Below, in pieces: positions 1 through 64,000 of a DNA stretch of 64,000 bases (position 1 is its first letter; every line of letters begins with the position of its first letter). The notes beneath the pieces are model-generated. The model made no database searches. It was not told the origin of the DNA and saw only the letters and a program-made list of their open reading frames with translations. The stretch is from assembly GCA_913778455.1 (NCBI GenBank), contig CAJYVK010000135.1:10087-74086 (forward strand), written 5' to 3'. The translations under genes were made by a program, and so were the position numbers. The stretch comes from an uncultured Hymenobacter sp. GTDB lineage: Bacteria > Bacteroidota > Bacteroidia > Cytophagales > Hymenobacteraceae.

Positions 1-2
1 CG

Positions 3-299
3 GGCTGGCCCTCGGCGGCAGTAGGGACTTTCGGCGGCGAGGTTACGGTGATTGACGTAGTGAACAGCCCCGGTGGTAAGTATCGCCTGCTCGTACGGCC
101 CACCCAGCCGATGGCTGGCGACCAGCCCTGGCCCCGGCAATTGCGCGTGGGCTCGGGCGTGCAGGGCTGGGTGATCCTCGACTCGGTACCCGTGTGGTAC
201 GAAATCTGGCGGCAGCTCAACGGCTTCCCGCCCACGCTCAGCAAAGAGCCCGACGTAACTCCTACCAAAGCCGACTCCGGCAAGGAGAAAGCCAAATAG
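3..299 (+). CDS. HlyD-family periplasmic adaptor (membrane-fusion) protein, C-terminal fragment; 5' end lies outside the window
   Basis: Frame is open from the window edge to TAG at 297-299. The tail ...LRVGSGVQGWVILDSVPVWYEIWRQLNGF is typical of HlyD-type adaptors. The TolC-like gene starts 2 nt downstream. Confidence 0.5.
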   Translation, partial: GWPSAAVGTFGGEVTVIDVVNSPGGKYRLLVRPTQPMAGDQPWPRQLRVGSGVQGWVILDSVPVWYEIWRQLNGFPPTLSKEPDVTPTKADSGKEKAK

Positions 300-301
300 G
301 T

Positions 302-1849
302 ATGAAAGCGCTTGTACTAACCTTTTTGACGCGGCTGGCGCGGCCCGACGCGGCGTGGCTGGGGGTGCTCCTGCTCGGGGTGCTGCTGGCCCGCCCCGCC
401 CTGGCCCAGGACCCCGAGCTACCGGCCCGGCGCTCGGGCATCGAGACCGCCCCGCTCCAGACCTTGCAGCTCGACGAAATCCGGCCCGCCGACACGGCCA
501 AGGTATTTTCGCTGCAAGACCTGGCCGAGCTCATTTTTGCCAATCACCCCATCGTGAAGCAGGCGGCCCTGCTTAGCGAGGAGGGCCGCAGCCAGGTGCT
601 GCAAGCCCGTGGGGGCTTCGACCCCAAGCTGGAGGCGGATTTTCACCGTAAGCTGTTTGGCGGCACCGAGTACTACAATAACTGGGGCAACCAGTTGAAA
701 GTACCCATCTGGCCCGGGGGCATCGACCTCAAGGCCAGCTACGACCGTTTTGTGGGCGTGTATACCAATCCCGAAACCCGCACGCCCGTCAACGGGCTGG
801 CGGGCATTGGCTTGTCGGTGCCCATCGGGGCCGGGCTGTTTATCGATGCCCGTCGCAGTACCCTGCGCCAGGCTAAGGCGCTGCTAAGCGCGGCCGAGGC
901 CGACCGGGTGAAGCAGATAAACGAAGTGTGGCTGCAAGCTGCCAAAGACTACTGGAACTGGTACTACTCGTACCAGCAAAATCAGCTCATCCGTGAGGGT
1001 GTGGCGCTGGCCAGCCGGCGCTTTGAGGCCACTGCCCGCCGCGCCCAGATTGGCGACCAGGCTCCCATCGACTCGGTAGAGGCCCAGATAACGGTGCAGG
1101 ACCGCCAGGTGCAGGGCACGCAGCTGCTTGTGGAGCTGCAAAACGCTCGCCTGCTGCTCTCTAACCACCTCTGGAACAAAGACGGCCAGCCCGTGGAGCT
1201 GCCCGCCTACGCCGCCCCCCAATCGCCCGCGCTCGATACTGTTAGCCGGGCTCAGTACCAGCAGCTAGCCCAGCAGGCCGCCGTCAATCATCCCACGCTA
1301 CTGAAGCTGGACGCCAAAATAGCCCAGTACCGCATTGAGGAGAGCTACCGCCGCGAAATGCTCAAGCCCAAGCTCAACCTGACGGGTACGCTCATCAGCC
1401 AAGGTGATTTTTACCGGAACGAAGTGCCGGGCTACTACAATTTTGGCTTGGACAACTATAAGCTGGGTGCGGATTTCGCCTTCCCGCTTTTCTTGCGCGC
1501 CGAGCGCGGTAAGCTCCAGTACGCCCGCATTCAACTCAAAGAATTTGCCCTGGAAAAGCAGCAGAGCCAGCGCACCATCGGTACGCAAGTAGCGAATGTA
1601 TACAGCACGCTCAAGGCCTACGAGCAGCAGCTCCGCATCCAGGCCCAGGCCATCAGAAACCAGCGAATCTTGTTGCGGGCCGAGTTGACCAAGTTTGAAT
1701 TGGGGGAGAGTACCATCTTCCTCATCAACGCCCGCGAGAGCAAGCTCATCGACTTGCGTATCAAGCAGGAAAGCCTGCGGTCCAGCTACGAAAAATCACG
1801 CGCCGAGCTGTACTACTACGCCGGCACTCGCTCCAAGACCGCAGATTAA
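302..1849 (+). CDS. TolC-family outer-membrane efflux protein
   Basis: ATG at 302 gives the signal peptide MKALVLTFLTRLARPDAAWLGVLLLGVLLARPALAQ. The protein is about 515 aa with the two-repeat coiled-coil/beta-barrel pattern of TolC/OEP proteins. The ORF-track start at 194 is an upstream extension. Confidence 0.85.
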   Translation: MKALVLTFLTRLARPDAAWLGVLLLGVLLARPALAQDPELPARRSGIETAPLQTLQLDEIRPADTAKVFSLQDLAELIFANHPIVKQAALLSEEGRSQVLQARGGFDPKLEADFHRKLFGGTEYYNNWGNQLKVPIWPGGIDLKASYDRFVGVYTNPETRTPVNGLAGIGLSVPIGAGLFIDARRSTLRQAKALLSAAEADRVKQINEVWLQAAKDYWNWYYSYQQNQLIREGVALASRRFEATARRAQIGDQAPIDSVEAQITVQDRQVQGTQLLVELQNARLLLSNHLWNKDGQPVELPAYAAPQSPALDTVSRAQYQQLAQQAAVNHPTLLKLDAKIAQYRIEESYRREMLKPKLNLTGTLISQGDFYRNEVPGYYNFGLDNYKLGADFAFPLFLRAERGKLQYARIQLKEFALEKQQSQRTIGTQVANVYSTLKAYEQQLRIQAQAIRNQRILLRAELTKFELGESTIFLINARESKLIDLRIKQESLRSSYEKSRAELYYYAGTRSKTAD

Positions 1850-1892
1850 ACGGATTTAACGGATTGCGCGGATACGCCCGCCTCCGGCGGGC
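1838..1892. repeat. About 55-nt repeat (ACCGCAGATTAAACGGATTTAACGGATT...GCCCGCCTCCGGCGGGC), left copy of an inverted pair
   Basis: Overlaps the stop of the TolC gene. The reverse-complement copy is at 2025-2085. It contains tandem ACGGATTTA units and its own GC hairpin. Confidence 0.8.
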
Positions 1893-1974
1893 TGACTGAA
1901 TGCTCCGCATTGGTTCGGGTTCGTTGCTGAGTTGCTCTCTTGCGCGTAACGAGTGATAGATAATTCACTAAAAA

Positions 1975-2002
1975 GGCCACCCATTGCCGGGTGGCCTTTT
2001 TT
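1975..2002. terminator. Bidirectional intrinsic terminator between convergent outer-membrane-factor genes
   Basis: Hairpin GGCCACCC-attgcc-GGGTGGCC, flanked by an A-run upstream and TTTTTT downstream. Confidence 0.8.
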
Positions 2003-2024
2003 GGTGGTTTACTAGCTTAGCCAA

Positions 2025-2085
2025 GCCCGCCGCCGCAGGCAGGCGGGCGCATCTGTGAAATCCGTTAAATCCGTTAAATCTGCGG
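2025..2085. repeat. Right (inverted) copy of the 1838-1892 repeat
   Basis: Its reverse complement reads CCGCAGATTTAACGGATTTAACGGATTTCACAGATGCGCCCGCCTGCCTGCGGCGGCGGGC. It sits directly 3' of the minus-strand OMF gene stop. Confidence 0.8.
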
Positions 2086-2086
2086 T

Positions 2087-3529
2087 TTATTCTGCGGTCC
2101 AGCCGCCTCCCAGTGCGCGATAGAGGTTTACGCTCTGCAGAAGCTGCGCCTGGCGGGCATCGGCTAGGCTGAGCTCGGCTTCGAGCACGCTACGCTGGGC
2201 GGTAATTATTTCTAAATAAGAGGCGTAGCCGGCAATAAACAGCTCATTAGAAGTCGCTACGGCCTTGCGCAATTGGTCTACTTCCTGGGCGCGGAGGTCG
2301 GCGGCGGCGCGGAAGTTTTCCAGGCCTTGCAGACCCACTACTACCTCGCGGAAGCCGGTTTGCAGCGTCTGTTGGTAGCGGTAATAGGCTTCGTAGTTGC
2401 TGGCGATGGCCTGGCGCAGGTCGGCGCGGTATTGGGCGCGGTTGAGGATGGGGCCAGCCAGGCCGCCGATGGCCCCGAATACCACCGAGCCGGGGTCGAG
2501 CAGGAGGTTGGTGCGGAAGGCGTTGAGGCCCACGTAGGGCGTGAGAGTAAGGCTGGGCAAGAAGGCGGCGCGGGCGGCATCGACCTCGGCGCGGTTGGCT
2601 TGCAGCTCCAACTCGGCCTGACGTACGTCGGGGCGGCGCAGCAGCGAGGTGGCGGGCAGGCCCGCGGCGAGGGTGGCGGGCAGGCTCTGGGTGGGCAACA
2701 GGCGGCTGCGCCGGATGGGCTGCGGGTAGCGGCCCAGTAGCTGATTGAGCTGGGTTTCGGTTTCGACGATGCGCTGGCGGGTCTCAAAAGCCAGGCTCTT
2801 GGTGCGCAGGGCCTGGGCGGCAAATTGCTGCACGGCCAGCTCGGTAACGCGGCCGGCCTGCTTCTGCACCTTGGTCAGGCGCAGGCCCTCTTCCTGGAAG
2901 CGGGCGTTGCGCTCCAGAATGGCCAGCTGGCTATCCAGCGTAAGGAGCTCGTAGTAGGCGCGGGCTACGTCGGCCACGACGTTGGTGATGACCAGATTGC
3001 GGCCCTGCTCCGAGCTGAGTACGCGCAGGTAGGCCGCCTTGCGGCGGCTCCGCAGTTTGCCCCAGATGTCAATTTCCCACGAGCTGCGCAGCCCCACGAA
3101 TAAGTCGGGTACGAGCGGACCGGGAATCTGTTGGCGGCCATCGATATTGGGCGAGAGGTTGGTGTCGAAGTTGCCCACGCCGTTGAGCGTGTACCGGCCG
3201 TAGCGGTCGAGCGCCGCCGTGCCGGTCGCCGACACGGTCGGAAACAAGGCCCCGCGCCGCGCCAGGTACTGCGCCCGGAAAGTCTCGACCCGCGTAAGCG
3301 CCACCCGAAGATCCAGATTCTGGCGCAGGGCCGTGTCAATAAGACCTACCAGGGCGGAGTCGCGGAAAAACTGCCGCCAGGGCAGCGACCCGGCGCTCAG
3401 GCTATCGCTCGTGTTAGCGGCTTGATTGTAGGCTTTTGGAACGGGCGGACTGGCGGTAGGGTCGGCGGGGGTTGCGACGCGGCAACTGGCGGCGAGAAGA
3501 ATTATAGAGCAGGCAATTAGAAAGCGCAT
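2087..3529 (-). CDS. Efflux transporter outer-membrane lipoprotein, NodT/OprM family
   Basis: ATG at 3529 gives MRFLIACSIILLAASC (lipobox LAASC). It shows full-length similarity to RND-associated OMFs and is the last gene of the adaptor-pump-OMF operon. The ORF-track N-terminus (to 3679) reads through a repeat element. Confidence 0.9.
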   Translation of the reverse strand: MRFLIACSIILLAASCRVATPADPTASPPVPKAYNQAANTSDSLSAGSLPWRQFFRDSALVGLIDTALRQNLDLRVALTRVETFRAQYLARRGALFPTVSATGTAALDRYGRYTLNGVGNFDTNLSPNIDGRQQIPGPLVPDLFVGLRSSWEIDIWGKLRSRRKAAYLRVLSSEQGRNLVITNVVADVARAYYELLTLDSQLAILERNARFQEEGLRLTKVQKQAGRVTELAVQQFAAQALRTKSLAFETRQRIVETETQLNQLLGRYPQPIRRSRLLPTQSLPATLAAGLPATSLLRRPDVRQAELELQANRAEVDAARAAFLPSLTLTPYVGLNAFRTNLLLDPGSVVFGAIGGLAGPILNRAQYRADLRQAIASNYEAYYRYQQTLQTGFREVVVGLQGLENFRAAADLRAQEVDQLRKAVATSNELFIAGYASYLEIITAQRSVLEAELSLADARQAQLLQSVNLYRALGGGWTAE

Positions 3530-3588
3530 GGCTAAGGGGATATTTTTAGCGGGCTGGCGTGGGGTATCTCGTCCCCGGCATCCGGCGG

Positions 3589-3669
3589 ATGTAACACCAA
3601 GCTCCAGCTTGGTGCCTCGCTCGGCGGGCATAGCCGGACGCCTCACCAAGCTGGAGCTTGGTGTTACAT
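3589..3669. repeat. 81-nt nested-palindrome intergenic element, copy 1
   Basis: ATGTAACACCAAGCTCCAGCTTGGTG-(29 nt)-TCACCAAGCTGGAGCTTGGTGTTACAT. Each arm is itself a palindrome. A near-identical copy lies at 8531-8611. Confidence 0.85.
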
Positions 3670-6600
3670 TAATGGGCAACTAACTCACGCTCTGGCTGAG
3701 CCACCGGCTCCGGCGCATCCAAGTTTTTCGGCTTCTCGAAGCTGGCAAACAGCACGTACAAGCCCGGAATCAGCACCATGCCGAAGACGGTGCCGATGAG
3801 CATGCCGCCCGCCGCCGCCGTGCCGATGGAGCGGTTGCCGAGCGCGCCAGCCCCGCTGGCCATCACCAGCGGAATGCGGCCGGCGATGAAGGCGAAGGAA
3901 GTCATCAGGATGGGCCGCAGGCGCGATACCGCACCCTGCACGGCGGCTTCCAGGACAGTGGCCCCGGCGCGGCGGCGCTGCTAGGCAAACTCGATGACGA
4001 GGATGGCATTCTTACCCAGTAGACCGATGAGCATCACGAGGGCCACCTGGGCGTAGATGTTGTTTTCGAGCCCCAGCAGCTTGAGGCTGAGGAAGGCCCC
4101 GAAGACGCCGGTGGGCAGGCTCAGCAGCACCGGCAGCGGCAGCAGCAGGCTCTCGTACTGGGCAGCCAGTAGCAGATACACGAAAATGAGCACGATGCCA
4201 AACACGTAGAGCGCCTGGTCGCCGCTCAGAATTTGCTCGCGGGTCATGCCGCTCCACTCGTAGCTGAAGCCTCGCGGGAGCACGTCGGCGGCGACTTTTT
4301 CGATGGCCGAGATGGCGTCGCCCGAGCTGTGGCCCGCGGCGGCGTCGCCGTTGATCATGGCCGAGGTGTACATGTTATAGCGCGTGAGCTGGTCGGGACC
4401 GAAGACGCGCTCTAGCTTCACGAACGTGGAGAAGGGTACGAGCTCGCCGCGGTTGTTCTTGACGTGCAGGGCCAGCAGGTCGTCGGGGCGGCCACGGTAC
4501 TCGGGGCCGGCCTGTACCATCACTTTGTACATCTGGCCGAAGCGGATGAAGTTGCTGGCGTAGTAGCTACCCAGCAGGGTTTGCAGGGTGCTCATGGCCT
4601 TATCTACGGTCACGCCTTTTTTGGCGGCCATGTCCTGGTCGATGTGGATGAGGTACTGCGGAAAGTTAGGGTCGAAGCCCGTGAACGCGCCGTTGATGGC
4701 CGGCGACTTTTGCAGGGCGGTGAGGAAGGTTTGCGACACCTTGGCGGTTTGCTGCAAGTCGCCGCGGCCCGACTTATCCAGCAGCCGCAGCTCAAAGCCG
4801 CTGCTGTTGCCGAAGCCCGGCACCGTGGGCGGCGGTAGGAACTGAATGTCGGCGTCGGCGATGCCCGCCGTTTTCTTTTCCAGCTCCTTAATTACGTCGG
4901 CCACCGACTGCTCGCGCTCGTCCCAGGCCTTGAGGTTGATCATGCCCATGCCGTAGCTGGAGCCGGCCACTTCGTTGACCAGGCTGTAGCCAGCCAGGGT
5001 CGAAACCGATTCTACCGGCCCCATTTTCTGGGCGATGCGCTGCACCTGGGCCAGTACGGCCTCGGTGCGCTCCACGGTGGCCCCGGCTGGGGTGGTCACG
5101 TTGATGTACACCATGCCCTGGTCCTCGGTCGGGATAAAGCCTGAGGGCAAAATGCGACTCACGCCCCAGGTTGCTCCGAAAAAGAGCAGCAGCGCCCCAA
5201 TAGTCACTACGCGGCGGCCAGCGATGCCACCCAGCAGGCGCTGGTAGCCGCCGGCCAGCCCCTCGTACTTATTGTTAAAGCCTTTGAAGAACCGGCCCAC
5301 GAGGCCCGTGCGCTCGCCCTCGTGCTGCTTGAGCATGAGCGCGCACAAGGCGGGCGTGAGCGTCACGGCGTTGACGCCCGAAATAACAATGGCGATGGCC
5401 AGCGTAAGCGAAAACTGGCGGTAGAACACGCCCACCGGCCCGTCCATGAACGATACCGGGATGAATACCGCCGACATGACCAACGTAATGGCAATCAGTG
5501 AGCTGCTGATTTCGTGCATGGCCTCGAAGGTGGCGCTGCGGGCGTCCATGTGCTTTTCCTCCATTTTGGCGTGCACGGCCTCGACTACCACGATGGCGTT
5601 ATCGACCACGATGCCGATGGCCAACACCAGCGCGAAGAGCGTGAGCAGATTAATCGAAAAGCCCAGCATCTGCATGAAAGCCAGCGTGCCGATGAGCGCC
5701 ACCGGTACGGCCAGCGCCGGAATGAGCGTGGAGCGCCAATCCTGCAAAAACAAGTACACAATGACGAATACCAGCAAGAACGCCTCCACCAGCGTGCGCA
5801 GCACCTCGTGAATACTGGCGTCGAGAAAGCGCGACACGTCGTAGGCGATGCTGTACTTCATGCCGGGCGGGAAGCTCGTGGCTTGTAATTCGGCCATGCG
5901 CTTTTTCACGTTGGCGATGACGTCGCTGGCATTGGAGCCGGGGCGCTGCTTGAGCATGATGGCCGCCGAGGGCTGCCCGTCGTTTTTCGACGACATGCCG
6001 TAGGTGAGCGAGCCAAATTCTACGTCGGCCACCGCCTTGAGGCGCAGTACCGAGCCGTCGGGGTTCGAGCGAATGACGATGTTGCGGTACTGGTCGGGCT
6101 CGAAAAACTTGCCGGTGTAGCGCAGCACGTACTGGAGCTGCTGGGCCGCGCCGCCCGAGCTTTCGCCCGACTTACCCGGGGCCGCCTCCACGTTTTGCGC
6201 CCGAATGGCTTCCACAATCTCGTCGGTACCCACGTCGTAGGCCGCCATGCGGTCGGGCTTCAGCCACACCCGCATCGAGTACTCACGCGAGCCCATAATC
6301 TCGGCAAAGCCCACGCCGTTGATGCGCTTGAGCTCCTGCAAGACGTTGATGTCGGCAAAGTTGTAGATAAATTTCTCGCCCGCCGTCTTGTCGTCGCTCG
6401 TGATGTTGAGGTAGAGCAGCATGGAGTTTACCTCCTTCTCGGTAGTCACACCAGCCTTAATTACCTCCTCGGGCAGCTCGTCGATCACGGTCGTGACGCG
6501 GTTCTGCACGCCCACGGCCGCCAGGTCGGGGTCGGTGCCCACCTCAAAGAATACCGTGATGAGCGTCACACCGTTGTTTGAGCTGACCGAGTTCATGTAG

Positions 6601-6827
6601 GTCATGCCCGGCACGCCGTTGATGGCGCGTTCCAGCGGCGTGGCCACGGCCTTGGCGCACACCTCGGCATTGGCCCCGGTGTACTTGGCCGTCACTGTCA
6701 CCGAGGGCGGCACGATGTCGGGAAACTGCGTGATGGGCAGTGTGTACAAAGCCAGCCCGCCCAGCAGCACCAGAAACACGGAGATGACCAGCGAGAGTAT
6801 CGGCCGGCGAATGAAGATATCGAACAT
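3669..6827 (-). pseudogene. AcrB/HAE1-type RND efflux permease interrupted by one in-frame TAG (3981-3983)
   Basis: Start MFDIFIRRPILSLV at 6827. ORFs 3981-6917 and 3669-3941 are in the same frame. The read-through sequence is ...[40 protein letters not shown]..., matching the conserved TM10-TM12 region of RND pumps. Confidence 0.8.
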
Positions 6828-6837
6828 AGAGCGTAGC

Positions 6838-6936
6838 GCGGACTCTGCGAGTCCGCACGTTAAGAGACATAGCGAAAAGAGATAATCAGCCGCTGATGAA
6901 GACGTTGCGCAACACACGCGGACTCGCAGAGTCCGC
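6838..6936. repeat. Pair of REP-like palindromes GCGGACTCTGCGAGTCCGC (6838-6856) and GCGGACTCGCAGAGTCCGC (6918-6936) in opposite orientation
   Basis: Perfect 8-bp stems. The pair occupies the 119-nt spacer between the adaptor stop and the pump start. The same family occurs at 10031-10089 and 33542-33709. Confidence 0.85.
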
Positions 6937-6946
6937 GCTGCGTCGG

Positions 6947-8104
6947 TTACTGCGCGGCCACGGCCAGCGAGTCCATCATCACGGCCTTGGCCTTGATTTG
7001 CTGCTTGTCGCGCAGCTCGGGCGCCCCTTCGTACACCACGCGCTCGCCGGGCTTCAGCCCATCCTTCACCACGTAGAAGTCGCCGAGGCGTGTCTGGGGC
7101 GTGAAGCTGCGGGTGTGCACCGTGCTATTCTGGTCCACCACGTACACGAAGTTTTGGTCCTGAATCTCAAACACGGCCTTTTGCGGCAGCAGTAGCGCGG
7201 TGGGTAATTGGCTGGTCAGGCGCACTTTGCCCGAGGCCCCGTGCTTGAGCAGGCGGTCGGGGTTGGGGAAACGGGCCCGCAGGGCGATGGAGCCGGTGTT
7301 GGGGTTGAACTCGCTCTCGGCCGTTTCGATGTGGCCGGTGAGCGGGTAGGGGTCGCCATTGGCGAGGGTGAGGCGTACCGAGTCGGAGTGCAGCTCGGGG
7401 TGCTCGCGGCGGGCCTTGCTGTAGTTCATGTAGCTGCCCTCCGCCACGTCGAAATAGGCGAATACCGAGCTCAAATCCGATACCGTCGTGAGCAGGGTAC
7501 CTTCCTCCACCACGCTGCCCACCTTGAGCGGAATGCGGTCGAGCACGCCGTCGAAGGGAGCCCGCACCAGCGTGTAGCCCAGGCTGAGGCGGGCAGCGGC
7601 CACCCCGGCGAGGGCGTCGGCTACGCGGGCATCGGCCTCCTTCACCTTGCTCGTGGAGAGGGCCAGCTCGGTCTTCGCAATGATATTTTTATCGACCAGC
7701 AGGCGCACCCGGTCGCGCTCCACGCGCACGGCGGCGGCCTGGGCCTGGGCGCTGGCCACGGCCGCCTGGGCCTGGCTTAGCTTGTTTTGGTAAGCGCTGG
7801 CGTTGAGGCGGAAGAGCGGCTGGCCCTTCTTCACGGGCTTGCCCTCATCCACAAAAATCTGCTCCAGGAAGCCGGCCACCTGGGCCCGCACTTCCACGTT
7901 GCGCACGGCCTGCACGTCGGCCACGTAGTCGCGGTGCAGCTGCTGCTCCGAGGTTTTGAGCGTCACGACGGGTACCACGGGCGGGGCCTCGGCAGTGTCC
8001 TTTTCGGCCTTAGCCGAGCAGCCACCCAGGCCCAGCGCCAGTAAGCCCGCGGCGCTGGCCGTGGCGAGGTAATGAAATAAGGAGCAGCTATTCAAGGGGT
8101 TCAT
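6947..8104 (-). CDS. Efflux RND transporter periplasmic adaptor (AcrA/HlyD_D23 family) lipoprotein
   Basis: ATG at 8104 gives MNPLNSCSLFHYLATASAAGLLALGLGGC (lipobox). It has the typical MFP barrel-sandwich and coiled-coil regions. The ORF-track start at 8122 is TTG. Confidence 0.9.
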   Translation of the reverse strand: MNPLNSCSLFHYLATASAAGLLALGLGGCSAKAEKDTAEAPPVVPVVTLKTSEQQLHRDYVADVQAVRNVEVRAQVAGFLEQIFVDEGKPVKKGQPLFRLNASAYQNKLSQAQAAVASAQAQAAAVRVERDRVRLLVDKNIIAKTELALSTSKVKEADARVADALAGVAAARLSLGYTLVRAPFDGVLDRIPLKVGSVVEEGTLLTTVSDLSSVFAYFDVAEGSYMNYSKARREHPELHSDSVRLTLANGDPYPLTGHIETAESEFNPNTGSIALRARFPNPDRLLKHGASGKVRLTSQLPTALLLPQKAVFEIQDQNFVYVVDQNSTVHTRSFTPQTRLGDFYVVKDGLKPGERVVYEGAPELRDKQQIKAKAVMMDSLAVAAQ

Positions 8105-8140
8105 AAGAAAGAAGATGTACAAGCAAAAAGCCCCGGCCCG

Positions 8141-8410
8141 CTACTGGACCGAGGTGGTAGCCGTGGGCACGGGCTGCGGCGGGGTAATTCCGTGGGCGAG
8201 TAGGCTGTCCTGCTGCTGGTGGTCGGCCTGGCAGCGGGCCAGCAGCCGCTGGGTGAGGCGCAAGTCGGCCTCGGTCTCTTGCAGGTCGTCGTAGTCGGCG
8301 GCTACCAGCGGATGGCTGTACAGCAAAAAGCCGTTGAGTACCAGCGACAACACCAGCGCCCCTGCCAGCAGTACCGATAAAAAATTTAAGGACCGAAAGG
8401 GGCTACGCAT
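8141..8410 (-). CDS. Hypothetical small membrane-anchored protein (89 aa)
   Basis: ATG start, one N-terminal TM helix (LNFLSVLLAGALVLSLVLNGFLL), co-directional with the efflux operon. No family recognised. Confidence 0.4.
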   Translation of the reverse strand: MRSPFRSLNFLSVLLAGALVLSLVLNGFLLYSHPLVAADYDDLQETEADLRLTQRLLARCQADHQQQDSLLAHGITPPQPVPTATTSVQ

Positions 8411-8530
8411 GGGTGAGCAGGGCAGTGGCTACTGCCCGCAAAGCACCCCCGACGACATTAAAACGGTATGAGAACCGTATTAGAAAAGATGAAAATGAGG
8501 TGAGCGTACGGTAGCCGCCTCTTTTCAAAA

Positions 8531-8611
8531 ATGTCACACCAAGCTCTAGCTTGGTGATGTGCTCGGCGGGCAAGTCCGGGCGCGTCACCAAGCCGGAGCT
8601 TGGTGTGACAT
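8531..8611. repeat. 81-nt nested-palindrome intergenic element, copy 2
   Basis: ATGTCACACCAAGCTCTAGCTTGGTG-(29 nt)-TCACCAAGCCGGAGCTTGGTGTGACAT. It shares the central GCTCGGCGGGCA..CCGG motif with copy 1. Confidence 0.85.
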
Positions 8612-8639
8612 TTAAGTAGGCTCCCACCCCAAGCCAACC

Positions 8640-10016
8640 TCACACCGGCAGCGCCGGTAGCCACACCGTGGCCGTAGTGCCCTCGCCCACCGTCGAAGCC
8701 AGCTCCAGCCGGCCGCCGTGGCGCTGCACAATGCGCTGCGTAAGAGGCAGTCCCAGCCCGTAACCGGGCCGCCCCACGGCCCCCGCCGCCCGGTACAGCG
8801 GCTCGTAAATGTGGCTCAATTCCTCGGGACTGAGCCCCGGCCCGGCGTCGATGACGCGCACGCGCAAGGTGGTCGAGTTCTCGTAAGCCAGCTCGGCGAT
8901 TACCAAGCTGGTTGAGTATTTCGCGGCGTTGTCGAGTAAGTTGAGCAGGGCCGTGGTGAGTAGTTCGGCGTTGCCGGGCAACATGAAAATGTCGCCCTCC
9001 GGCGCGTAAGGCAGGGTGCCGAAGGCCAGCCGCAGCTCGCGGCCGGTGTACTTGGCGCGGGCAAAATCCAGCGCTTGGTTCAGGCATTCATCCAGCCGCA
9101 CGGGAACGAACTCGGGCAGCGTGCCATCGGCCTTAGCCAGGGCTAATAGGCTGGCAGTGAGGCTTTGCAGGTGCCGAGCCGCGTCGAGCGAATGGGCCAA
9201 GCTCTCGCGGGCGGCGGGTAGGTTGTCGTCGTAGGCCAGGGCCGTTTCGAGGGTGCCGGTGAGGGTGGTGAGCGGCGTGCGCAACTCGTGCGAGGCGTGG
9301 GCCAGAAAGCTCTTCTGGGCCTCAAAAGCCTGCTCCAGCCCAGCCAGCATCTCGTTGAATACGCGGGCTAGCTGGGCCAGCTCGTCGCGGCCGTTGCCCT
9401 CCGACAGCCGCCGGCCCAGACTCTTGGCCGAGATGCGCCCCGCCTGCCGGCTGATGCGGGCCACCGGGGCCAGCGCCGCCCCCGCAAAGTACCACCCCGC
9501 CAAAATGGTGAGGGCCAGCGCCCCCACGTTGCCTACGAGCAGCAGTAACCCCAGCTGGTGCAGCCGAGCCCAGCCCACCTGGTCCTCGGCCGAGACAAAA
9601 ATGCCGTAGCGCTCCCCCTCGTGGATGTACGCCATGCCCACCGCCTCGCGCTGCTGGCCGGTGGCGAAGGCCGTCGCTTGGTCGGGTCGCAGGCTGGCTA
9701 GCTGCGCCCGATTCAACGTCTGGTCGATATCGTCGGCACTGCTGTAGCGCAGGTCGCCGTCGGGGCCGTAGATGCTGATCTGCTCGTTGGTGAGCGTGAG
9801 TAAGTCGCGGCGACGCAAGCTGCCGAGCTTCCCGGTTTCGAGCTTGCCGGGGCGCACCAGTAGGCGGGCCGCCAGCGTGGCGCTCGTACCCATGCGGTGC
9901 TCGAAGCGCTGCGACCGCGTGCTGGCATTGAAATAATAAATAAACGCCGAGAAGCTGACCTGAATGGCCAGCACCACCAGCGTAAAGCGCAGCATCAGTT
10001 TGTTGCGAATCAGCAT
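8640..10016 (-). CDS. Sensor histidine kinase (two TM helices, HAMP, HisKA, HATPase_c)
   Basis: H-box SHELRTPLT, N-box LLDNAAKY and G-boxes DAGPGL / GYGLGL. It lies downstream of the OmpR-type regulator. Confidence 0.9.
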   Translation of the reverse strand: MLIRNKLMLRFTLVVLAIQVSFSAFIYYFNASTRSQRFEHRMGTSATLAARLLVRPGKLETGKLGSLRRRDLLTLTNEQISIYGPDGDLRYSSADDIDQTLNRAQLASLRPDQATAFATGQQREAVGMAYIHEGERYGIFVSAEDQVGWARLHQLGLLLLVGNVGALALTILAGWYFAGAALAPVARISRQAGRISAKSLGRRLSEGNGRDELAQLARVFNEMLAGLEQAFEAQKSFLAHASHELRTPLTTLTGTLETALAYDDNLPAARESLAHSLDAARHLQSLTASLLALAKADGTLPEFVPVRLDECLNQALDFARAKYTGRELRLAFGTLPYAPEGDIFMLPGNAELLTTALLNLLDNAAKYSTSLVIAELAYENSTTLRVRVIDAGPGLSPEELSHIYEPLYRAAGAVGRPGYGLGLPLTQRIVQRHGGRLELASTVGEGTTATVWLPALPV

Positions 10017-10030
10017 CTTCTAAAAGTAGC

Positions 10031-10089
10031 GCGGACTCTGCGAGTCTGCGTTCGAGTGCTCGGTACAAGCGCGGACTCGCAGAGTCCGC
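10031..10089. repeat. Pair of REP-like palindromes (GCGGACTCTGCGAGTCTGC and GCGGACTCGCAGAGTCCGC), inverted orientation
   Basis: Fills the 81-nt spacer between the response-regulator stop and the kinase start. Same family as 6838-6936. Confidence 0.85.
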
Positions 10090-10097
10090 GCTACTGC

Positions 10098-10775
10098 TCA
10101 CTGCTCGCGCATCACGTAGCCCATGCCCACCACGGTATGAATGAGCTTGGGCGAAAAATCGCGGTCTAGCTTCTTACGCAAATAGCTTACATACACGTCG
10201 ATAACGTTGGTAGTCGTATCGAAATCCAAATCCCAGACGCGCTCGGCGATATCTACCCGCGATACGATGCGGCCCCGGTTGCGCAGCAGGTGTTCCAGCA
10301 GCGAATACTCGCGGGTGGTGAGGTCGATGCGCTGGCCGGCGCGGGTCACGGTTTTGGCGTCGAGGTCGAGGACGAGGTCGGCCATGCGCAGCTCGCGGCG
10401 CTCGCCGTTGGCTACGGCGTAGCGCTGGGTGAGGGCGCGGGCGCGCATGAGCAGCTCCCGAAATTCAAAGGGCTTTACCAGGTAGTCGTCGGCCCCGGCC
10501 GCGAAGCCGGCCTCTTTGTCGTCGAGGCTGTCGAGGGCCGTGAGCAGCAGCACCGGCACCCGCTGGCTACCTTCCCGAATGCGGCGGCACAGCTCCACGC
10601 CGTTCAAATAAGGCAGGTTGACGTCGAGGATAACGAGGTCGTAGGGTTGCTGCTCATAGAGCGACCAGCCGGTGCGCCCGTCGTAGGCCACGGTCACGTC
10701 GTAGCCCTCGTGCTCGAAGCCTTTCTTCACGAACGAGGCCAGCGGCGGCTCATCTTCAACCAGCAAGATTTTCAT
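10098..10775 (-). CDS. OmpR/PhoB-family response regulator
   Basis: MKILLVEDEPPLA..., receiver Asp in VILDVNLP, C-terminal winged-helix (trans_reg_C) domain. Confidence 0.95.
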   Translation of the reverse strand: MKILLVEDEPPLASFVKKGFEHEGYDVTVAYDGRTGWSLYEQQPYDLVILDVNLPYLNGVELCRRIREGSQRVPVLLLTALDSLDDKEAGFAAGADDYLVKPFEFRELLMRARALTQRYAVANGERRELRMADLVLDLDAKTVTRAGQRIDLTTREYSLLEHLLRNRGRIVSRVDIAERVWDLDFDTTTNVIDVYVSYLRKKLDRDFSPKLIHTVVGMGYVMREQ

Positions 10776-10850
10776 AAGTGCGACGGACTTCCCCGCTATA
10801 CGGTCTCAACCAAAACAAGCTGCTCTACCCCGAGGTAAAGCAGCTTGTAG

Positions 10851-10914
10851 AACGGAGGGGCACTCCGTTTGGCACGAGGGAACACTCTGGTTAGAAACGG
10901 AGTGCCCCTCCGTT
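10851..10914. repeat. Pair of small palindromes AACGGAGGGGCACTCCGTT / AACGGAGTGCCCCTCCGTT in inverted orientation
   Basis: Seen directly. The pair lies immediately 3' of the DinB-family gene stop and could also fold as one long hairpin. It probably acts as a terminator together with hairpin 10814-10849. Confidence 0.7.
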
Positions 10915-11406
10915 TTACATCTGCGGCTGCACCTGGCCGCTCATCTCGCGGCAGTAGGTGATGAAGTCGGTGTTGACGGGCTCCAGGCCGCCTTCGCGCA
11001 TCTTCACGGCCACCTGGCCCCGGTGGTAGCTGGCGTGCACCACGCAGTGCGTCAAGATGTCGCTCACCTGCGAGTCGAAGGCATCGCCTTGCGAATTAGA
11101 ATACTGAATGTGGCGGTGCAGCTCGGGGTCGTCGGCATTGGCGCAGAGCTCGGCAAACTTCTGCGAGGTTTGCTCGTGCCAGTGGTGCAGGCCCGCGAGG
11201 TCGTGCTCCTGCCACACTTTGAGCGGGCTGGCCGTACCGCCAAGGCGGGCAATCCAGATTGCCTGGGCATTGATAACGTGGCTGAAAATGCGCAGCGCCG
11301 CCTGCGGCAATTCCTTACCGGCCGCCGCCGATGAGTCGAGGCGGCGCAGCAGCGTTTCGTTGGCCCATACGTTGAAAACGCCGAGCTTGGCGATGGTATT
11401 AACCAT
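10915..11406 (-). CDS. DinB-family (DinB_2 / four-helix-bundle metal-binding) protein
   Basis: 163 aa with VWANETLL, HVINAQAIW and HASYHRGQV motifs typical of the DinB superfamily. Confidence 0.8.
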   Translation of the reverse strand: MVNTIAKLGVFNVWANETLLRRLDSSAAAGKELPQAALRIFSHVINAQAIWIARLGGTASPLKVWQEHDLAGLHHWHEQTSQKFAELCANADDPELHRHIQYSNSQGDAFDSQVSDILTHCVVHASYHRGQVAVKMREGGLEPVNTDFITYCREMSGQVQPQM

Positions 11407-11535
11407 GAGTGAGTTATGAGTTAGAAGTTAGAAGTTATGAGGGGAGAAAGCCTGCTCACAAATCAAAGCTACGGCTGGCCTGCGCCGTAGTACCGCAGTC
11501 ATCAACTCATAACTTCTAACTCATAACTCATAACT
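11407..11535. repeat. About 30-bp inverted repeat of GAGTTATGAG/GTTAGAA units flanking a 60-nt spacer
   Basis: Left arm 11407-11442 is GAGTGAGTTATGAGTTAGAAGTTAGAAGTTATGAGG. Right arm 11506-11535 is CTCATAACTTCTAACTCATAACTCATAACT. The left arm abuts the dinB-like start codon. A related tract lies at 17995-18038. Confidence 0.8.
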
Positions 11536-11540
11536 TGCTA

Positions 11541-12002
11541 TCAACGTGGATCTTGCCACACGAGCTGCTCGTTGGTGCGGCGTTTGGCGAAGTTGCCGCA
11601 CTTGCCGTCGCCCTTGCCGGTGATGCCGCCCTCGGGGTGGCAGAGAATTTTGCCCTCCGCGTCATACAGGGTAGACTGCTGGTCGCAGCACGGGGCCGAC
11701 TCGTAGTACACGGTTTCCCCCTCAAACTGGTAGCGCGAGATGCGAATGACGGGATTGCGCTTGCGGGTGGCCAGGATACCCTGAATGCGGTTTTGCAGCC
11801 ACTGCGGCCGGGCGGCGCTGTCGAGGCGCATGTCGCGGGCGGGCACGGCATCAACGGTATTGGCGCTGGTGGGCGCAGGAGTGTTGGGCTGACTGACAAA
11901 GCCTTCGGCGGGGGGCGTAGTTGGGGTATTCACCACTACGTCTTGCTGGCACGCGCCGAGCAGCAGGGCCAGCACAGCAAAGGGGATAAACGAACGGCGC
12001 AT
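11541..12002 (-). CDS. Hypothetical lipoprotein (153 aa)
   Basis: Signal/lipobox MRRSFIPFAVLALLLGAC. Cys-rich C-terminal part (CCDQQ...CHPEGG...KCGNF). No family assigned. Confidence 0.6.
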   Translation of the reverse strand: MRRSFIPFAVLALLLGACQQDVVVNTPTTPPAEGFVSQPNTPAPTSANTVDAVPARDMRLDSAARPQWLQNRIQGILATRKRNPVIRISRYQFEGETVYYESAPCCDQQSTLYDAEGKILCHPEGGITGKGDGKCGNFAKRRTNEQLVWQDPR

Positions 12003-12063
12003 ACGAATAAGCGATAGAAAGGCGAGGGTAAATAGCCTTGCTTACGCCAATCAGGCCCAATGG

Positions 12064-12468
12064 TTAGCGCGGCCACAAGGCCCATATTTTGGGACCAAAG
12101 ACCAGTGCCCCCACGGCCAGTGCCCCCAGCGCGGCCAGCAGTACGGCTCCGGCCGCCACGTCCTTGGTGCGGCCGGCCAGCGGGTGATAGTCGGGCGATA
12201 CGAGGTTGGTGAGGGCCTCAATGGCTGTGTTGAACAGCTCGGCGGCCCACACGCCAGCCACGGCCAGCGCCACCAAGGCCCATTCGACAATGGTCAGTCG
12301 GAAATACAATCCCAGGCTCAGCACGACCGCCGTAGCTACGGCGTGAAACTGCAAGTGCACTTCCGAGCGCAACGCCGCGCCCACGCCCCGAAACGCGTGC
12401 CCGAAACTAGCCGCGCGGCGGCGCAGCAGGCCCGGCCGACCGGCCGGCCGGGGGCTAGCTACGGACAT
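12064..12468 (-). CDS. dgkA: Diacylglycerol kinase (DgkA/DAGK_prokar family) membrane protein
   Basis: Motifs FRSEVHLQFH and AAELFNTAIEALTNLVSPDYHPLAGRTKDVAAGAV, three TM helices. The ATG at 12468 is preferred over the TTG at 12480. Confidence 0.75.
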   Translation of the reverse strand: MSVASPRPAGRPGLLRRRAASFGHAFRGVGAALRSEVHLQFHAVATAVVLSLGLYFRLTIVEWALVALAVAGVWAAELFNTAIEALTNLVSPDYHPLAGRTKDVAAGAVLLAALGALAVGALVFGPKIWALWPR

Positions 12469-13048
12469 CGAACTCGGCAAAGGTAGTGCGGCGCAGCTCG
12501 GGCCACTCGGGGCGAATGATGCTGAAAATCAACGTGTCGCGGCGGATGCCGCCTTGCGTGGGACGGTGGCTACGCAGGGTGCCTTCCTCGGTGGCACCCA
12601 TGCGGCGCATGGCCGTTTGCGACCGGTGGTTGCGGCTGTCGGTTTCCAGCTCTACCCGCTCGTAGCCCAGCTGGTCGAAGGCGTGGGCGAGCAGCAGGTG
12701 CTTGGCGGCGCGGTTGAGGCCGGTGCGCTGAAAATCAGTGCCCACCCAAGTGTAGCCAATGCTGAGCTTCTGGTTGTTGGGCTCGATATTGTAGTAGCTG
12801 GTACTGCCCGCCAGTCGCCCGCTGGCCCGGTCGATAATGACAAACGGGTAGCGCTTGCCGGCCTGGCGGTCGTGCACGGCCTGGGCCAGGTAGTCGGCCA
12901 AGCTCAGCGCATCGTCGGCGCGGGTGATGGTAAACTCCCAGATGGTAGGGTCGAAGGCAATGGCCTTTAGCTCCTCAAAATCGGCGGTATCGAGCGGGCG
13001 CAGGCGCACCCGACTATTTTCCAGAACGAGGTTTTGGGCAAAATCCAT
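12455..13048 (-). CDS. GNAT-family N-acetyltransferase (RimJ/RimL-like)
   Basis: ATG at 13048 (MDFAQNLVLENSRVRLRPLDTADFEEL). It has the acetyl-CoA binding region QRTGLNRAAKHLLLAHAF. The ORF-track start at 13108 is an extension. Confidence 0.85.
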   Translation of the reverse strand: MDFAQNLVLENSRVRLRPLDTADFEELKAIAFDPTIWEFTITRADDALSLADYLAQAVHDRQAGKRYPFVIIDRASGRLAGSTSYYNIEPNNQKLSIGYTWVGTDFQRTGLNRAAKHLLLAHAFDQLGYERVELETDSRNHRSQTAMRRMGATEEGTLRSHRPTQGGIRRDTLIFSIIRPEWPELRRTTFAEFDVRS

Positions 13049-13147
13049 AGCGCAGTGGGCAGGGTGGTAGGCCGCAAAGATGCAAAAAAACCAAAAGCCG
13101 CCCGACACCAGGTCCAGCGGCTTTGAATTCTGGATAAAGTGCCAGAG

Positions 13148-13333
13148 CTAAAACGCGTACGTGTAGCCGGGGATGCTGACGGGATTGAGCCGGTAATACT
13201 CGCTGCCATCTGGGCCGATAAAATCCAGTTCGGCTTCGCCCGGCGCGAAAACTGGTCGTGCGGCCTTTCGGGTCTCCCGCGCAGCTTGGCGCAGATCGAT
13301 TTTCTTAGAACGTTTCCCGGAAAATGTCTTCAT
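13148..13333 (-). CDS. Hypothetical small protein (61 aa), basic N-terminus
   Basis: ATG start overlapping the end of the upstream 143-aa gene by 29 nt. No recognisable family. Its coding status is uncertain. Confidence 0.25.
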   Translation of the reverse strand: MKTFSGKRSKKIDLRQAARETRKAARPVFAPGEAELDFIGPDGSEYYRLNPVSIPGYTYAF

Positions 13334-13736
13334 AATGCGCGATGGTTTGCTGCTTGTGTGGCGGATTATCTGCTACTGCGCTGGGCAGCACGAAGATAGT
13401 ACTGTTTTCTGGCTTAGTAATTACGGTGAAACGTTGCGGGTTGATTTTCAATTCCAGCATTTTGGTGTACAAGCGAAAGCGCTTAGTGCTCTCGTCAACT
13501 GTTTCGTCGAGCATAGCCGCTGCGATAAAGCCAAAACGTGCCTGTGAATCTTGCCGCAGTACTTCGGCAATAATGGCCAGCACCGTACCACCGAGCTTGC
13601 CCGCCGCGTGCTGATTCGTACGCAGCCGGTAGCGATACACGCTCTTAATCTTGGCGTAAAAATCGACCGTGTATAAGTGGTCGGGGTACTCCCGCACTTC
13701 CACCAAGTACTTGCGCCGCGAACTCGGCGAGTGCAT
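13305..13736 (-). CDS. Hypothetical protein (143 aa) in a visibly AT-richer islet
   Basis: Clean ATG ORF with a non-repetitive protein-like sequence (EVREYPDHLYTVDFYAKIKSVYRYRL...). No family recognised. Confidence 0.5.
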   Translation of the reverse strand: MHSPSSRRKYLVEVREYPDHLYTVDFYAKIKSVYRYRLRTNQHAAGKLGGTVLAIIAEVLRQDSQARFGFIAAAMLDETVDESTKRFRLYTKMLELKINPQRFTVITKPENSTIFVLPSAVADNPPHKQQTIAHYEDIFRETF

Positions 13737-13864
13737 AAAGAATTTGTATATCGACTCTGAGAGCCAGCTTGCTCGCCCCGCGGTGTGGTTGCGATTGCGC
13801 TACACGAGGCGATAGGGAAGGATGGTATTAAACACGCACTGATTACTAACTGGTAATCAAAGAT

Positions 13865-13906
13865 AACGGGCATCCCGCTGACGCATTGGCCAGCCGGATG
13901 CCCGTT
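13865..13906 (-). terminator. Candidate terminator hairpin downstream of fumC
   Basis: AACGGGCATCC...GGATGCCCGTT stem 28 nt after the fumC stop. The T-tract on the minus strand is weak. Confidence 0.4.
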
Positions 13907-13933
13907 GGTAAAATAGCAGTGCGTGGCTAGGGG

Positions 13934-15340
13934 TTAGCCCACGTTAATCTCCCCCACCATGTCCTCGGGCTTCAGCCATTGGTCGAATTGCTCGGGCGTG
14001 ACGTAGCCGAGCTGCACGGCAGTCTCCTTCAGAGTCGAGTGGTTTTTGTGGGCCGTCTGGGCGATTTCGGCGGCTTTGTAGTAGCCGATATGCGGGTTGA
14101 GGGCCGTCACCAGCATCAGCGACGAATCGACGTGCTTCTTGATGTTGGGCAGGATGGGCTCGATGCCCACGGCGCACTTATCGTTGAAGGCCACGCACAC
14201 GTCGCCGATGAGGCGGGCCGAGTGCAGGAAGTTGTAGATCATAACGGGCTTGAACACGTTCAGCTCGAAATGGCCCAGGCTGCCGCCCACCGTGATGGCT
14301 ACGTCGTTGCCCATTACCTGCGCCGCGACCATCGTCATGGCCTCGCACTGGGTGGGGTTTACCTTGCCGGGCATGATGCTGGAGCCGGGCTCGTTGTCGG
14401 GGATGTGCAGCTCGCCGATGCCGGCGCGGGGACCGCTGCTGAGCATCCGGATGTCGTTGGCGATTTTCATGAGGCTCACCGCCACGGTTTTGAGTGCGCC
14501 GTGGGCTTCTACGATGGCGTCGTGGGCGGCCAGGGCCTCAAACTTATTTTCGGCCGTCACGAAGGGCAGGCCGGTGAGCTCAGCGATGTGCTTGGCCACG
14601 TTTTCGGAGTAGCCGGCGGGCGTGTTGATGCCGGTGCCCACGGCGGTGCCGCCCAGCGCCAGCTCGCTCAGGTGAGCCAGCGTATTCTTGATGGCCCGCA
14701 GACCGTGGTCGAGCTGCGAGACGTAGCCCGAAAACTCTTGGCCCAGCGTCAGCGGCGTGGCATCCATGAAGTGGGTACGGCCGATTTTAACGATGTCCTT
14801 GAACTCGACGGCTTTCTTCTTCAGCGTGTCGCGCAGCTTCTCAATGCCCGGTACGGTGGTCTCAACCAGGATTTTGTAGGCCGCGATATGCATGGCCGTG
14901 GGGAAGGTATCGTTGCTCGACTGCGATTTGTTTACGTCGTCGTTGGGCGCCAGAAATTTCTTCTCGTCGCTCAGCAAGCCGCCGTGCAGCACGTGACCGC
15001 GGTAGGCGATTACCTCGTTCACGTTCATGTTGCTCTGCGTGCCCGAGCCGGTTTGCCACACCACCAGCGGAAATTGATCGGCCAGCTTGCCTTCCAGGAT
15101 CTCGTCGGCCACGCGACCGATGAGCGCGGCTTTCTCGGCGTCGAGTACGCCTGCATCGCGGTTGGTGAAGGCCGCGGCTTTCTTGAGGTAAGCAAAAGCC
15201 TTAATGATTTCCTTCGGCATCTTGTTGATGTCCTGCGCAATCGGGAAGTTCTCGATGCTGCGCTGGGTTTGGGCGCCCCAGTAGGCGTCGGCGGGCACTT
15301 GCACCTGGCCCATGGTATCTTTTTCGGTGCGGAAGCTCAT
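13934..15340 (-). CDS. fumC: Class II fumarate hydratase
   Basis: 468 aa with the fumarate-lyase signature [17 protein letters not shown]. Full-length match to FumC. Confidence 0.97.
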
Positions 15341-15342
15341 TC

Positions 15343-15507
15343 GGGTGAGGAGGTAAGGGAGTGAGGAGGTGATGGGGTGAGGAGGCTAGCACCAGCCAGC
15401 ACGCCCACAAAAGTACGGCCTTATCCCAGTGGCAGGCAGCCATTGTTGCTTCTAGCCCGTAAGCCTTCGCACCTCTTTACTTCCTCACCCCCTTACCTCT
15501 TTACCCC
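15343..15507. repeat. Inverted purine/pyrimidine repeat tracts (GGTGAGGAGG units at 15343-15385; complementary CCTCAC/CCTTACCTC units at 15470-15507)
   Basis: Each tract abuts a start codon of the divergent genes (fumC at 15340, small ORF at 15508). Each is G-free on the respective coding strand. Confidence 0.7.
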
Positions 15508-15672
15508 ATGAATACCCCCGATCCGCACACCGAGCCGCCCGTACCCACTGAAGGCAACGGTGCCCCCGACTACAGCCACGTCGAAGTAAAAACCGAAACC
15601 GACCTGCCCACGCCCGACAAAGCTGGTGGCAGCGCTACCGAGCCCGAGAGCGGGGGCGGGTACAGCGGGTAG
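15508..15672 (+). CDS. Hypothetical small acidic Pro/Thr/Glu-rich protein (54 aa)
   Basis: My own translation gives MNTPDPHTEPPVPTEGNGAPDYSHVEVKTETDLPTPDKAGGSATEPESGGGYSG. It is below the ORF-track length cut-off. It has a leader like other genes here and is followed by a large hairpin. Confidence 0.25.
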   Translation: MNTPDPHTEPPVPTEGNGAPDYSHVEVKTETDLPTPDKAGGSATEPESGGGYSG

Positions 15673-15674
15673 CG

Positions 15675-15777
15675 TTTTTTTCACCGCGGAGGGCGCGGAA
15701 GAGTTCGCGGAGGAACGCGGAAGAAAAGCCTCCGCGCCCGTCCGCGAGCTCTTCCGCGCCCTCCGCGGTGAAAAAAA
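15675..15777. repeat. Perfect 29-bp inverted repeat (TTTTTTTCACCGCGGAGGGCGCGGAAGAG ... CTCTTCCGCGCCCTCCGCGGTGAAAAAAA) with a 45-nt spacer
   Basis: Arms at 15675-15703 and 15749-15777. The T-run and A-run at the ends would make a bidirectional terminator. The spacer contains further CGCGGA-type repeats. Confidence 0.85.
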
Positions 15778-15792
15778 TACTAGCTTAGCGGC

Positions 15793-16833
15793 ATGGTCCT
15801 TTCCCGCTACCTCCTGCTCCTAGCCGCCGCCCTACCTGCTTGTCAGCCAGCAATTCCCACGGTTCCGAAGGCTACCTCTTACTTCCCCGCCCCCGAGACG
15901 GGCGTAAAAACCGGCGGTATCCAGGTAATTCCCATTACCACCCCCAAGGGTAAGTTCAATGTCTGGACCAAGCGCTTCGGCAACAACCCGCGCATCAAGG
16001 TGCTGCTGCTCAACGGGGGGCCGGGGGCCACGCACGAGTACTTCGAGTGCATGGAAAGCTTTCTGCCGCAGGAGGGCATTGAGTTTATTTACTACGATCA
16101 GCTGGGCTGCGGCAACTCCGACAACCCCCGCGATACCAGCATGTGGAGCCTGCCCCGCTACGTGGAGGAAGTCGAGCAAGTGCGGCAGGCGCTTAAGCTC
16201 GACAAGGATAATTTCTACCTGCTGGGCCACTCTTGGGGCGGTATCCTGGCTGCTGAATACGCTTTCAAGTACCAGCAGCACCTCAAGGGCCTCATTATCT
16301 CCAACATGATGATGAGCTGCCCCGCCTACGGCCGCTACGCCGACGAAGTGCTAGCCAAGCAGATGAAGCCCGAAGTGCTCCGGGAAATCCGGCAGATTGA
16401 GGCTAAAAAGGACTTCGGCAACCCCCGCTACATGGGCTTGCTGGAGCCCAATTTCTATGCCCAGCACCTGTGCCGCATTGTCCCCAATCCCGAGCCGATA
16501 ACCCGCTCGATGGGCAAGCTAAACCAGTCGCTTTACGTGACTATGCAGGGTCCGAGCGAGTTTGGTATTTCGGGTAAGCTCACCACTTGGGACCGCACCA
16601 AGGACCTGCCCAAGCTCACCATCCCGGTTCTCAGCATTGGCGGCAAGTACGATACCATGGACCCCGCCCACATGGCCTGGATTGCCACCCAGGTTAAGCA
16701 AGGCGCGGCGCTCATCTGCCCCCAGGGCAGCCACATGGCCATGTACGACGACCAGCAAGCCTACATGACTGGCTTCGTCAATTTCCTGAAAACCGTGGAC
16801 GACGGCTCTTTCAAAGCGGGTGCTAAGCTGTAG
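15793..16833 (+). CDS. Proline iminopeptidase-family alpha/beta hydrolase, lipoprotein
   Basis: Lipobox LLLAAALPAC, nucleophile elbow GHSWGG, full-length similarity to the prolyl aminopeptidase family. Confidence 0.85.
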   Translation: MVLSRYLLLLAAALPACQPAIPTVPKATSYFPAPETGVKTGGIQVIPITTPKGKFNVWTKRFGNNPRIKVLLLNGGPGATHEYFECMESFLPQEGIEFIYYDQLGCGNSDNPRDTSMWSLPRYVEEVEQVRQALKLDKDNFYLLGHSWGGILAAEYAFKYQQHLKGLIISNMMMSCPAYGRYADEVLAKQMKPEVLREIRQIEAKKDFGNPRYMGLLEPNFYAQHLCRIVPNPEPITRSMGKLNQSLYVTMQGPSEFGISGKLTTWDRTKDLPKLTIPVLSIGGKYDTMDPAHMAWIATQVKQGAALICPQGSHMAMYDDQQAYMTGFVNFLKTVDDGSFKAGAKL

Positions 16834-16836
16834 CCG

Positions 16837-17994
16837 TTACTCAAATACCACGGGCACATCTACCACCTGCGCGGCCCGGCGGCCGGCCGTGACGCCCGGC
16901 ACCCAGGTGGGGCCTTCTTTCACCAAGCGGACAGCCTCGGCGTCGTAGTCGGGGCGTAGCTTGCGCACGGCCTCGGCCTGCTCAATTTTGCCGTCGGCCC
17001 CCAGGTGCAGGCGTACCAGTACCCGGCCCCGCTGGCGGCCCCCGTCGCGGCTGGCGGGCTCAAAGTCGGCTGCGCCTTTTTTCAAATACTCGCGCAGGGC
17101 CGCGTAGCCGCCGCTGGGGGTGGCAGGCAGCGCCGGGGGCGCGGGCATGGTAGCCCGCAGCGGTGCCCCTGACTCCAGCGCCGGGGCTCTTGCGACCTTG
17201 GGGGCTGGGGCCGCCAGCGGTTCGCGGTTCGGCTCGGGGCGGGCCAAAGCGTTCGAATCAGTAGCCACGCTTGGCGCGGATGCCGCCGCTGGCGCTGCGC
17301 TAGTGTAGTCGGCAGGTTGCTCCGGGCGGCCACTCAACGTGTTTGTAGGCGCGGCTGGGGTACGATCAGCAGTTACCGGCTCAGCTTTAGCGGTAACTGA
17401 AGGGTGTTTGCCGCGTCTACTTCTGGCCGTGCTGGGGGGAGCAGGATTATTTTCAAGCTCACGCTGGGCCGTAGTTGAAACGCTTTCGGTACTCAAGGCA
17501 GCGCGTTGAGCGGTGGTGGGCGTCGTCTCAGCATCTGTTGTCGGGCTGCTAGGCGCGGCGGGAATAGCTTGACGGCTGAGCGTTGCGGCCGGATACTGCG
17601 CCGCCACCGTAGTCGGAGCCTGGCGCCGTTGCTGCCAGGTCCACCAGCCCGCCGCTACCAGCCCCAGGATAAGCGCAGCGGCGGCCGCCAACTGCGGAGC
17701 CAGCCAGCGATGCCGCCGCGGAGCCGCCACCAACTGCCGGGCTGGGGCGGCCTGCTGCACTCGCTGACGCAGGCGCTGTTGCAACTGGGCTAAAGCTTGG
17801 TCGGTAGTGGCCGCCGGCGTTTGAAGCAGGCCTTCCAAAATATCGGCGCAGCGGGGGCAGGCCAGGGTGTGCGCCTCTACGCGGTGCTGGGCCGCCGGGG
17901 CCAGCGTGCCCGCCGCGTACTGGCGCAGCAGCGCCACCGGCAGGTGCGGGCCAGCCGGGGCGGTAGCGTTCAGCAGCGGGTTGGTCGGCAGCAT
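16837..17994 (-). CDS. Anti-sigma factor: zf-HC2 N-domain, TM helix, Pro/Ala/Thr-rich linker, TonB-C-like domain
   Basis: H-x3-C-x2-C motif (VEAHTLACPRC), TM WLAPQLAAAAALILGLVAAGWW, C-terminal TonB_C-like fold. It is immediately downstream of the ECF sigma gene. Confidence 0.7.
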   Translation of the reverse strand: MLPTNPLLNATAPAGPHLPVALLRQYAAGTLAPAAQHRVEAHTLACPRCADILEGLLQTPAATTDQALAQLQQRLRQRVQQAAPARQLVAAPRRHRWLAPQLAAAAALILGLVAAGWWTWQQRRQAPTTVAAQYPAATLSRQAIPAAPSSPTTDAETTPTTAQRAALSTESVSTTAQRELENNPAPPSTARSRRGKHPSVTAKAEPVTADRTPAAPTNTLSGRPEQPADYTSAAPAAASAPSVATDSNALARPEPNREPLAAPAPKVARAPALESGAPLRATMPAPPALPATPSGGYAALREYLKKGAADFEPASRDGGRQRGRVLVRLHLGADGKIEQAEAVRKLRPDYDAEAVRLVKEGPTWVPGVTAGRRAAQVVDVPVVFE

Positions 17995-18038
17995 GTTGAG
18001 TTAGGAGTTATGAATTATGAGTTATGAGTTGGGGAGGG
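17995..18038. repeat. C-free (G-free on the coding strand) GAGTTATGAG-type repeat tract abutting the anti-sigma start codon
   Basis: GTTGAGTTAGGAGTTATGAATTATGAGTTATGAGTTGGGGAGGG. Same unit family as 11407-11442. Confidence 0.7.
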
Positions 18039-18088
18039 CGGTGAGCTAGCTGGTTCTTTTGAAAAGCGAAAGTTCTAGGCTAACCCTG

Positions 18089-18766
18089 TTACACCTCGCC
18101 CTTCAGGCCCATTTCTTTGCTGAGCGTGCGTTTGAGCATCCGGCGGCCGTTTTGCAGGTGGCTTTTGACGAGATTGACGGCTAGGCCGGTAATGGCTACA
18201 ATCTCCTGATACGATTTTTCTTCCAGATAAAACAGCTCCAGGCAGCGGCGTTGTTCGGGTGGTAGCTGGGCCAGGGCCAGTTCCAGGGCTTGCAGGTCGG
18301 CCTCGCGCTGGGTGGCTTCGTCGGTCTCAGCCCCGGCATCGGGCAGATGCCGGGCGGCGGCGTTTTCCACATCGGTAGCCTCGGGGAAAAGCACCAGCGG
18401 GCCGCCGCTGGCCGTGCCGCGCTGCCGGGCGCGCAGCTCCATAAGGCAAAAATTACGCGCCGTGGTGTAGAGCCAGGCGCCGAAATTATCGGGAGCGTGG
18501 GTGCGCAGCTTTACCACCAATTGCTCGAAAAGCTGCATTGCGGCGTCCTGCGCATCCTCGTCGGGCGGGGCCAGGTAGCGGCGGCACACGGCAAATACCT
18601 CGGGCAAGTGCCGCTCGTAGAGCAGCCCCAGCGCGGCCACGTCGCCATTCTGGCGGTAGCGAGCCAGCACCTCCTGGTCGGAGGCCAGCGCGGAGGCAGG
18701 GGCGGCAGAAGCACGGCGGCGGAAGAACACGGCAGCAAAATACGCCCCGCCGGCCCGTTGGGCCAC
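18089..18766 (-). CDS. ECF-type RNA polymerase sigma-70 family factor
   Basis: Region 2 (LLYERHLPEVFAVCRRYL, AWLYTTARNFCLMELR) and region 4 (RRCLELFYLEEKSYQEIVAITGLAVNLVKSHLQNGRRML). The start is uncertain (GTG at 18766 or an internal GTG). Confidence 0.85.
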   Translation of the reverse strand: MAQRAGGAYFAAVFFRRRASAAPASALASDQEVLARYRQNGDVAALGLLYERHLPEVFAVCRRYLAPPDEDAQDAAMQLFEQLVVKLRTHAPDNFGAWLYTTARNFCLMELRARQRGTASGGPLVLFPEATDVENAAARHLPDAGAETDEATQREADLQALELALAQLPPEQRRCLELFYLEEKSYQEIVAITGLAVNLVKSHLQNGRRMLKRTLSKEMGLKGEV

Positions 18767-18797
18767 AAAAAAAGGCCCGCGCCGGGGGCGCGGGCCT
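18767..18797 (-). terminator. Intrinsic terminator of the repeat lipoprotein gene
   Basis: The minus strand reads AGGCCCGCGCC-CCC-GGCGCGGGCCT followed by TTTTTTT. Confidence 0.8.
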
Positions 18798-18816
18798 TTC
18801 GCGGAGCGGGCAGCTA

Positions 18817-19209
18817 CTACTGATTGGCAGCGGCCTTCATGTTTTCCTTGGTCTGGCGGGCCGACTTGGCAGCGGCGTCGCCCATGGCGTTCATCTTGTC
18901 GCCGGCGGCGTCCATTTTAGCGTCCATCTTAGCACCGGCTTCTTTGGCGTTGGCTTTAGCGCGGTCGGCGGCAGCCTCCATTTTATCGCCGGCGGCGTCC
19001 ATTTTAGCTTCCATCTTGTCGCCGGCCGCTTCCATTTTATCGCCAGCGGCGTCCATTTTAGCATCCACTTTGTCGCCCACCTGCTCGGCGCTGGGGGTGG
19101 TTACGGTGGTAGTGGTCGAGCCGTCGGCGTTTTTAGAGGTGTCGGTCGAGCAAGCGGTGAAGCTCAGGGCGATGGCGGCGGCAAACAGGGTTTTGAGCGA
19201 AGTATTCAT
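18817..19209 (-). CDS. Lipoprotein with tandem KMDAAGDKME(A) repeats (130 aa)
   Basis: ATG at 19209 gives MNTSLKTLFAAAIALSFTAC (lipobox). The mature part is almost entirely Lys/Asp/Ala/Met helical repeats. The ORF-track 295-aa version is an upstream extension. Confidence 0.6.
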   Translation of the reverse strand: MNTSLKTLFAAAIALSFTACSTDTSKNADGSTTTTVTTPSAEQVGDKVDAKMDAAGDKMEAAGDKMEAKMDAAGDKMEAAADRAKANAKEAGAKMDAKMDAAGDKMNAMGDAAAKSARQTKENMKAAANQ

Positions 19210-19350
19210 GGGGAAGTAGGGAGGGGTAAGAAGTGAGATTACGGCCCTTAATTGCCAGGTGGGCAAAAGGTAACCTTGCACAGTACCACCCCGAATCAAC
19301 TTTTTGCTCTCAGCCCGAGTATAGCCAGCTAATTTCCCCCTTTTCCGCCC

Positions 19351-19752
19351 ATGGACTCTACCGCCACCACTCCGCATTCTACGCCGGCTCCCGAAGTGCA
19401 TCTGCACGTTAGCGACGAGCAAAGCTCGGCCCTGCTCACCGATACGCTCAGCCTGCTCGGCCAGGGCCTGCCCAACGCCGACGGTACTACCGGCCTGCGT
19501 GAGCTCGAGCGCTGGGAAACCGTATTGGCCGCCAGCGACCGTCCTGGCCTGGCTAAAATCCGCCAGGAAGTGAAGCTGCTGCACCAGATGCTGGGCTCTA
19601 AAGACACGCAGAGCCACGAGGTCGCCGAAGTGCTGGCCAGCCTCGGGGCCGAAACCGCCAAAGTGGCTGAAGAGTCGGCCAATGGCTACTCCGATGCGCT
19701 GCACAATCTGAGCAAGCTGCTCATCAAGGCCAGCAACCTGCTCTCGCGCTAA
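19351..19752 (+). CDS. Hypothetical protein (133 aa)
   Basis: ATG ORF with a helical, non-repetitive sequence, followed by a terminator. No family recognised. Confidence 0.5.
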   Translation: MDSTATTPHSTPAPEVHLHVSDEQSSALLTDTLSLLGQGLPNADGTTGLRELERWETVLAASDRPGLAKIRQEVKLLHQMLGSKDTQSHEVAEVLASLGAETAKVAEESANGYSDALHNLSKLLIKASNLLSR

Positions 19753-19782
19753 GCCTGCGCCATCTCCCGCCGCACCTGCCCT

Positions 19783-19826
19783 GAGCCAGCCGAAGCCCTT
19801 GCCCAGGGGCTGCGGCTGGCTCTTTT
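19783..19826 (+). terminator. Intrinsic terminator
   Basis: GAGCCAGCCGAAGCCC-ttgcccag-GGGCTGCGGCTGGCTC followed by TTTT. Confidence 0.75.
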
Positions 19827-20005
19827 GTGCCAGGGCCTGCTAAGGGTAACGTTCAGGCTCGCTACGGTGCGATAACTGACACGCTAATCAGCCTTTAGCA
19901 ATAACCTTTCTGCCGTTGCCTCCCGTATAAGGTCAACTATTCGCCAGCCCCACCAGCCCGTCGCTCGTGGGGCTGGCGAGCGTTCATCCCTTCCAGTTTT
20001 CTATC

Positions 20006-20665
20006 ATGAAGCATTTTTTCCTCTTCGCGGGACTTAGCCTAAGCGCCTTGGGCGCGCAGGCGCAAAAGGGCTCCTTTTACATCGGCGGGCAAGCCGGTTT
20101 CAACTCGACCTCGACCGACGTTGAGAACAACGGCAATACCATTACGACCAGCAAAAGCAACAACTACAGCTTTTCGCCCGAAGTCGGCACCTTTCTTACC
20201 AACCAGGTGCAGCTGGGGGTAGGCTTCACCTTCAGCGGCTCGCGGCAGGAAACGCCCAACGTGCGCCCCGCCTACAACACCCGCATCAATCGCTACGGCG
20301 GCACCGTCTACAGCCGCTATTTTTTCGGCGAAGGAATTTTCCGGCCGTTCATCGGGCTGAATGCCTCGGTGCTGCCCGGCAACAGCACTACCGAGTACGT
20401 TGGCTCTAGCACCACCAAGGCGACTACTCTCGACATTGGGGCTAACCTCAACGCCGGCTTTGGCTACGGCCTTACCAAGCGCGTGACGCTCGTGGGCTCG
20501 TTTGGTACGTTTGGCTTCCAGCGCACTACCTCCAAGCAGGAAGGCAACAACATCGAAACGACGACCAATAATTTTGGCTTGAACGCCAATACGTTGGGCA
20601 ATCTCTTCAACGTGGGGCTGTACTTCACCTTTATCAGCGGCGAAAACCAGGAAGGTGGGAAGTAG
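20006..20665 (+). CDS. Outer-membrane beta-barrel (OmpW/porin-family, OMP_b-brl type) protein
   Basis: ATG at 20006 gives the signal peptide MKHFFLFAGLSLSALGAQAQ. It has alternating beta-strand pattern and a C-terminal aromatic-rich strand. Confidence 0.8.
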   Translation: MKHFFLFAGLSLSALGAQAQKGSFYIGGQAGFNSTSTDVENNGNTITTSKSNNYSFSPEVGTFLTNQVQLGVGFTFSGSRQETPNVRPAYNTRINRYGGTVYSRYFFGEGIFRPFIGLNASVLPGNSTTEYVGSSTTKATTLDIGANLNAGFGYGLTKRVTLVGSFGTFGFQRTTSKQEGNNIETTTNNFGLNANTLGNLFNVGLYFTFISGENQEGGK

Positions 20666-20736
20666 GTGCGGTGAACCGGCTGGCACCGGGGTTTCGCCCC
20701 GGCGGGCCGACCTTTGCGGGCGCAAGTTGCCTCGCT

Positions 20737-21750
20737 ATGATTACCCTCTACGACCCCTTCGACGGGATGCAGTTTGGCCCCGGTCGCTGCTTTCTCACTG
20801 GCCAGCCCGTCGGCCCAGCCGATACGGTGCCCGTCTTTCCCGACTGGCTGCAAGCGGCCTACGGGCTGGCCGAGCGTCCGCTGCACCTGCTCGACCAAAG
20901 CCAGACTACATACGGCGCTCTCCGCTTACCGCTGGCCCCCACGCTGCATGCGCGCCTGGCCGAACTGGAGGCTGAGGTGCAGGCTGCCGCCCAGGCTGGC
21001 CCGGCGGCGCTGCGGGCCCTGCCGCCCGCCCGCTTGTGGCAGTGGCTGGGACGCATCTTCTACGGCATCTTCGTCACCGAGCTGCTGCAACAGCAGGAGC
21101 CGCTCATCAAGCCCCAGTACCCGCTGGCCGAGAATGCCCAGCTGGTACAGCGCTTCCGGGCCTTTTTCCAGCTCTTGCAGGGGCTGCGCGTGCCCACCGA
21201 CTACGCCGACTTCGTGCCCGGCTCGGTGTTCGTGCTCGAAGCCGATGCGGCCTACGAGGCCCCGACCTTTGAGCTGGATGACGATTTGAATACGCTGGTT
21301 ATCAGCTTGAAAATGGGATCGGTTGTCATCGTGGCGACCATGGTTGATATCGGCTTCATCGGCCAGGCGATGCGCCAGGTGTATGCCGACGCCCAGCGCC
21401 CGCTGCACCCGGCCCAGGTGGCCGAGTTCAAGGCCCGCGTGTACTACGCGGCCTACCTGCTGGCCGTGGTGCCCGACGTGTATCCCCGCCGCCCCACGCC
21501 CGCCGACGCGCCCGGGGCCGAGCTGGTGCTCGACGCCCTGGTCGATGACGTGACCTCTTCCATTTTCAACCCCTGGGAAAACCTGGCCTACGGCCACACG
21601 CTCACCGGCCTCTGGCACCGCTGGGGCCTCGCGGAGGAGGTGATTTTGCGCAATCCCTTCCAGCCCCTCAGCCTGCTTTACGATGCCACCGGCCAGCCCC
21701 AGTCGGCTGCCGAAGCCGCCGAGCAGCTGGCCGTGCTGACGTACAAATAA
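20737..21750 (+). CDS. Conserved hypothetical protein (337 aa)
   Basis: ATG at 20737 (MITLYDPFDGMQFGPGRCFLTGQP...). Codon usage is typical for the window. No family recognised. Confidence 0.6.
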   Translation: MITLYDPFDGMQFGPGRCFLTGQPVGPADTVPVFPDWLQAAYGLAERPLHLLDQSQTTYGALRLPLAPTLHARLAELEAEVQAAAQAGPAALRALPPARLWQWLGRIFYGIFVTELLQQQEPLIKPQYPLAENAQLVQRFRAFFQLLQGLRVPTDYADFVPGSVFVLEADAAYEAPTFELDDDLNTLVISLKMGSVVIVATMVDIGFIGQAMRQVYADAQRPLHPAQVAEFKARVYYAAYLLAVVPDVYPRRPTPADAPGAELVLDALVDDVTSSIFNPWENLAYGHTLTGLWHRWGLAEEVILRNPFQPLSLLYDATGQPQSAAEAAEQLAVLTYK

Positions 21751-21849
21751 GCTGGCTGCCACCAAATTCAAGTAGCTGTTGCGAAGGGGCAAATAACCTC
21801 GGTCATGGCCGCGTCACGCAACCTGCTTGGTCGCCCGCCCCGTATGCCA

Positions 21850-21880
21850 AACCCCGGCTCGCCAACGAGCCGGGGTTTTT
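21850..21880 (+). terminator. Intrinsic terminator
   Basis: AACCCCGGCTCG-ccaa-CGAGCCGGGGTT followed by TTT. Confidence 0.75.
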
Positions 21881-21900
21881 CATTTCCTTTTCCCTTCCTC

Positions 21901-23076
21901 ATGCGCGCTCTCTTCTTCCCCACAAGCCTGGTGGCTGCTGGCCTGCTGCTAGGCGGCTGCAACTCCGGCTCTACCGCCGACAAGCCGCGCGGGACCATCC
22001 CCGCCGATTCGACCGCCGCCCACGTGCCCGCACCCGTGCCCGCTGGCTCGCCGCTCACCATCGTGGGCGAGTTTGAAGCCCCGCAGGTGACGGGTGTGGC
22101 CGTGGCTCCCGGCGGCAAGGTCTTCGCCTTCTCGCCGCGCTGGGACTACAATCCTACCTACCCCGTGGCCGTGGTCGGCCCCAGCAACACCCTCACGCCC
22201 TACCCCGACGCCGGCTGGTGCATGTGGAACGACTCCGTGAAAACTGAGCCGCTCAAGCACTGGATTTGCCCGCAGGCCGGCTACGTCGATAAGGAGGGCA
22301 TGCTCTGGATTATCGACCCCGCCGCGCCCGGTCTCAAGTTCACGGTGCCCGGTGGCGTGAAGCTGGTTAAAACCGACCCCAAAACCAACAAGGTGGTGCA
22401 GGTCATTCCCTTCCCCGAGAGCGTGGCTCCGCGCAAGTCGTACCTCAACGACGTGCGTATCGATCTGCAAAACAACTATGCCTACCTCACCGACTCGGGT
22501 ACCGGGGCGCTGGTAGTAGTAGATTTGAAAACCACCAAGTCGCGCCAGCTGCTGCCCAAGCAGCCGTCCACCCTGCCCGATAAAGGCTTCATTACCAAAG
22601 CCCAGGGGAAAGCGCTGTACGACCCGATGGGCAAGCCCGGCCAGTTCAAGGCCGATGGTATCGCGTTGAGCACCGACAACCAGTACCTCTACTACCGGGC
22701 GCTGTCGGGCCACTCGCTCTACCGCATCAAAACGGCCGTGCTGCGCGATGCCGCCCTTAGCCCAGCCCAAGTGCAGGCCGCCGTCGAGAAGCTGCCCGAT
22801 GCCCCCGCCTGCGACGGCATGGAGCTCGACAGCAAGAACAATCTCTACCTCACGGCCTTCGAGACCGGCTCCATTCTGCGCCGCACGCCCGACGGTAAAA
22901 CCGAAACCGTGGTGCAGGAGCAGCGCCTCGAATGGCCCGACACCTTCGCCTGGGATCCCGATGGTAACAACATCTACTTCACGACCTCAGCCATTCACAA
23001 AACGCCCAACTGGAACAAGGGCGTTGGGCAGCCCCGCGAGCCGTTCCGCATCTACAAGATGGCGCTGGCCAAGTAA
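21901..23076 (+). CDS. Major royal jelly / yellow-family (MRJP, six-bladed beta-propeller) lipoprotein
   Basis: ATG at 21901 gives MRALFFPTSLVAAGLLLGGC. It has the motifs YLNDVRIDLQNNYAYLTDSGTGALVVVDL, ADGIALSTDNQYLYY and PDTFAWDPDGN.IYFTTS characteristic of bacterial MRJP-family proteins. Confidence 0.7.
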   Translation: MRALFFPTSLVAAGLLLGGCNSGSTADKPRGTIPADSTAAHVPAPVPAGSPLTIVGEFEAPQVTGVAVAPGGKVFAFSPRWDYNPTYPVAVVGPSNTLTPYPDAGWCMWNDSVKTEPLKHWICPQAGYVDKEGMLWIIDPAAPGLKFTVPGGVKLVKTDPKTNKVVQVIPFPESVAPRKSYLNDVRIDLQNNYAYLTDSGTGALVVVDLKTTKSRQLLPKQPSTLPDKGFITKAQGKALYDPMGKPGQFKADGIALSTDNQYLYYRALSGHSLYRIKTAVLRDAALSPAQVQAAVEKLPDAPACDGMELDSKNNLYLTAFETGSILRRTPDGKTETVVQEQRLEWPDTFAWDPDGNNIYFTTSAIHKTPNWNKGVGQPREPFRIYKMALAK

Positions 23077-23867
23077 TTGGCGCGCTTGCCGCTGGCCCGG
23101 CCGCCAAAGCTTACGGCCCGCGCGTGATTTCCCCGACCCGGCCGGGCGTGGGCTGCTACGGTGGTCCGCGCCCGGCCTTTGTGTGCCGGCCTGGGGGCTG
23201 CGGCCAGCCGCAGCCGGGCATCGCGGGCGCAGACGGAGAGCTTCTCGCGGCGGTGGGTAAGGATGTCGATGCGCCGACGGTGGCGGCGATTCATGGTATC
23301 GTGCACTGTGTACACGCCGTCGAGCTGCGGCGATACGTGGCTCACCTGCACCTTGTCGCCGTAGTTGAATTTACCGCCGTTGCGCTTCAGCAGGTCGGGC
23401 GAGAGGGCCAGCCAGCGCGTGCGGCTGCCGTAGCGCGGCCGGATGCGCGAGTTGTCGGCCGTGATGAACGGGCTGCTGTCCGTCTGGCCGGGTACGGCCT
23501 GGTATACGGTGGCCGTGACCTTGTATGTGCGGTCGGCGGGCTGCCGTGGGGGCCGGTGCTTAGCGAGCCGGGGCGTAGTGCTGGCCAGGTGCCGGGCAGC
23601 GTGCTGCTTGGCTGGGTGCGCTTCCCGGTGGTGCGCTGCCACACGCTTGGCTTCGCGCCGCTTGCTGGGCTGGGCTCGGCTGGGCTTTTCCTTCGGTTTG
23701 TGCGGCTCGCTAGTCTTCTTGGTACGTTTCGCTTGCAACTTGTGCCGAGCAGCTGGCTGGTGCTTGTTGGCTCTCGACTGGTGCCGGGAGGCGGTCGGCC
23801 GGTGCGCAGCGGCACTCAAGGAAAGCGCTGCCAGTATTAAGGAGGTTACGAGTTTGGTGCTGTGCAT
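23052..23867 (-). CDS. 3D (Asp-Asp-Asp) domain protein with a basic low-complexity N-terminal region
   Basis: Signal peptide MHSTKLVTSLILAALSLSAAA. The core YKVTATVYQAVPGQTDSSPFITADNSRI...GDKVQV...GVYTVHDTMNRRHRRRIDIL matches the 3D/MltA-like double-psi barrel. The Arg-rich C-tail overlaps the convergent gene by 25 nt. Confidence 0.7.
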   Translation of the reverse strand: MHSTKLVTSLILAALSLSAAAHRPTASRHQSRANKHQPAARHKLQAKRTKKTSEPHKPKEKPSRAQPSKRREAKRVAAHHREAHPAKQHAARHLASTTPRLAKHRPPRQPADRTYKVTATVYQAVPGQTDSSPFITADNSRIRPRYGSRTRWLALSPDLLKRNGGKFNYGDKVQVSHVSPQLDGVYTVHDTMNRRHRRRIDILTHRREKLSVCARDARLRLAAAPRPAHKGRARTTVAAHARPGRGNHARAVSFGGRASGKRANYLASAIL

Positions 23868-24234
23868 GGAAGAATACTAGGTTTCATCTCCGGGTAGAGC
23901 AGCTTTGCTCGCGCAGGAAGCCTTTAACAGCAACGAAAAGGCAATAGTTGCCCGCCCCTTTTGGGGAGCGGTCAGGTAGCAGAAGATCAGTTGCGAGGCG
24001 AAAGGTAGCGTGGTCTCTTACCGCGTTCGACAACGCAAGTTTTGTAGCCCGAAACGTTATGGGCTAACCCGCATTGCCTGAAATCAGTAACGAAATAGAG
24101 AACCCATGCCACTCATTTTTTGCATAAATTAGCCGACTGACTTTGTACCAACCTGTTTGTGTTTTTGTAATTGATTGGTTAATAGATCAATTTGTAAAAC
24201 CGAATGTAGGTTTTTAGGTTGCTGTCAGCGACTT

Positions 24235-24242
24235 TACTTTTG
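24235..24242 (+). promoter_or_regulatory. Candidate Bacteroidota-type -7 box (TACTTTTG) for sucA
   Basis: Matches TAnnTTTG 33 nt upstream of the sucA ATG, inside an AT-rich 400-nt intergenic region. Confidence 0.3.
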
Positions 24243-24274
24243 TTCTGCTGAATAGTCTTTCAAATTCCCTCCTC

Positions 24275-27193
<2,919 letters not shown>

Positions 27194-27196
27194 ATA

Positions 27197-27278
27197 ATGT
27201 AGGGTAAGCTTTAGCTTGCCCGACGTCTGGCGAGCCACGACCCACCAGACGCCGGGCAAGCTAAAGCTTACCCTACAT
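27197..27278. repeat. 82-nt nested-palindrome element, variant of the 3589/8531 family
   Basis: ATGTAGGGTAAGCTTTAGCTTGCCCG-(30 nt)-CGGGCAAGCTAAAGCTTACCCTACAT. It has the same ATGT...AAGCTnnAGCTT...ACAT architecture with different stem sequence. It lies in the sucA-sucB spacer. Confidence 0.8.
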
Positions 27279-27326
27279 TGATGATAATCAACTAGCAAAA
27301 AGACGCTTTCCTACCACCCGCCTACC

Positions 27327-28961
27327 ATGCCCACCGAAATTAAAATCCCCGCCGTTGGCGAATCCATCACCGAAGTCACGATTGCTAAGTGGCTCAAGAA
27401 AGACGGCGAGGCCGTGAAGCGCGACGAGGTAATCGCCGAGCTGGAATCGGACAAGGCCACGTTTGAGTTGCCCGCCGAAGCCGACGGTACCCTCAAAATC
27501 CTGGTAGCCGAAGGCGAAACCATCGGCATCGGCACGGCCATCGCCCAGCTCGACGGGACCGGTGCCCCGGCGGGCGACAGCCCGGCCGCCGCGCCTGCCG
27601 CTGGCGGTGATGCCCTCGCCAAAGGTGAGCAAAACCCCGCGGCCAGCGACCAGAGCGGCTACGGTGGCCAGCCCGCCGACCGTCACGCAGCCGACGCCGC
27701 GACGCCCGGCGCCCCGGCGGCCAGCGGTGGCACGGTTGAAATGAAGATTCCCGCCGTGGGCGAGTCCATCACCGAAGTAACGGTGGCCAAATGGCTCAAG
27801 CCCGACGGTGCCCAGGTGAGCCGCGACGAGGTGATTGCCGAGCTGGAATCGGACAAGGCCACGTTTGAATTGCCCGCCGAGGGCAACGGCACGCTGCGCC
27901 ACGCAGTGAAAGAAGGCGAAACCATCGGGATCGGGGCGCTCATCGCCCGCATTGAAAGTGGCAGCGGCGCAGCGGCTCCGGCCGCCAGCGCGCCCGCTCC
28001 GGCAGCGGCTGCCCCCGCGGCGGCGCAACCGGCCAGCGGTGGCGCGGCTACCTACGCCAGCGGCGTGCCTTCGCCGGCCGCCGGTAAAATCTTGGGTGAG
28101 AAGGGTATCAACCCGGCCGACGTGGCTGGCACGGGCCGCGATGGCCGCATCACCAAGGAAGACGCGCAGAATGCCCAGACCAAGCCCGCTGCCCCGGCTC
28201 CGGCCGCTAAGCCGACCGCTCCGGCCCCGGCCAGCGCTGCCCCCGCTGCCCCGGCTGGGGAGCGCGGTCAGCGTCGCGAGCGCATGAGCAACCTACGCAA
28301 GACGGTAGCGCGCCGCCTGGTGACGGTGAAAAACGAGACGGCCATGCTCACCACCTTCAACGAGGTGAATATGCAGCCCATCATGGACCTGCGCAGCAAG
28401 TTCAAAGACAAGTTCAAGGAGAAAAACGGCGTGAACCTGGGCTTTATGTCCTTCTTCACCAAGGCCGTGTGCGTGGCCCTGCAAGAGTGGCCGGCCGTGA
28501 ACGCCTACATCGACGGCGACAGCATTGTGTACTCCGACTTCTGCGACATCAGCATTGCCGTGTCGGCTCCCAAAGGGCTGGTGGTACCGGTGATTCGTAA
28601 CGCCGAGAAGCTAAGCTTCGATGGCATCGAGAAGGAAGTGGTGCGCCTGGCTGGCCTGGCCCGCGACAACAAGCTCACCATTGAGCAAATGACGGGCGGC
28701 ACGTTCACCATCACCAATGGTGGCATCTTCGGCTCGATGCTGAGCACGCCCATCATCAATGCGCCGCAATCGGCCATTCTGGGCATGCACAACATCATTC
28801 AGCGCCCCGTGGCCGAGAACGGTCAAGTGGTGATTCGCCCCATGATGTACCTCGCCCTGAGCTACGACCACCGCATCATCGACGGCCGCGAATCGGTGTC
28901 GTTTCTGGTGCGCGTGAAGGAGCTGCTCGAAGACCCGACCCGCTTGCTGCTCGGTGTTTAG
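27327..28961 (+). CDS. sucB: Dihydrolipoyllysine-residue succinyltransferase (E2o) with two lipoyl domains
   Basis: Two [14 protein letters not shown] lipoyl-attachment motifs, Ala/Pro linkers, an E3-binding domain and the catalytic domain with DHRIIDG. Confidence 0.97.
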
Positions 28962-28987
28962 AAAAGTTCTAATTGGATTTTAAAAAG

Positions 28988-29017
28988 GGTCGCTCCACTA
29001 CGGAGCGGCCCTTTTTT
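28988..29017 (+). terminator. Intrinsic terminator of sucAB
   Basis: GGGTCGCTCC-actac-GGAGCGGCCC followed by TTTTTT. Confidence 0.85.
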
Positions 29018-29157
29018 ATGTAAACTTCATCTTGCAGAAACTTGTTAACCAATGCGTTGTTTTATGTAACCCTTCACCTCTGAATATTGCTAGCTGTCGC
29101 TTTCCTTCCTGGGCATAGTACCTTTGATAGTCTGCTTGCATAGCAAATTTGCGTATC

Positions 29158-29868
29158 ATGAGCCGCTTCCTGTCCCCCAACTGCCATAATTGCCCCAGCC
29201 GCCAAAGCCCGCTGATGAGCTGTTGCGTGCAGGAAGAACTGGATTTCATCGCCACTTCCAAGACGGCTCAGTTTTACCACAAGGGCCAGACTATCTTCCA
29301 GCAGGGTAGCCCCGTACTGGGGATGCACTGCATTCACCAAGGCAAGGTGAAGATGTCGAAGGTGGGCGGCGACGGCAAGGAGCACATTATGCGGCTGGTG
29401 CGCCAGGGCGATGTGATGGGCTTTCGACCGCTGCTGAGCGGCGGGCCGTACACGACCTCGGCCGTGGCGCTCGAAGACTCGGTAGTGTGCTTCGTGCCCC
29501 GGCCCGATGTGCTGCGCATTATCCAGTCCAACCGCCAGTTTGCCAACGTGCTGCTTCAGCAGATGGCCGCTGGTCTGGGCGAGGCCGAGGAGCGCCTGCT
29601 GCGCATGGCCTACAAGCCTGTACGCGAGCGCCTGGCCGAAGCCCTGATGGTAGTGCGGCGCACCTTCGGGCCAGCCAGCCCCAGCAGCGTGCCTTTCAGT
29701 ACGGCCATCTCGCGCGACGACCTGGCTGCGCTGGTCGGCACGGCCAAGGAAACCGTAAGCCGGCTGCTGACCGAGTACAAGGATGAGGGCATCATCACTA
29801 CCCGGGGGAGCCAAATAACCATCCTGAGCGAAGAAAGGCTGGTAGCCATTTCTACGCGCTACGATTAA
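29158..29868 (+). CDS. Crp/Fnr-family transcriptional regulator with N-terminal Cys cluster
   Basis: cNMP-binding-like beta-barrel plus C-terminal HTH (RDDLAALVGTAKETVSRLL). The N-terminus is MSRFLSPNCHNCPSRQSPLMSCC. The ATG at 29158 is preferred over the TTG at 29149. Confidence 0.9.
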   Translation: MSRFLSPNCHNCPSRQSPLMSCCVQEELDFIATSKTAQFYHKGQTIFQQGSPVLGMHCIHQGKVKMSKVGGDGKEHIMRLVRQGDVMGFRPLLSGGPYTTSAVALEDSVVCFVPRPDVLRIIQSNRQFANVLLQQMAAGLGEAEERLLRMAYKPVRERLAEALMVVRRTFGPASPSSVPFSTAISRDDLAALVGTAKETVSRLLTEYKDEGIITTRGSQITILSEERLVAISTRYD

Positions 29869-29888
29869 GGGGCGCAGCTATTCAGTAG

Positions 29889-30688
29889 CTAGGACGTGTT
29901 AACAGTGATTGGTAACTTGCGGGATGGAAAATATGCTCACGGATGCGCAATGGGCGCGGCTAGCGCCACTCTTGCCGGGTCGGGAAGGCACGAGCGGCGG
30001 GCGCGGGCGCAACAACCGCCAATTCGTGGAGGCCGTGTTGTGGCTGGCCCGCAACGGGGCCCGGTGGCGGGCCCTGCCGCCGGAGCGGGGCAACTGGCAC
30101 ACGACCTACACGCGCTTCCAGCGCTGGGCCGCCTCGGGCGTGTGGCAACGCGTGTTCGAGGCTGTGCAGGACGAAGCGGCCCTGCACACGCTGCTGGTCG
30201 ATTCGACCACCGTGCGGGCGCACCAGCACGCGGCCGGGGCGCGCAAAAAAACGGACCGCAGGCCCTGGGACGCAGCCGCGGCGGGCTGAGCTGCAAGCTG
30301 CACGCCGTGGCCGACGCCCGCGGCCGGCCCGTGCGTTGCTGCCTCACGGCCGGCCAGCGCCACGATGCCCCGCACGCCTTGCCCCTGCTCGAGGGCCTGG
30401 CCCCGGCCCACCTGATTGCCGACCGGGGCTACGATTCGGACCCGCTGGTGGCTGCCCTGGCTGCCCGCGGCACCGTGGCCGTGATTCCGCCTCGCCGCAA
30501 GCGGCGCCACCCGCGGCCTTACGACCCGGCCCGCTACGCCCAGCGACACCCCGTTGAGCGGCTCTTCTGTCGCCTCAAACAGTTTCGACGCGTGGCCACC
30601 CGTTACGACAAGCTGGACCGGCATTTTCTGGCTTTCATTCACTTGGCTGCAACCGTCCTTTGGCTGCGTGACTGTTAACACTTCCTAG
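29889..30688 (+). mobile_element. IS5-family insertion sequence (IS427/IS1031-like, about 0.8 kb)
   Basis: Imperfect terminal inverted repeats: CTAGGACGTGTTAACAGTGA (left) and the reverse complement of the right end, CTAGGAAGTGTTAACAGTCA. Two overlapping transposase frames. Exact ends and the target duplication (TA within CTAG?) are not resolved. Confidence 0.85.
29924..30678 (+). CDS. IS5-family DDE transposase produced by -1 programmed frameshift at A7 (30245-30251)
   Basis: OrfA (MLTDAQWARLAPLLPG..., DUF4096-like) ends at 30289. The -1 frame continues NGPQALGRSRGGLSCKLHAV...DRGYDSD...RYDKLDRHFLAFIHLAA (DDE_Tnp_1). The slippery run is CGC AAA AAA ACG. Confidence 0.85.
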
Positions 30689-30696
30689 TTCATTCC

Positions 30697-30738
30697 AAAG
30701 CCAACGTCCAGTTTTGAAACTGGACGTTGGCTTTTTTT
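30697..30738 (+). terminator. Intrinsic terminator, probably the original crp/fnr terminator displaced by the IS
   Basis: AAAGCCAACGTCCAGTT...AACTGGACGTTGGCTTT followed by TTTT, starting 9 nt after the IS right end. Confidence 0.8.
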
Positions 30739-31001
30739 GTGCAATTTGGAGAGTAGGCGCGGGGAAGGTCCAAATGTGAGAAAAAGAGGTAAAATCTGGA
30801 AACAAAAATTACTAAAATAATCCAAAATTATGTAGACAATGAAAAATGGATTTTGATAAAAATCAGGAAAAAAAGTGACGCAGGTCATTTTTTTAATTTG
30901 TTCTTAAGTTGAGTTTTGTAGCAAGTAATCAGTGTAGTTAGCCGGTTCAGTGGTGGAGTAAATGATGCCCCAACCTGAGTTTAGTAATTTTCGTTAAAAA
31001 T

Positions 31002-31009
31002 TATTTTTG
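31002..31009 (+). promoter_or_regulatory. Candidate -7 box (TATTTTTG) upstream of the roadblock-like cluster
   Basis: TAnnTTTG match in the strongly AT-rich 30.74-31.10 kb region, about 95 nt upstream of the ATG at 31104. Confidence 0.25.
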
Positions 31010-31103
31010 TCCAATTAAAGTGGTTTTCTGCTTAGGCTCGGTTGAGCTTAAAAAACTTGATTAGCTGCGTCCGACTGGGCAATGATAATCCCGCCTGAGT
31101 GCT

Positions 31104-31553
31104 ATGAACTTGACCTTTTTACGCTATCTGCCCGGCCTGGGCGGCCCGCCCGTTCGGCAGGTAGTACCGGGTCCTGGCTCGGCTAGCGGTCCGGCTCCGG
31201 CCGCCCTGCACTACCTACTGGCTGAGTTACCCGAACTACTGTTCGCCGCCGTGCTTGACTTGTCTTCCGGCCAACTACTAGCTACCTACGCCGCCGACCG
31301 CGACCACCAACCCAGCCTGGTAGCGCCGGCGGTGACGGCGGCCATCCGGCAGGCAGCCTTGCTCAGCCAAGAGCCCGCCGAAGAGCTGACCGAACTGCTG
31401 CTCACGTTGTCGAGTCAGCTGCATTTGGTACGGCTGCGGCCCGGCGGCCAGCAGGCGCTGTACCTGGCCATCGGCAGCCACGATACCAACCTGGCGCTGG
31501 CCCGCCAGGTAGCCGAAGACGCCGTACAGCTACTGGCGACCTCGATTGCCTAG
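31104..31553 (+). CDS. Roadblock/LC7-like (MglB-type fold) protein, paralogue 1 (149 aa)
   Basis: Paralogous to 32457-32837 (LLLTLSSQLHLVRLRPGGQQALYLAIGSHDTNLALARQV versus ILITLTNQLHLIKLNPAGSKFIYLVVNSRDTNLAIAREV). The fold call comes from the sequence pattern only. Confidence 0.55.
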   Translation: MNLTFLRYLPGLGGPPVRQVVPGPGSASGPAPAALHYLLAELPELLFAAVLDLSSGQLLATYAADRDHQPSLVAPAVTAAIRQAALLSQEPAEELTELLLTLSSQLHLVRLRPGGQQALYLAIGSHDTNLALARQVAEDAVQLLATSIA

Positions 31554-31609
31554 TACTTGATTGATTTCCAGTTATTTTCTTCCTCACCCACTCTCCCCCT
31601 TCTTTTTTT

Positions 31610-32290
31610 ATGAAGCTCACGGCTACCCCTTTCGACCCCCAAACCGGCGAGTTGTTGCCCGTCTACCGCGACGCTTACCTGCGCGGTGACCTCGCCCGCG
31701 CCTCGGCCCAGGCCGTGGAAGCCTACCTGCACCGCGACGCTGGCCAGGCGCACACCACCGTGACGCGCTGGCACCAGCTGCAAGCCACCGATGCTCCGGC
31801 CGCCGCGCCCACTTGGGTACGGAAGCAGGTGCAGTTCATCCGCGAGCAGCCGCAGCGCTTTCGTCGCCGCGCCCTCAGTTTCGTGACGGTAGCGGCATTG
31901 CTGGCTGGCGTGAGCATGGCTGCTACCAACCGCCCCTCCGTGGTGCTGCCCCTCGCCAAGCTGCCGGTAGCCAGTGCGCTGCCCGCCGCCAGCCTTGAAG
32001 TAGCCGCCGCGGCCCCGGCCGCCGCTCGTACCGTGCTGGTGCACGGCCGCATCCTCAATGAAAAGGGCCAGCCGCTCGCCGGAGCTACCGTGCTACACAA
32101 GGGTACTACCGTGGGCACTAGTACCGATGCCCAGGGCAATTACTCGCTACGCGTGCCCGCTACTGCCCAGACCACGCTACAGTACGGCTACGGGGGCTAC
32201 ACCGAGCAGGAGGTAGCCGCCAGCCACGCCGGGACTACCGTTACCCTCCAGCCCAAGCCGGCTAAGCGTCACCGCTGGCTGTTTTTCTAG
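31610..32290 (+). CDS. Single-pass membrane protein: Cys-less anti-sigma-like N-domain, TM helix, CarboxypepD_reg-like C-domain (226 aa)
   Basis: N-terminal YLRGDLARASAQAVEAYLHRD resembles the zf-HC2 motif of 16837-17994 without its Cys. TM is LSFVTVAALLAGVSMAA. The C-terminus is VLVHGRILNEKGQPLAGATVL...DAQGNYSLRVP. Confidence 0.6.
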   Translation: MKLTATPFDPQTGELLPVYRDAYLRGDLARASAQAVEAYLHRDAGQAHTTVTRWHQLQATDAPAAAPTWVRKQVQFIREQPQRFRRRALSFVTVAALLAGVSMAATNRPSVVLPLAKLPVASALPAASLEVAAAAPAAARTVLVHGRILNEKGQPLAGATVLHKGTTVGTSTDAQGNYSLRVPATAQTTLQYGYGGYTEQEVAASHAGTTVTLQPKPAKRHRWLFF

Positions 32291-32456
32291 AGTGTGCGGC
32301 GGGGGTAGGCTACGCTGCCCCCGCTGCCGCAAACGCGCAGTGAAATCAAACACCTCGCGGCGGCGTGCCAGCCGCCAGTTTCGGGTGGCCGCGCGGCAGC
32401 AGCAAGCTGCCCTGGCGTCGCCCATTCTTCCCACTTCCCCCTCTTCTCCAGCCACT

Positions 32457-32837
32457 ATGGCTTACTCTAAAAATACGCCCGCCGGGCAAGCCGTCGAAGG
32501 CATTATCACTGACCTGCCGGGCCTGATGGCCGTGGCCGTGGTTGACGTAAGCTCGGGCATGGCCCTGGCCTCGCACTCCAACTCGCCGAGCATCAACCCC
32601 GAAACGGCCGCCGCCTACAATACCGAGGTGGTGAAGCAAAAACAGAAGGCCATGCAGGCCCTCAAGCTTCAGGGCGAAACGATTGAGGACATCCTCATCA
32701 CCCTGACCAACCAGCTGCACCTTATTAAGCTCAATCCCGCCGGCTCCAAGTTTATCTACCTCGTAGTGAACTCCCGCGATACCAACCTGGCCATTGCCCG
32801 CGAGGTGCTGCGTGGGCACGCGACGAGCATCAACTAG
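32457..32837 (+). CDS. Roadblock/LC7-like protein, paralogue 2 (126 aa)
   Basis: ATG at 32457 (MAYSKNTPAGQAVEGIITDLPGLMAVAVVDVSSGMALAS...). The ORF-track start at 32292 is an Arg-rich extension. Confidence 0.65.
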   Translation: MAYSKNTPAGQAVEGIITDLPGLMAVAVVDVSSGMALASHSNSPSINPETAAAYNTEVVKQKQKAMQALKLQGETIEDILITLTNQLHLIKLNPAGSKFIYLVVNSRDTNLAIAREVLRGHATSIN

Positions 32838-32865
32838 CGCCCGGCTTTGGCTGGCTAGCAGTGCG

Positions 32866-32898
32866 AGCCCTTCCGGCCTTCGGGCCGGGAGGGCTTTT
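32866..32898 (+). terminator. Intrinsic terminator of the three-gene cluster
   Basis: AGCCCTTCCGGCC-ttcg-GGCCGGGAGGGCT followed by TTT. Confidence 0.75.
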
Positions 32899-32945
32899 GC
32901 ACGTGGGGCCGGGGTAGGAGCGGGACAGTTTTATCTTCGCCCGCG

Positions 32946-33530
32946 ATGAAACGTGCTGTTTTGATGGGCTACCTGAGCAGCCTGCTGGCTGGGTGCGAGC
33001 CGCCCGCCCCGCAGCGAGTGGCGACCCCGCCGGCTGCCCATATCGCCCCGCCACCCGCCGCCCGGGTGGCCGTGCCGAAAGACGCCATTCAGGGCGATTT
33101 CGACGGCGATGGCACCCCCGAATACGTGTGGCTGGTGCCGCCCGCCATCGACTCAACCGGCGAAGACTGCGTGGGCAGCTGCGTGAGCTACCTCACCTCC
33201 TCTAACCCCCGGCTGCGTCCCTACGCGCTCAAGCAGTCCATCGGCGGCGAGTTGACGAAGTTTACTGGTCTCGGGCCTGGCCGGCGCGACTATCTGGGTA
33301 TTCTACCCCAGTGGTTTACGAGCTGCTGGGCCAGCTACTACGTGCTTACGTATCAGCCTGGGGGCTGGGGAGAAGCCGTGCCGGCGTTCTCTACGCACTG
33401 CAATCAGTGGGAAGACAGGGTAGTGCCCATTGCGCCCGATAGTGCGCACCCGGGCCACGTCATTGTCCGCTACAGTGAGTTTAGCAACGACTCCATTCTA
33501 GTTAAGGCTAAGTCGGTGCCGTTGAAATAG
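32946..33530 (+). CDS. Hypothetical lipoprotein with an FG-GAP/VCBS-like DxDxDG motif (194 aa)
   Basis: Lipobox LSSLLAGC and the motif GDFDGDGTPEYVWL. No further family assignment. Confidence 0.6.
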   Translation: MKRAVLMGYLSSLLAGCEPPAPQRVATPPAAHIAPPPAARVAVPKDAIQGDFDGDGTPEYVWLVPPAIDSTGEDCVGSCVSYLTSSNPRLRPYALKQSIGGELTKFTGLGPGRRDYLGILPQWFTSCWASYYVLTYQPGGWGEAVPAFSTHCNQWEDRVVPIAPDSAHPGHVIVRYSEFSNDSILVKAKSVPLK

Positions 33531-33541
33531 TAGGCTGTACC

Positions 33542-33709
33542 GCGGACTCTGTGAGTCCGCGGCCGTCTGGCAGCGTACGGCCGCAGACTCACAGAGTCCA
33601 CGCTACAGCCCGTGGCCATCTGGTAGCATATGGCCGCGGACTCACAGAGTCCACGCTACAGCCCGCGGCCATCATCTGGTAGCGTGAGGCTGCGGACTAC
33701 AAAGTCCGC
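33542..33709. repeat. Array of four REP-like palindromes (GCGGACTCTGTGAGTCCGC, GCAGACTCACAGAGTCCAC, GCGGACTCACAGAGTCCAC, GCGGACTACAAAGTCCGC), including an approximately 52-nt tandem duplication
   Basis: Copies at 33542-33560, 33583-33601, 33637-33655 and 33692-33709. The unit ...GGCCGCrGACTCACAGAGTCCACGCTACAGCCCGyGGCCATC..TGGTAGC occurs twice. Confidence 0.85.
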
Positions 33710-33782
33710 GCTACAGTTTGCAGCCGTTTGGGTCAGCTTTTCGTTTAAGCGTCAAATCGATTTCCTGAACCCTGCCTTTTCC

Positions 33783-34301
33783 ATGACTGCCACCAAAACC
33801 TCTGCCCCGGCCGCGCCCCGCGCCGCCAAGTTCTGGCCCGCGTTGGGCTTCGCGGCCCTCACCGGCTCCCGCGCCACCAGCGGCCCCACTTTTCTCAGCA
33901 GCTACCTCTCGCAGCGGGCGCTGGCCCCCGGCCTGGCGGGCTCGCCTTTGCGTTTGCTAGCTAAGCCCGGCGTGGCCAGCCTGCTCAAAGTATTGACGGC
34001 CGGCGAGCTGGTGGGTGATAAGCTGCCCAATACCCCCGACCGCATCGTGCCGCAGCAGCTCACGACCCGGGCCGCCTCGGGGGCGCTGGTGGGTGCCACC
34101 TGGTACAAGGCGCAGGGCGGCAGCGCCGTCACGGGGGCGCTGGTGGGCGGCCTGGGGGCCGTGGCCGCCACGTTCCTGACCTTCTACCTCCGCAAGGGCA
34201 TCAGCCAGAAAACCGGCCTCGACATCGCCACCGTGGGGGCGGGCGAAGATGCGCTGGTAATGGCCGGCGGTGTAGCCCTTTCGCCCCGCCCTAAGCAGTA
34301 G
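33783..34301 (+). CDS. DUF4126-like Gly/Ala-rich membrane protein (172 aa)
   Basis: ATG at 33783 (MTATKTSAPAAPRAAKFWPALGFAALTGSRA...). The ORF-track start at 33630 reads through the REP array. Confidence 0.6.
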   Translation: MTATKTSAPAAPRAAKFWPALGFAALTGSRATSGPTFLSSYLSQRALAPGLAGSPLRLLAKPGVASLLKVLTAGELVGDKLPNTPDRIVPQQLTTRAASGALVGATWYKAQGGSAVTGALVGGLGAVAATFLTFYLRKGISQKTGLDIATVGAGEDALVMAGGVALSPRPKQ

Positions 34302-34404
34302 CCGCTTACTTGGCGAAAAAGCGCGGGTGTCGGGGGCGAGCCGCCCGCGGCACCCGCGTATCTTTGTCGGAACCAACCGGCGGTTTGAGCCTGTTTTCGT
34401 TCCT

Positions 34405-35811
34405 ATGAATCAATACGACGTTACCGTCATCGGCTCGGGGCCGGGCGGCTATGTGGCTGCCATTCGCTGCGCCCAGCTGGGCTTCAAAACGGCCCTCATC
34501 GAGAAGTATCCCACCCTGGGCGGCACCTGCCTCAACGTGGGTTGCATTCCGAGCAAGGCCCTGCTCGACAGCACCGAGCACTACCATAATGCCCACACCA
34601 CCTTCAAGGAGCACGGCATTGAGCTGGAAAACCTGGCGGTGAACATGAACCAGATGATCGACCGTAAAAACGGCGTCGTGAAGGCCAACGTGGACGGTAT
34701 CGCCTACCTGATGAAGAAAAACAAAATCGACGTGCTCAAGGGCGTCGGTTCGTTTGTCGATAAAAACCACCTCAGCATCGCGCCCACCGAGGGCGGCGAG
34801 GCGCAGCAGATTGAAACCAAGAACGTCATCATCGCTACCGGCTCCAAGCCCACGGTGCTGCCGTTCATCCAGCAGGACAAGCAGCGCATCATTACCAGCA
34901 CTGAGGCGCTGAACATCCGCGAGGTGCCCAAGCACCTCATCGTGATTGGCGGCGGCGTGATCGGCCTCGAAATGGCGTCGGTGTACGCCCGCGTGGGTGC
35001 CAAAGTGAGCGTGGTCGAGTTTACCGACAGCCTCATCCCCACGATGGACCTCGCGCTGGGCAAGGAGCTGAAGCGCATCCTGGGTAAAATCGGCATTCAG
35101 TTCTACCTCGGCCACAAGGTGACGAGCGCCACCCGCGAGGGCGACGCCGTAACCGTGACCGCCACCACGCCCAAGGGTGAGGAGCTGAAGCTGGAGGGCG
35201 ACTACTGCCTCGTAGCCGTGGGCCGCGCCCCTTACACGGCTGGCCTCAACCTCGAAGCTGCCGGCGTCGAAATGGAAGAGCGAGGCCGCATCAAGGTCGA
35301 TGCCCACCTGCAAACCAACGTGCCCGGCATCTACGCCATCGGCGACGTGGTGCGCGGGGCCATGCTGGCCCACAAGGCCGAAGAAGAAGGCGTATTCGTG
35401 GCCGAAACTATTGCCGGCCAAAAGCCGCACGTTAATTATCTGCTCATTCCCGGGGTGGTGTACACCTGGCCCGAGGTGGCTGGCGTGGGCTTCACCGAGG
35501 AGCAGCTCAAGCAAGAGGGCCGCGCCTATAAAACCGGCTCATTCCCCTTCAAGGCCAGCGGCCGCGCCCGCGCCAGCATGGACACCGACGGCTTCGTGAA
35601 AGTGCTGGCCGACAAGACCACCGACGAAATTCTGGGCGTGCACATGATCGGCCCGCGCATCGCCGACCTCATCGCCGAGGCCGTGACCGCGATGGAATTC
35701 CGCGCCTCCGCCGAGGACGTGGCCCGCATGAGCCACGCCCACCCCACCTACGCCGAGGCCATGAAAGAGGCCTGCCTGGCGGCTACGGAGAACCGGGCGA
35801 TTCACATGTAA
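34405..35811 (+). CDS. lpdA: Dihydrolipoyl dehydrogenase (E3)
   Basis: ATG at 34405 (MNQYDVTVIGSGPGGYVAA), redox-active GGTCLNVGCIPSK, NAD site GGGVIGLE, C-terminal HAHPT. Confidence 0.97.
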   Translation: MNQYDVTVIGSGPGGYVAAIRCAQLGFKTALIEKYPTLGGTCLNVGCIPSKALLDSTEHYHNAHTTFKEHGIELENLAVNMNQMIDRKNGVVKANVDGIAYLMKKNKIDVLKGVGSFVDKNHLSIAPTEGGEAQQIETKNVIIATGSKPTVLPFIQQDKQRIITSTEALNIREVPKHLIVIGGGVIGLEMASVYARVGAKVSVVEFTDSLIPTMDLALGKELKRILGKIGIQFYLGHKVTSATREGDAVTVTATTPKGEELKLEGDYCLVAVGRAPYTAGLNLEAAGVEMEERGRIKVDAHLQTNVPGIYAIGDVVRGAMLAHKAEEEGVFVAETIAGQKPHVNYLLIPGVVYTWPEVAGVGFTEEQLKQEGRAYKTGSFPFKASGRARASMDTDGFVKVLADKTTDEILGVHMIGPRIADLIAEAVTAMEFRASAEDVARMSHAHPTYAEAMKEACLAATENRAIHM

Positions 35812-35830
35812 TTCAGAGATATTACTACTA

Positions 35831-35878
35831 AATAAACGGCCGAAGCTGCTTGATGGCAGTTTCGGCCGTTTATTTTTT
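35831..35878. terminator. Bidirectional terminator between lpdA and the convergent 117-aa gene
   Basis: AATAAACGGCCGAA...TTCGGCCGTTTATT followed by TTTT. Confidence 0.8.
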
Positions 35879-35894
35879 ATAGTGCGTTGCCAAT

Positions 35895-36248
35895 TCACCA
35901 AGTGCGCCCCGAGGCCATTCCTTCCCCATTATTATCGATGTGGCTAAGCCCGGCGGCAGCAGCGATGGTATCAATCAAATCTATCAAGTCTTCCCGGGCA
36001 AGCGTATCAATACTGCCTGTCCATTCGTTTAAAGTGTCAATAGTCTCTTCAAAAAGAGCCACCTTTTCATCTTCCGTGCCTTCTGGGCCTAAGGTAATTA
36101 AACCAGCTATGAGGTCGTCGAATGTGGCAATCAGCTCATCGCATTCTGCTACACTCCACATATCTGAGCCATCGTCAGCCGAGAGTTTCCAACGGTCGAA
36201 GGGATAATCCTGTTTGGTAGCGATAAGTTGTTCCGCGTAGGTGCTCAT
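35895..36248 (-). CDS. Small acidic helical protein (117 aa), immunity-protein-like
   Basis: ATG ORF in a visibly AT-richer stretch, very acidic (many D/E), directly downstream of the SUFU-like gene. No family recognised. Confidence 0.5.
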   Translation of the reverse strand: MSTYAEQLIATKQDYPFDRWKLSADDGSDMWSVAECDELIATFDDLIAGLITLGPEGTEDEKVALFEETIDTLNEWTGSIDTLAREDLIDLIDTIAAAAGLSHIDNNGEGMASGRTW

Positions 36249-36388
36249 GAGGTTGTTGAAAATGTGCAGGGTGATTAAGTAAAACTATGGCCCCGGGAGT
36301 GTCATCACGCGCGGCATACCAACATTAATCTTTCGCCATTGTCACGGTTAGCTGCCATCAGCTACGCCAAGTTGCTTTGGTCCCTGCC

Positions 36389-37159
36389 CTAGCGAAGCGC
36401 AGTATTAGGCCGGCTCAAGTCCAGCACATCGCAGGTGTCGTAGATTTCGAAACGGTCGATGAGCGCATTTACGCCCTGCTCCATCTTCAGGTCCATTTCC
36501 TCGCGGTAGATGGGGTAGAGCGTGTAGAACTGCACCGTTTTCCCGGGGCTCACGACCAGCGTTTGAAACTCCTCGGGTAAGCTCAGGGCTGTGAGCAACA
36601 GCATGCAGCCTAGTTCGGTATTGTCGGCGAAGGGCTCGGCGTCCTCGCCGTTGGGGATGGTGTGGCCGAAGCCTAGCCAGGTACCATACTCGTGCGGCAG
36701 GCGGGCCAGCATCTTGAGCCAGCGGATGGGCCAGTACACGTTCTTATCCTCGAACGTAGTGGCCAGGTCGGCCCCGCTTTTGGGGATGTTCCAGGTGCTG
36801 GGGAGCAGGATGCACAGCTCGGCATAGGGCGGCGCTTCGTCGGGGCTGGCTTCGGGCGGCACGACCATCGGGAGGTCGCTCATCCCCGACGTGACGAGCG
36901 TGTAGAAGGGAAAATCGGCGCTGGGTGGCACCACGTGTACATCGACGTGTACCTTGTCGGAAATCAGCTCGTGGTAGACGCCGCTCGGCGGCCCCAGGTG
37001 GCGCTCGATATGAGCAGAGATGCTGGCAATGGTGATTTCGTCGCCGCGGGCCGGCTCGAACGGGGCCGGTTCGCCATAGCGGTAGATGGGTGCGCCCAAG
37101 GGTGAAAACTCCGGCTCATCCTGATCGGAAGCAGTGGGAAGAGGGGGCGTGTCAGACAT
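36389..37159 (-). CDS. Suppressor-of-fused (SUFU)-like domain protein
   Basis: HVDVHVVPPS..FYTLVTSGMSDLPM, YAELCILLPSTW, YWPIRWLKMLARLPHEYGTWLGFGHTIPNG, FYTLYPIYREEMDLK. This is the conserved block pattern of bacterial SUFU-family proteins. Confidence 0.75.
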   Translation of the reverse strand: MSDTPPLPTASDQDEPEFSPLGAPIYRYGEPAPFEPARGDEITIASISAHIERHLGPPSGVYHELISDKVHVDVHVVPPSADFPFYTLVTSGMSDLPMVVPPEASPDEAPPYAELCILLPSTWNIPKSGADLATTFEDKNVYWPIRWLKMLARLPHEYGTWLGFGHTIPNGEDAEPFADNTELGCMLLLTALSLPEEFQTLVVSPGKTVQFYTLYPIYREEMDLKMEQGVNALIDRFEIYDTCDVLDLSRPNTALR

Positions 37160-37223
37160 AGATGGCGATACGGCTTGGGTTTACGGCTGGGTTGCCAGTC
37201 GATTTGTTGATCAACAAGGTGGC

Positions 37224-37874
37224 TTACGCCGGCGTGTAGCTGAAATCGGTAGTCGTAGTGCCCGTGGCCTGGCTGCGAGCTTCTTTATACAGCGTATCGA
37301 CGGCCAGCCCAGCGGCCAGCAGCAGGGCGGCCGTAGTGGGCTGCGCGGTGCCCTGGTCGGTGAGCGAGATGAGGTAGTTGTCGGCGGTGGTGAAAAGCTC
37401 GCGGCCGATGCCAGCCCATTTCTTCGTTACCAGGCCCAGCGCCCGGCCGCCCGCGTCCAGGAAGCGGAAGTCCCAGCCTATCCAGTTGCCCTTGATGTCG
37501 GCTACCCGCACGCCCTGGGCGTTGTAGACGTGGAAGCCGCCGCCCAGGGTCAGAATTTTGCTTTCGAAGTATCCCAGCAACTGGTGCTGGCCGTCGTAAA
37601 CGCGGATTTTGGAGCGCAGCCAGCGCCAGCCCCGCTCCAGCCGCAGCACGGGGGCGTCGTCGGGGAGGCTGCGCACGACCACGGTGGTGGGCATGCGGTG
37701 CTTTTGCAGCAGCAGGCGCGTCCAGTTTAGCCAGGCGGGGTTTTCCTCGGTGGCGTAGCCCAGGTGCTCCCTGGTTTCAGCATCCAGGATATCAAAGGTG
37801 TCTTGGAGCCGGAGAAGGCCGATATGCTCGCGCACGAAGTAGGCGGGGCGGCCGAAGAAATCGTTCGTGTTCAT
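37224..37874 (-). CDS. LURP-one-related / scramblase-like (tubby C-terminal-like fold) protein
   Basis: 216 aa with repeated beta-hairpin pattern (FDILDAETREHLGY, IRVYDGQHQLLGYFESKILTLGGGFHVYNAQG, WDFRFLDAGGRALGLVTKKW). The call comes from the pattern only. Confidence 0.55.
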   Translation of the reverse strand: MNTNDFFGRPAYFVREHIGLLRLQDTFDILDAETREHLGYATEENPAWLNWTRLLLQKHRMPTTVVVRSLPDDAPVLRLERGWRWLRSKIRVYDGQHQLLGYFESKILTLGGGFHVYNAQGVRVADIKGNWIGWDFRFLDAGGRALGLVTKKWAGIGRELFTTADNYLISLTDQGTAQPTTAALLLAAGLAVDTLYKEARSQATGTTTTDFSYTPA

Positions 37875-37971
37875 GGCAAAACGACGAATTGGTGCGTCGC
37901 CAGGTACGTAAACGCCACAACGGCGGCTGAAATACGCTGATAGCCACCACGCTCAGCCTTGGGCCAACGCC

Positions 37972-38010
37972 AAAAAGGCGGCCGGTGCACTCACGCACCG
38001 GCCGCCTTTT
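37972..38010 (-). terminator. Intrinsic terminator of the cold-shock-domain gene
   Basis: GGCGGCCGGTGC-actcac-GCACCGGCCGCC flanked by A/T runs on both sides. Confidence 0.8.
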
Positions 38011-38029
38011 GAAAGCTAGTGAGCCGCGG

Positions 38030-38488
38030 CTACGCGCTCATTTTCACGCGCACGGCGGTTGGGCCTTTCATGCCCGGCTCCACCTCAAACGTTACTTTGT
38101 TGCCCTCGTTCAGCACGAGACCACCCAGGGCGTTGGCGTGCACGAAAATGCTCTCCTGAGTGGCCGCATCCTTGATGAAGCCGTAGCCCTTGGAGGTATT
38201 GAAGAACGTGACCGTGCCGGTCCGCACCGAGTCTTCGGGCTCGCGGTCCTCTTGTTTGGGCACGCCAATGACGATGTCCTCGGCGTTGATTTCTTTTTTC
38301 TTCTTGGTCGGGTCGGGCGGGATCGAGGTGATGTTGCCATTCTCATCGACGTAGGCAAACATCTCTTCGAAGCTCGACTCCTTCTTGTTAGCCTGGCGCT
38401 CTTCGCGGCGCTCGGCCTTTTCCTGCTGCTTTTTCAGCCGCTTCTTTTCGTTTTCTTTCTTGCTGAAGCTTTCTTGCGCTCTGGCCAT
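38030..38488 (-). CDS. Cold-shock-domain protein with a Lys/Glu-rich N-terminal extension
   Basis: The C-terminal CSD is GTVTFFNTSKGYGFIKD...IFVHANAL (RNP1/RNP2-like). Confidence 0.9.
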   Translation of the reverse strand: MARAQESFSKKENEKKRLKKQQEKAERREERQANKKESSFEEMFAYVDENGNITSIPPDPTKKKKEINAEDIVIGVPKQEDREPEDSVRTGTVTFFNTSKGYGFIKDAATQESIFVHANALGGLVLNEGNKVTFEVEPGMKGPTAVRVKMSA

Positions 38489-38595
38489 AGGGGATTATTT
38501 GCTATCCGGATTGCGGGGCGATGAGATAGTATCACCGGGCGGCAACCTACTAGGTTATAACCACCTTGCGCCGGAATAAGTCCCGAATTTACTGC

Positions 38596-39195
38596 CTAAT
38601 TTTTAAAAAAGCCAGCTACCTCCCGGCTGGCCCCGGCCGGCAGGTCGCCGAGCAGGATTTCGCCCACCCGCACGCGTACCAGCCGCAGGGTCGGAAAGCC
38701 CACGGCGGCCGTCATCTTGCGCACCTGCCGGAATTTGCCCTCGCGCACGGTAATGGCTACCCAGCTGGTAGGCCCGTGGCGCTCGTCGCGGATGCGACGC
38801 CCACGCGGCGGTAAGTCGGGCGCGGTGGCGAGCAGGCGAGCCTGGCTGGGCAGCGTGCGGTAGGGCGTACCGTGGATGCTGATATCGACGCCGCCTTGCA
38901 GCCGGGCCAGTGCCTCGGGCGTGAGTAGGCCATCGACCTGGGCGTAATACTCTTTCTCGACGTGGCGGCTGCGCACCTGCTCGCTCACGCGGCCATCAGT
39001 AGTAAGGAGCAGCAGCCCCTCGCTGTCCTCATCGAGCCGCCCGATGGCCATCGTGCCCGCCGGAAAGTCGCCCAGCTCGCCCAGAAAGCGCTTCTTTTTC
39101 ACCTCTTTGGCAAACTCGCTGGTAAACTGGCTGAGGTAGCCCCAAGGCTTGTGCAGGACGAAATGCCGATGGGTAGGGGAGGGCAGGCTATCCAC
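38596..39195 (-). CDS. Pseudouridine synthase, RsuA/RluE family
   Basis: Catalytic motif GRLDEDSEGLLLLTTDG, 199 aa, GTG start. Confidence 0.9.
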   Translation of the reverse strand: MDSLPSPTHRHFVLHKPWGYLSQFTSEFAKEVKKKRFLGELGDFPAGTMAIGRLDEDSEGLLLLTTDGRVSEQVRSRHVEKEYYAQVDGLLTPEALARLQGGVDISIHGTPYRTLPSQARLLATAPDLPPRGRRIRDERHGPTSWVAITVREGKFRQVRKMTAAVGFPTLRLVRVRVGEILLGDLPAGASREVAGFFKN

Positions 39196-39233
39196 GAAAA
39201 CGGTAGTTGATGAGCCGCAAAGGTCGGGCGCAG

Positions 39234-39968
39234 CTAGTGTGCGTAGGCCGCGTTGCCGTGCAGGATGCCCGCCAGCGAATAAGCCAGCGCCGTGTGGGCC
39301 TGATCGTTAAGGTGCCAGGGGTCGGAAAACAGCTCGCGGTCGGGGTGCAGTAGTTGGTGTGAGTCGAGCCAGTAGCGATTGGGCAGGGCCGCCACCCGGT
39401 GGCGCAGCAGCCAGCCGCCGAAGTCGCGCATGGCGTTGTCGGCCGCTGCTTGGCATGGGAAGGGCGATAGAAAAATAAAGGTAGTGTCTGGGTGTTGTAG
39501 CATGCAGGCGTTCAGCGCCCGCATGCTATTACGAAACTGCTTGGCAAACACCCACAGCAGCGCGCTCAGGATGCTGAGACTCACGATGCGTAGGCTGTCG
39601 AAGCGGTGGGGCGGCGGTAGTAGCTGCCCCCGGGCGCTGTGGTTGGATAAGCTGCCAGCTTTATCGGAATTTCCCTTTGGCTTGCGGGCGGCGGGCACGC
39701 GACCCAGCGCCCGGGTGAGTTGGCGCAGCATTGTTTGCAGGCTAGCCGAAAACTCGTGGTTGCCCAACTGTAGCACCACGTGCGTCGGCTGCTTCTCTTC
39801 GACAAGCTTCAGGTGCTCGGGTAAGTCTACCACCCGCACGCGAGCTACCTGGCCCACTATCGTACCCTGCAACAAACCGCTGAGTTTGGTAGCGAAAGAA
39901 TTTTCCTGCCCCACCAAGTACCCAGCCACGTGACAGCCGCCCAATAATATTATTTCTGGATGCTTCAT
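39234..39968 (-). CDS. SGNH/GDSL-like hydrolase-fold protein (hypothetical)
   Basis: N-terminal IILLGGCHVAG and C-terminal DPWHLN (D-x-x-H-like) blocks. The assignment is weak. Confidence 0.45.
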   Translation of the reverse strand: MKHPEIILLGGCHVAGYLVGQENSFATKLSGLLQGTIVGQVARVRVVDLPEHLKLVEEKQPTHVVLQLGNHEFSASLQTMLRQLTRALGRVPAARKPKGNSDKAGSLSNHSARGQLLPPPHRFDSLRIVSLSILSALLWVFAKQFRNSMRALNACMLQHPDTTFIFLSPFPCQAAADNAMRDFGGWLLRHRVAALPNRYWLDSHQLLHPDRELFSDPWHLNDQAHTALAYSLAGILHGNAAYAH

Positions 39969-40202
39969 GCTGAATAATACCTGAGCAAGTACCTTATTTT
40001 TAAAACAAGTTATTGATTATCAGTAAGATTTTCTTAAAAATGAAGAAAATATAAATTTTAATTAAGCTGATAATATTTTGAAGCTACCTACTCCTTAGTG
40101 TGTTGGGAGTGAAATAGGGCACAGCTTAAAAAAATAATTAACCTCGGGCGTAACCTGCACGTTAGGCAAACCCAACCTTACCCTTAGTCTTCCTCCTTTT
40201 CC

Positions 40203-41072
40203 ATGTCTGACAAACCCACGATTTTCCCGCCCCAGCACCAGGACGCGGGTGCCGGCAAGCCCGGTCTCGAACACAAAATGATTCCCGAACCCGAGTATAT
40301 CCGCGAGGGGTACCAGGGAGCGGGTAAGCTCAAGAATAAGGTGGCCCTCATCACGGGTGGTGACTCGGGCATTGGCCGGGCCGTGGCCGTGCACTTTGCC
40401 CGCGAAGGGGCCGAGGTGGCCATCAGCTACTTCCCCACCGAGCAGGAAGACGCCGAGAAAGTGCAGCAGCTGGTGCAGGCCGAGGGCCGCCGCTGCCTGT
40501 TGCTGCCCGGCGACCTGAAAGTGCCCTCCTTCTGCGAAGAAATTGTGGAGCGCACGGTGGCTGAATTCGGCCAGCTCGACGTGCTGGTCAACAACGCCGC
40601 CGAGCAGAACTGGCACGACTCGCTCGAAGACATTACCAACGAGGAGCTCGATAGCATCTTCAATCTCAACATCATCGCCATGTTCCGCATCACGCGGACG
40701 GCCCTCAAGCACCTCAAGGAAGGTGCCGCCATCATCAATACGACTTCGGTGAATGCCTACAAGGGCAACGAGGCGCTGCTCGACTACACCTCGACCAAGG
40801 GTGCCATCGAAGCCTTCACGCGAGCCCTGTCGCTGCAACTCGTGAAAAAGGGTATTCGGGTAAACTCGGTAGCGCCGGGCCCCATCTGGACGCCGTTTAT
40901 CACGGGCGTGGGCCTGCTCAAGCTGCCGCTATTCGGCCACGACGTGCCGATGGGCCGCGCCGGCCAGCCCTCCGAGGTAGCCCCGGCCTACGTGTTCCTG
41001 GCCTCGGAAGACGCCTCGTATTTCTCGGGCCAGACGCTGCACCCCAACGGCGGCTCGGTAGTGAATGCGTAG
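40203..41072 (+). CDS. SDR-family oxidoreductase (YhxC/YghA, general-stress-protein-39-like)
   Basis: TGGDSGIGRA cofactor motif, NNAA, and the catalytic Y-x3-K (YTSTKGA). Confidence 0.93.
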   Translation: MSDKPTIFPPQHQDAGAGKPGLEHKMIPEPEYIREGYQGAGKLKNKVALITGGDSGIGRAVAVHFAREGAEVAISYFPTEQEDAEKVQQLVQAEGRRCLLLPGDLKVPSFCEEIVERTVAEFGQLDVLVNNAAEQNWHDSLEDITNEELDSIFNLNIIAMFRITRTALKHLKEGAAIINTTSVNAYKGNEALLDYTSTKGAIEAFTRALSLQLVKKGIRVNSVAPGPIWTPFITGVGLLKLPLFGHDVPMGRAGQPSEVAPAYVFLASEDASYFSGQTLHPNGGSVVNA

Positions 41073-41190
41073 GGATTGAGAGTTGAGGATTTAGACGGGA
41101 GACGTTAGACATGAGAATCGGTCTATCAGATTTTCTCCTGTCTAACGTCTCCTACCTAATCTAACGTCTCCTACCTAATTTCTCAATTCT
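41071..41190. repeat. Imperfect 35-40-bp inverted repeat with a duplicated TAACGTCTCCTACCTAAT unit
   Basis: Left: AGGGATTGAGAGTTGAGGATTTAGACGGGAGACGTTAGAC. Right, as reverse complement: AGAATTGAGAAATTAGGTAGGAGACGTTAGAC. The 18-nt unit is repeated at 41143-41160 and 41162-41179. Confidence 0.7.
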
Positions 41191-41296
41191 AAAAATCAAG
41201 TTGCCAGCTTCTTACCCGGGGCTGGCAACATCCTTTTAGGCCGGTGCGTATGACAAGCCACTTGCGGCTAAACCGTACCATATTTGCGCTAATCTC

Positions 41297-41959
41297 ATGA
41301 AAACCAATCTCCTTTTGCTCGCTGCGGCCGCTACGATGGCGTTTGCTTCCTGCTCGCAGGAAAAGAAAACGGAAGTAACCGAAACGACGACGACGCCCGC
41401 TGGCACCACCGAGACCACTACGACTACCACCATCGACACCGCGAGCTACCGTACCAGCGCGACCCAGCTGGCCGACCAGGTAGCCGCCGACCTGCGGGCC
41501 ACCGACGAGGCTACCAAAGCCCGTTTGCAGCAGATTTATTACAACCGCGGCCGTGCCCTGCGCGACCTGGAGTCCCGGCCCGATACCACCGGCCGCTACG
41601 CCGCCGTGCGTGACCTCAACGACAACACTACCCGCGAGGTAAAAACGGTGATAACCGACCCCGCCGCCTATCGTACGTATACTGATAATCAAGGTAATTA
41701 CTACGCTGGCCCCTACACCGTAGTGACTACCACCACAACCACTAAGTCCGCCGCCCGTCCCAGCCTGGGTGCCCGGGTGGGCCAGGGCTCGGGCGTGAAG
41801 AAGTACGAAAACGACGGCGACGACCATAAAGTGAAATATGAGAATGGCGCCAAAATCAAGCGTAGCGACGACGGCTCGATCAAAATCAAGCGTGCCGACG
41901 GTACCAAGATTAAAATCGACGAAAACGGTAATCGTACCGTGAAAAAGGGCTTATTCTAA
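41297..41959 (+). CDS. Hypothetical lipoprotein, Thr-rich N-terminus and Lys-rich C-terminus (220 aa)
   Basis: Lipobox ATMAFASC. Followed by a strong terminator. Confidence 0.6.
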   Translation: MKTNLLLLAAAATMAFASCSQEKKTEVTETTTTPAGTTETTTTTTIDTASYRTSATQLADQVAADLRATDEATKARLQQIYYNRGRALRDLESRPDTTGRYAAVRDLNDNTTREVKTVITDPAAYRTYTDNQGNYYAGPYTVVTTTTTTKSAARPSLGARVGQGSGVKKYENDGDDHKVKYENGAKIKRSDDGSIKIKRADGTKIKIDENGNRTVKKGLF

Positions 41960-41977
41960 GCCACGCCCATTACTGGT

Positions 41978-42014
41978 AAAAAGCCCCGTCTCTACGGTAG
42001 AGGCGGGGCTTTTT
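41978..42014. terminator. Bidirectional intrinsic terminator
   Basis: AAAAAGCCCCGTCTCTAC-g-GTAGAGGCGGGGCTTTTT. Confidence 0.85.
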
Positions 42015-42041
42015 ATTGATAGAAATTTGCTAACGAATAGC

Positions 42042-43139
42042 TTACAGCCGCCAAGTAAGGCTGCCGCCCGTGAACGGGCCATAGCTGAACGGCGACAGCT
42101 CGCCGCGCCGGTACCAGGGGCGTGGGTGGACGGGAGGTTGCCAGCCCGTGCTTTCGGCCGGGGACTGGGGTTCAGTCACGCGGGTGCGGCCGTTGCGCAC
42201 CGCGATTTTGGCAAAGCCGTAGCCCAGGGCAATGCCCAGGGGGTAGTCGCTGGCCCAGTGTACGCCGTTGTTGAGCATGGAGTAGCCGAGCACGCCCATG
42301 AGCGAATAGCCCAAGGGGCGGATGAAGCGGTACTCGGGGTAGTTTTCGGCGATAACCGTTACGGTAGCCATGGCCGTAGCCAGGTGCCCGGTGGGGAAGG
42401 CGTCGTAATTGGACACGTTGCCCTGATAGGTGTTGTAGGAAGGGAAAAAATCCCACCGCCCCCGGTCATGAGTGGCCTGGAACGGGCTCTGGCGGCCGGT
42501 ACTGCGCTTGAGTGCCTGCACGACAAGGCCGGTACTCAGAATGGCTTCCCCGAGCTGAGTAGCCGTTTGGGCGGCGCGGTTATCGTGCTTTATCCACCCG
42601 TAGGTCATGAAGGACGACGCGATGGCGAGGTGCGTCCAGCCATCGCCCAGAAAATAAAACGTACTGTTGAGGTTGTCGGGTACCCGAAATTCCAGGGGAA
42701 TTTTGCTGCTGCCCAGGCGAATGGGGATGTAAACGAGCGTGCGGTACTGGTCGGCCGGGTCGAGGTGCAGCGTGCGGCCCAGGCTTTGGGCCCCGTGCAA
42801 AATCGGCTCGTCGGCCAGCCACAGTGCCACCGAGCCCGCCGCGATACCTGCGAAGGCCGGCACGTTTTCGCGCTTGAAATACCGGGGAAATTGCACCAGG
42901 TCGCGCGGAATGTGCGTGAGCCAGCGCAATTGCCCCGGCTTTTCGTAGTGCCACGTTACGCCGGGGGCCACGGTGTAGTCGGTGCGCCGCGCCCGGTGCG
43001 AGGGGCGAGCGCTGGTGTCGGCGGGCTGCTGGGCCAGCGAATCGGCAAGTGGGAGTGGAGTCGCCCCGGCCGGGCTAGCCAGGGTAGCTAAAGCAAAAAT
43101 AGCCAGCGCGTTTCGCCAGCCAAGGGTAGGCAAGTTCAC
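42042..43139 (-). CDS. PAP2-superfamily phosphatase, secreted/membrane
   Basis: Motifs FPTGHLATA and NNGVHWASDYPLG (PSGH / SRxxxxxHxxxD-like). Signal peptide present. GTG start, so the start is uncertain. Confidence 0.7.
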   Translation of the reverse strand: MNLPTLGWRNALAIFALATLASPAGATPLPLADSLAQQPADTSARPSHRARRTDYTVAPGVTWHYEKPGQLRWLTHIPRDLVQFPRYFKRENVPAFAGIAAGSVALWLADEPILHGAQSLGRTLHLDPADQYRTLVYIPIRLGSSKIPLEFRVPDNLNSTFYFLGDGWTHLAIASSFMTYGWIKHDNRAAQTATQLGEAILSTGLVVQALKRSTGRQSPFQATHDRGRWDFFPSYNTYQGNVSNYDAFPTGHLATAMATVTVIAENYPEYRFIRPLGYSLMGVLGYSMLNNGVHWASDYPLGIALGYGFAKIAVRNGRTRVTEPQSPAESTGWQPPVHPRPWYRRGELSPFSYGPFTGGSLTWRL

Positions 43140-43448
43140 GGAAAATACAGCAAGTAAAGTTGGGCTAAAGAAATAAATCAGCGCGGACTTAGAATTGACA
43201 AAATTACGGAATTATTACCTAGTGCCCGCGCTATCCGGCTGCGCACGCGAGCCCCGATGCTAGCGGGAAGCCGCCGGATTGGGCTCCTGACTGCGCTAAA
43301 ACGCACGCGCCGTCGGCATACCTTAGCTGACAGCTAAAAAAAGTGGGGCGGCCAGTTCCGGGGCGGGGAGTACGGGCAACACTATCTTCTTTTCCATTAA
43401 GTTAACTCTTGGTTAGTGGGTGGGCCACCCACCGATTAGCTGTGCCGT

Positions 43449-44885
43449 ATGCTCAGTATGCCTTCTTCCTCCACTGCTACCAATCTTTTTACTGCTCAGT
43501 TTGAGGCGTTGCGGGCCAATGCGCCGGCCCTGCGGGCCGAAACCGTGGCCGCCCGCCGCCGGCGACTAGCCAAGCTGGCCACGTGGCTCACCACCAACCG
43601 GGTAGCTATTCAACAGGCGCTGTACCAAGATTTTAAAAAGCCGCCCGAGGAAACCGACCTGACCGAGCTGTGGCCGTCGCTTACCGAAATCCGGCACACC
43701 AGCCGCCACTTGGCGCGGTGGCTGGCCCCGCGCCGCGTGGGCACGCCGCTGGCCCTGCTGGGTACGCGCAGCTGGGTGCAGGTCGAGCCCAAGGGCGTGG
43801 TGCTCATCATCGCCCCTTGGAATTATCCCTTTTACCTGGCCCTCGATCCGCTGATATCGGCCATTGCGGCGGGCAACGCGGTGGTAGTGAAGCCCGCCGA
43901 GCAAACGCCCGCGACCTCGGCCCTGCTGCGTCGGCTGGCCGAGGAGCTGTTTCAGCCCGACGAAGTGCTGGTGCTGGAAGGCGGCCGTGAGGTAGCCAGT
44001 GAGCTGCTGCGCCTGCCCTGGAACCACATTTTCTTTACCGGCTCGCCGCAGATAGGGAAAATCGTGATGCGAGCCGCCGCCGAGCACCTCAGCGGTGTCA
44101 CGCTGGAGCTGGGGGGGAAGAGCCCCGCCATCGTGGATGAGACTGCCAACCTCCGCGACGCCGCCGAAAAAATCGTGTGGGCCAAGTTTTTAAATGCCGG
44201 GCAAACCTGCGTGGCGCCCGACTACCTGCTGGTGCACGAGCGGGTACAAGCTCCGCTGCTGGCCGAAATGCAGCAGGCCATCCGGCGCTACTACGGCGAG
44301 AATAACGAGGCTACCAAGGCGTCGAAATCCTTCGCCCGCATCGTCAACCGCCACCACTACGCCCGGCTGGCCGCCCTGCTCGAAGACGCCGAGGCGCGGG
44401 GCGCGACCGTAGCCCAGGGCGGGGCGCTCGACGAGTCGCAGTGCTACGTAGAGCCCACCATCCTGACCGACGTGCCCGCCGACGCAGCCGTGTTGGAAGA
44501 AGAGATATTCGGCCCGCTGCTACCCGTCGTCCCGTTTCAAGAGCTGGCCGAAACCGTGGCGTACGTCAACGCCCGGCCCCGGCCGCTGGCCCAGTACGTA
44601 TTCACGACCAGCGCCGCTCACCGCCGCTACCTGCTGGACGGTATTGCGGCGGGTGGCGCGGCCGTCAACGAGGCCATCATTCAACTGGCGCACCCCGACC
44701 TGCCATTCGGCGGCGTGGGGAATAGCGGGCTGGGCAAAGCCCACGGCCTGGCTGGGTTCCTGGCTTTCAGCAATGAGAAAGGGGTGTTGCAGCAGCGCGT
44801 GGGCTTCACGGGCATCAAGCAATTTTACCCACCCTACGGGAATCGGGTGCGCCGGCTGCTGGGCTGGTTGCTGCGGTATTTGTAG
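43449..44885 (+). CDS. Aldehyde dehydrogenase, class-3-like family
   Basis: ELGGKSP and the catalytic Cys in NAGQTCVAPDY. 478 aa. Confidence 0.93.
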   Translation: MLSMPSSSTATNLFTAQFEALRANAPALRAETVAARRRRLAKLATWLTTNRVAIQQALYQDFKKPPEETDLTELWPSLTEIRHTSRHLARWLAPRRVGTPLALLGTRSWVQVEPKGVVLIIAPWNYPFYLALDPLISAIAAGNAVVVKPAEQTPATSALLRRLAEELFQPDEVLVLEGGREVASELLRLPWNHIFFTGSPQIGKIVMRAAAEHLSGVTLELGGKSPAIVDETANLRDAAEKIVWAKFLNAGQTCVAPDYLLVHERVQAPLLAEMQQAIRRYYGENNEATKASKSFARIVNRHHYARLAALLEDAEARGATVAQGGALDESQCYVEPTILTDVPADAAVLEEEIFGPLLPVVPFQELAETVAYVNARPRPLAQYVFTTSAAHRRYLLDGIAAGGAAVNEAIIQLAHPDLPFGGVGNSGLGKAHGLAGFLAFSNEKGVLQQRVGFTGIKQFYPPYGNRVRRLLGWLLRYL

Positions 44886-44954
44886 GGTAGGCCGGATTTA
44901 TAGCGGCTATATTGAAAAGCTATTCACAAAACCCTGTTTGACCAAATACCAGTC

Positions 44955-45572
44955 ATGTTGCGCCGCTATTCGCCGGAAGAGTATTTTACCTTGGAAAAGA
45001 AAAGCGAGGTGCGGCATGAGTACGTTGAGGGAGAAGTGTTTGCGATGGTGGGAACCAGCGTAGCTCACAATCTCATCAAGGGTAATCTGATAGCCGGTTT
45101 GCGGCCCGGGGTACGCCAGCGGGGCTGCCGCATCTTTGATGAGAACGTACGGTTGGAGGTGCGGGAGAAACGATACTATACCTATCCGGATGTGCTGGTA
45201 AGTTGTACCTCTGCCGATTTCCAAGACCCGTATGTAGTACGTCAGCCGGTGCTGATTGCGGAAATTCTATCACCCTCGACGGCGGAGTACGACCGCACAA
45301 CCAAGTTTGCGTACTACCAAAAAATGCCCAGCCTGCGGCATTATCTGTTGCTTTCGCAAGCGGCCTGGATAGTGGAGTGGTTTCGGCGTGACGAGGCCGG
45401 GCAGTGGATTTACACCCTGCTCACCGGCCCTGACAGCCTCCTGCAAATCGCGGATCTGGGCCTGTCTCTGCCCCTGCGCGAGTTGTACGAGGATACCGAC
45501 GTGGCGCCGTTGCGGGTGCTGCCGGGGCTGGCCGGTGGCGGGGCGGCTGAAGCAGCCAGCCCGAACGACTGA
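44955..45572 (+). CDS. Uma2-family (DUF820) putative endonuclease
   Basis: YSPEEYFTLEKKSEVRHEYVEGEVFAM, YPDVLVSC and IAEILSPSTAEYDRTTKFAYYQKMPSLRHYLLLSQ match the PD-(D/E)xK Uma2 pattern. Confidence 0.85.
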   Translation: MLRRYSPEEYFTLEKKSEVRHEYVEGEVFAMVGTSVAHNLIKGNLIAGLRPGVRQRGCRIFDENVRLEVREKRYYTYPDVLVSCTSADFQDPYVVRQPVLIAEILSPSTAEYDRTTKFAYYQKMPSLRHYLLLSQAAWIVEWFRRDEAGQWIYTLLTGPDSLLQIADLGLSLPLRELYEDTDVAPLRVLPGLAGGGAAEAASPND

Positions 45573-45645
45573 TTGGGCTGGCTGGCCTCGTACGTCGCCA
45601 GTACCGCTGGCGGGTTACGTCGCATCGGCTCGGGTATCAAGCGTC

Positions 45646-46413
45646 ATGAAAGCGCGCTATTACCTGCTTGGCTGCCTGGCCCTGGCCAGCTGCGGTGCCC
45701 CTGATCTCGAAACAGCCGGCCCGGTTGTGGTCAGCTTCGACCAGCCTTTTCCGGCCAACGCGCCCGATTTACCCGGCTTCCTGCCGCGCGACTGGGGCCA
45801 GTACACGACGCCCGGTGATACGAGCAACGTATTCGTCGTGAGTGCACAGGCGTTGGTTGGCCGCAGTATCGGCACCGCGCACGTAGGCGGAGCCTTGCTC
45901 GACTCGCTGGGCCTGCCGCATCGCCGCTGGGGTGGGCTGGCCCCCGACGGCCTGCGCTACCACGTTACGCCGCTGGCCGCCGATTCTTTCCAGCTGCAAG
46001 TGCAGAAGCTGGATACCGTGCTGCGCCTGCAACCCGCGCAGCCGCTGCATCTGCGCCATTATCGGGGCTACTACTACACCAGTACCCCGTCGCGGCGGGA
46101 CTCCACTCAGTGGACGGTACGGCGACTATCGTTTGCCGAGGGCCACATTACGCAGCAGCTATTCAACCCCGACAGCCTGCGCGTGCGGGCGCTCGACCCC
46201 GCCACGGTGCGGCAGCGGTACGCCAAGGGGCAACTGCTCATTACTATCTCGCCGCAGTCGCGCCGCGACGTAGGGCAGGTGAGTAGCTACGCCGGGCTCT
46301 GGCTGGATAAACCGGCCGATTCGGTAACGGCCTCTGCGCAAAACTATCTTAACTGGCTTAACCGGCTAGCATCGCGCTGGCATAAGCCCACCGACCCGAA
46401 CCAGGGAGAGTGA
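45646..46413 (+). CDS. Hypothetical lipoprotein (255 aa)
   Basis: ATG at 45646 gives MKARYYLLGCLALASC. The ORF-track start at 45388 overlaps the previous gene in another frame. Confidence 0.55.
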   Translation: MKARYYLLGCLALASCGAPDLETAGPVVVSFDQPFPANAPDLPGFLPRDWGQYTTPGDTSNVFVVSAQALVGRSIGTAHVGGALLDSLGLPHRRWGGLAPDGLRYHVTPLAADSFQLQVQKLDTVLRLQPAQPLHLRHYRGYYYTSTPSRRDSTQWTVRRLSFAEGHITQQLFNPDSLRVRALDPATVRQRYAKGQLLITISPQSRRDVGQVSSYAGLWLDKPADSVTASAQNYLNWLNRLASRWHKPTDPNQGE

Positions 46414-46420
46414 AGCGCTA

Positions 46421-46840
46421 TTATTTTTTCTGCATTTCGGCCTGAATCTGGGCGCGTTTCACCTGCATTTCGCGGTAGGAGGTAGGGCCGAGAATGGTGC
46501 GCATCTGCTTGTCGGACGAGGCGTTGATGCGGGCGATGGCGGCGTTGAGCTGCGGCGACTGGGCGGGGTACTGCTGGCGGGCGGCGTTGACTTGTTCCAC
46601 GGTGGTATTAAGCACCTGGCGCACCTTGGTGGTTTGGTCGGGCCGCAGGCGCAGCACGGTAGTCATGGCGTCGGCGAGGTCGCGGGCGGCGGAGGGCGGG
46701 GTAGGCGAGTCGGGCGTGCGGACGGTTTCGACCACCACGGGCGGGGTGGTGTCCTTGGGCTGACGGTGAAAAAGGGAGCAGCTGGCGGTAGCCAGCAGCG
46801 TCAGGGCCAGCAGGGGCCGCAGGGCGGAAAAGGAATGCAT
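46421..46840 (-). CDS. Hypothetical lipoprotein (139 aa)
   Basis: Lipobox LLATASC, helical C-terminal part. Confidence 0.55.
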   Translation of the reverse strand: MHSFSALRPLLALTLLATASCSLFHRQPKDTTPPVVVETVRTPDSPTPPSAARDLADAMTTVLRLRPDQTTKVRQVLNTTVEQVNAARQQYPAQSPQLNAAIARINASSDKQMRTILGPTSYREMQVKRAQIQAEMQKK

Positions 46841-46902
46841 AGGGCAGAAAGAAGCCTTCGCGTGAGGCAGAAAACTGCCTTACGCAAAAGGTGCCCCCGT
46901 GG

Positions 46903-47256
46903 TCAGCGCATCGGGGGCGGGGGCGACTGACGCAGCGCCTGCCGCCGTATTTTGCCGGAGCGGCGTCGCAGCTTTTGCTGCTCGTAAGGATGAGGCAGCA
47001 GGCTATCGACCCGGGCGTCGCTCAACGCTTTGCTGCGGCGCACCGCCTTCCGACGTGCCGAGCCGTGCAGCTGCTGCCGGGCAGCGGCGATGGTCGTTTT
47101 CTCCTGCACCAGAATGCTGTGCAGCCGGGCCCGCCGCTGTTCGCCCATCCGAGCTAAAAACCCACTGACGCCCCCGCCGCAACTGCCGAATACCAGCAGC
47201 GTCACCAGCCCCAGTAGGAGCAATTGCGTAGGATGGAGTCGGGCTAGTGCTTTCAT
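46903..47256 (-). CDS. Hypothetical basic protein with an N-terminal signal/lipobox-like segment (117 aa)
   Basis: MKALARLHPTQLLLLGLVTLLVFGSC. The Arg-rich remainder makes its coding status uncertain. Confidence 0.35.
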   Translation of the reverse strand: MKALARLHPTQLLLLGLVTLLVFGSCGGGVSGFLARMGEQRRARLHSILVQEKTTIAAARQQLHGSARRKAVRRSKALSDARVDSLLPHPYEQQKLRRRSGKIRRQALRQSPPPPMR

Positions 47257-47280
47257 GGCCGGTAAGTTACGGTAGTTGAC

Positions 47281-47863
47281 CTAGTTAGCGGAAGGTGCTT
47301 TGCGAACTTTACGTTTCGGCTCAGGATAGGCTAGAAACTGGCGTGCCTGCGCGGCCGTTTCGACCTCGTCGAGGTCCCGGCGGCGCGGATACTCTTCGTA
47401 GTGCGGGCGTTGACCTTGGTCTGCCGGTTTGTACCCGTAGATGCCCGTGTGGTAGTGGGATGTGTGCGCCTGCCAATTCACTCCGTCAATAACAGTGGGC
47501 GTCACGAACGAGGAATTTACTAGCACCAGTAGCTCCTTCTGCCCGTCGTGGTTGGCATCCAAAAGCACTGGGCCGCCACGCATACTGAATGAGCCGGGGC
47601 TGGTCATCCGGGTTGGCGAATGAGGCTGGGAGTACCCGCTGTAAGAAGTCTTCGACCGACTCGGTGGGCTGCCGTCGCGCAACGCCTCGGCGCAGCGTGC
47701 GGGCCTCGGTAGAATCAGCAGAACTGCCGCTAGTAGGTGGGGGAGGTATAGAGGAGGCGTGTGCTGGGTGAATAGAGTTAGTTGAACCGGAGGCTAAGCA
47801 GGCATAACCAAGAAGTAGGCTCAGTAGTAGCAAGTAGCGAGGATGAGTAGCGGAATACTTCAT
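47281..47863 (-). pseudogene. Frameshifted secreted protein gene (signal peptide part 47486-47863; FG-GAP-like C-terminal part 47281-47682)
   Basis: Two overlapping ORFs in different frames. The N-terminal part ends ...DDQPRLIQY and the C-terminal part resumes ...GGPVLLDANHDGQKELLVLV. The junction lies near 47565-47595. Confidence 0.5.
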
Positions 47864-48266
47864 AAGAGACAGTGAGCGAGCGGAATAGCGAGCAAAAATT
47901 ACCTGGTAGCCCTACCTAAACAGTCAGGTCAAAAATCTACCCAATCTCAAGCATTATTCTCTCAACTTTTTACGCTAAGAAGAAAGGAGAAGGCTGTATT
48001 CAGGCTGATATTAAGTAGTTTCCGCCGTTCTAAAAAGTCAGGTGAAGCAGGGCAAGTGGGTAGCAAGCTGCTCGGCATGTCCAGTCGTCGGAAAATACGT
48101 GCTGCAAGTGCTGGTGCGTGAAAGCGTTGATTGTGTAGTCAATCACCACTTGAGCAATCTCATTCTTTTTAAAGCAAGCACTTGCCACCTAAGCCTTTAA
48201 ATTTGTGCTGTCCCGATAGCTAAGCTACGCCGCTGGTACGAGCGTCTCGTCCTTCTTTTTCCGCCT

Positions 48267-49046
48267 ATGAATCTATTTTCAGTGGTTACCCACCTTGCGC
48301 TCGGCAGCGTGCTGCTCGCTGGTACTGCCTGTCACAAAGACGCCGATGAAGTAGTAGCCTCCGGGACCATCGCCGCCACCATTCTGCCGGCGGGCTACGT
48401 GACGCAAGTAACGGCGACGGCGGCAACGGGCCAGGTGTATTCGGCGATTCCCGATGCCACTACCGGCATCGTGCGCTTGCCCCAGTTACCAGTGGGGACC
48501 TATACCGTCGCGGTAGCCACGAAGCTGGCTTATAAAACGCCTGAGCCGCAACAGGTGCAAGTCAAAGCCGGGCTCACGAGCGCGCTCGCGTATTCGACCC
48601 TCACCCGGGATGCGAAAATACGCGGGACGCTGAGCTGGGTCGAAAATGGGACGCGCTACACGGCGACCAACCTGTACGGGGAAGTTAGCGAAAGCTTGGT
48701 ATCAGTGGACGGGTACGTGCTCGCCAACGGGGTCGGGCACGAGGTGGCCTTCATAGTGCCGGTACGCGGTGCGTTTAGTCATTTGTTTACTGGTGTGGGG
48801 ACGTACCCGCTGGGCCGGCAAGAATACCCGGTCGGCAAATACGTACTTTCTTCGTCGCCCGGGCCTTATATCTGGTACACGCCCTCGCAGGGAATGGGTA
48901 CGGGGAAGGTGCAGGTCACGCAGTACGACCCCGCGGCCTTTACCATCGCCGGCACGTTTGCCTTTACGGCCCAGCCCTTTTCAAATCCCACGGGTGCGCC
49001 CGGCGACGTCACCATCAGCGACGGTAGCTTTAGCCTGACGTACTGA
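48267..49046 (+). CDS. Hypothetical lipoprotein (259 aa), beta-rich
   Basis: Lipobox VLLAGTAC. The N-terminal half looks like a CarboxypepD_reg/Ig-like sandwich (GTYTVAVAT). Confidence 0.6.
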   Translation: MNLFSVVTHLALGSVLLAGTACHKDADEVVASGTIAATILPAGYVTQVTATAATGQVYSAIPDATTGIVRLPQLPVGTYTVAVATKLAYKTPEPQQVQVKAGLTSALAYSTLTRDAKIRGTLSWVENGTRYTATNLYGEVSESLVSVDGYVLANGVGHEVAFIVPVRGAFSHLFTGVGTYPLGRQEYPVGKYVLSSSPGPYIWYTPSQGMGTGKVQVTQYDPAAFTIAGTFAFTAQPFSNPTGAPGDVTISDGSFSLTY

Positions 49047-49094
49047 GCACGGAGGCGGTCAGTCGCTATTCACTGCTAGCAGTGCGAAGATGGC

Positions 49095-51089
49095 TTATTT
49101 CAACCCCTGCGCCGTGTAGTGCGCCAGCGCCATGATGGTAAGCATGGGATTGACGCCGCTGCACGCCGGAAAGGCCGCGCCATCGGCCACGTACAAGCCG
49201 CTTACTTCCACCGTTTCGCCGCTGGGGCGCAGGGGGTGGGTGCGGGCCTGGCCGCCGAGGCGGCAGGTGCTCATCTGGTGCGCGCTGAAGAGGCCGAAGC
49301 GGTTGGGCTGCCAGCGCAGGTGCGGGAGCTGGTCGAGCACTTCGGGATTGTGGGCCGTGCCCTGGTGGGCGCGCAGCACGGGCAGCGTACCGTGGGGCAG
49401 GTATACCGTGTGCGCCCCGGCCGCCACGTGGATTTCGGCGGCAGCCCGCACGCCGGTGAGCAGGTGCTGGCGGTCGAAGGCCGACAACTGGTAGTCGATC
49501 AGCGGGGTGCCCTGGCGGTCGGTGCGTACCCGGCCACCATCGCGATCGCGGGTGAGCACGATAAACGAGCCCAGGTGGTCGGCAGCTTGCAGCAATTCGC
49601 GGTGCTGCGTGCCCCCCAGCCAGGGCAGCACCATCGCCAGTAGGCCGGGGTGGGTGGGCGGCGTTTCGAGCTTCACCCCGAAGTTGGTGCCGCCCAGCCG
49701 CGCAAAGGTGTCGTTGACCACGCTCATGCTGGGGCCGTACCACGAGTGCATGGGCTGCGGGTAATGCGCCCCCACCACCACGGTGGGGTGCAGATGCAGG
49801 TGCCGCCCCAGGTGCGGGTGCCGCAGCCCCGAGCGCAGCAGCAGCGCCGGCGTCTGAATGGCCCCGCCCGCCACCACCACCCGCTCGGCCCGCACCGTGA
49901 TGCGCAGCAGGTGCCCGTCGGCCGTGCGGTGCACGGCCACGGCCCCAGTGGCCCGGCCGGCCGCCGTGGTCACGCGCTCGGCGCGGGTGTCGGGCAGCAG
50001 GCGGGCACCGTGCGCGGCGGCCGTGCGCAGGTAGGTATTCAGGGTGCCTTGCTTGATGCCGTGGGCGTCGCCCAGGGTAGAAAAGCCCAGGCCCTGGAAA
50101 TGAGTGTCGGAATCGCCCAGTCCCTTTTCGTTGCGGGGAATGAGCCGGGTGGCCTGGCCCAGCCGGGCCGAGCCGTCGCGCAGCGCCTGGTTCTGGCCGT
50201 TGTGGCGGGGGTAGTCGGTGTTCACGCTCAAGGCCTGGGCTACGGCGTCGAGGCTGCGCTGAAAATCGGGGCCGGTGAAGTGCGGTGCGTCGTGCTCGCG
50301 AGCCCATTCTTCCAAAATGTAGTCGGGCGTGCGAAAAGCCCCGGCCCAGTTGACGGTGGTACCACCCCCCAGGCAGGCGCCAGCCAGTAGGCTGACGCCG
50401 CCGTCGCGGGTGCTGAGCGCCCCCCGGGCATCGTAGAGGCGACCCATCATATCGACTTCGCGCTGGGTGAAATCGGCCCCGTGGCAGTAAGGGCCGGCTT
50501 CGAGTACCAGCACGTCGTGGCCGGCCTGGGCCAGCTCGCCCGCTACCACCCCGCCGCCCGCCCCCGAGCCGATAACCAGCACCTGGCAGGTGTACTCGGT
50601 GTCGGTGGTAGGGGCCAGCGGCTGCAGGGGCCGCTCGCTGGTGGGCGGCCCCTCAGTGACCAGCGGTAGCGCTGGGCCGGGGTAGCCCAGCACCGCCCAG
50701 GCAGGATTGGGCGAGCCATCGGCCGGGCTGCTGCCATAGTACAGAAACGTGCACAGCTTACGGAGCGCCTGAAAACCTTGCCGCAGCGGCGGCAGCCACG
50801 AGCCCGCCCAGCTTTGCAGCAGCCGCTCGCGCTGCGCGGGCGTGAGCTGGTGAAACGGCAACAGCGGCCCGCCCCAGCTCAGGCCCGTCAGGGGTTTGTG
50901 CAGTAGATCAAGCAATTGCTCAAACTCCGACTGCGTGCTGAGCGGCTGCGCCTGTACGGCGGCGGTGAGCTTGCCCAGGTCGACCAGCGCCGAGCCGGGC
51001 GGGAGGCTGGCCGGGGCCGGGCCAGCCGGAATGAAGGTATCGGCAACGGCACGCAGGGTGGTGGCACGTGCGGGGGTGAGCACAAACAT
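49095..51089 (-). CDS. GMC-family FAD-dependent oxidoreductase with an N-terminal extension (long-chain alcohol oxidase-like)
   Basis: FAD motif VLVIGSGAGGGVVAGELAQAGHDVLVLEAG, C-terminal GMC_oxred_C with HQMSTCRLG and LYVADGAAFP. Confidence 0.9.
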   Translation of the reverse strand: MFVLTPARATTLRAVADTFIPAGPAPASLPPGSALVDLGKLTAAVQAQPLSTQSEFEQLLDLLHKPLTGLSWGGPLLPFHQLTPAQRERLLQSWAGSWLPPLRQGFQALRKLCTFLYYGSSPADGSPNPAWAVLGYPGPALPLVTEGPPTSERPLQPLAPTTDTEYTCQVLVIGSGAGGGVVAGELAQAGHDVLVLEAGPYCHGADFTQREVDMMGRLYDARGALSTRDGGVSLLAGACLGGGTTVNWAGAFRTPDYILEEWAREHDAPHFTGPDFQRSLDAVAQALSVNTDYPRHNGQNQALRDGSARLGQATRLIPRNEKGLGDSDTHFQGLGFSTLGDAHGIKQGTLNTYLRTAAAHGARLLPDTRAERVTTAAGRATGAVAVHRTADGHLLRITVRAERVVVAGGAIQTPALLLRSGLRHPHLGRHLHLHPTVVVGAHYPQPMHSWYGPSMSVVNDTFARLGGTNFGVKLETPPTHPGLLAMVLPWLGGTQHRELLQAADHLGSFIVLTRDRDGGRVRTDRQGTPLIDYQLSAFDRQHLLTGVRAAAEIHVAAGAHTVYLPHGTLPVLRAHQGTAHNPEVLDQLPHLRWQPNRFGLFSAHQMSTCRLGGQARTHPLRPSGETVEVSGLYVADGAAFPACSGVNPMLTIMALAHYTAQGLK

Positions 51090-51131
51090 GGAGTAACAGG
51101 CAGGGCGGCGAAACGCTGGAAAAGATACCAG

Positions 51132-51173
51132 CTTTTTCCTGAATACTCGGCATGCCGAGTATTCCGGAAAAAG
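51132..51173. promoter_or_regulatory. 42-nt near-perfect palindrome in a divergent promoter region (candidate operator)
   Basis: CTTTTTCCTGAATACTCGGCAT|ATGCCGAGTATTCCGGAAAAAG: 22-nt arms, one mismatch, no spacer. It lies between the GMC oxidoreductase start (51089) and the thioesterase start (51205). Confidence 0.4.
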
Positions 51174-51204
51174 CAGCCGGGTGGCCGCAGTCTACCTTTG
51201 CGGC

Positions 51205-51729
51205 ATGGCTACCCTCGTCCGCACCCCCGAAACCCAGCATCGTATTCATTTTCAAGACTGCGATATGCTGGGTCACCTCAACAATGCCCGCTACCTCGAC
51301 TACTTTCTCAACGCCCGTGAAGACCAGGTAGCCGAGCACTACGCGCTCAACATGGGCCAGCTGGCCCGCGAGCAGCAGGCCGCCTGGGTAATTACCAAGC
51401 ACCACCTCAGCTACCTCAGGCCCGCCCGGCAGGGGGCGATGGTGCGCATCAGCACCCAGCTTATTCATTTCGATAATTCTAACCTGGTAGTGGAGATGCA
51501 GATGCGCTCCGACGACGGCCAGCGCCTGCTGGCCTTGCTGTGGTCGGAAATGGCCTTCGTGAAGCTGCCCGCCGGTACCCGCACCGACCACGCCGATGCC
51601 CTCATGGACCTGCTCGACGAGCTCGACGTGCCCGGTATCGATTACGACCCCGATGGCTTCGACCACCGCGTCAAGGACGTGCGCCAGGAATTGAAAAAGC
51701 TGCGCCGCGCCGCTGGCCAGCCCGATTAA
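51205..51729 (+). CDS. Acyl-CoA thioesterase, 4HBT/YbgC-like hotdog fold
   Basis: ATG at 51205. The motif RIHFQDCDMLGHLNNARYLDYF is typical of 4HBT thioesterases. Confidence 0.85.
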   Translation: MATLVRTPETQHRIHFQDCDMLGHLNNARYLDYFLNAREDQVAEHYALNMGQLAREQQAAWVITKHHLSYLRPARQGAMVRISTQLIHFDNSNLVVEMQMRSDDGQRLLALLWSEMAFVKLPAGTRTDHADALMDLLDELDVPGIDYDPDGFDHRVKDVRQELKKLRRAAGQPD

Positions 51730-51843
51730 AGTCCGCCCGCACGCGGCTCGTCCGTAGCAACCTACGCTGTCGGGCGGGCGTATGAAAAGGTAAGCGAGGC
51801 GGCAATTGCCCGCCGGATTCCCTTCTTCTTTTCCACACGCACC

Positions 51844-52407
51844 ATGTCACTTTTCAGCAGCGATAAGCTTAAAGGCAAGCGCATTGCCATTCTGGCCACC
51901 GACGGCTTCGAGCAAGTAGAGCTCACCAAGCCCCAGCAATTTCTTAAGAACGAAGGCGCGACGGTCGACGTTATTTCCCTCAAATCGGGTTCCATCAAGG
52001 GTTGGGACATGACCGACTGGGGCGACAAAGTAGATGTCGATAAAACCCTGGACGAGGCCAAGGTAGCCGATTACGACGCCCTGGTGCTGCCCGGCGGCCA
52101 AATCAACCCCGATAAGCTGCGCGTTGAGACCGCAGCCGTGGACTTCGTGCGCGAGTTTGCGCAATCTGGCAAACTGGTCGCCTCTATCTGCCACGGCCCC
52201 TGGACACTCATCGAAGCCGACGTAGTGCGCGGTAAACACATGACGAGCTGGCCGAGCGTAAAGACCGACCTGCGCAACGCCGGTGCCGAGTGGCAGGATT
52301 CGGAAGTGGTGGTAGACGGCAACTTCGTCACCAGCCGCAAGCCCGATGACCTCGACGCGTTCAACAAGAAAATTGAAGAGCAGCTGCTGGCCGGGCACAC
52401 CGCTTAG
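51844..52407 (+). CDS. DJ-1/PfpI-family protein (type 1 glutamine amidotransferase-like)
   Basis: Nucleophile elbow ICHGPW, 187 aa, similar to general stress protein 18 / PfpI. Confidence 0.93.
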   Translation: MSLFSSDKLKGKRIAILATDGFEQVELTKPQQFLKNEGATVDVISLKSGSIKGWDMTDWGDKVDVDKTLDEAKVADYDALVLPGGQINPDKLRVETAAVDFVREFAQSGKLVASICHGPWTLIEADVVRGKHMTSWPSVKTDLRNAGAEWQDSEVVVDGNFVTSRKPDDLDAFNKKIEEQLLAGHTA

Positions 52408-52425
52408 CCCTAACTCCGAGTTCAC

Positions 52426-52463
52426 AAAAAAGGCTTTCCGCTACGGAGCGGAAAGCCTTTTTT
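52426..52463. terminator. Bidirectional intrinsic terminator
   Basis: AAAAAGGCTTTCCGC-tacg-GAGCGGAAAGCCTTTTTT. Confidence 0.85.
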
Positions 52464-52481
52464 GTGCCTGGTGCGAGCGGA

Positions 52482-52973
52482 TTACTGTCGCAGTAGCCAC
52501 CACATTACTACGTCGAATACAAGCAAAAATGCTCCTTGCATCCGCACCGAGCGGCCGTAGCCCAGCAGTCGCGCGGGCTGCCGGGTGGCGGGGGAGGCGG
52601 CGCGATGCAGCAGCCACATGGCCACTAGGAGGATGCCTACGTCGATAATCGCACTGAAAAGAAATAGCTGCCCAGTGAAATGCTCATCGGCCCCAGCAGT
52701 GAGAGCGGTGAAGCCCGCTGGTGGCCGGCCGGGGTGCGTGCGCAGGATGCCTACTGCCGCCAGCACGGCGTTGACGAAGCCCCAGGCGCAGTTCATCAGG
52801 TGAAAGTGAAACTCCCAGAGGCGGCGGTCGGAGCGGGGTAGGTAGTAGCCGCTCACGCAGAGGTTGAGCAACGCCCAGATACCCAGCATACTCAGGCCGC
52901 GCCCCAGCAGGAGCTCGTGGTGCTGGTAGGCAGCCAGCCAGGCTGGCCCGGCCGGTAGTACGGAAAGCAGCAT
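52482..52973 (-). CDS. Hypothetical integral membrane protein (163 aa, 4-5 TM helices)
   Basis: ATG start and a hydrophobic helix pattern. No family recognised. Confidence 0.5.
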   Translation of the reverse strand: MLLSVLPAGPAWLAAYQHHELLLGRGLSMLGIWALLNLCVSGYYLPRSDRRLWEFHFHLMNCAWGFVNAVLAAVGILRTHPGRPPAGFTALTAGADEHFTGQLFLFSAIIDVGILLVAMWLLHRAASPATRQPARLLGYGRSVRMQGAFLLVFDVVMWWLLRQ

Positions 52974-52990
52974 AGCCCCAAGATAAGCGG

Positions 52991-53674
52991 CTAGTGAGCG
53001 ATGCCGATACCCAGGTACACTTGCAGCACCGAGTTACGGATGTTGCTGTCCGTCACGAGCGCGCTCACCGGCTGGCCGTTGTACGTCAGCTGCGCCTCGT
53101 TCTTATACAGGTTGGCAAAGCTGAGGTCGTAGCGCACGCCCAGGCGGGCCGGCCCCAGCCGCGCTTCGGCCCCGGCCACCCCGCCAAAGTCGAAGCGGTG
53201 GTAGCCGCTCTGGCTCACGTTGAGGTCGGCGTCGCCGTTGCGGCCCCCGGTGAGCACCGATACCTGCGGGCCCAGATGGAGGCTCAGCGTCTCGGTGAGG
53301 TTGCCCACAAACAGCACGGGCAGCTCCAGGTAGTCGAGGCGGTTTTGCTGAGTGGTGTTGGTGGCCGAGTTGGTGCTTTCGAAGCCTTTGCGCGAATACA
53401 GCAGCTCGACTTGCAGCGAGGCAAAATGCGTGAAGCCGTATTGGCCGTACACCCCGGCGTGGAAGGTCTTGAGCTGGTCGCGGCTGGTGAAAATGCTGGT
53501 GCCGCTGCCTTTCAAGTCGCTGTAGCTGAGGCCACCCTTGATGCCAAAGCCCGTGTTGCGCGAGGTGGTGCTCTGGCCTTCCGAATAATCGCTGGCGGCG
53601 GGATTGCCGCGCACTTGCGCGTGGGCCGCCCCACCGGCCACGAGCGAAGCAAGAAGGATAAGTACGTGTTTCAT
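52991..53674 (-). CDS. Outer-membrane beta-barrel protein (porin family, OMP_b-brl_2-like)
   Basis: Signal peptide MKHVLILLASLVAGGAAHAQ and alternating strand pattern. Confidence 0.8.
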   Translation of the reverse strand: MKHVLILLASLVAGGAAHAQVRGNPAASDYSEGQSTTSRNTGFGIKGGLSYSDLKGSGTSIFTSRDQLKTFHAGVYGQYGFTHFASLQVELLYSRKGFESTNSATNTTQQNRLDYLELPVLFVGNLTETLSLHLGPQVSVLTGGRNGDADLNVSQSGYHRFDFGGVAGAEARLGPARLGVRYDLSFANLYKNEAQLTYNGQPVSALVTDSNIRNSVLQVYLGIGIAH

Positions 53675-53778
53675 ACCCTCCCCAACGCCCGACCCGCCCG
53701 AAAGTTATCAGAAAAGCGGCGGCAATCGATTCGCCGCCGTACTTTTGCGCCACGCCCGCCCGCCGGGCCACCCAGGCC

Positions 53779-53852
<74 letters not shown>

Positions 53853-53854
53853 CG

Positions 53855-53890
53855 AAAAAGACCCTTTCTGAAGTAGAGAGGGTCTTTTTT
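53855..53890 (+). terminator. Intrinsic terminator after the tRNA
   Basis: AAAAAGACCCTTTCT-gaagt-AGAGAGGGTCTTTTTT. Confidence 0.8.
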
Positions 53891-53965
53891 GCTTACTGGG
53901 GTACAGTATGGGGTACAGGTGCTGCTGTACGCTTCCCCGTTCGATAAGCCAGTGGTAGGCAGAGG

Positions 53966-54780
53966 TTAAGCGGCTTGTTTAACTTCGAGAGGAGTCATAA
54001 AATTCAAGGCTTGGTGGGGCCGTTATGTATTGTAGCCACTCATCTACCAGCTGGCGCACGTGGGCCAGCGAGCGAAACAGGTGGGCGTCGAGCAGTTCAC
54101 GGCGAAACGAGCTGTTGAAGCGTGCAAGGTAGGTATTCTGCGTCGGCTTACCGGGCTGAATCCAGTGTAAGGTAATGCCTTGCTGCTCAATCCACTTACT
54201 CAATTTGGCGCTGATACATTCAGGGCCGTTGTCAGTGCGTAGCTGCGCGGGGCGGCCATAGCCCTCGACTCAGCGCGTGAGCACCTGCACGACGCGACTG
54301 GCCGGCAAAGAGAAGTCGATTTCCACGCCCAGTAGCTCGCGGTTGTAATCGGCAAGCACGTTGAGCGTGCGCAACCGGCGGCCATCGGTCAATACGTCGC
54401 TCGTAAAGTCGAGTGACCAGCACCCAGTGGCGGCCGCAGGCACGGCTAAGGGCTGCTTCACGCGGGCTGGGACGCGCTTTTTCAGGCGCCGAGGCAGGTG
54501 TAGCGCCAGTGCCCGATAGATACGTAACGTGCGTTTATGGTTGAGGACCAATCCGTTTTTGCGCAAGCGGTGGTGCAGCTTCCAGAAGCCCCAGCCCGGA
54601 TGCCGCCCACTCAACGCCCGCAGGGCCTGCTGCACGGGCTCATCGTTTCGCCCCTGCGCAGCAGGATGGTAGCTGCCACGTGCGAGTCCTACCAGCGCAC
54701 ACGCCCGGCGCTGGCTCCAGCCCTTGCTGACTAAGCCCTGCCCTGCCTGGCGTCGCGCCGCAGAGCTGCTTACTTTTTTC
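53966..54780 (-). pseudogene. IS3-family transposase OrfB (integrase core), inactivated
   Basis: The -1 frame from AAAAAAG (54774-54780) reads ...GWGFWKLHHRLRKNGLVLNHKRTLRIY...DFTSDV...VLTR. It then hits an in-frame TGA (54270-54272) and continues VEGYGRPAQLRTDNGPECIS...HWIQPGKPTQN. A frameshift near 54020 and a TAA within YNT*RPHQALNFMTP follow. Confidence 0.75.
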
Positions 54781-55033
54781 GCAGGATCTCCTTGATAGCC
54801 TGATTCTCTAAGCTTAAGTCAGCGAACAGCTGCTTGAGCTTGCGGTTCTCCTCTTCCAGGTACCTGAGCCGCGTGAGCTCGGCCACGCTGGCCCCGGCAT
54901 ACTTGCTTTTCCAGGCGTAGCATGTCGCTTCGCTCAAGCCGTGCTCGCGCACAAGCTGGGCCACCGTCTGCCCGCTGGCTTGCTGTTGGAGAATGGCCAC
55001 CATCTGGGCCTCGCTGAATCGTCCTTTTTTCAT
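54770..55033 (-). CDS. IS3-family transposase OrfA (HTH_Tnp_1)
   Basis: MKKGRFSEAQMVAILQQQASGQTVAQLVREHGLSEATCYAWKSKYAG...LEEENRKLKQL. This is the canonical IS3 OrfA with a leucine zipper. Confidence 0.85.
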   Translation of the reverse strand: MKKGRFSEAQMVAILQQQASGQTVAQLVREHGLSEATCYAWKSKYAGASVAELTRLRYLEEENRKLKQLFADLSLENQAIKEILRKK

Positions 55034-55091
55034 GTTGCAGTCGGCAGGTAGGGAAAGTTACTTCTTTCTCTACGCACAACTGGACCGCGCT

Positions 55092-55225
55092 TTAGGGAAG
55101 CGCACAGGTTGCCGCAAGATTTACGAAGGCCAAAAAATGTACATCGAGCTTGTCGTAACGCGTGGCCACCCGGCGAACCTGCTTGAGGCGGCTGAAAAGG
55201 CATTCGACAGACTAACACTTACTAG
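55092..55225 (-). mobile_element. Remnant of a second IS5-family element (last ~38 codons of the transposase plus an IR-like end)
   Basis: The minus strand translates to VECLFSRLKQVRRVATRYDKLDVHFLAFVNLAAT, compared with VERLFCRLKQFRRVATRYDKLDRHFLAFIHLAAT in the intact copy. CTAGTAAGTGTTAGTCTGTC at 55206-55225 (reverse complement) resembles the IS terminal repeat. Confidence 0.65.
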
Positions 55226-55490
55226 GCAGTTTCTCCAAACAAGGGCGTTCCCAAATCTACTATTTTTCGAACGCCTCTACTGGCTCAGAAAAGACCGGTC
55301 TCCTGCTATTGATTTAGGACCTACTTCTTGCGCTGCCAGGGCACCTCTTAGGCTAGATTTTAGTACTCATCAGCAGGGAACTCAGGAAGGTGCATCTTTC
55401 GGGGCTAGGAAAAGTTTAAGCATACTCAACTATCATTAACGCCCGCCGAGAACAGCGTGATTAGGCTAGGGCCGTATTAGTTAGATTAAT

Positions 55491-58400
55491 TTGTCCTTAC
55501 CTTTGATTGCTAATAAACTACGGATACTAATCTCGCATTTGGACTGCCCTCGTTTTCCAGTTGTGCTACCCCGGCAGTTGCGGCATTACCTGCTGTTTTT
55601 GGGGAGTCTCTGGCTACTGGTATGCAGACCCGGCACCGTCCAGGCCGTCGCCGGCGGCCTGCATATAGAGCACCTGCCCCCAACCGGGCTGCTTGCCAGC
55701 CACTCCCTGACGGCCCAGCGTGGCCGCGCCTACTGGGATACCAACCCTGATTCGCTCCGGCAGGTGCTGGCCCGACCACAAGCTGATACAGCTCGCCTGC
55801 GTACCCTGGAGCACCTGAGTGACATCACCTCCTGGATTGATACGCCGCGCTACGAAGACCTAGCGCAAACGATAAAGCTAGCGTGCCAGCTACGCCGACC
55901 CGAATACCGAGCTTATCAGCTATGGCTCAGCGGCTGGCAGCTATTTCAACGGAACCTACCCGCTACGGCAGAAAGCCGCGCGACCAACGCCCAAGCGCTG
56001 GACAGCATGCGGGCGGCTATCACCCAATTCGATATACTTGGACGTCAGCAACCCAGGTTCCTCCTGGATATCTGTCGTGTCTTCCTAAAATTGCAGGAGC
56101 TGGATGCCGCACAAGCCTATTTTGCAGAAAAGCTGAATTACTACCGCCAGCGCAAGGCAACCCAAAATATGGCTTCTTGCTACACTGGCATGGGAGCTTA
56201 CTACTTTCTTAAGGGTGATTACAGCCGCTCCATTGGCGGTTACCTACAAGCCGGAGCCCTCTTTCGTTACTTCGATACGTCTACTTATTACGATGAGCTA
56301 AGTGTAGTTGGGGCTACCTATGCGCTATGGGGAAACCATACGAAGGCGGAAGCTTACCTACGGCAAGCGTTGACCAACCCCAACCCCAGACGACGCTCGT
56401 ACATCTACTATTACTTGGCAGTCAGCTATCTGCACCGAGGTAACTATGTGGCCGCGACCCGAGCTGCCGACCAGAATCTGCAGAATGCCGACCTATCGGA
56501 CGCCTCAAACAATCAGCAGCCCATAGCCTTAGTCCTTAAGGCCACAGTGCTCATCCCGCAGCACCACCTGGCAGCGGCCAGCCAGCTGCTTGCCCAAGCG
56601 CAGCGTTTGGGCGATTTGCAGAGCGTGGCCCTTGATAATCGTTACGGCTATTTTGAAGTGGATGCGGGCTGGGCGCAGTACTACGCCGCCCTCGGGGAGC
56701 CCGCCCGCGCCGAAAAGGCTTGGCTCACTGCCTTGCGCAAAGCCCGACTGGAGGGCTCGCAGTTGCTTCGCCTACGTTACCTACGGCAACTTGCCGATTT
56801 TTACGCGGCGCACAAGAAGCCTGCCGCGGCCGCGCCGTATTCGCTGGCGGCGGCCCGGCTCAACGATTCGCTACAAGAAATTCAGAGTGGCTTCCGGGTG
56901 TCGTACTACGAGCAGCAGCAGGTAGAACGCCACCAGGCCGCACGCATTAGCGGCCTACGCCAGCAGCAGACTCAGGCCATAGCCAGCGCGGGTCGCCAGC
57001 GCACCGCCCTAGGCTGGCTGCTGGGCGGTACGGCCCTGCTGACCCTGTTCAGCGGCGCGCAGTGGCGCAGCCACCGCCGCCAGCAGCGGGCTAATGCTCT
57101 ACTAGCTGCCCAAAAGGCCCAGATTGAGGACCAGGCCCAGCGCTTGGGCGAGCTGGACGCGGCCAAAAATCAGTTCTTTGCCAACGTCAGCCACGAGCTG
57201 CGCACGCCCCTGACCCTGGTGCTGGGCCCGCTCGACGGCTTGCTCACCGCCCCGGCCCCGCCCTTGCCCGCCCCCGTGCGCGAATCCGTGGCCCTGGCCC
57301 ATCGCAGCGCCCGCCGCCTGCAAGAGCTAGTCGATAGCATTCTGGACCTGACCAAGCTACAAGCTGGCCGCCTGGAGCTGCACCCCGCGCCCACAGCCCT
57401 GGCGGCGCTGCTGCGCCGGGTTATCGCGCAATTTGAGTCGCTGGCCGCCGAGCGCCGCGTGCTGCTGGTGCGGCCCCTCGCCCTGCCCGAGGCCCTGCAC
57501 GTGCTGGTGGATGCCGACAAGGTAGAGCAAATCCTGACCAATCTGCTCATCAACGCCCTCAATTATACCCCGGCCGGCGGGGCCGTCAGTGTGGGGGCCA
57601 CCCTGCCCGACGCCACTGGGCAGTACGTCCTCACGGTGCGCGACACCGGCCCTGGCATTGCGGCGGCCGAGCAGGAGCGGGTGTTTGAGCGCTTTTATCA
57701 GAGCCCCCAGCGCCAGGCCCAGGGGGGCACCGGCTTGGGCCTGGCATTGAGCCGGGAGTTGGCCACGCTGCTCGGCGGCACGCTCACGCTGGCTAGTGAG
57801 CCGGGCCAGGGGGCCGCCTTCACCCTGCGCTTTCCAGCGCCGGAGTGGAGCGCTGAGGGAGAAGGGGTAGAAGCTGAGGAAGTGGATGCAGAAGAGGGGG
57901 AAGCGGAGCCGGAGGCCACGCCGGACGGCGCCTTGCTACCGCTGCACGCCCGCCCCCGGGTGCTAGTGGTGGAGGACCAGGCCGACCTGCGCGAGTACCT
58001 GCGCCAGCTGCTGAGCCCGGCCTACGAGGTGCTCACCGCCACCGACGGCCAGGACGCGCTCGAGGTGCTGGCCCGCGAGGCACCCGTGGACCTGGTCACC
58101 ACCGACGCCATGATGCCCCGGCTGAGCGGCACCGAGCTGCTAGCCCAGCTGAAGGCCGACCCTGCCCGCGCTGGCCTGCCCGTGCTCATGCTCACGGCCC
58201 GCGCCGATGACACGTTTCGACTGGCCTCGCTCACGCTGGGCGTCGACGACTACCTGACCAAGCCCTTCGTGCCCGCCGAGTTGCTGGTCCGGGTGGCCAC
58301 GCTGCTGCGTCGCCACACCGTGCGCCGCCACTTTGCCGCCCAGCCGCCCGAGGCCCCAGCCCACCCGGCGGTGGCCGAGGCAACCCCAGCGCCCCCCAGC

Positions 58401-58763
58401 GTCCCCATGGCCGACCCTGCGGCCCCACCCGAACCCGACGCGGCGGGGGCCGCGCAGCTGGCCCGGTGGCAGGTGCAGGTCGCGCCGCGCCTGGCCGACC
58501 CCGCTTTTGGCCCGACCGAGCTGGCCGGCCTGCTGTGCTTGAGCGAGCGCACCCTCTATCGCCGCCTGGGCGAGCTGGCGGGCCTGACGCCCGCGGCCTG
58601 GCTGCGTGAGCTGCGCCTAAACCAGGCCCGCCAGCTGCTCGAAGCCGGCAGCTTCCGCTCGGTGGCCGACGTGGCCGAGGCCGCGGGCTTCGTCACGGTC
58701 AAGGCCTTCGCCGCGCGGTATGCCGAGCGGTTTGGGCGGCGGCCCTCCTCCTACCGCCCCTAG
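55491..58763 (+). CDS. Hybrid sensor histidine kinase / response regulator / AraC-type transcription factor with an N-terminal TPR-like sensor region
   Basis: Signal/TM, about 400 aa of TPR-like helical repeats, a second TM, HisKA (SHELRTPLT), HATPase_c (GTGLGLALS), an acidic linker, REC (VLVVEDQ...DAMMP...DDYLTKP) and HTH_AraC at the C-terminus. The start is uncertain (TTG at 55491 or GTG near 55563). Confidence 0.9.
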   Translation: MSLPLIANKLRILISHLDCPRFPVVLPRQLRHYLLFLGSLWLLVCRPGTVQAVAGGLHIEHLPPTGLLASHSLTAQRGRAYWDTNPDSLRQVLARPQADTARLRTLEHLSDITSWIDTPRYEDLAQTIKLACQLRRPEYRAYQLWLSGWQLFQRNLPATAESRATNAQALDSMRAAITQFDILGRQQPRFLLDICRVFLKLQELDAAQAYFAEKLNYYRQRKATQNMASCYTGMGAYYFLKGDYSRSIGGYLQAGALFRYFDTSTYYDELSVVGATYALWGNHTKAEAYLRQALTNPNPRRRSYIYYYLAVSYLHRGNYVAATRAADQNLQNADLSDASNNQQPIALVLKATVLIPQHHLAAASQLLAQAQRLGDLQSVALDNRYGYFEVDAGWAQYYAALGEPARAEKAWLTALRKARLEGSQLLRLRYLRQLADFYAAHKKPAAAAPYSLAAARLNDSLQEIQSGFRVSYYEQQQVERHQAARISGLRQQQTQAIASAGRQRTALGWLLGGTALLTLFSGAQWRSHRRQQRANALLAAQKAQIEDQAQRLGELDAAKNQFFANVSHELRTPLTLVLGPLDGLLTAPAPPLPAPVRESVALAHRSARRLQELVDSILDLTKLQAGRLELHPAPTALAALLRRVIAQFESLAAERRVLLVRPLALPEALHVLVDADKVEQILTNLLINALNYTPAGGAVSVGATLPDATGQYVLTVRDTGPGIAAAEQERVFERFYQSPQRQAQGGTGLGLALSRELATLLGGTLTLASEPGQGAAFTLRFPAPEWSAEGEGVEAEEVDAEEGEAEPEATPDGALLPLHARPRVLVVEDQADLREYLRQLLSPAYEVLTATDGQDALEVLAREAPVDLVTTDAMMPRLSGTELLAQLKADPARAGLPVLMLTARADDTFRLASLTLGVDDYLTKPFVPAELLVRVATLLRRHTVRRHFAAQPPEAPAHPAVAEATPAPPSVPMADPAAPPEPDAAGAAQLARWQVQVAPRLADPAFGPTELAGLLCLSERTLYRRLGELAGLTPAAWLRELRLNQARQLLEAGSFRSVADVAEAAGFVTVKAFAARYAERFGRRPSSYRP

Positions 58764-59002
58764 GCCCCGAACGGCACCCGTTCAAGAGGAAAAAGCCGCC
58801 GCCCTGTCCGGTTATTCGCCCGTGCTGCTTCGCCCATTCCGGCGAAGCAGCACAGGCGCTTCGCTACTAGCGCCCGTGTGAGTGACCTGGTAACGACCGC
58901 TCGCGGTAGCTGCCGTGGCTGGTCGCATCCGCTTGAGGAGACAATTCCTGCCCGCTACCCGAGCGGGCAGCGGTAAATGCGTTGGCAGAAGTCGCTTACC
59001 TA

Positions 59003-59039
59003 GGGCCATTTCTGCCAAACTGGGGCCATGCTTGCCAAA
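59003..59039 (+). promoter_or_regulatory. Direct repeat GGGCCATnnnTGCCAAA x2 with 20-nt period (candidate regulator binding site)
   Basis: GGGCCATTTCTGCCAAA at 59003-59019 and GGGCCATGCTTGCCAAA at 59023-59039. A third TTGCCA half-site lies at 59050. It sits in the 0.84-kb non-coding gap after the AraC-output regulator. Confidence 0.3.
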
Positions 59040-59605
59040 ATGCAGGATTTTGCCACTACTGGCAAGGATGAAGCCAGGTCAGCGTGCGTAACGCGTGACC
59101 TTTGTGCACCCTCTTACACCCCGCCAGCAAGGGGGCAGTACCGCTGCTTAGCCTCGTCAGGCATCCAGGCCGGGCTCCCGCATCCCCTCCTGCTTACAAT
59201 TCCTGCCCAACTTCTGGTGCGCTAGCCAGCCCGAGGTTCTGGGTCATAACCTACCGCGGCTTTTACCACCGTCCGGCAGCCCACCTACCCGGGGCGGAGC
59301 CCCCGGTAGCACCTGGTTTTACCAGCTAGCACGCTCCCGCAGACCAGTACTACTACCCGACGCGCTTACGCGCCCCGGCCTCCTCTTGCATTCTTTCTGA
59401 GCTATGAACCATCCTTACTTAGTCCCCTGCGGGGACCGCCGCAGGTAGGCAGCCCGCTCGCAAGTACCACCTGCCCAGGCGTGGCCATCAGACGAGGTGC
59501 TTGAGCAAGCAGCTAGCATGGCCGCCTACTCTCTCTTTTGTCAAGCGTACTAAATACTTATAATCAAGTAATTTAGGTGTCAAACTTCGCCTTTGCCTTT
59601 TAATT

Positions 59606-60089
59606 ATGAAAGCTCTCCTTTCGTGGCGCTGGCCACGGCCCTGGTGCTCGGGGCCGGCCACGCCAGCGTACCTGCCGCGCCGCGCGCCACCGCTGCGGGG
59701 CCGGTCACGATGGCCGCGTTGACGCAACAGTTTACCGAGGCCCTGGAGCAGCAGGACTTGGCAAAGGCCACCGCCTGCCTGGCCCGCAACGTGCGCTCGC
59801 TGGCCAACGCGGAGGCCGTAGTGAGCGGCCGCGATTCGGTGAGTGCGGTCTGGCTGAAGCGGACCCTCAGCATAGTACCTGAGTGAAACTGACGCCCCTG
59901 CAATCGGGTGGCGACGCCGCGATGGGCTACGCCACCGGCTACTACACCTACGACCTCAAGCCGACGGCCAACCTGCCAAAAGGCGCGGTCGGCCATGGCT
60001 CTTACACGACGCTGCCCTGTAAGGAGGGCGCTACCTGGCAAATCACCTACGTTCACCCCGCCGCCGACTCTATCAAGATTACCGACTAA
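59606..60089 (+). pseudogene. SnoaL/DUF4440-like (NTF2 fold) secreted protein gene, frameshifted
   Basis: ORF 59593-59886 (..LTQQFTEALEQQDLAKATACLARN...GRDSVSAVW) and ORF 59883-60089 (..GDAAMGYATGYYTY...GATWQITYVHPAAD) are two halves of one NTF2-like domain in different frames. The ATG at 59606 (MKALLS) is out of frame with the signal-peptide-like FVALATALVLGAGHA. Confidence 0.45.
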
Positions 60090-60203
60090 CGGCCCGCCTG
60101 CGCAGCGCCGGCCATCGGATGGGCACCCGTCGCCCGGTCGGGGGCCAGCACCGATGCGTTGGCTGGCCCGCTGCGCAGCGGGCCGAGCGCCTACTGCTGC
60201 CCT

Positions 60204-60857
60204 ATGCAACCCCCTTTATCCCTAGCTATTATTGAAGCCCAGGCGCTCCTGCGAGATAGGATGCACCAATACTTGTGCGCCCAGCCCGAGTTCGACTGCG
60301 TGCTCACGGCCGCGTCGGTGGCGGATTTCCTGCGGCGGCTGCCCGCGCTGGGTACCCCGCCAGTGCTGGTGCTTGGCGACCTCGGCCGACCCAGATGCGC
60401 GGGCAGCGCGGGACTGGCGCTGCTGCTGGCCCGGCTGCCCGAGGCGCAGGTGCTGCTGCTGAGCGCCACCATCGATAGGCCACTGGCCCTGGCGGCCTTC
60501 CGCGCCGGGGCCGTAGGCTACCTGGTCAAGAGCTTGCCCTTACCCCAGCTCAAGGCCCATCTGCTCGACGTGGCCGCCGGGGGCTCGCCCATGAGCTCGC
60601 AGGTGGCGCGCCACGTCATTCAAGCGTTTCAGCGCCAGCCCCCGGTGCGGGTGGCCCCCACCCCAGAGGCCCGCCTCACCCCTCGAGAGGAAGAAATCGT
60701 GGCCGCCGTGGAACAGGGCTTGAGCTACAAGCTGGTGGCCGAGCGCTATGGCCTGAGCACGGCCACGGTCAAAAACCACATCCGGGCCGTGTACCGCAAG
60801 CTGGCAATCAACAGCAAGGGCGAGCTGCTGGCCCTGGCCCTGCAGCGGCGCGGCTGA
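60204..60857 (+). CDS. LuxR/NarL-family response regulator with an atypical receiver
   Basis: ATG at 60204. Receiver-like domain (VLGDLGRP, GYLVKS) and C-terminal HTH_LuxR (LTPREEEIVAAVEQGLSYKLVAERYGLSTATVKNHIRAVYRKL). The N-terminal acidic pair reads EA instead of DD. Confidence 0.85.
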   Translation: MQPPLSLAIIEAQALLRDRMHQYLCAQPEFDCVLTAASVADFLRRLPALGTPPVLVLGDLGRPRCAGSAGLALLLARLPEAQVLLLSATIDRPLALAAFRAGAVGYLVKSLPLPQLKAHLLDVAAGGSPMSSQVARHVIQAFQRQPPVRVAPTPEARLTPREEEIVAAVEQGLSYKLVAERYGLSTATVKNHIRAVYRKLAINSKGELLALALQRRG

Positions 60858-60951
60858 GGGCGGGTATAGGCCTTTTGTGCTATAGCGCTGCCTTGCCGTA
60901 CTGCCGAGCTTTGTATGATTTTTTAGTACTTTACCTATCCCCCTTGCTCCT

Positions 60952-63900
60952 ATGGCAAACTCTTTACTTCGGGGCCGCCCGCAGCGGCCTCCTTACTGGC
61001 TGGCCCGCCCCCTGGCGGCGCTAGGGCTGCTGCTGGCCACGGCCAGCGTGGCCCAGGCCCAGACGCTCACCATCCAGGGTATGGGCAGCGCCACTTCTCC
61101 AGGCAGCGACGTGACAGCCTTCGTTGACAAGGTTGAAATCGTGCGGGTGTTCGACGGAGCCGTAATGACGGGGGCGCTCGCCAACGCGGGCTTCGAGACC
61201 CCAAGTCTGGGGGCCGGCAGCTTTGCGTACCGACCCTCCGGGGCCACCTGGACGTTTGTGGGCAATGCCGGCATCAGCAACAGCGGCGGCGGCTTCAGCC
61301 CCCCTGCCATCCCAGAAGGAAGCCAGACAGCCCTGATTCAAACCAGTTCGAGCTCTGTCGCGCAGCCACTGACGTTAGCGGCCGGTACCTACCAGGTCCG
61401 TTTTCTGGCCACGCAACGTACCAATTGCTGCGGTGCGCCTTACGACCAGAAGCTGACCGTGAGCGTGGGCGGCACCCAGGTGGGAACTACCACGCCCCCG
61501 GCCAGTGGTTTCACCAGCTTTACCAGTAACGCCTTTACCGTGAATGGCAGCGGCGCGGTGGTTACCAACAACGCACTGGCCTTCGACGGCAGCAACGACT
61601 ACGTGGCCCTGCCAGCCAGCACCCCGGTGCCGGTGGGCAACAGCGCCTACACCATCGAGGCGTGGATAAAGCCCACCAGCATGAGCGCGAATAATGGTAT
61701 CGCTGGCTGGGGCAACTACGGCAGCGATAACCAGGTGACCGCGCTGCGCCTTACCCCGGGCAACGGCGGAACGCTTGGCGTCTACTGGTGGAACAATGAC
61801 CTGAATGCGACGGTGGGTAACCTGAGCGGCCAGTGGCACCACGTGGCGACCACCTACGACGGCACCAACCGCCGCCTCTACCTCGACGGGGTGCTCAAGG
61901 CTAGCGACACGCCCGGCGCTCACGCCGTGCCCAATGCCAACAACCTGCGCCTCGGCTCGACCAACGCGGCGACGGGCAACAACCCGGGTGGTAACGGCGA
62001 ATACTTTGCCGGCAGCATGGATGAGGTGCGCATCTATAGCGTGGGGCTGACGGTGGCCCAGATTCAGGCCGATATGTACAGCACTAGCCCAGCGGTGCCG
62101 GCCAGCCAGAAATACTACGCCAATTTCGACCAGGGCACGGCCGGCGGCAGCAACGCGGGCATCACGAGCCTGACCGACCAGAGCGGCAACGGCAGCACGG
62201 GTGCGCTGAACAACTTCGCCCTGACGGGCACCAGCAGCAACTGGGTACGCAGCTTCCCCACCATTACCGGCATCTCGCCCACCAGCGGGGCCGTAGGCAG
62301 CAGCGTGACGGTGACGGGTACCAATCTGCTTGACGCCACGGGCTTCGCCTTCAACGGCACAGCCGTGGCGCCCTTTACCGCCCCCAGCAGCGACCTGACG
62401 GCCACCGTGACCGTGCCCAACGGCGCGACGACCGGCCCGGTGAGTGTGACCTCGGCTACGCTCACGCGCTACAACGGCCCCACCTTCACGCTGGCCTACG
62501 GCGACCTGGTAGTAACTACCACCACGACCATCCCAGCCGGCATCTACAACAGCATCACGGTGCAGAGCGGCGGCAACGGCACGCTGGCCGACGACGTGAC
62601 GGTGAACTCGGCCATCGTGGTGCAAAGCGGTGGCCGGCTGGCCGACGGCTGCCACTTGTTTACGGGCAGCGCCACGTTTACCCTGCAAGCGGGCGGCACC
62701 CTCGACATCTGCCGGCCCCGGGGCATTCTGAGCGGGCCCAACACGGGCCAGGGCAACATCGGGGCCGTGCGCGTGACGGGCACCCGCAGCTACAGCAACG
62801 ACGCCAGCTACAGCTACAGCGGCGGCCAGAGCCAGGATACCGGCGATGGCCTGCCCAGCCAGGTGCGCAACTTCACGGTGGGCACCAGCACCGACCTCAG
62901 CCTGACCAATCCCCTGGCCGTGGCCCAGGTACTGACCCTGAGCGGGGCCGGCAACCTGACCACCGGCGGCAAGGCGCTGACGCTGCTGAGCAGCAGCGCC
63001 GGCACGGCCCTGGTGGTGAACAGCGGCACGGGCACGGTCAGCGGCACGGGCTTCACCATGCAGCGCTACATCGACCCCTCACTTAACAGCGGCAGCGGCT
63101 ACCGCCACTACAGCGCTCCGGTGAGCAACACCACCCTGGCCGACCTGGCCACCACCGGCTACTCACCCGAAATCAGCCAGGCCGCTACCTACAACAGCAG
63201 CGCCACGCCAGGCACCACCACCCCCTTCCCCACGCTGTTTGCCTACGACCAGAGCCGCTTGGCCACGGTTACGAATAACTACTCGGCCTTCGACAAGGGC
63301 TTCGTGGTGCCCACCGCCCTGAGCGCGCCCATGAGCGTGGGCCAGGGCTACGTGGCCCAGATTGGGGCCGCCGCCCTCGTCGATTTCGTGGGCACGCCCA
63401 ACACCGGCGACCAAAGCGCCCTGACCCTGACTCGCAACGCGGCCACGACGGCCAACGCCACCGCCGCCGGCTGGCAGCTGGTAGGTAACCCCTACCCCAG
63501 CCCGCTCGACTGGAGCCTGGTGGCCGCCGCCGACCGCCAGAACCTGGACGGCGCCATGTACGTGGTGCAAAGCACGGGTCCCTACGCCGGGGGCTACCGT
63601 ACCTACACCAATGGTCAGAGCACGAGCGGCACCAACAACCCGCTCATCGCCAGCAGCCAGGGCTTCTGGGTACGGGTGAGCACGGGCCAGACCAGTGGCA
63701 GCCTCACCTTCCGCAACGCCCAGCGCGTAACTACCTATGCCAGCCAGCCGGCCTTCCAGCGCACCACCGCTGACCCACGCCCGGCCCTGCGCCTGGAACT
63801 GGCCGGTCAGGGCCTGGCCGACGGCTGGGTGACGTATGCCGAAACCGGAGCCACGGCCGGCTTCGACTCCCAGTTCGACGCGGCCAAGCTGCCCAACAGC

Positions 63901-64000
63901 ACCGGCCTGAACCTGAGCAGCGCCTCGGCTACCGACAACCTGGCCATCGACGGGCAGGCCGCATTCACGGCCGCCACCGTGCTGCCGCTGGCCGTAGGCG
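60952..64000 (+). CDS. Large secreted multidomain protein (CBM/DUF642-like, LamG/Laminin_G_3, IPT/TIG, further beta-rich regions); 3' end outside the window
   Basis: My own translation in the frame of the ATG at 60952 has no stop to the window end (more than 1016 codons). Signal peptide ...LLLATASVAQAQ. LamG blocks are LAFDGSNDYVALPA, YTIEAWIKP, WHHVATTYDG, LYLDGV and FAGSMDEVRIYS. IPT is ITGISPTSGAVGSSVTVTGTNL. It is not in the ORF track because it lacks a stop. Confidence 0.85.
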   Translation, partial: MANSLLRGRPQRPPYWLARPLAALGLLLATASVAQAQTLTIQGMGSATSPGSDVTAFVDKVEIVRVFDGAVMTGALANAGFETPSLGAGSFAYRPSGATWTFVGNAGISNSGGGFSPPAIPEGSQTALIQTSSSSVAQPLTLAAGTYQVRFLATQRTNCCGAPYDQKLTVSVGGTQVGTTTPPASGFTSFTSNAFTVNGSGAVVTNNALAFDGSNDYVALPASTPVPVGNSAYTIEAWIKPTSMSANNGIAGWGNYGSDNQVTALRLTPGNGGTLGVYWWNNDLNATVGNLSGQWHHVATTYDGTNRRLYLDGVLKASDTPGAHAVPNANNLRLGSTNAATGNNPGGNGEYFAGSMDEVRIYSVGLTVAQIQADMYSTSPAVPASQKYYANFDQGTAGGSNAGITSLTDQSGNGSTGALNNFALTGTSSNWVRSFPTITGISPTSGAVGSSVTVTGTNLLDATGFAFNGTAVAPFTAPSSDLTATVTVPNGATTGPVSVTSATLTRYNGPTFTLAYGDLVVTTTTTIPAGIYNSITVQSGGNGTLADDVTVNSAIVVQSGGRLADGCHLFTGSATFTLQAGGTLDICRPRGILSGPNTGQGNIGAVRVTGTRSYSNDASYSYSGGQSQDTGDGLPSQVRNFTVGTSTDLSLTNPLAVAQVLTLSGAGNLTTGGKALTLLSSSAGTALVVNSGTGTVSGTGFTMQRYIDPSLNSGSGYRHYSAPVSNTTLADLATTGYSPEISQAATYNSSATPGTTTPFPTLFAYDQSRLATVTNNYSAFDKGFVVPTALSAPMSVGQGYVAQIGAAALVDFVGTPNTGDQSALTLTRNAATTANATAAGWQLVGNPYPSPLDWSLVAAADRQNLDGAMYVVQSTGPYAGGYRTYTNGQSTSGTNNPLIASSQGFWVRVSTGQTSGSLTFRNAQRVTTYASQPAFQRTTADPRPALRLELAGQGLADGWVTYAETGATAGFDSQFDAAKLPNSTGLNLSSASATDNLAIDGQAAFTAATVLPLAVG

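Follow-up and report, generated by a model that had tools for sequence, protein, structure and literature searches.

A Hymenobacter gene module ties roadblock-fold paralogues to a bitopic membrane protein with a SusC-type periplasmic domain

In a 64,000-nucleotide stretch of contig CAJYVK010000135.1 from an uncultured Hymenobacter sp. (the window), three co-directional genes, here termed A, B, and C, encode two roadblock-fold paralogues on either side of a single-pass membrane protein that carries a SusC-type domain in the periplasm, and the linkage of these genes is tight and reciprocal across the genus. ORF annotation, Pfam, and motif searches detected no sigma factor, GTPase, or kinase nearby, as an initial annotation had already claimed for the cluster itself. 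The best overall reading, which we hold tentatively and at slightly less than even probability, is that of a Hymenobacter-lineage module that assembles roadblock proteins into a complex at the cytoplasmic side of the inner membrane, docked on the envelope-sensing protein B. The arrangement had been put forward as undescribed, and our literature search indeed found no paper describing it. The roadblock assignment as such is not new, as homologues of C are already named Roadblock/LC7/MglB by JGI (based on COGs) and Roadblock/LAMTOR2 by UniRef.

All three genes are on the forward strand, with A at 31104–31553, B at 31610–32290, and C at 32457–32837, and the ORFs are thus present where the initial annotation had placed them. 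The intergenic gaps are 56 bp between A and B and 166 bp between B and C. For C, we assigned the ATG at 32457 as start because the resulting length of 126 aa is the commonest among the listed relatives; a longer GTG ORF from 32292 had no support from relatives. The region that precedes the module was described as strongly AT-rich, which is correct: the GC content is 0.35–0.45 over positions 30550–31149, as compared to 0.56–0.71 across genes A, B, and C. The intergenic part of this region (30735–31103, forward strand) is the presumed promoter region of the module. AT-rich spacers precede the module also in other Hymenobacter loci (GC 0.31–0.59, and 0.50 or less in 19 of 22 loci). A Bacteroidetes -7 promoter motif, TAnnTTTG, is found at 31002, but most other loci have no comparably placed copy and the closest relative has none, and the promoter therefore was not located. 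The proposed terminator at the module end (32866–32898, forward strand) is a strong intrinsic-terminator-like hairpin by computation, with a 13-bp stem that includes one G.U pair, a UUCG loop, and a UUUU tail (-36.1 kcal/mol, z = -6.0 in comparison to shuffled sequences). A consensus terminator scanner missed it only because its T-run is one residue too short (4 T instead of 5).

The gene that immediately precedes the module at essentially all primary loci encodes a Crp/Fnr-family regulator; in the window, it is located at 29149–29868 on the forward strand (cNMP_binding 3.2e-23, HTH_Crp_2 8.2e-15). We regard this constant neighbor as a possible regulator of the module and do not claim that it belongs to the module. 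The crp-like gene has its own terminator hairpin (30697–30734, forward strand), in which a perfect inverted repeat of 18 bp precedes a T-run; this hairpin delimits the separate transcription unit of the module on its 5' side. In this strain, an IS5-family element (29889–30688) has inserted between the crp-like gene and that terminator. The element is missing from L004, the closest related genome that we fetched, whose copy of C is 99% identical and which also possesses this terminator hairpin. The AT-rich region upstream of the module is native, and the IS can also be rejected as the cause of the gene order, since the IS-free relative has the same order A-B-C. The neighbors of the locus are sucB, crp, the IS, a lipoprotein gene, a DUF4126 gene, and lpd. 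A defense-system reading was dropped, as PADLOC gave no matches.

A (149 aa, N-terminal peptide MNLTFLRYL) and C share 42 identities in 114 positions (37%, BLASTP E 1e-24), which is far beyond chance and settles the suggested paralogy of the two proteins. A has an exact match in public data (P0121) and 65 homologues with 45–100% identity, and C is the most conserved member of the module, with 79–95% identity across Hymenobacter. We refer to A as an r-class and to C as an R1-class protein. The r-class motif MxIPFL occurs in 74 of 102 loci that contain a B-type gene versus 3 of 29 loci that do not, and these three are truncated contigs.

The fold that had been proposed for both proteins, roadblock/LC7 of the MglB type, is supported by an AlphaFold2 model of C (pLDDT 90.4, pTM 0.86). 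The model has the topology a-b-b-a-b-b-b-a, with helices at residues 8–19, 48–68, and 111–125 and strands at 23–30, 35–41, 78–82, 86–92, and 98–105. Foldseek retrieved 113 PDB matches at E<=1e-3 with this model, and the best 50 of the 113 were all MglB, Roadblock, or LAMTOR structures with TM scores of 0.58–0.80. The top matches were MglB (3t1s, 3t12, 6hjm, and 1j3w), Roadblock (9jue and 3kye), and LAMTOR, with TM scores of 0.65–0.80 and all with a probability of 1.0, and the MglC structure 7ct3 was also among the matches. As A is a paralogue of the modeled C, it is assigned the same fold. At the sequence level, there was no match of A or C to Robl_LC7 (PF03259) in Pfam at E<=1, an NCBIfam search of A and C gave no link to known roadblock proteins, the A/C family profile found nothing among PDB sequences at E<=10, and hhalign against a Streptomyces Robl_LC7 protein gave a Prob of 0.16%. 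The probable homology of A and C to MglB is thus argued from the fold and from third-party COG and InterPro names. Relatives elsewhere are found in signaling contexts, namely in REC-PATAN fusions and in a SpoIIE-R-REC arrangement, and one relative in Streptomyces is paired with a protein that Pfam recognizes as Robl_LC7.

The usual view of Roadblock/LC7 proteins is that they partner with small GTPases. It is conceivable that A and C act as MglB-type regulators, be it as GAP, GEF, or adaptor, of an unlinked small Ras-like GTPase of the MglA or Rup family, with B merely serving as membrane anchor and with cell polarity, gliding, or the positioning of an envelope machine as output. The best structural matches of C, which are MglB in complex with MglA, and MglC, would fit such a function, as would the JGI name "predicted regulator of Ras-like GTPase activity" for homologues and the position of a Capnocytophaga homologue near SprB-like and PorP/SprF gliding genes. 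Roadblock genes that lack a neighboring GTPase gene are common: a count of 2014 classed 328 of 749 MglB homologues as orphans (PMC4316618). Some orphan mglB genes act on an MglA system encoded at another locus (PMC4316618, PMC11112851). Moreover, Rup GTPases occur in Bacteroidetes/Chlorobi, and the bitopic OmpA protein in their neighborhoods (PMC4316618) recalls the OmpA-type partner at a second type of Hymenobacter locus that is described below. Nevertheless, we consider this explanation unlikely. Neither the window nor 82 loci with flanks of 6 kb contained an ORF that combines the P-loop, DxxG, and NKxD motifs, in a crude search that would miss atypical GTPases such as MglA variants without NKxD, and GTPase families were likewise missing from all precomputed gene lists of the examined loci. 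The lack of sequence-level similarity of A and C to MglB or Robl_LC7 also speaks against it.

The favored reading, in which the roadblock proteins serve a membrane-bound sensor, draws on the properties of B, a protein of 226 aa. Its residues 1–87 (31610–31870, forward strand) form the cytoplasmic N-terminal domain, which begins with an almost invariant segment followed by a helical segment. In residues 1–28, 18 of 28 columns are invariant, even among paralogues that are only about 45–50% identical overall. The model shows helices at 17–25, 30–60, and 68–79 (pLDDT 72–82 for residues 1–50 and about 54–66 for 51–100). These N-terminal helices had no structural relative, and Foldseek with the full B model matched the beta-sandwich domain only. 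Residues 88–140 (31871–32029, forward strand) comprise the single transmembrane (TM) helix, modeled at 82–102, and a disordered, Ala/Pro-rich periplasmic linker (pLDDT below 50 over 102–138) that varies in length and sequence among homologues. The N-terminus is assigned to the cytoplasm on the basis of the RFRRRA cluster that precedes the sole TM helix.

The remaining residues, 141–226 (32030–32290, forward strand), constitute a periplasmic Ig-like beta-sandwich of the SusC N-terminal extension (NTE) type and a tail. Residues 144–213 match PF13715 (3.5e-14) and PF13620 (3.5e-11), and B aligns with the SusC/RagA family TIGR04056 at profile positions 3–73 of 981 (1e-15; 57 bits as compared to a cut-off of 368). 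The domain matches 9hfj and 6sli among PDB sequences, and in Foldseek it superimposes on 9hfj with a TM score of 0.88, an rmsd of 1.4 Å, and 34% identity; the identity to 6ytc is 37%. The initial annotation had read a single TM helix, a linker of Ala and Pro, and a CarboxypepD_reg-like domain of the kind that heads SusC transporters from the sequence of B, and all three are supported. The protein ends about 11 residues past the beta-sandwich, with neither plug nor barrel, and its basic/aromatic tail KRHRWLFF is conserved among homologues.

The initial annotation had further seen a resemblance of the N-terminal part of B to zf-HC2 anti-sigma factors. Of this, a motif-level likeness over 27 columns holds, whereas a significant profile match was not obtained. 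If the likeness were functional, B could be a class-I anti-sigma factor without zinc, which would sequester an ECF sigma factor encoded at another locus. The roadblock proteins would then modulate B much like an anti-anti-sigma factor or a partner switch does, and the NTE-like domain would take the place of the FecR-type periplasmic domain in trans-envelope signaling from TonB-dependent transducers. We judge this to be distinctly improbable. The architecture of B, with cytoplasmic N-domain, one TM helix, and periplasmic domain, is anti-sigma-like, its segment YRDAYLRGDL..AVEAYL mirrors the zf-HC2 consensus, and paralogues that keep a histidine (VDAHLK) match zf-HC2 at E 0.0015–0.0065. However, all zf-HC2 matches were below the Pfam threshold: they were found in 3 of 15 B relatives, the best being 1.5e-3, below the 22.2-bit cut-off, and the B protein of the window gave none at E<=10. 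When B was compared by hhalign with the true, TonB_C-bearing anti-sigma factor of the window (16837–17994), precisely the segment singled out by the initial annotation was aligned, over the same 27 columns and with 44% identity, but with a Prob of 0.45% and an E of 0.13. In B, Y39, D43, and Q46 are aligned to the H-x3-C-x2-C ligands, which agrees with the earlier remark that the ligands are replaced, and the segment is modeled within one long helix (30–60) and not at a helix-turn. The per-member Pfam scan, the profile search against the PDB, and hhalign all remained sub-threshold, and B was therefore not classed as an anti-sigma factor. Finally, no ECF sigma factor was present in the window cluster or beside any of the about 100 fetched loci, whereas the genes of the bona fide anti-sigma/sigma pair of the window (16837–18766) are adjacent. 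A weak DUF1451 match in 7 of 15 B relatives covers a helical stretch and was judged uninformative.

The comparison of related genomes revealed strong and reciprocal synteny across Hymenobacter. In the loci fetched through C, every B-type gene adjoins roadblock genes. A further 55 metagenome loci were fetched independently via the N-terminal motif of B, and roadblock neighbors are present for nearly every B gene that is flanked by several hundred bases of sequence, the exceptions being short contigs or partial B copies. An A-type gene is always located upstream of the B-type gene. The three-gene module of the initial annotation is conserved as a core, but the trio itself is clade-specific, and most Hymenobacter have four or five genes with three to four roadblock paralogues. 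With M denoting the B-type gene, the architectures are R1-r-M-r (24 loci), r-M-R1 (11), r-R1-r-M-R1 (9), R1-r-M-R1 (4), and others. The trio is the minimal form of a module of three to five genes, whose core consists of an r-class roadblock gene, a B-type gene, and a second roadblock gene. Roadblock genes also occur without a B-type gene, as R1 alone in 13 loci and as r-R1 in 9, and thus are not dedicated to B.

A second locus type has the order Usp-HlyD-MFS-X-r-R1. In some of these loci, X is B-like, and in others the same position is taken by another kind of bitopic protein, whose periplasmic domain is of the OmpA type. From this swap, a more general association of roadblock pairs with bitopic proteins anchored in the envelope may be suggested, which is in line with the reading favored here. 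B-type proteins were recovered only in Hymenobacter, in close relatives (Solirubrum), and in unclassified metagenome contigs. The single-protein scan for roadblock genes reached close relatives only and therefore does not establish absence of the module outside Hymenobacteraceae. That A, B, and C are neighbors merely by descent, without functional coupling, is very improbable: roadblock genes without B would be in line with it, but adjacency and co-orientation survived repeated gain and loss of paralogues, in no fewer than four architectures and in two locus types that are independent of each other, the linkage also holds in the scan seeded from B alone, and the genes are separated by short gaps with a single upstream AT-rich region and a single terminator.

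For the reading that we favor, a roadblock complex docked on B, the following arrangement is proposed. B would be a bitopic protein with N-in/C-out orientation, in which a free-standing NTE domain of the SusC type is held in the periplasm by a long and flexible linker, while the invariant N-terminal ~28 residues and the following helices would face the cytoplasm. There, the diverged roadblock/MglB-fold paralogues A (r-class) and C (R1-class) may pair as a heterodimer and bind to the tip that B exposes in the cytoplasm, possibly in a way that resembles the holding of roadblock heterodimers on the lysosome by LAMTOR1, or CvnA-CvnB in the actinobacterial conservon. The most constrained parts of the module are C and residues 1–28 of B, which fits a shared interface. 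The signaling contexts of relatives elsewhere and the occurrence of MxIPFL mainly in loci with a B-type gene also count in favor of this reading. The complex would relay an envelope signal, received from a putative periplasmic ligand by the NTE-like domain, inward to an effector encoded elsewhere; our searches found no output component for this model. There is precedent for roadblock paralogues that lack GAP activity and are able to serve as adaptors, such as MglC (7ct3) and orphan MglB (PMC11112851). The signal may concern the machinery of TonB and TonB-dependent transporters, which is the hypothesized partner of SusC NTE domains (PMC7782687; bioRxiv 10.64898/2026.09.16.752182).

A further and rather improbable reading is that the SusC NTE copy of B serves as a decoy or sensor on the inner membrane. 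It would bind whichever periplasmic partner is bound by the NTE domains of SusC transporters in the outer membrane, such as the C-terminal domain of a particular TonB, and B would report the occupancy of this partner to the cytoplasm via a GTPase-independent roadblock heterodimer. If true, this would be a new trans-envelope signaling route and the first genetic handle on NTE binding partners. Deletion of the SusC NTE, a domain with a role in the nutrient import of Bacteroidota, abolishes growth (PMC7782687), and an inner-membrane-tethered or soluble NTE paralogue with a cytoplasmic read-out could help to identify the NTE partner.

To our knowledge, only few of the many orphan roadblock genes of bacteria have been studied. 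The module is a clean, genus-wide case of roadblock paralogues whose genetic link is to a defined membrane protein instead of a GTPase gene, and it is therefore tractable for asking what GTPase-less roadblock proteins do. Its practical impact is limited for now, given the narrow range in which B-type proteins were recovered.

When the module is compared with known systems, the zf-HC2 class I anti-sigma factors share with B the overall architecture and a short motif, YLxGDL...VExYL, and differ from it by their significant profile match, their H/C/C ligands, and an adjacent sigma factor. To the SusC/RagA NTE (PF13715), residues 141–215 of B show 34–37% identity. In SusC, however, the NTE is followed by the TonB box, the plug, and a 22-strand outer-membrane barrel, whereas B is an inner-membrane protein that has the NTE at its C-terminal end, with nothing but the tail KRHRWLFF behind it. 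As in the actinobacterial conservon, in which the roadblock protein CvnB (related structure 3kye) is encoded beside a membrane protein, the module is membrane-associated and occurs in multiple copies within a genome. In contrast to our module, the conservon has only one roadblock protein instead of two to four paralogues, its CvnA is histidine-kinase-like, and it always includes CvnC (DUF742) and the GTPase CvnD. In the cluster, searches detected neither HATPase nor DUF742 nor GTPase families, and B carries only PF13715/PF13620. Ragulator/LAMTOR, of which the subunits 5y3a, 6ehp, and 1veu were significant structural matches to C in Foldseek, offers no more than an analogy, namely an anchor protein, for the most part helical or unstructured, that keeps roadblock heterodimers at a membrane. 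LAMTOR1 is lipid-anchored and B is a TM protein, and Ragulator serves Rag GTPases. The MglA-MglB polarity module of Myxococcus and Thermus differs from our module, which has no mglA or other GTPase gene nearby and no detectable sequence similarity, and in which the partner is a bitopic membrane protein. Yet MglB and MglC possess the same a-b-b-a-b-b-b-a fold as C, including the C-terminal helix, and the joint action of these two paralogous roadblock proteins parallels what we propose for A and C.

Genes A (31104-31553, 149 aa), B (31610-32290, 226 aa), and C (32457-32837, 126 aa) are ORFs on the forward strand, of which A and C encode roadblock-like proteins and B the membrane protein between them. 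C starts with the ATG at 32457; a longer ORF beginning with GTG at 32292 is unsupported, as 126 aa is the commonest listed length among relatives of C. The boundaries proposed in the initial annotation were confirmed on both sides: the GC content of the AT-rich upstream region is 0.35-0.45 over 30550-31149 versus 0.56-0.71 across the three genes, and the terminator hairpin that ends the module (32866-32898, forward strand; 13-bp stem, UUCG loop, UUUU tail) folds at -36.1 kcal/mol (z = -6.0). A consensus scanner passed over this hairpin solely because its T-run is short. On the upstream side, sucB (27327-28961) is followed by a gene for a Crp/Fnr-type regulator (29149-29868), whose terminator lies at 30697-30734. 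Between the stop codon of this crp-like gene and its terminator sits an IS5-family element of about 800 bp (29889-30688; 18-bp terminal inverted repeats at 29889-29906 and 30671-30688), whose transposase is frameshifted into two ORFs and matched DUF4096 in its N-terminal part at 2e-27. As the element is lacking in L004, the closest relative among the genomes fetched (copy of C 99% identical), the AT-rich leader is native. Downstream lie a putative lipoprotein gene, a DUF4126 membrane protein gene, and lpd (34327-35811). A 194-aa ORF with the lipoprotein-type signal LLAGC (32946-33530) separates the module from the DUF4126 gene; it had no family match and was found among the fetched loci only in L004.

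The 79 loci that a genome-collection scan seeded with C yielded all belong to Hymenobacter or its close relatives, and the ORFs of the fetched loci were classed into architectures with family HMMs. With M denoting a B-type protein, R1 a C-type protein (identity to C at least 70%), and r every remaining roadblock paralogue, the order R1-r-M-r was found at 24 loci, the window type r-M-R1 at 11 (the clade of L004-L014), r-R1-r-M-R1 at 9, and R1-r-M-R1 at 4, besides minor architectures. The core order is r, M, and a second roadblock gene, which is of the R1 class in the window type. An undescribed three-gene module had been proposed; the trio is indeed syntenic in related genomes, but as four or five genes occur elsewhere, it represents the minimal form of a module of 3-5 genes. 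The primary locus lies downstream of the crp-like gene in essentially all loci and between sucB and lpd in most genomes. A reciprocal scan of metagenome contigs, with the N-terminal motif of M as the only seed, gave 55 loci in which the M architecture was constant and nearly all M genes with several hundred bases of flank had roadblock neighbors; the exceptions were short contigs or partial M copies. The strict MxIPFL N-terminus of the r class was present at 74 of 102 loci with M versus 3 of 29 loci without M, these three being truncated contigs; A begins with the variant MNLTFL. The observation is well founded, with clean synteny, and the B-type protein was recovered in a narrow lineage only.

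Alignment and model divide B into a cytoplasmic N-terminal region (residues 1-87), a single TM helix, a disordered and variable Ala/Pro linker, and a beta-sandwich (residues 141-212), in agreement with the architecture first read from the sequence, including its CarboxypepD_reg-type domain, which Pfam also detected. The motif RFRRRA just before the TM helix argues for an N-in topology. [quoted passage not shown] Foldseek superimposed the model of B on 9hfj with a TM score of 0.88 and an rmsd of 1.4 A (34% identity; 37% for 6ytc). As B terminates about 11 residues past this domain, without plug and without barrel, it is not a transporter.

A and C are paralogues, as had been noticed (114 residues aligned at 37% identity, E 1e-24). 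Sequence searches did not recover Robl_LC7: there was no Pfam match at E<=1, NCBIfam was empty, the family profile had zero matches among PDB sequences at E<=10, and hhalign against a Streptomyces Robl_LC7 protein was null. The AlphaFold2 model of C (28 input sequences) is of high confidence (pLDDT 90.4, pTM 0.86) and shows the predicted topology a-b-b-a-b-b-b-a of a roadblock protein. Foldseek gave 113 PDB matches at E<=1e-3, and the best 50 of these were exclusively MglB, archaeal or Streptomyces Roadblock, MglC, and LAMTOR (TM 0.58-0.80, identity 8-24%), which bears out the suspected roadblock/MglB fold. This assignment is not new, as JGI and UniRef already label C homologues Roadblock/LC7/MglB or Roadblock/LAMTOR2. 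The identity of C across Hymenobacter is unusually high (79-95%), whereas A is far less conserved (homologues 45-100% identical).

From the folds and domains observed, the topology signals, and the linkage of the genes, we infer a membrane-anchored roadblock heteromer as the best-supported model, which we put forward tentatively. A would pair with C, and this pair would dock on B at its invariant cytoplasmic tip, where residues 1-28 are nearly invariant (18 of 28 columns) even among paralogues 45-50% identical overall. The complex might then couple a ligand of the periplasmic NTE-like domain to an output through a cytoplasmic effector encoded elsewhere. A second, recurrent Hymenobacter locus type, Usp-HlyD-MFS-X-r-R1 (L054-L070, L060, and L079, at about 4000-7000 in each), is relevant here, as X is either a B-like NTE protein or another bitopic protein of 450 aa whose periplasmic domain is OmpA; the exchange of one for the other suggests that cooperation with envelope-anchored bitopic proteins is general among roadblock pairs. 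A conserved 350-aa lipoprotein without Pfam match is encoded downstream on the opposite strand.

That A and C instead act as orphan regulators of the MglB type on an unlinked GTPase is unlikely, although a GTPase or sigma factor elsewhere in the genome is possible. No ORF combining P-loop, DxxG, and NKxD motifs was found in the window or in 82 fetched loci, and the primary locus contains no sigma factor or kinase; the motif search and the neighbor families thus uphold the reported absence of all three. PADLOC found zero defence systems. A search of 1.84 billion representatives with the roadblock-subfamily profile returned 1226 proteins at E<=1e-3, of which 373 reached E<=1e-10, and no sampled neighborhood of this wider subfamily contained a GTPase gene. 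In the metagenomic proteins P0364, P0370, P0418, P0434, and P0397, the domain is C-terminal to PATAN (DUF4388), preceded by REC in P0364 and P0370, and these fusions tie the subfamily to two-component-type signalling. In Hymenobacter genomes, single R1 genes or tandem R1-R1 pairs adjoin a hybrid histidine kinase (PAS-HisKA-HATPase-REC-Hpt) and a LytTR response regulator (L040, L064, L065, L067, L069, L071, L072, and L078), and a Bacteroidota MAG has a SpoIIE, roadblock protein, REC arrangement. In Streptomyces, a 124-aa member directly follows a 158-aa Pfam Robl_LC7 protein in a co-directional cluster of 128-aa, 269-aa, 158-aa, and 124-aa genes (L086-L087, 3274-5375), a roadblock pair without conservon or GTPase genes. 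The Capnocytophaga homologue (126 aa) is encoded by a stand-alone gene (L083-L085, 4500-6400) with a giant SprB/CHU_C-type adhesin gene, a PorP/SprF gene, and folB just upstream, and thus lies beside gliding and type IX secretion genes.

Still less probable is that B is a zinc-less anti-sigma factor with the roadblock proteins as modulators. The segment YRDAYLRGDL..AVEAYL resembles the zf-HC2 consensus, and hhalign aligned the same segment of B with the window anti-sigma factor as had been proposed (27 columns, 44% identity), but the statistics are weak (Prob 0.45%, E 0.13) and the zinc-ligand positions hold Y39, D43, and Q46. The zf-HC2 profile did not match B and matched 3 of 15 relatives (best 1.5e-3, under the Pfam threshold), and the N-terminal profile found nothing relevant among PDB sequences. 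We therefore regard the likeness as a lead, not as proof that B belongs to the family. The genuine anti-sigma factor (16837-17994, reverse strand; zf-HC2 1.8e-5) adjoins an ECF sigma factor (18089-18766, reverse strand); its periplasmic TonB_C domain (3.8e-6) is notable because B carries the SusC NTE domain, for which pairing with TonB has been hypothesised. In one MAG, R1 stands alone between crp and lpd (L052, 4735-7926) with r and M missing, so R1 can be kept without its module partners. That A, B, and C are mere neighbors without functional coupling is very improbable.

No description of the A-B-C arrangement was found in the literature, in agreement with the initial annotation, which knew of none pairing roadblock proteins with such a membrane protein. 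Orphan roadblock genes are common in themselves, accounting for 328 of 749 MglB homologues (PMC4316618), and roadblock adaptors without GAP activity are known as well (MglC; orphan MglB in PMC11112851). Deletion of the NTE in BT1763 abolished growth (PMC7782687), and its role in TonB pairing is a hypothesis only (PMC7782687; bioRxiv 10.64898/2026.09.16.752182); the module is plausibly linked to the question of NTE function. In all B-type proteins, the NTE-like domain is followed by a conserved basic/aromatic C-terminal tail, K[KR]xRW[LF]xF (KRHRWLFF in B, residues 216-226, 32255-32287; also in L134-L145, with variants among loci), which occupies the place where SusC carries its TonB box.
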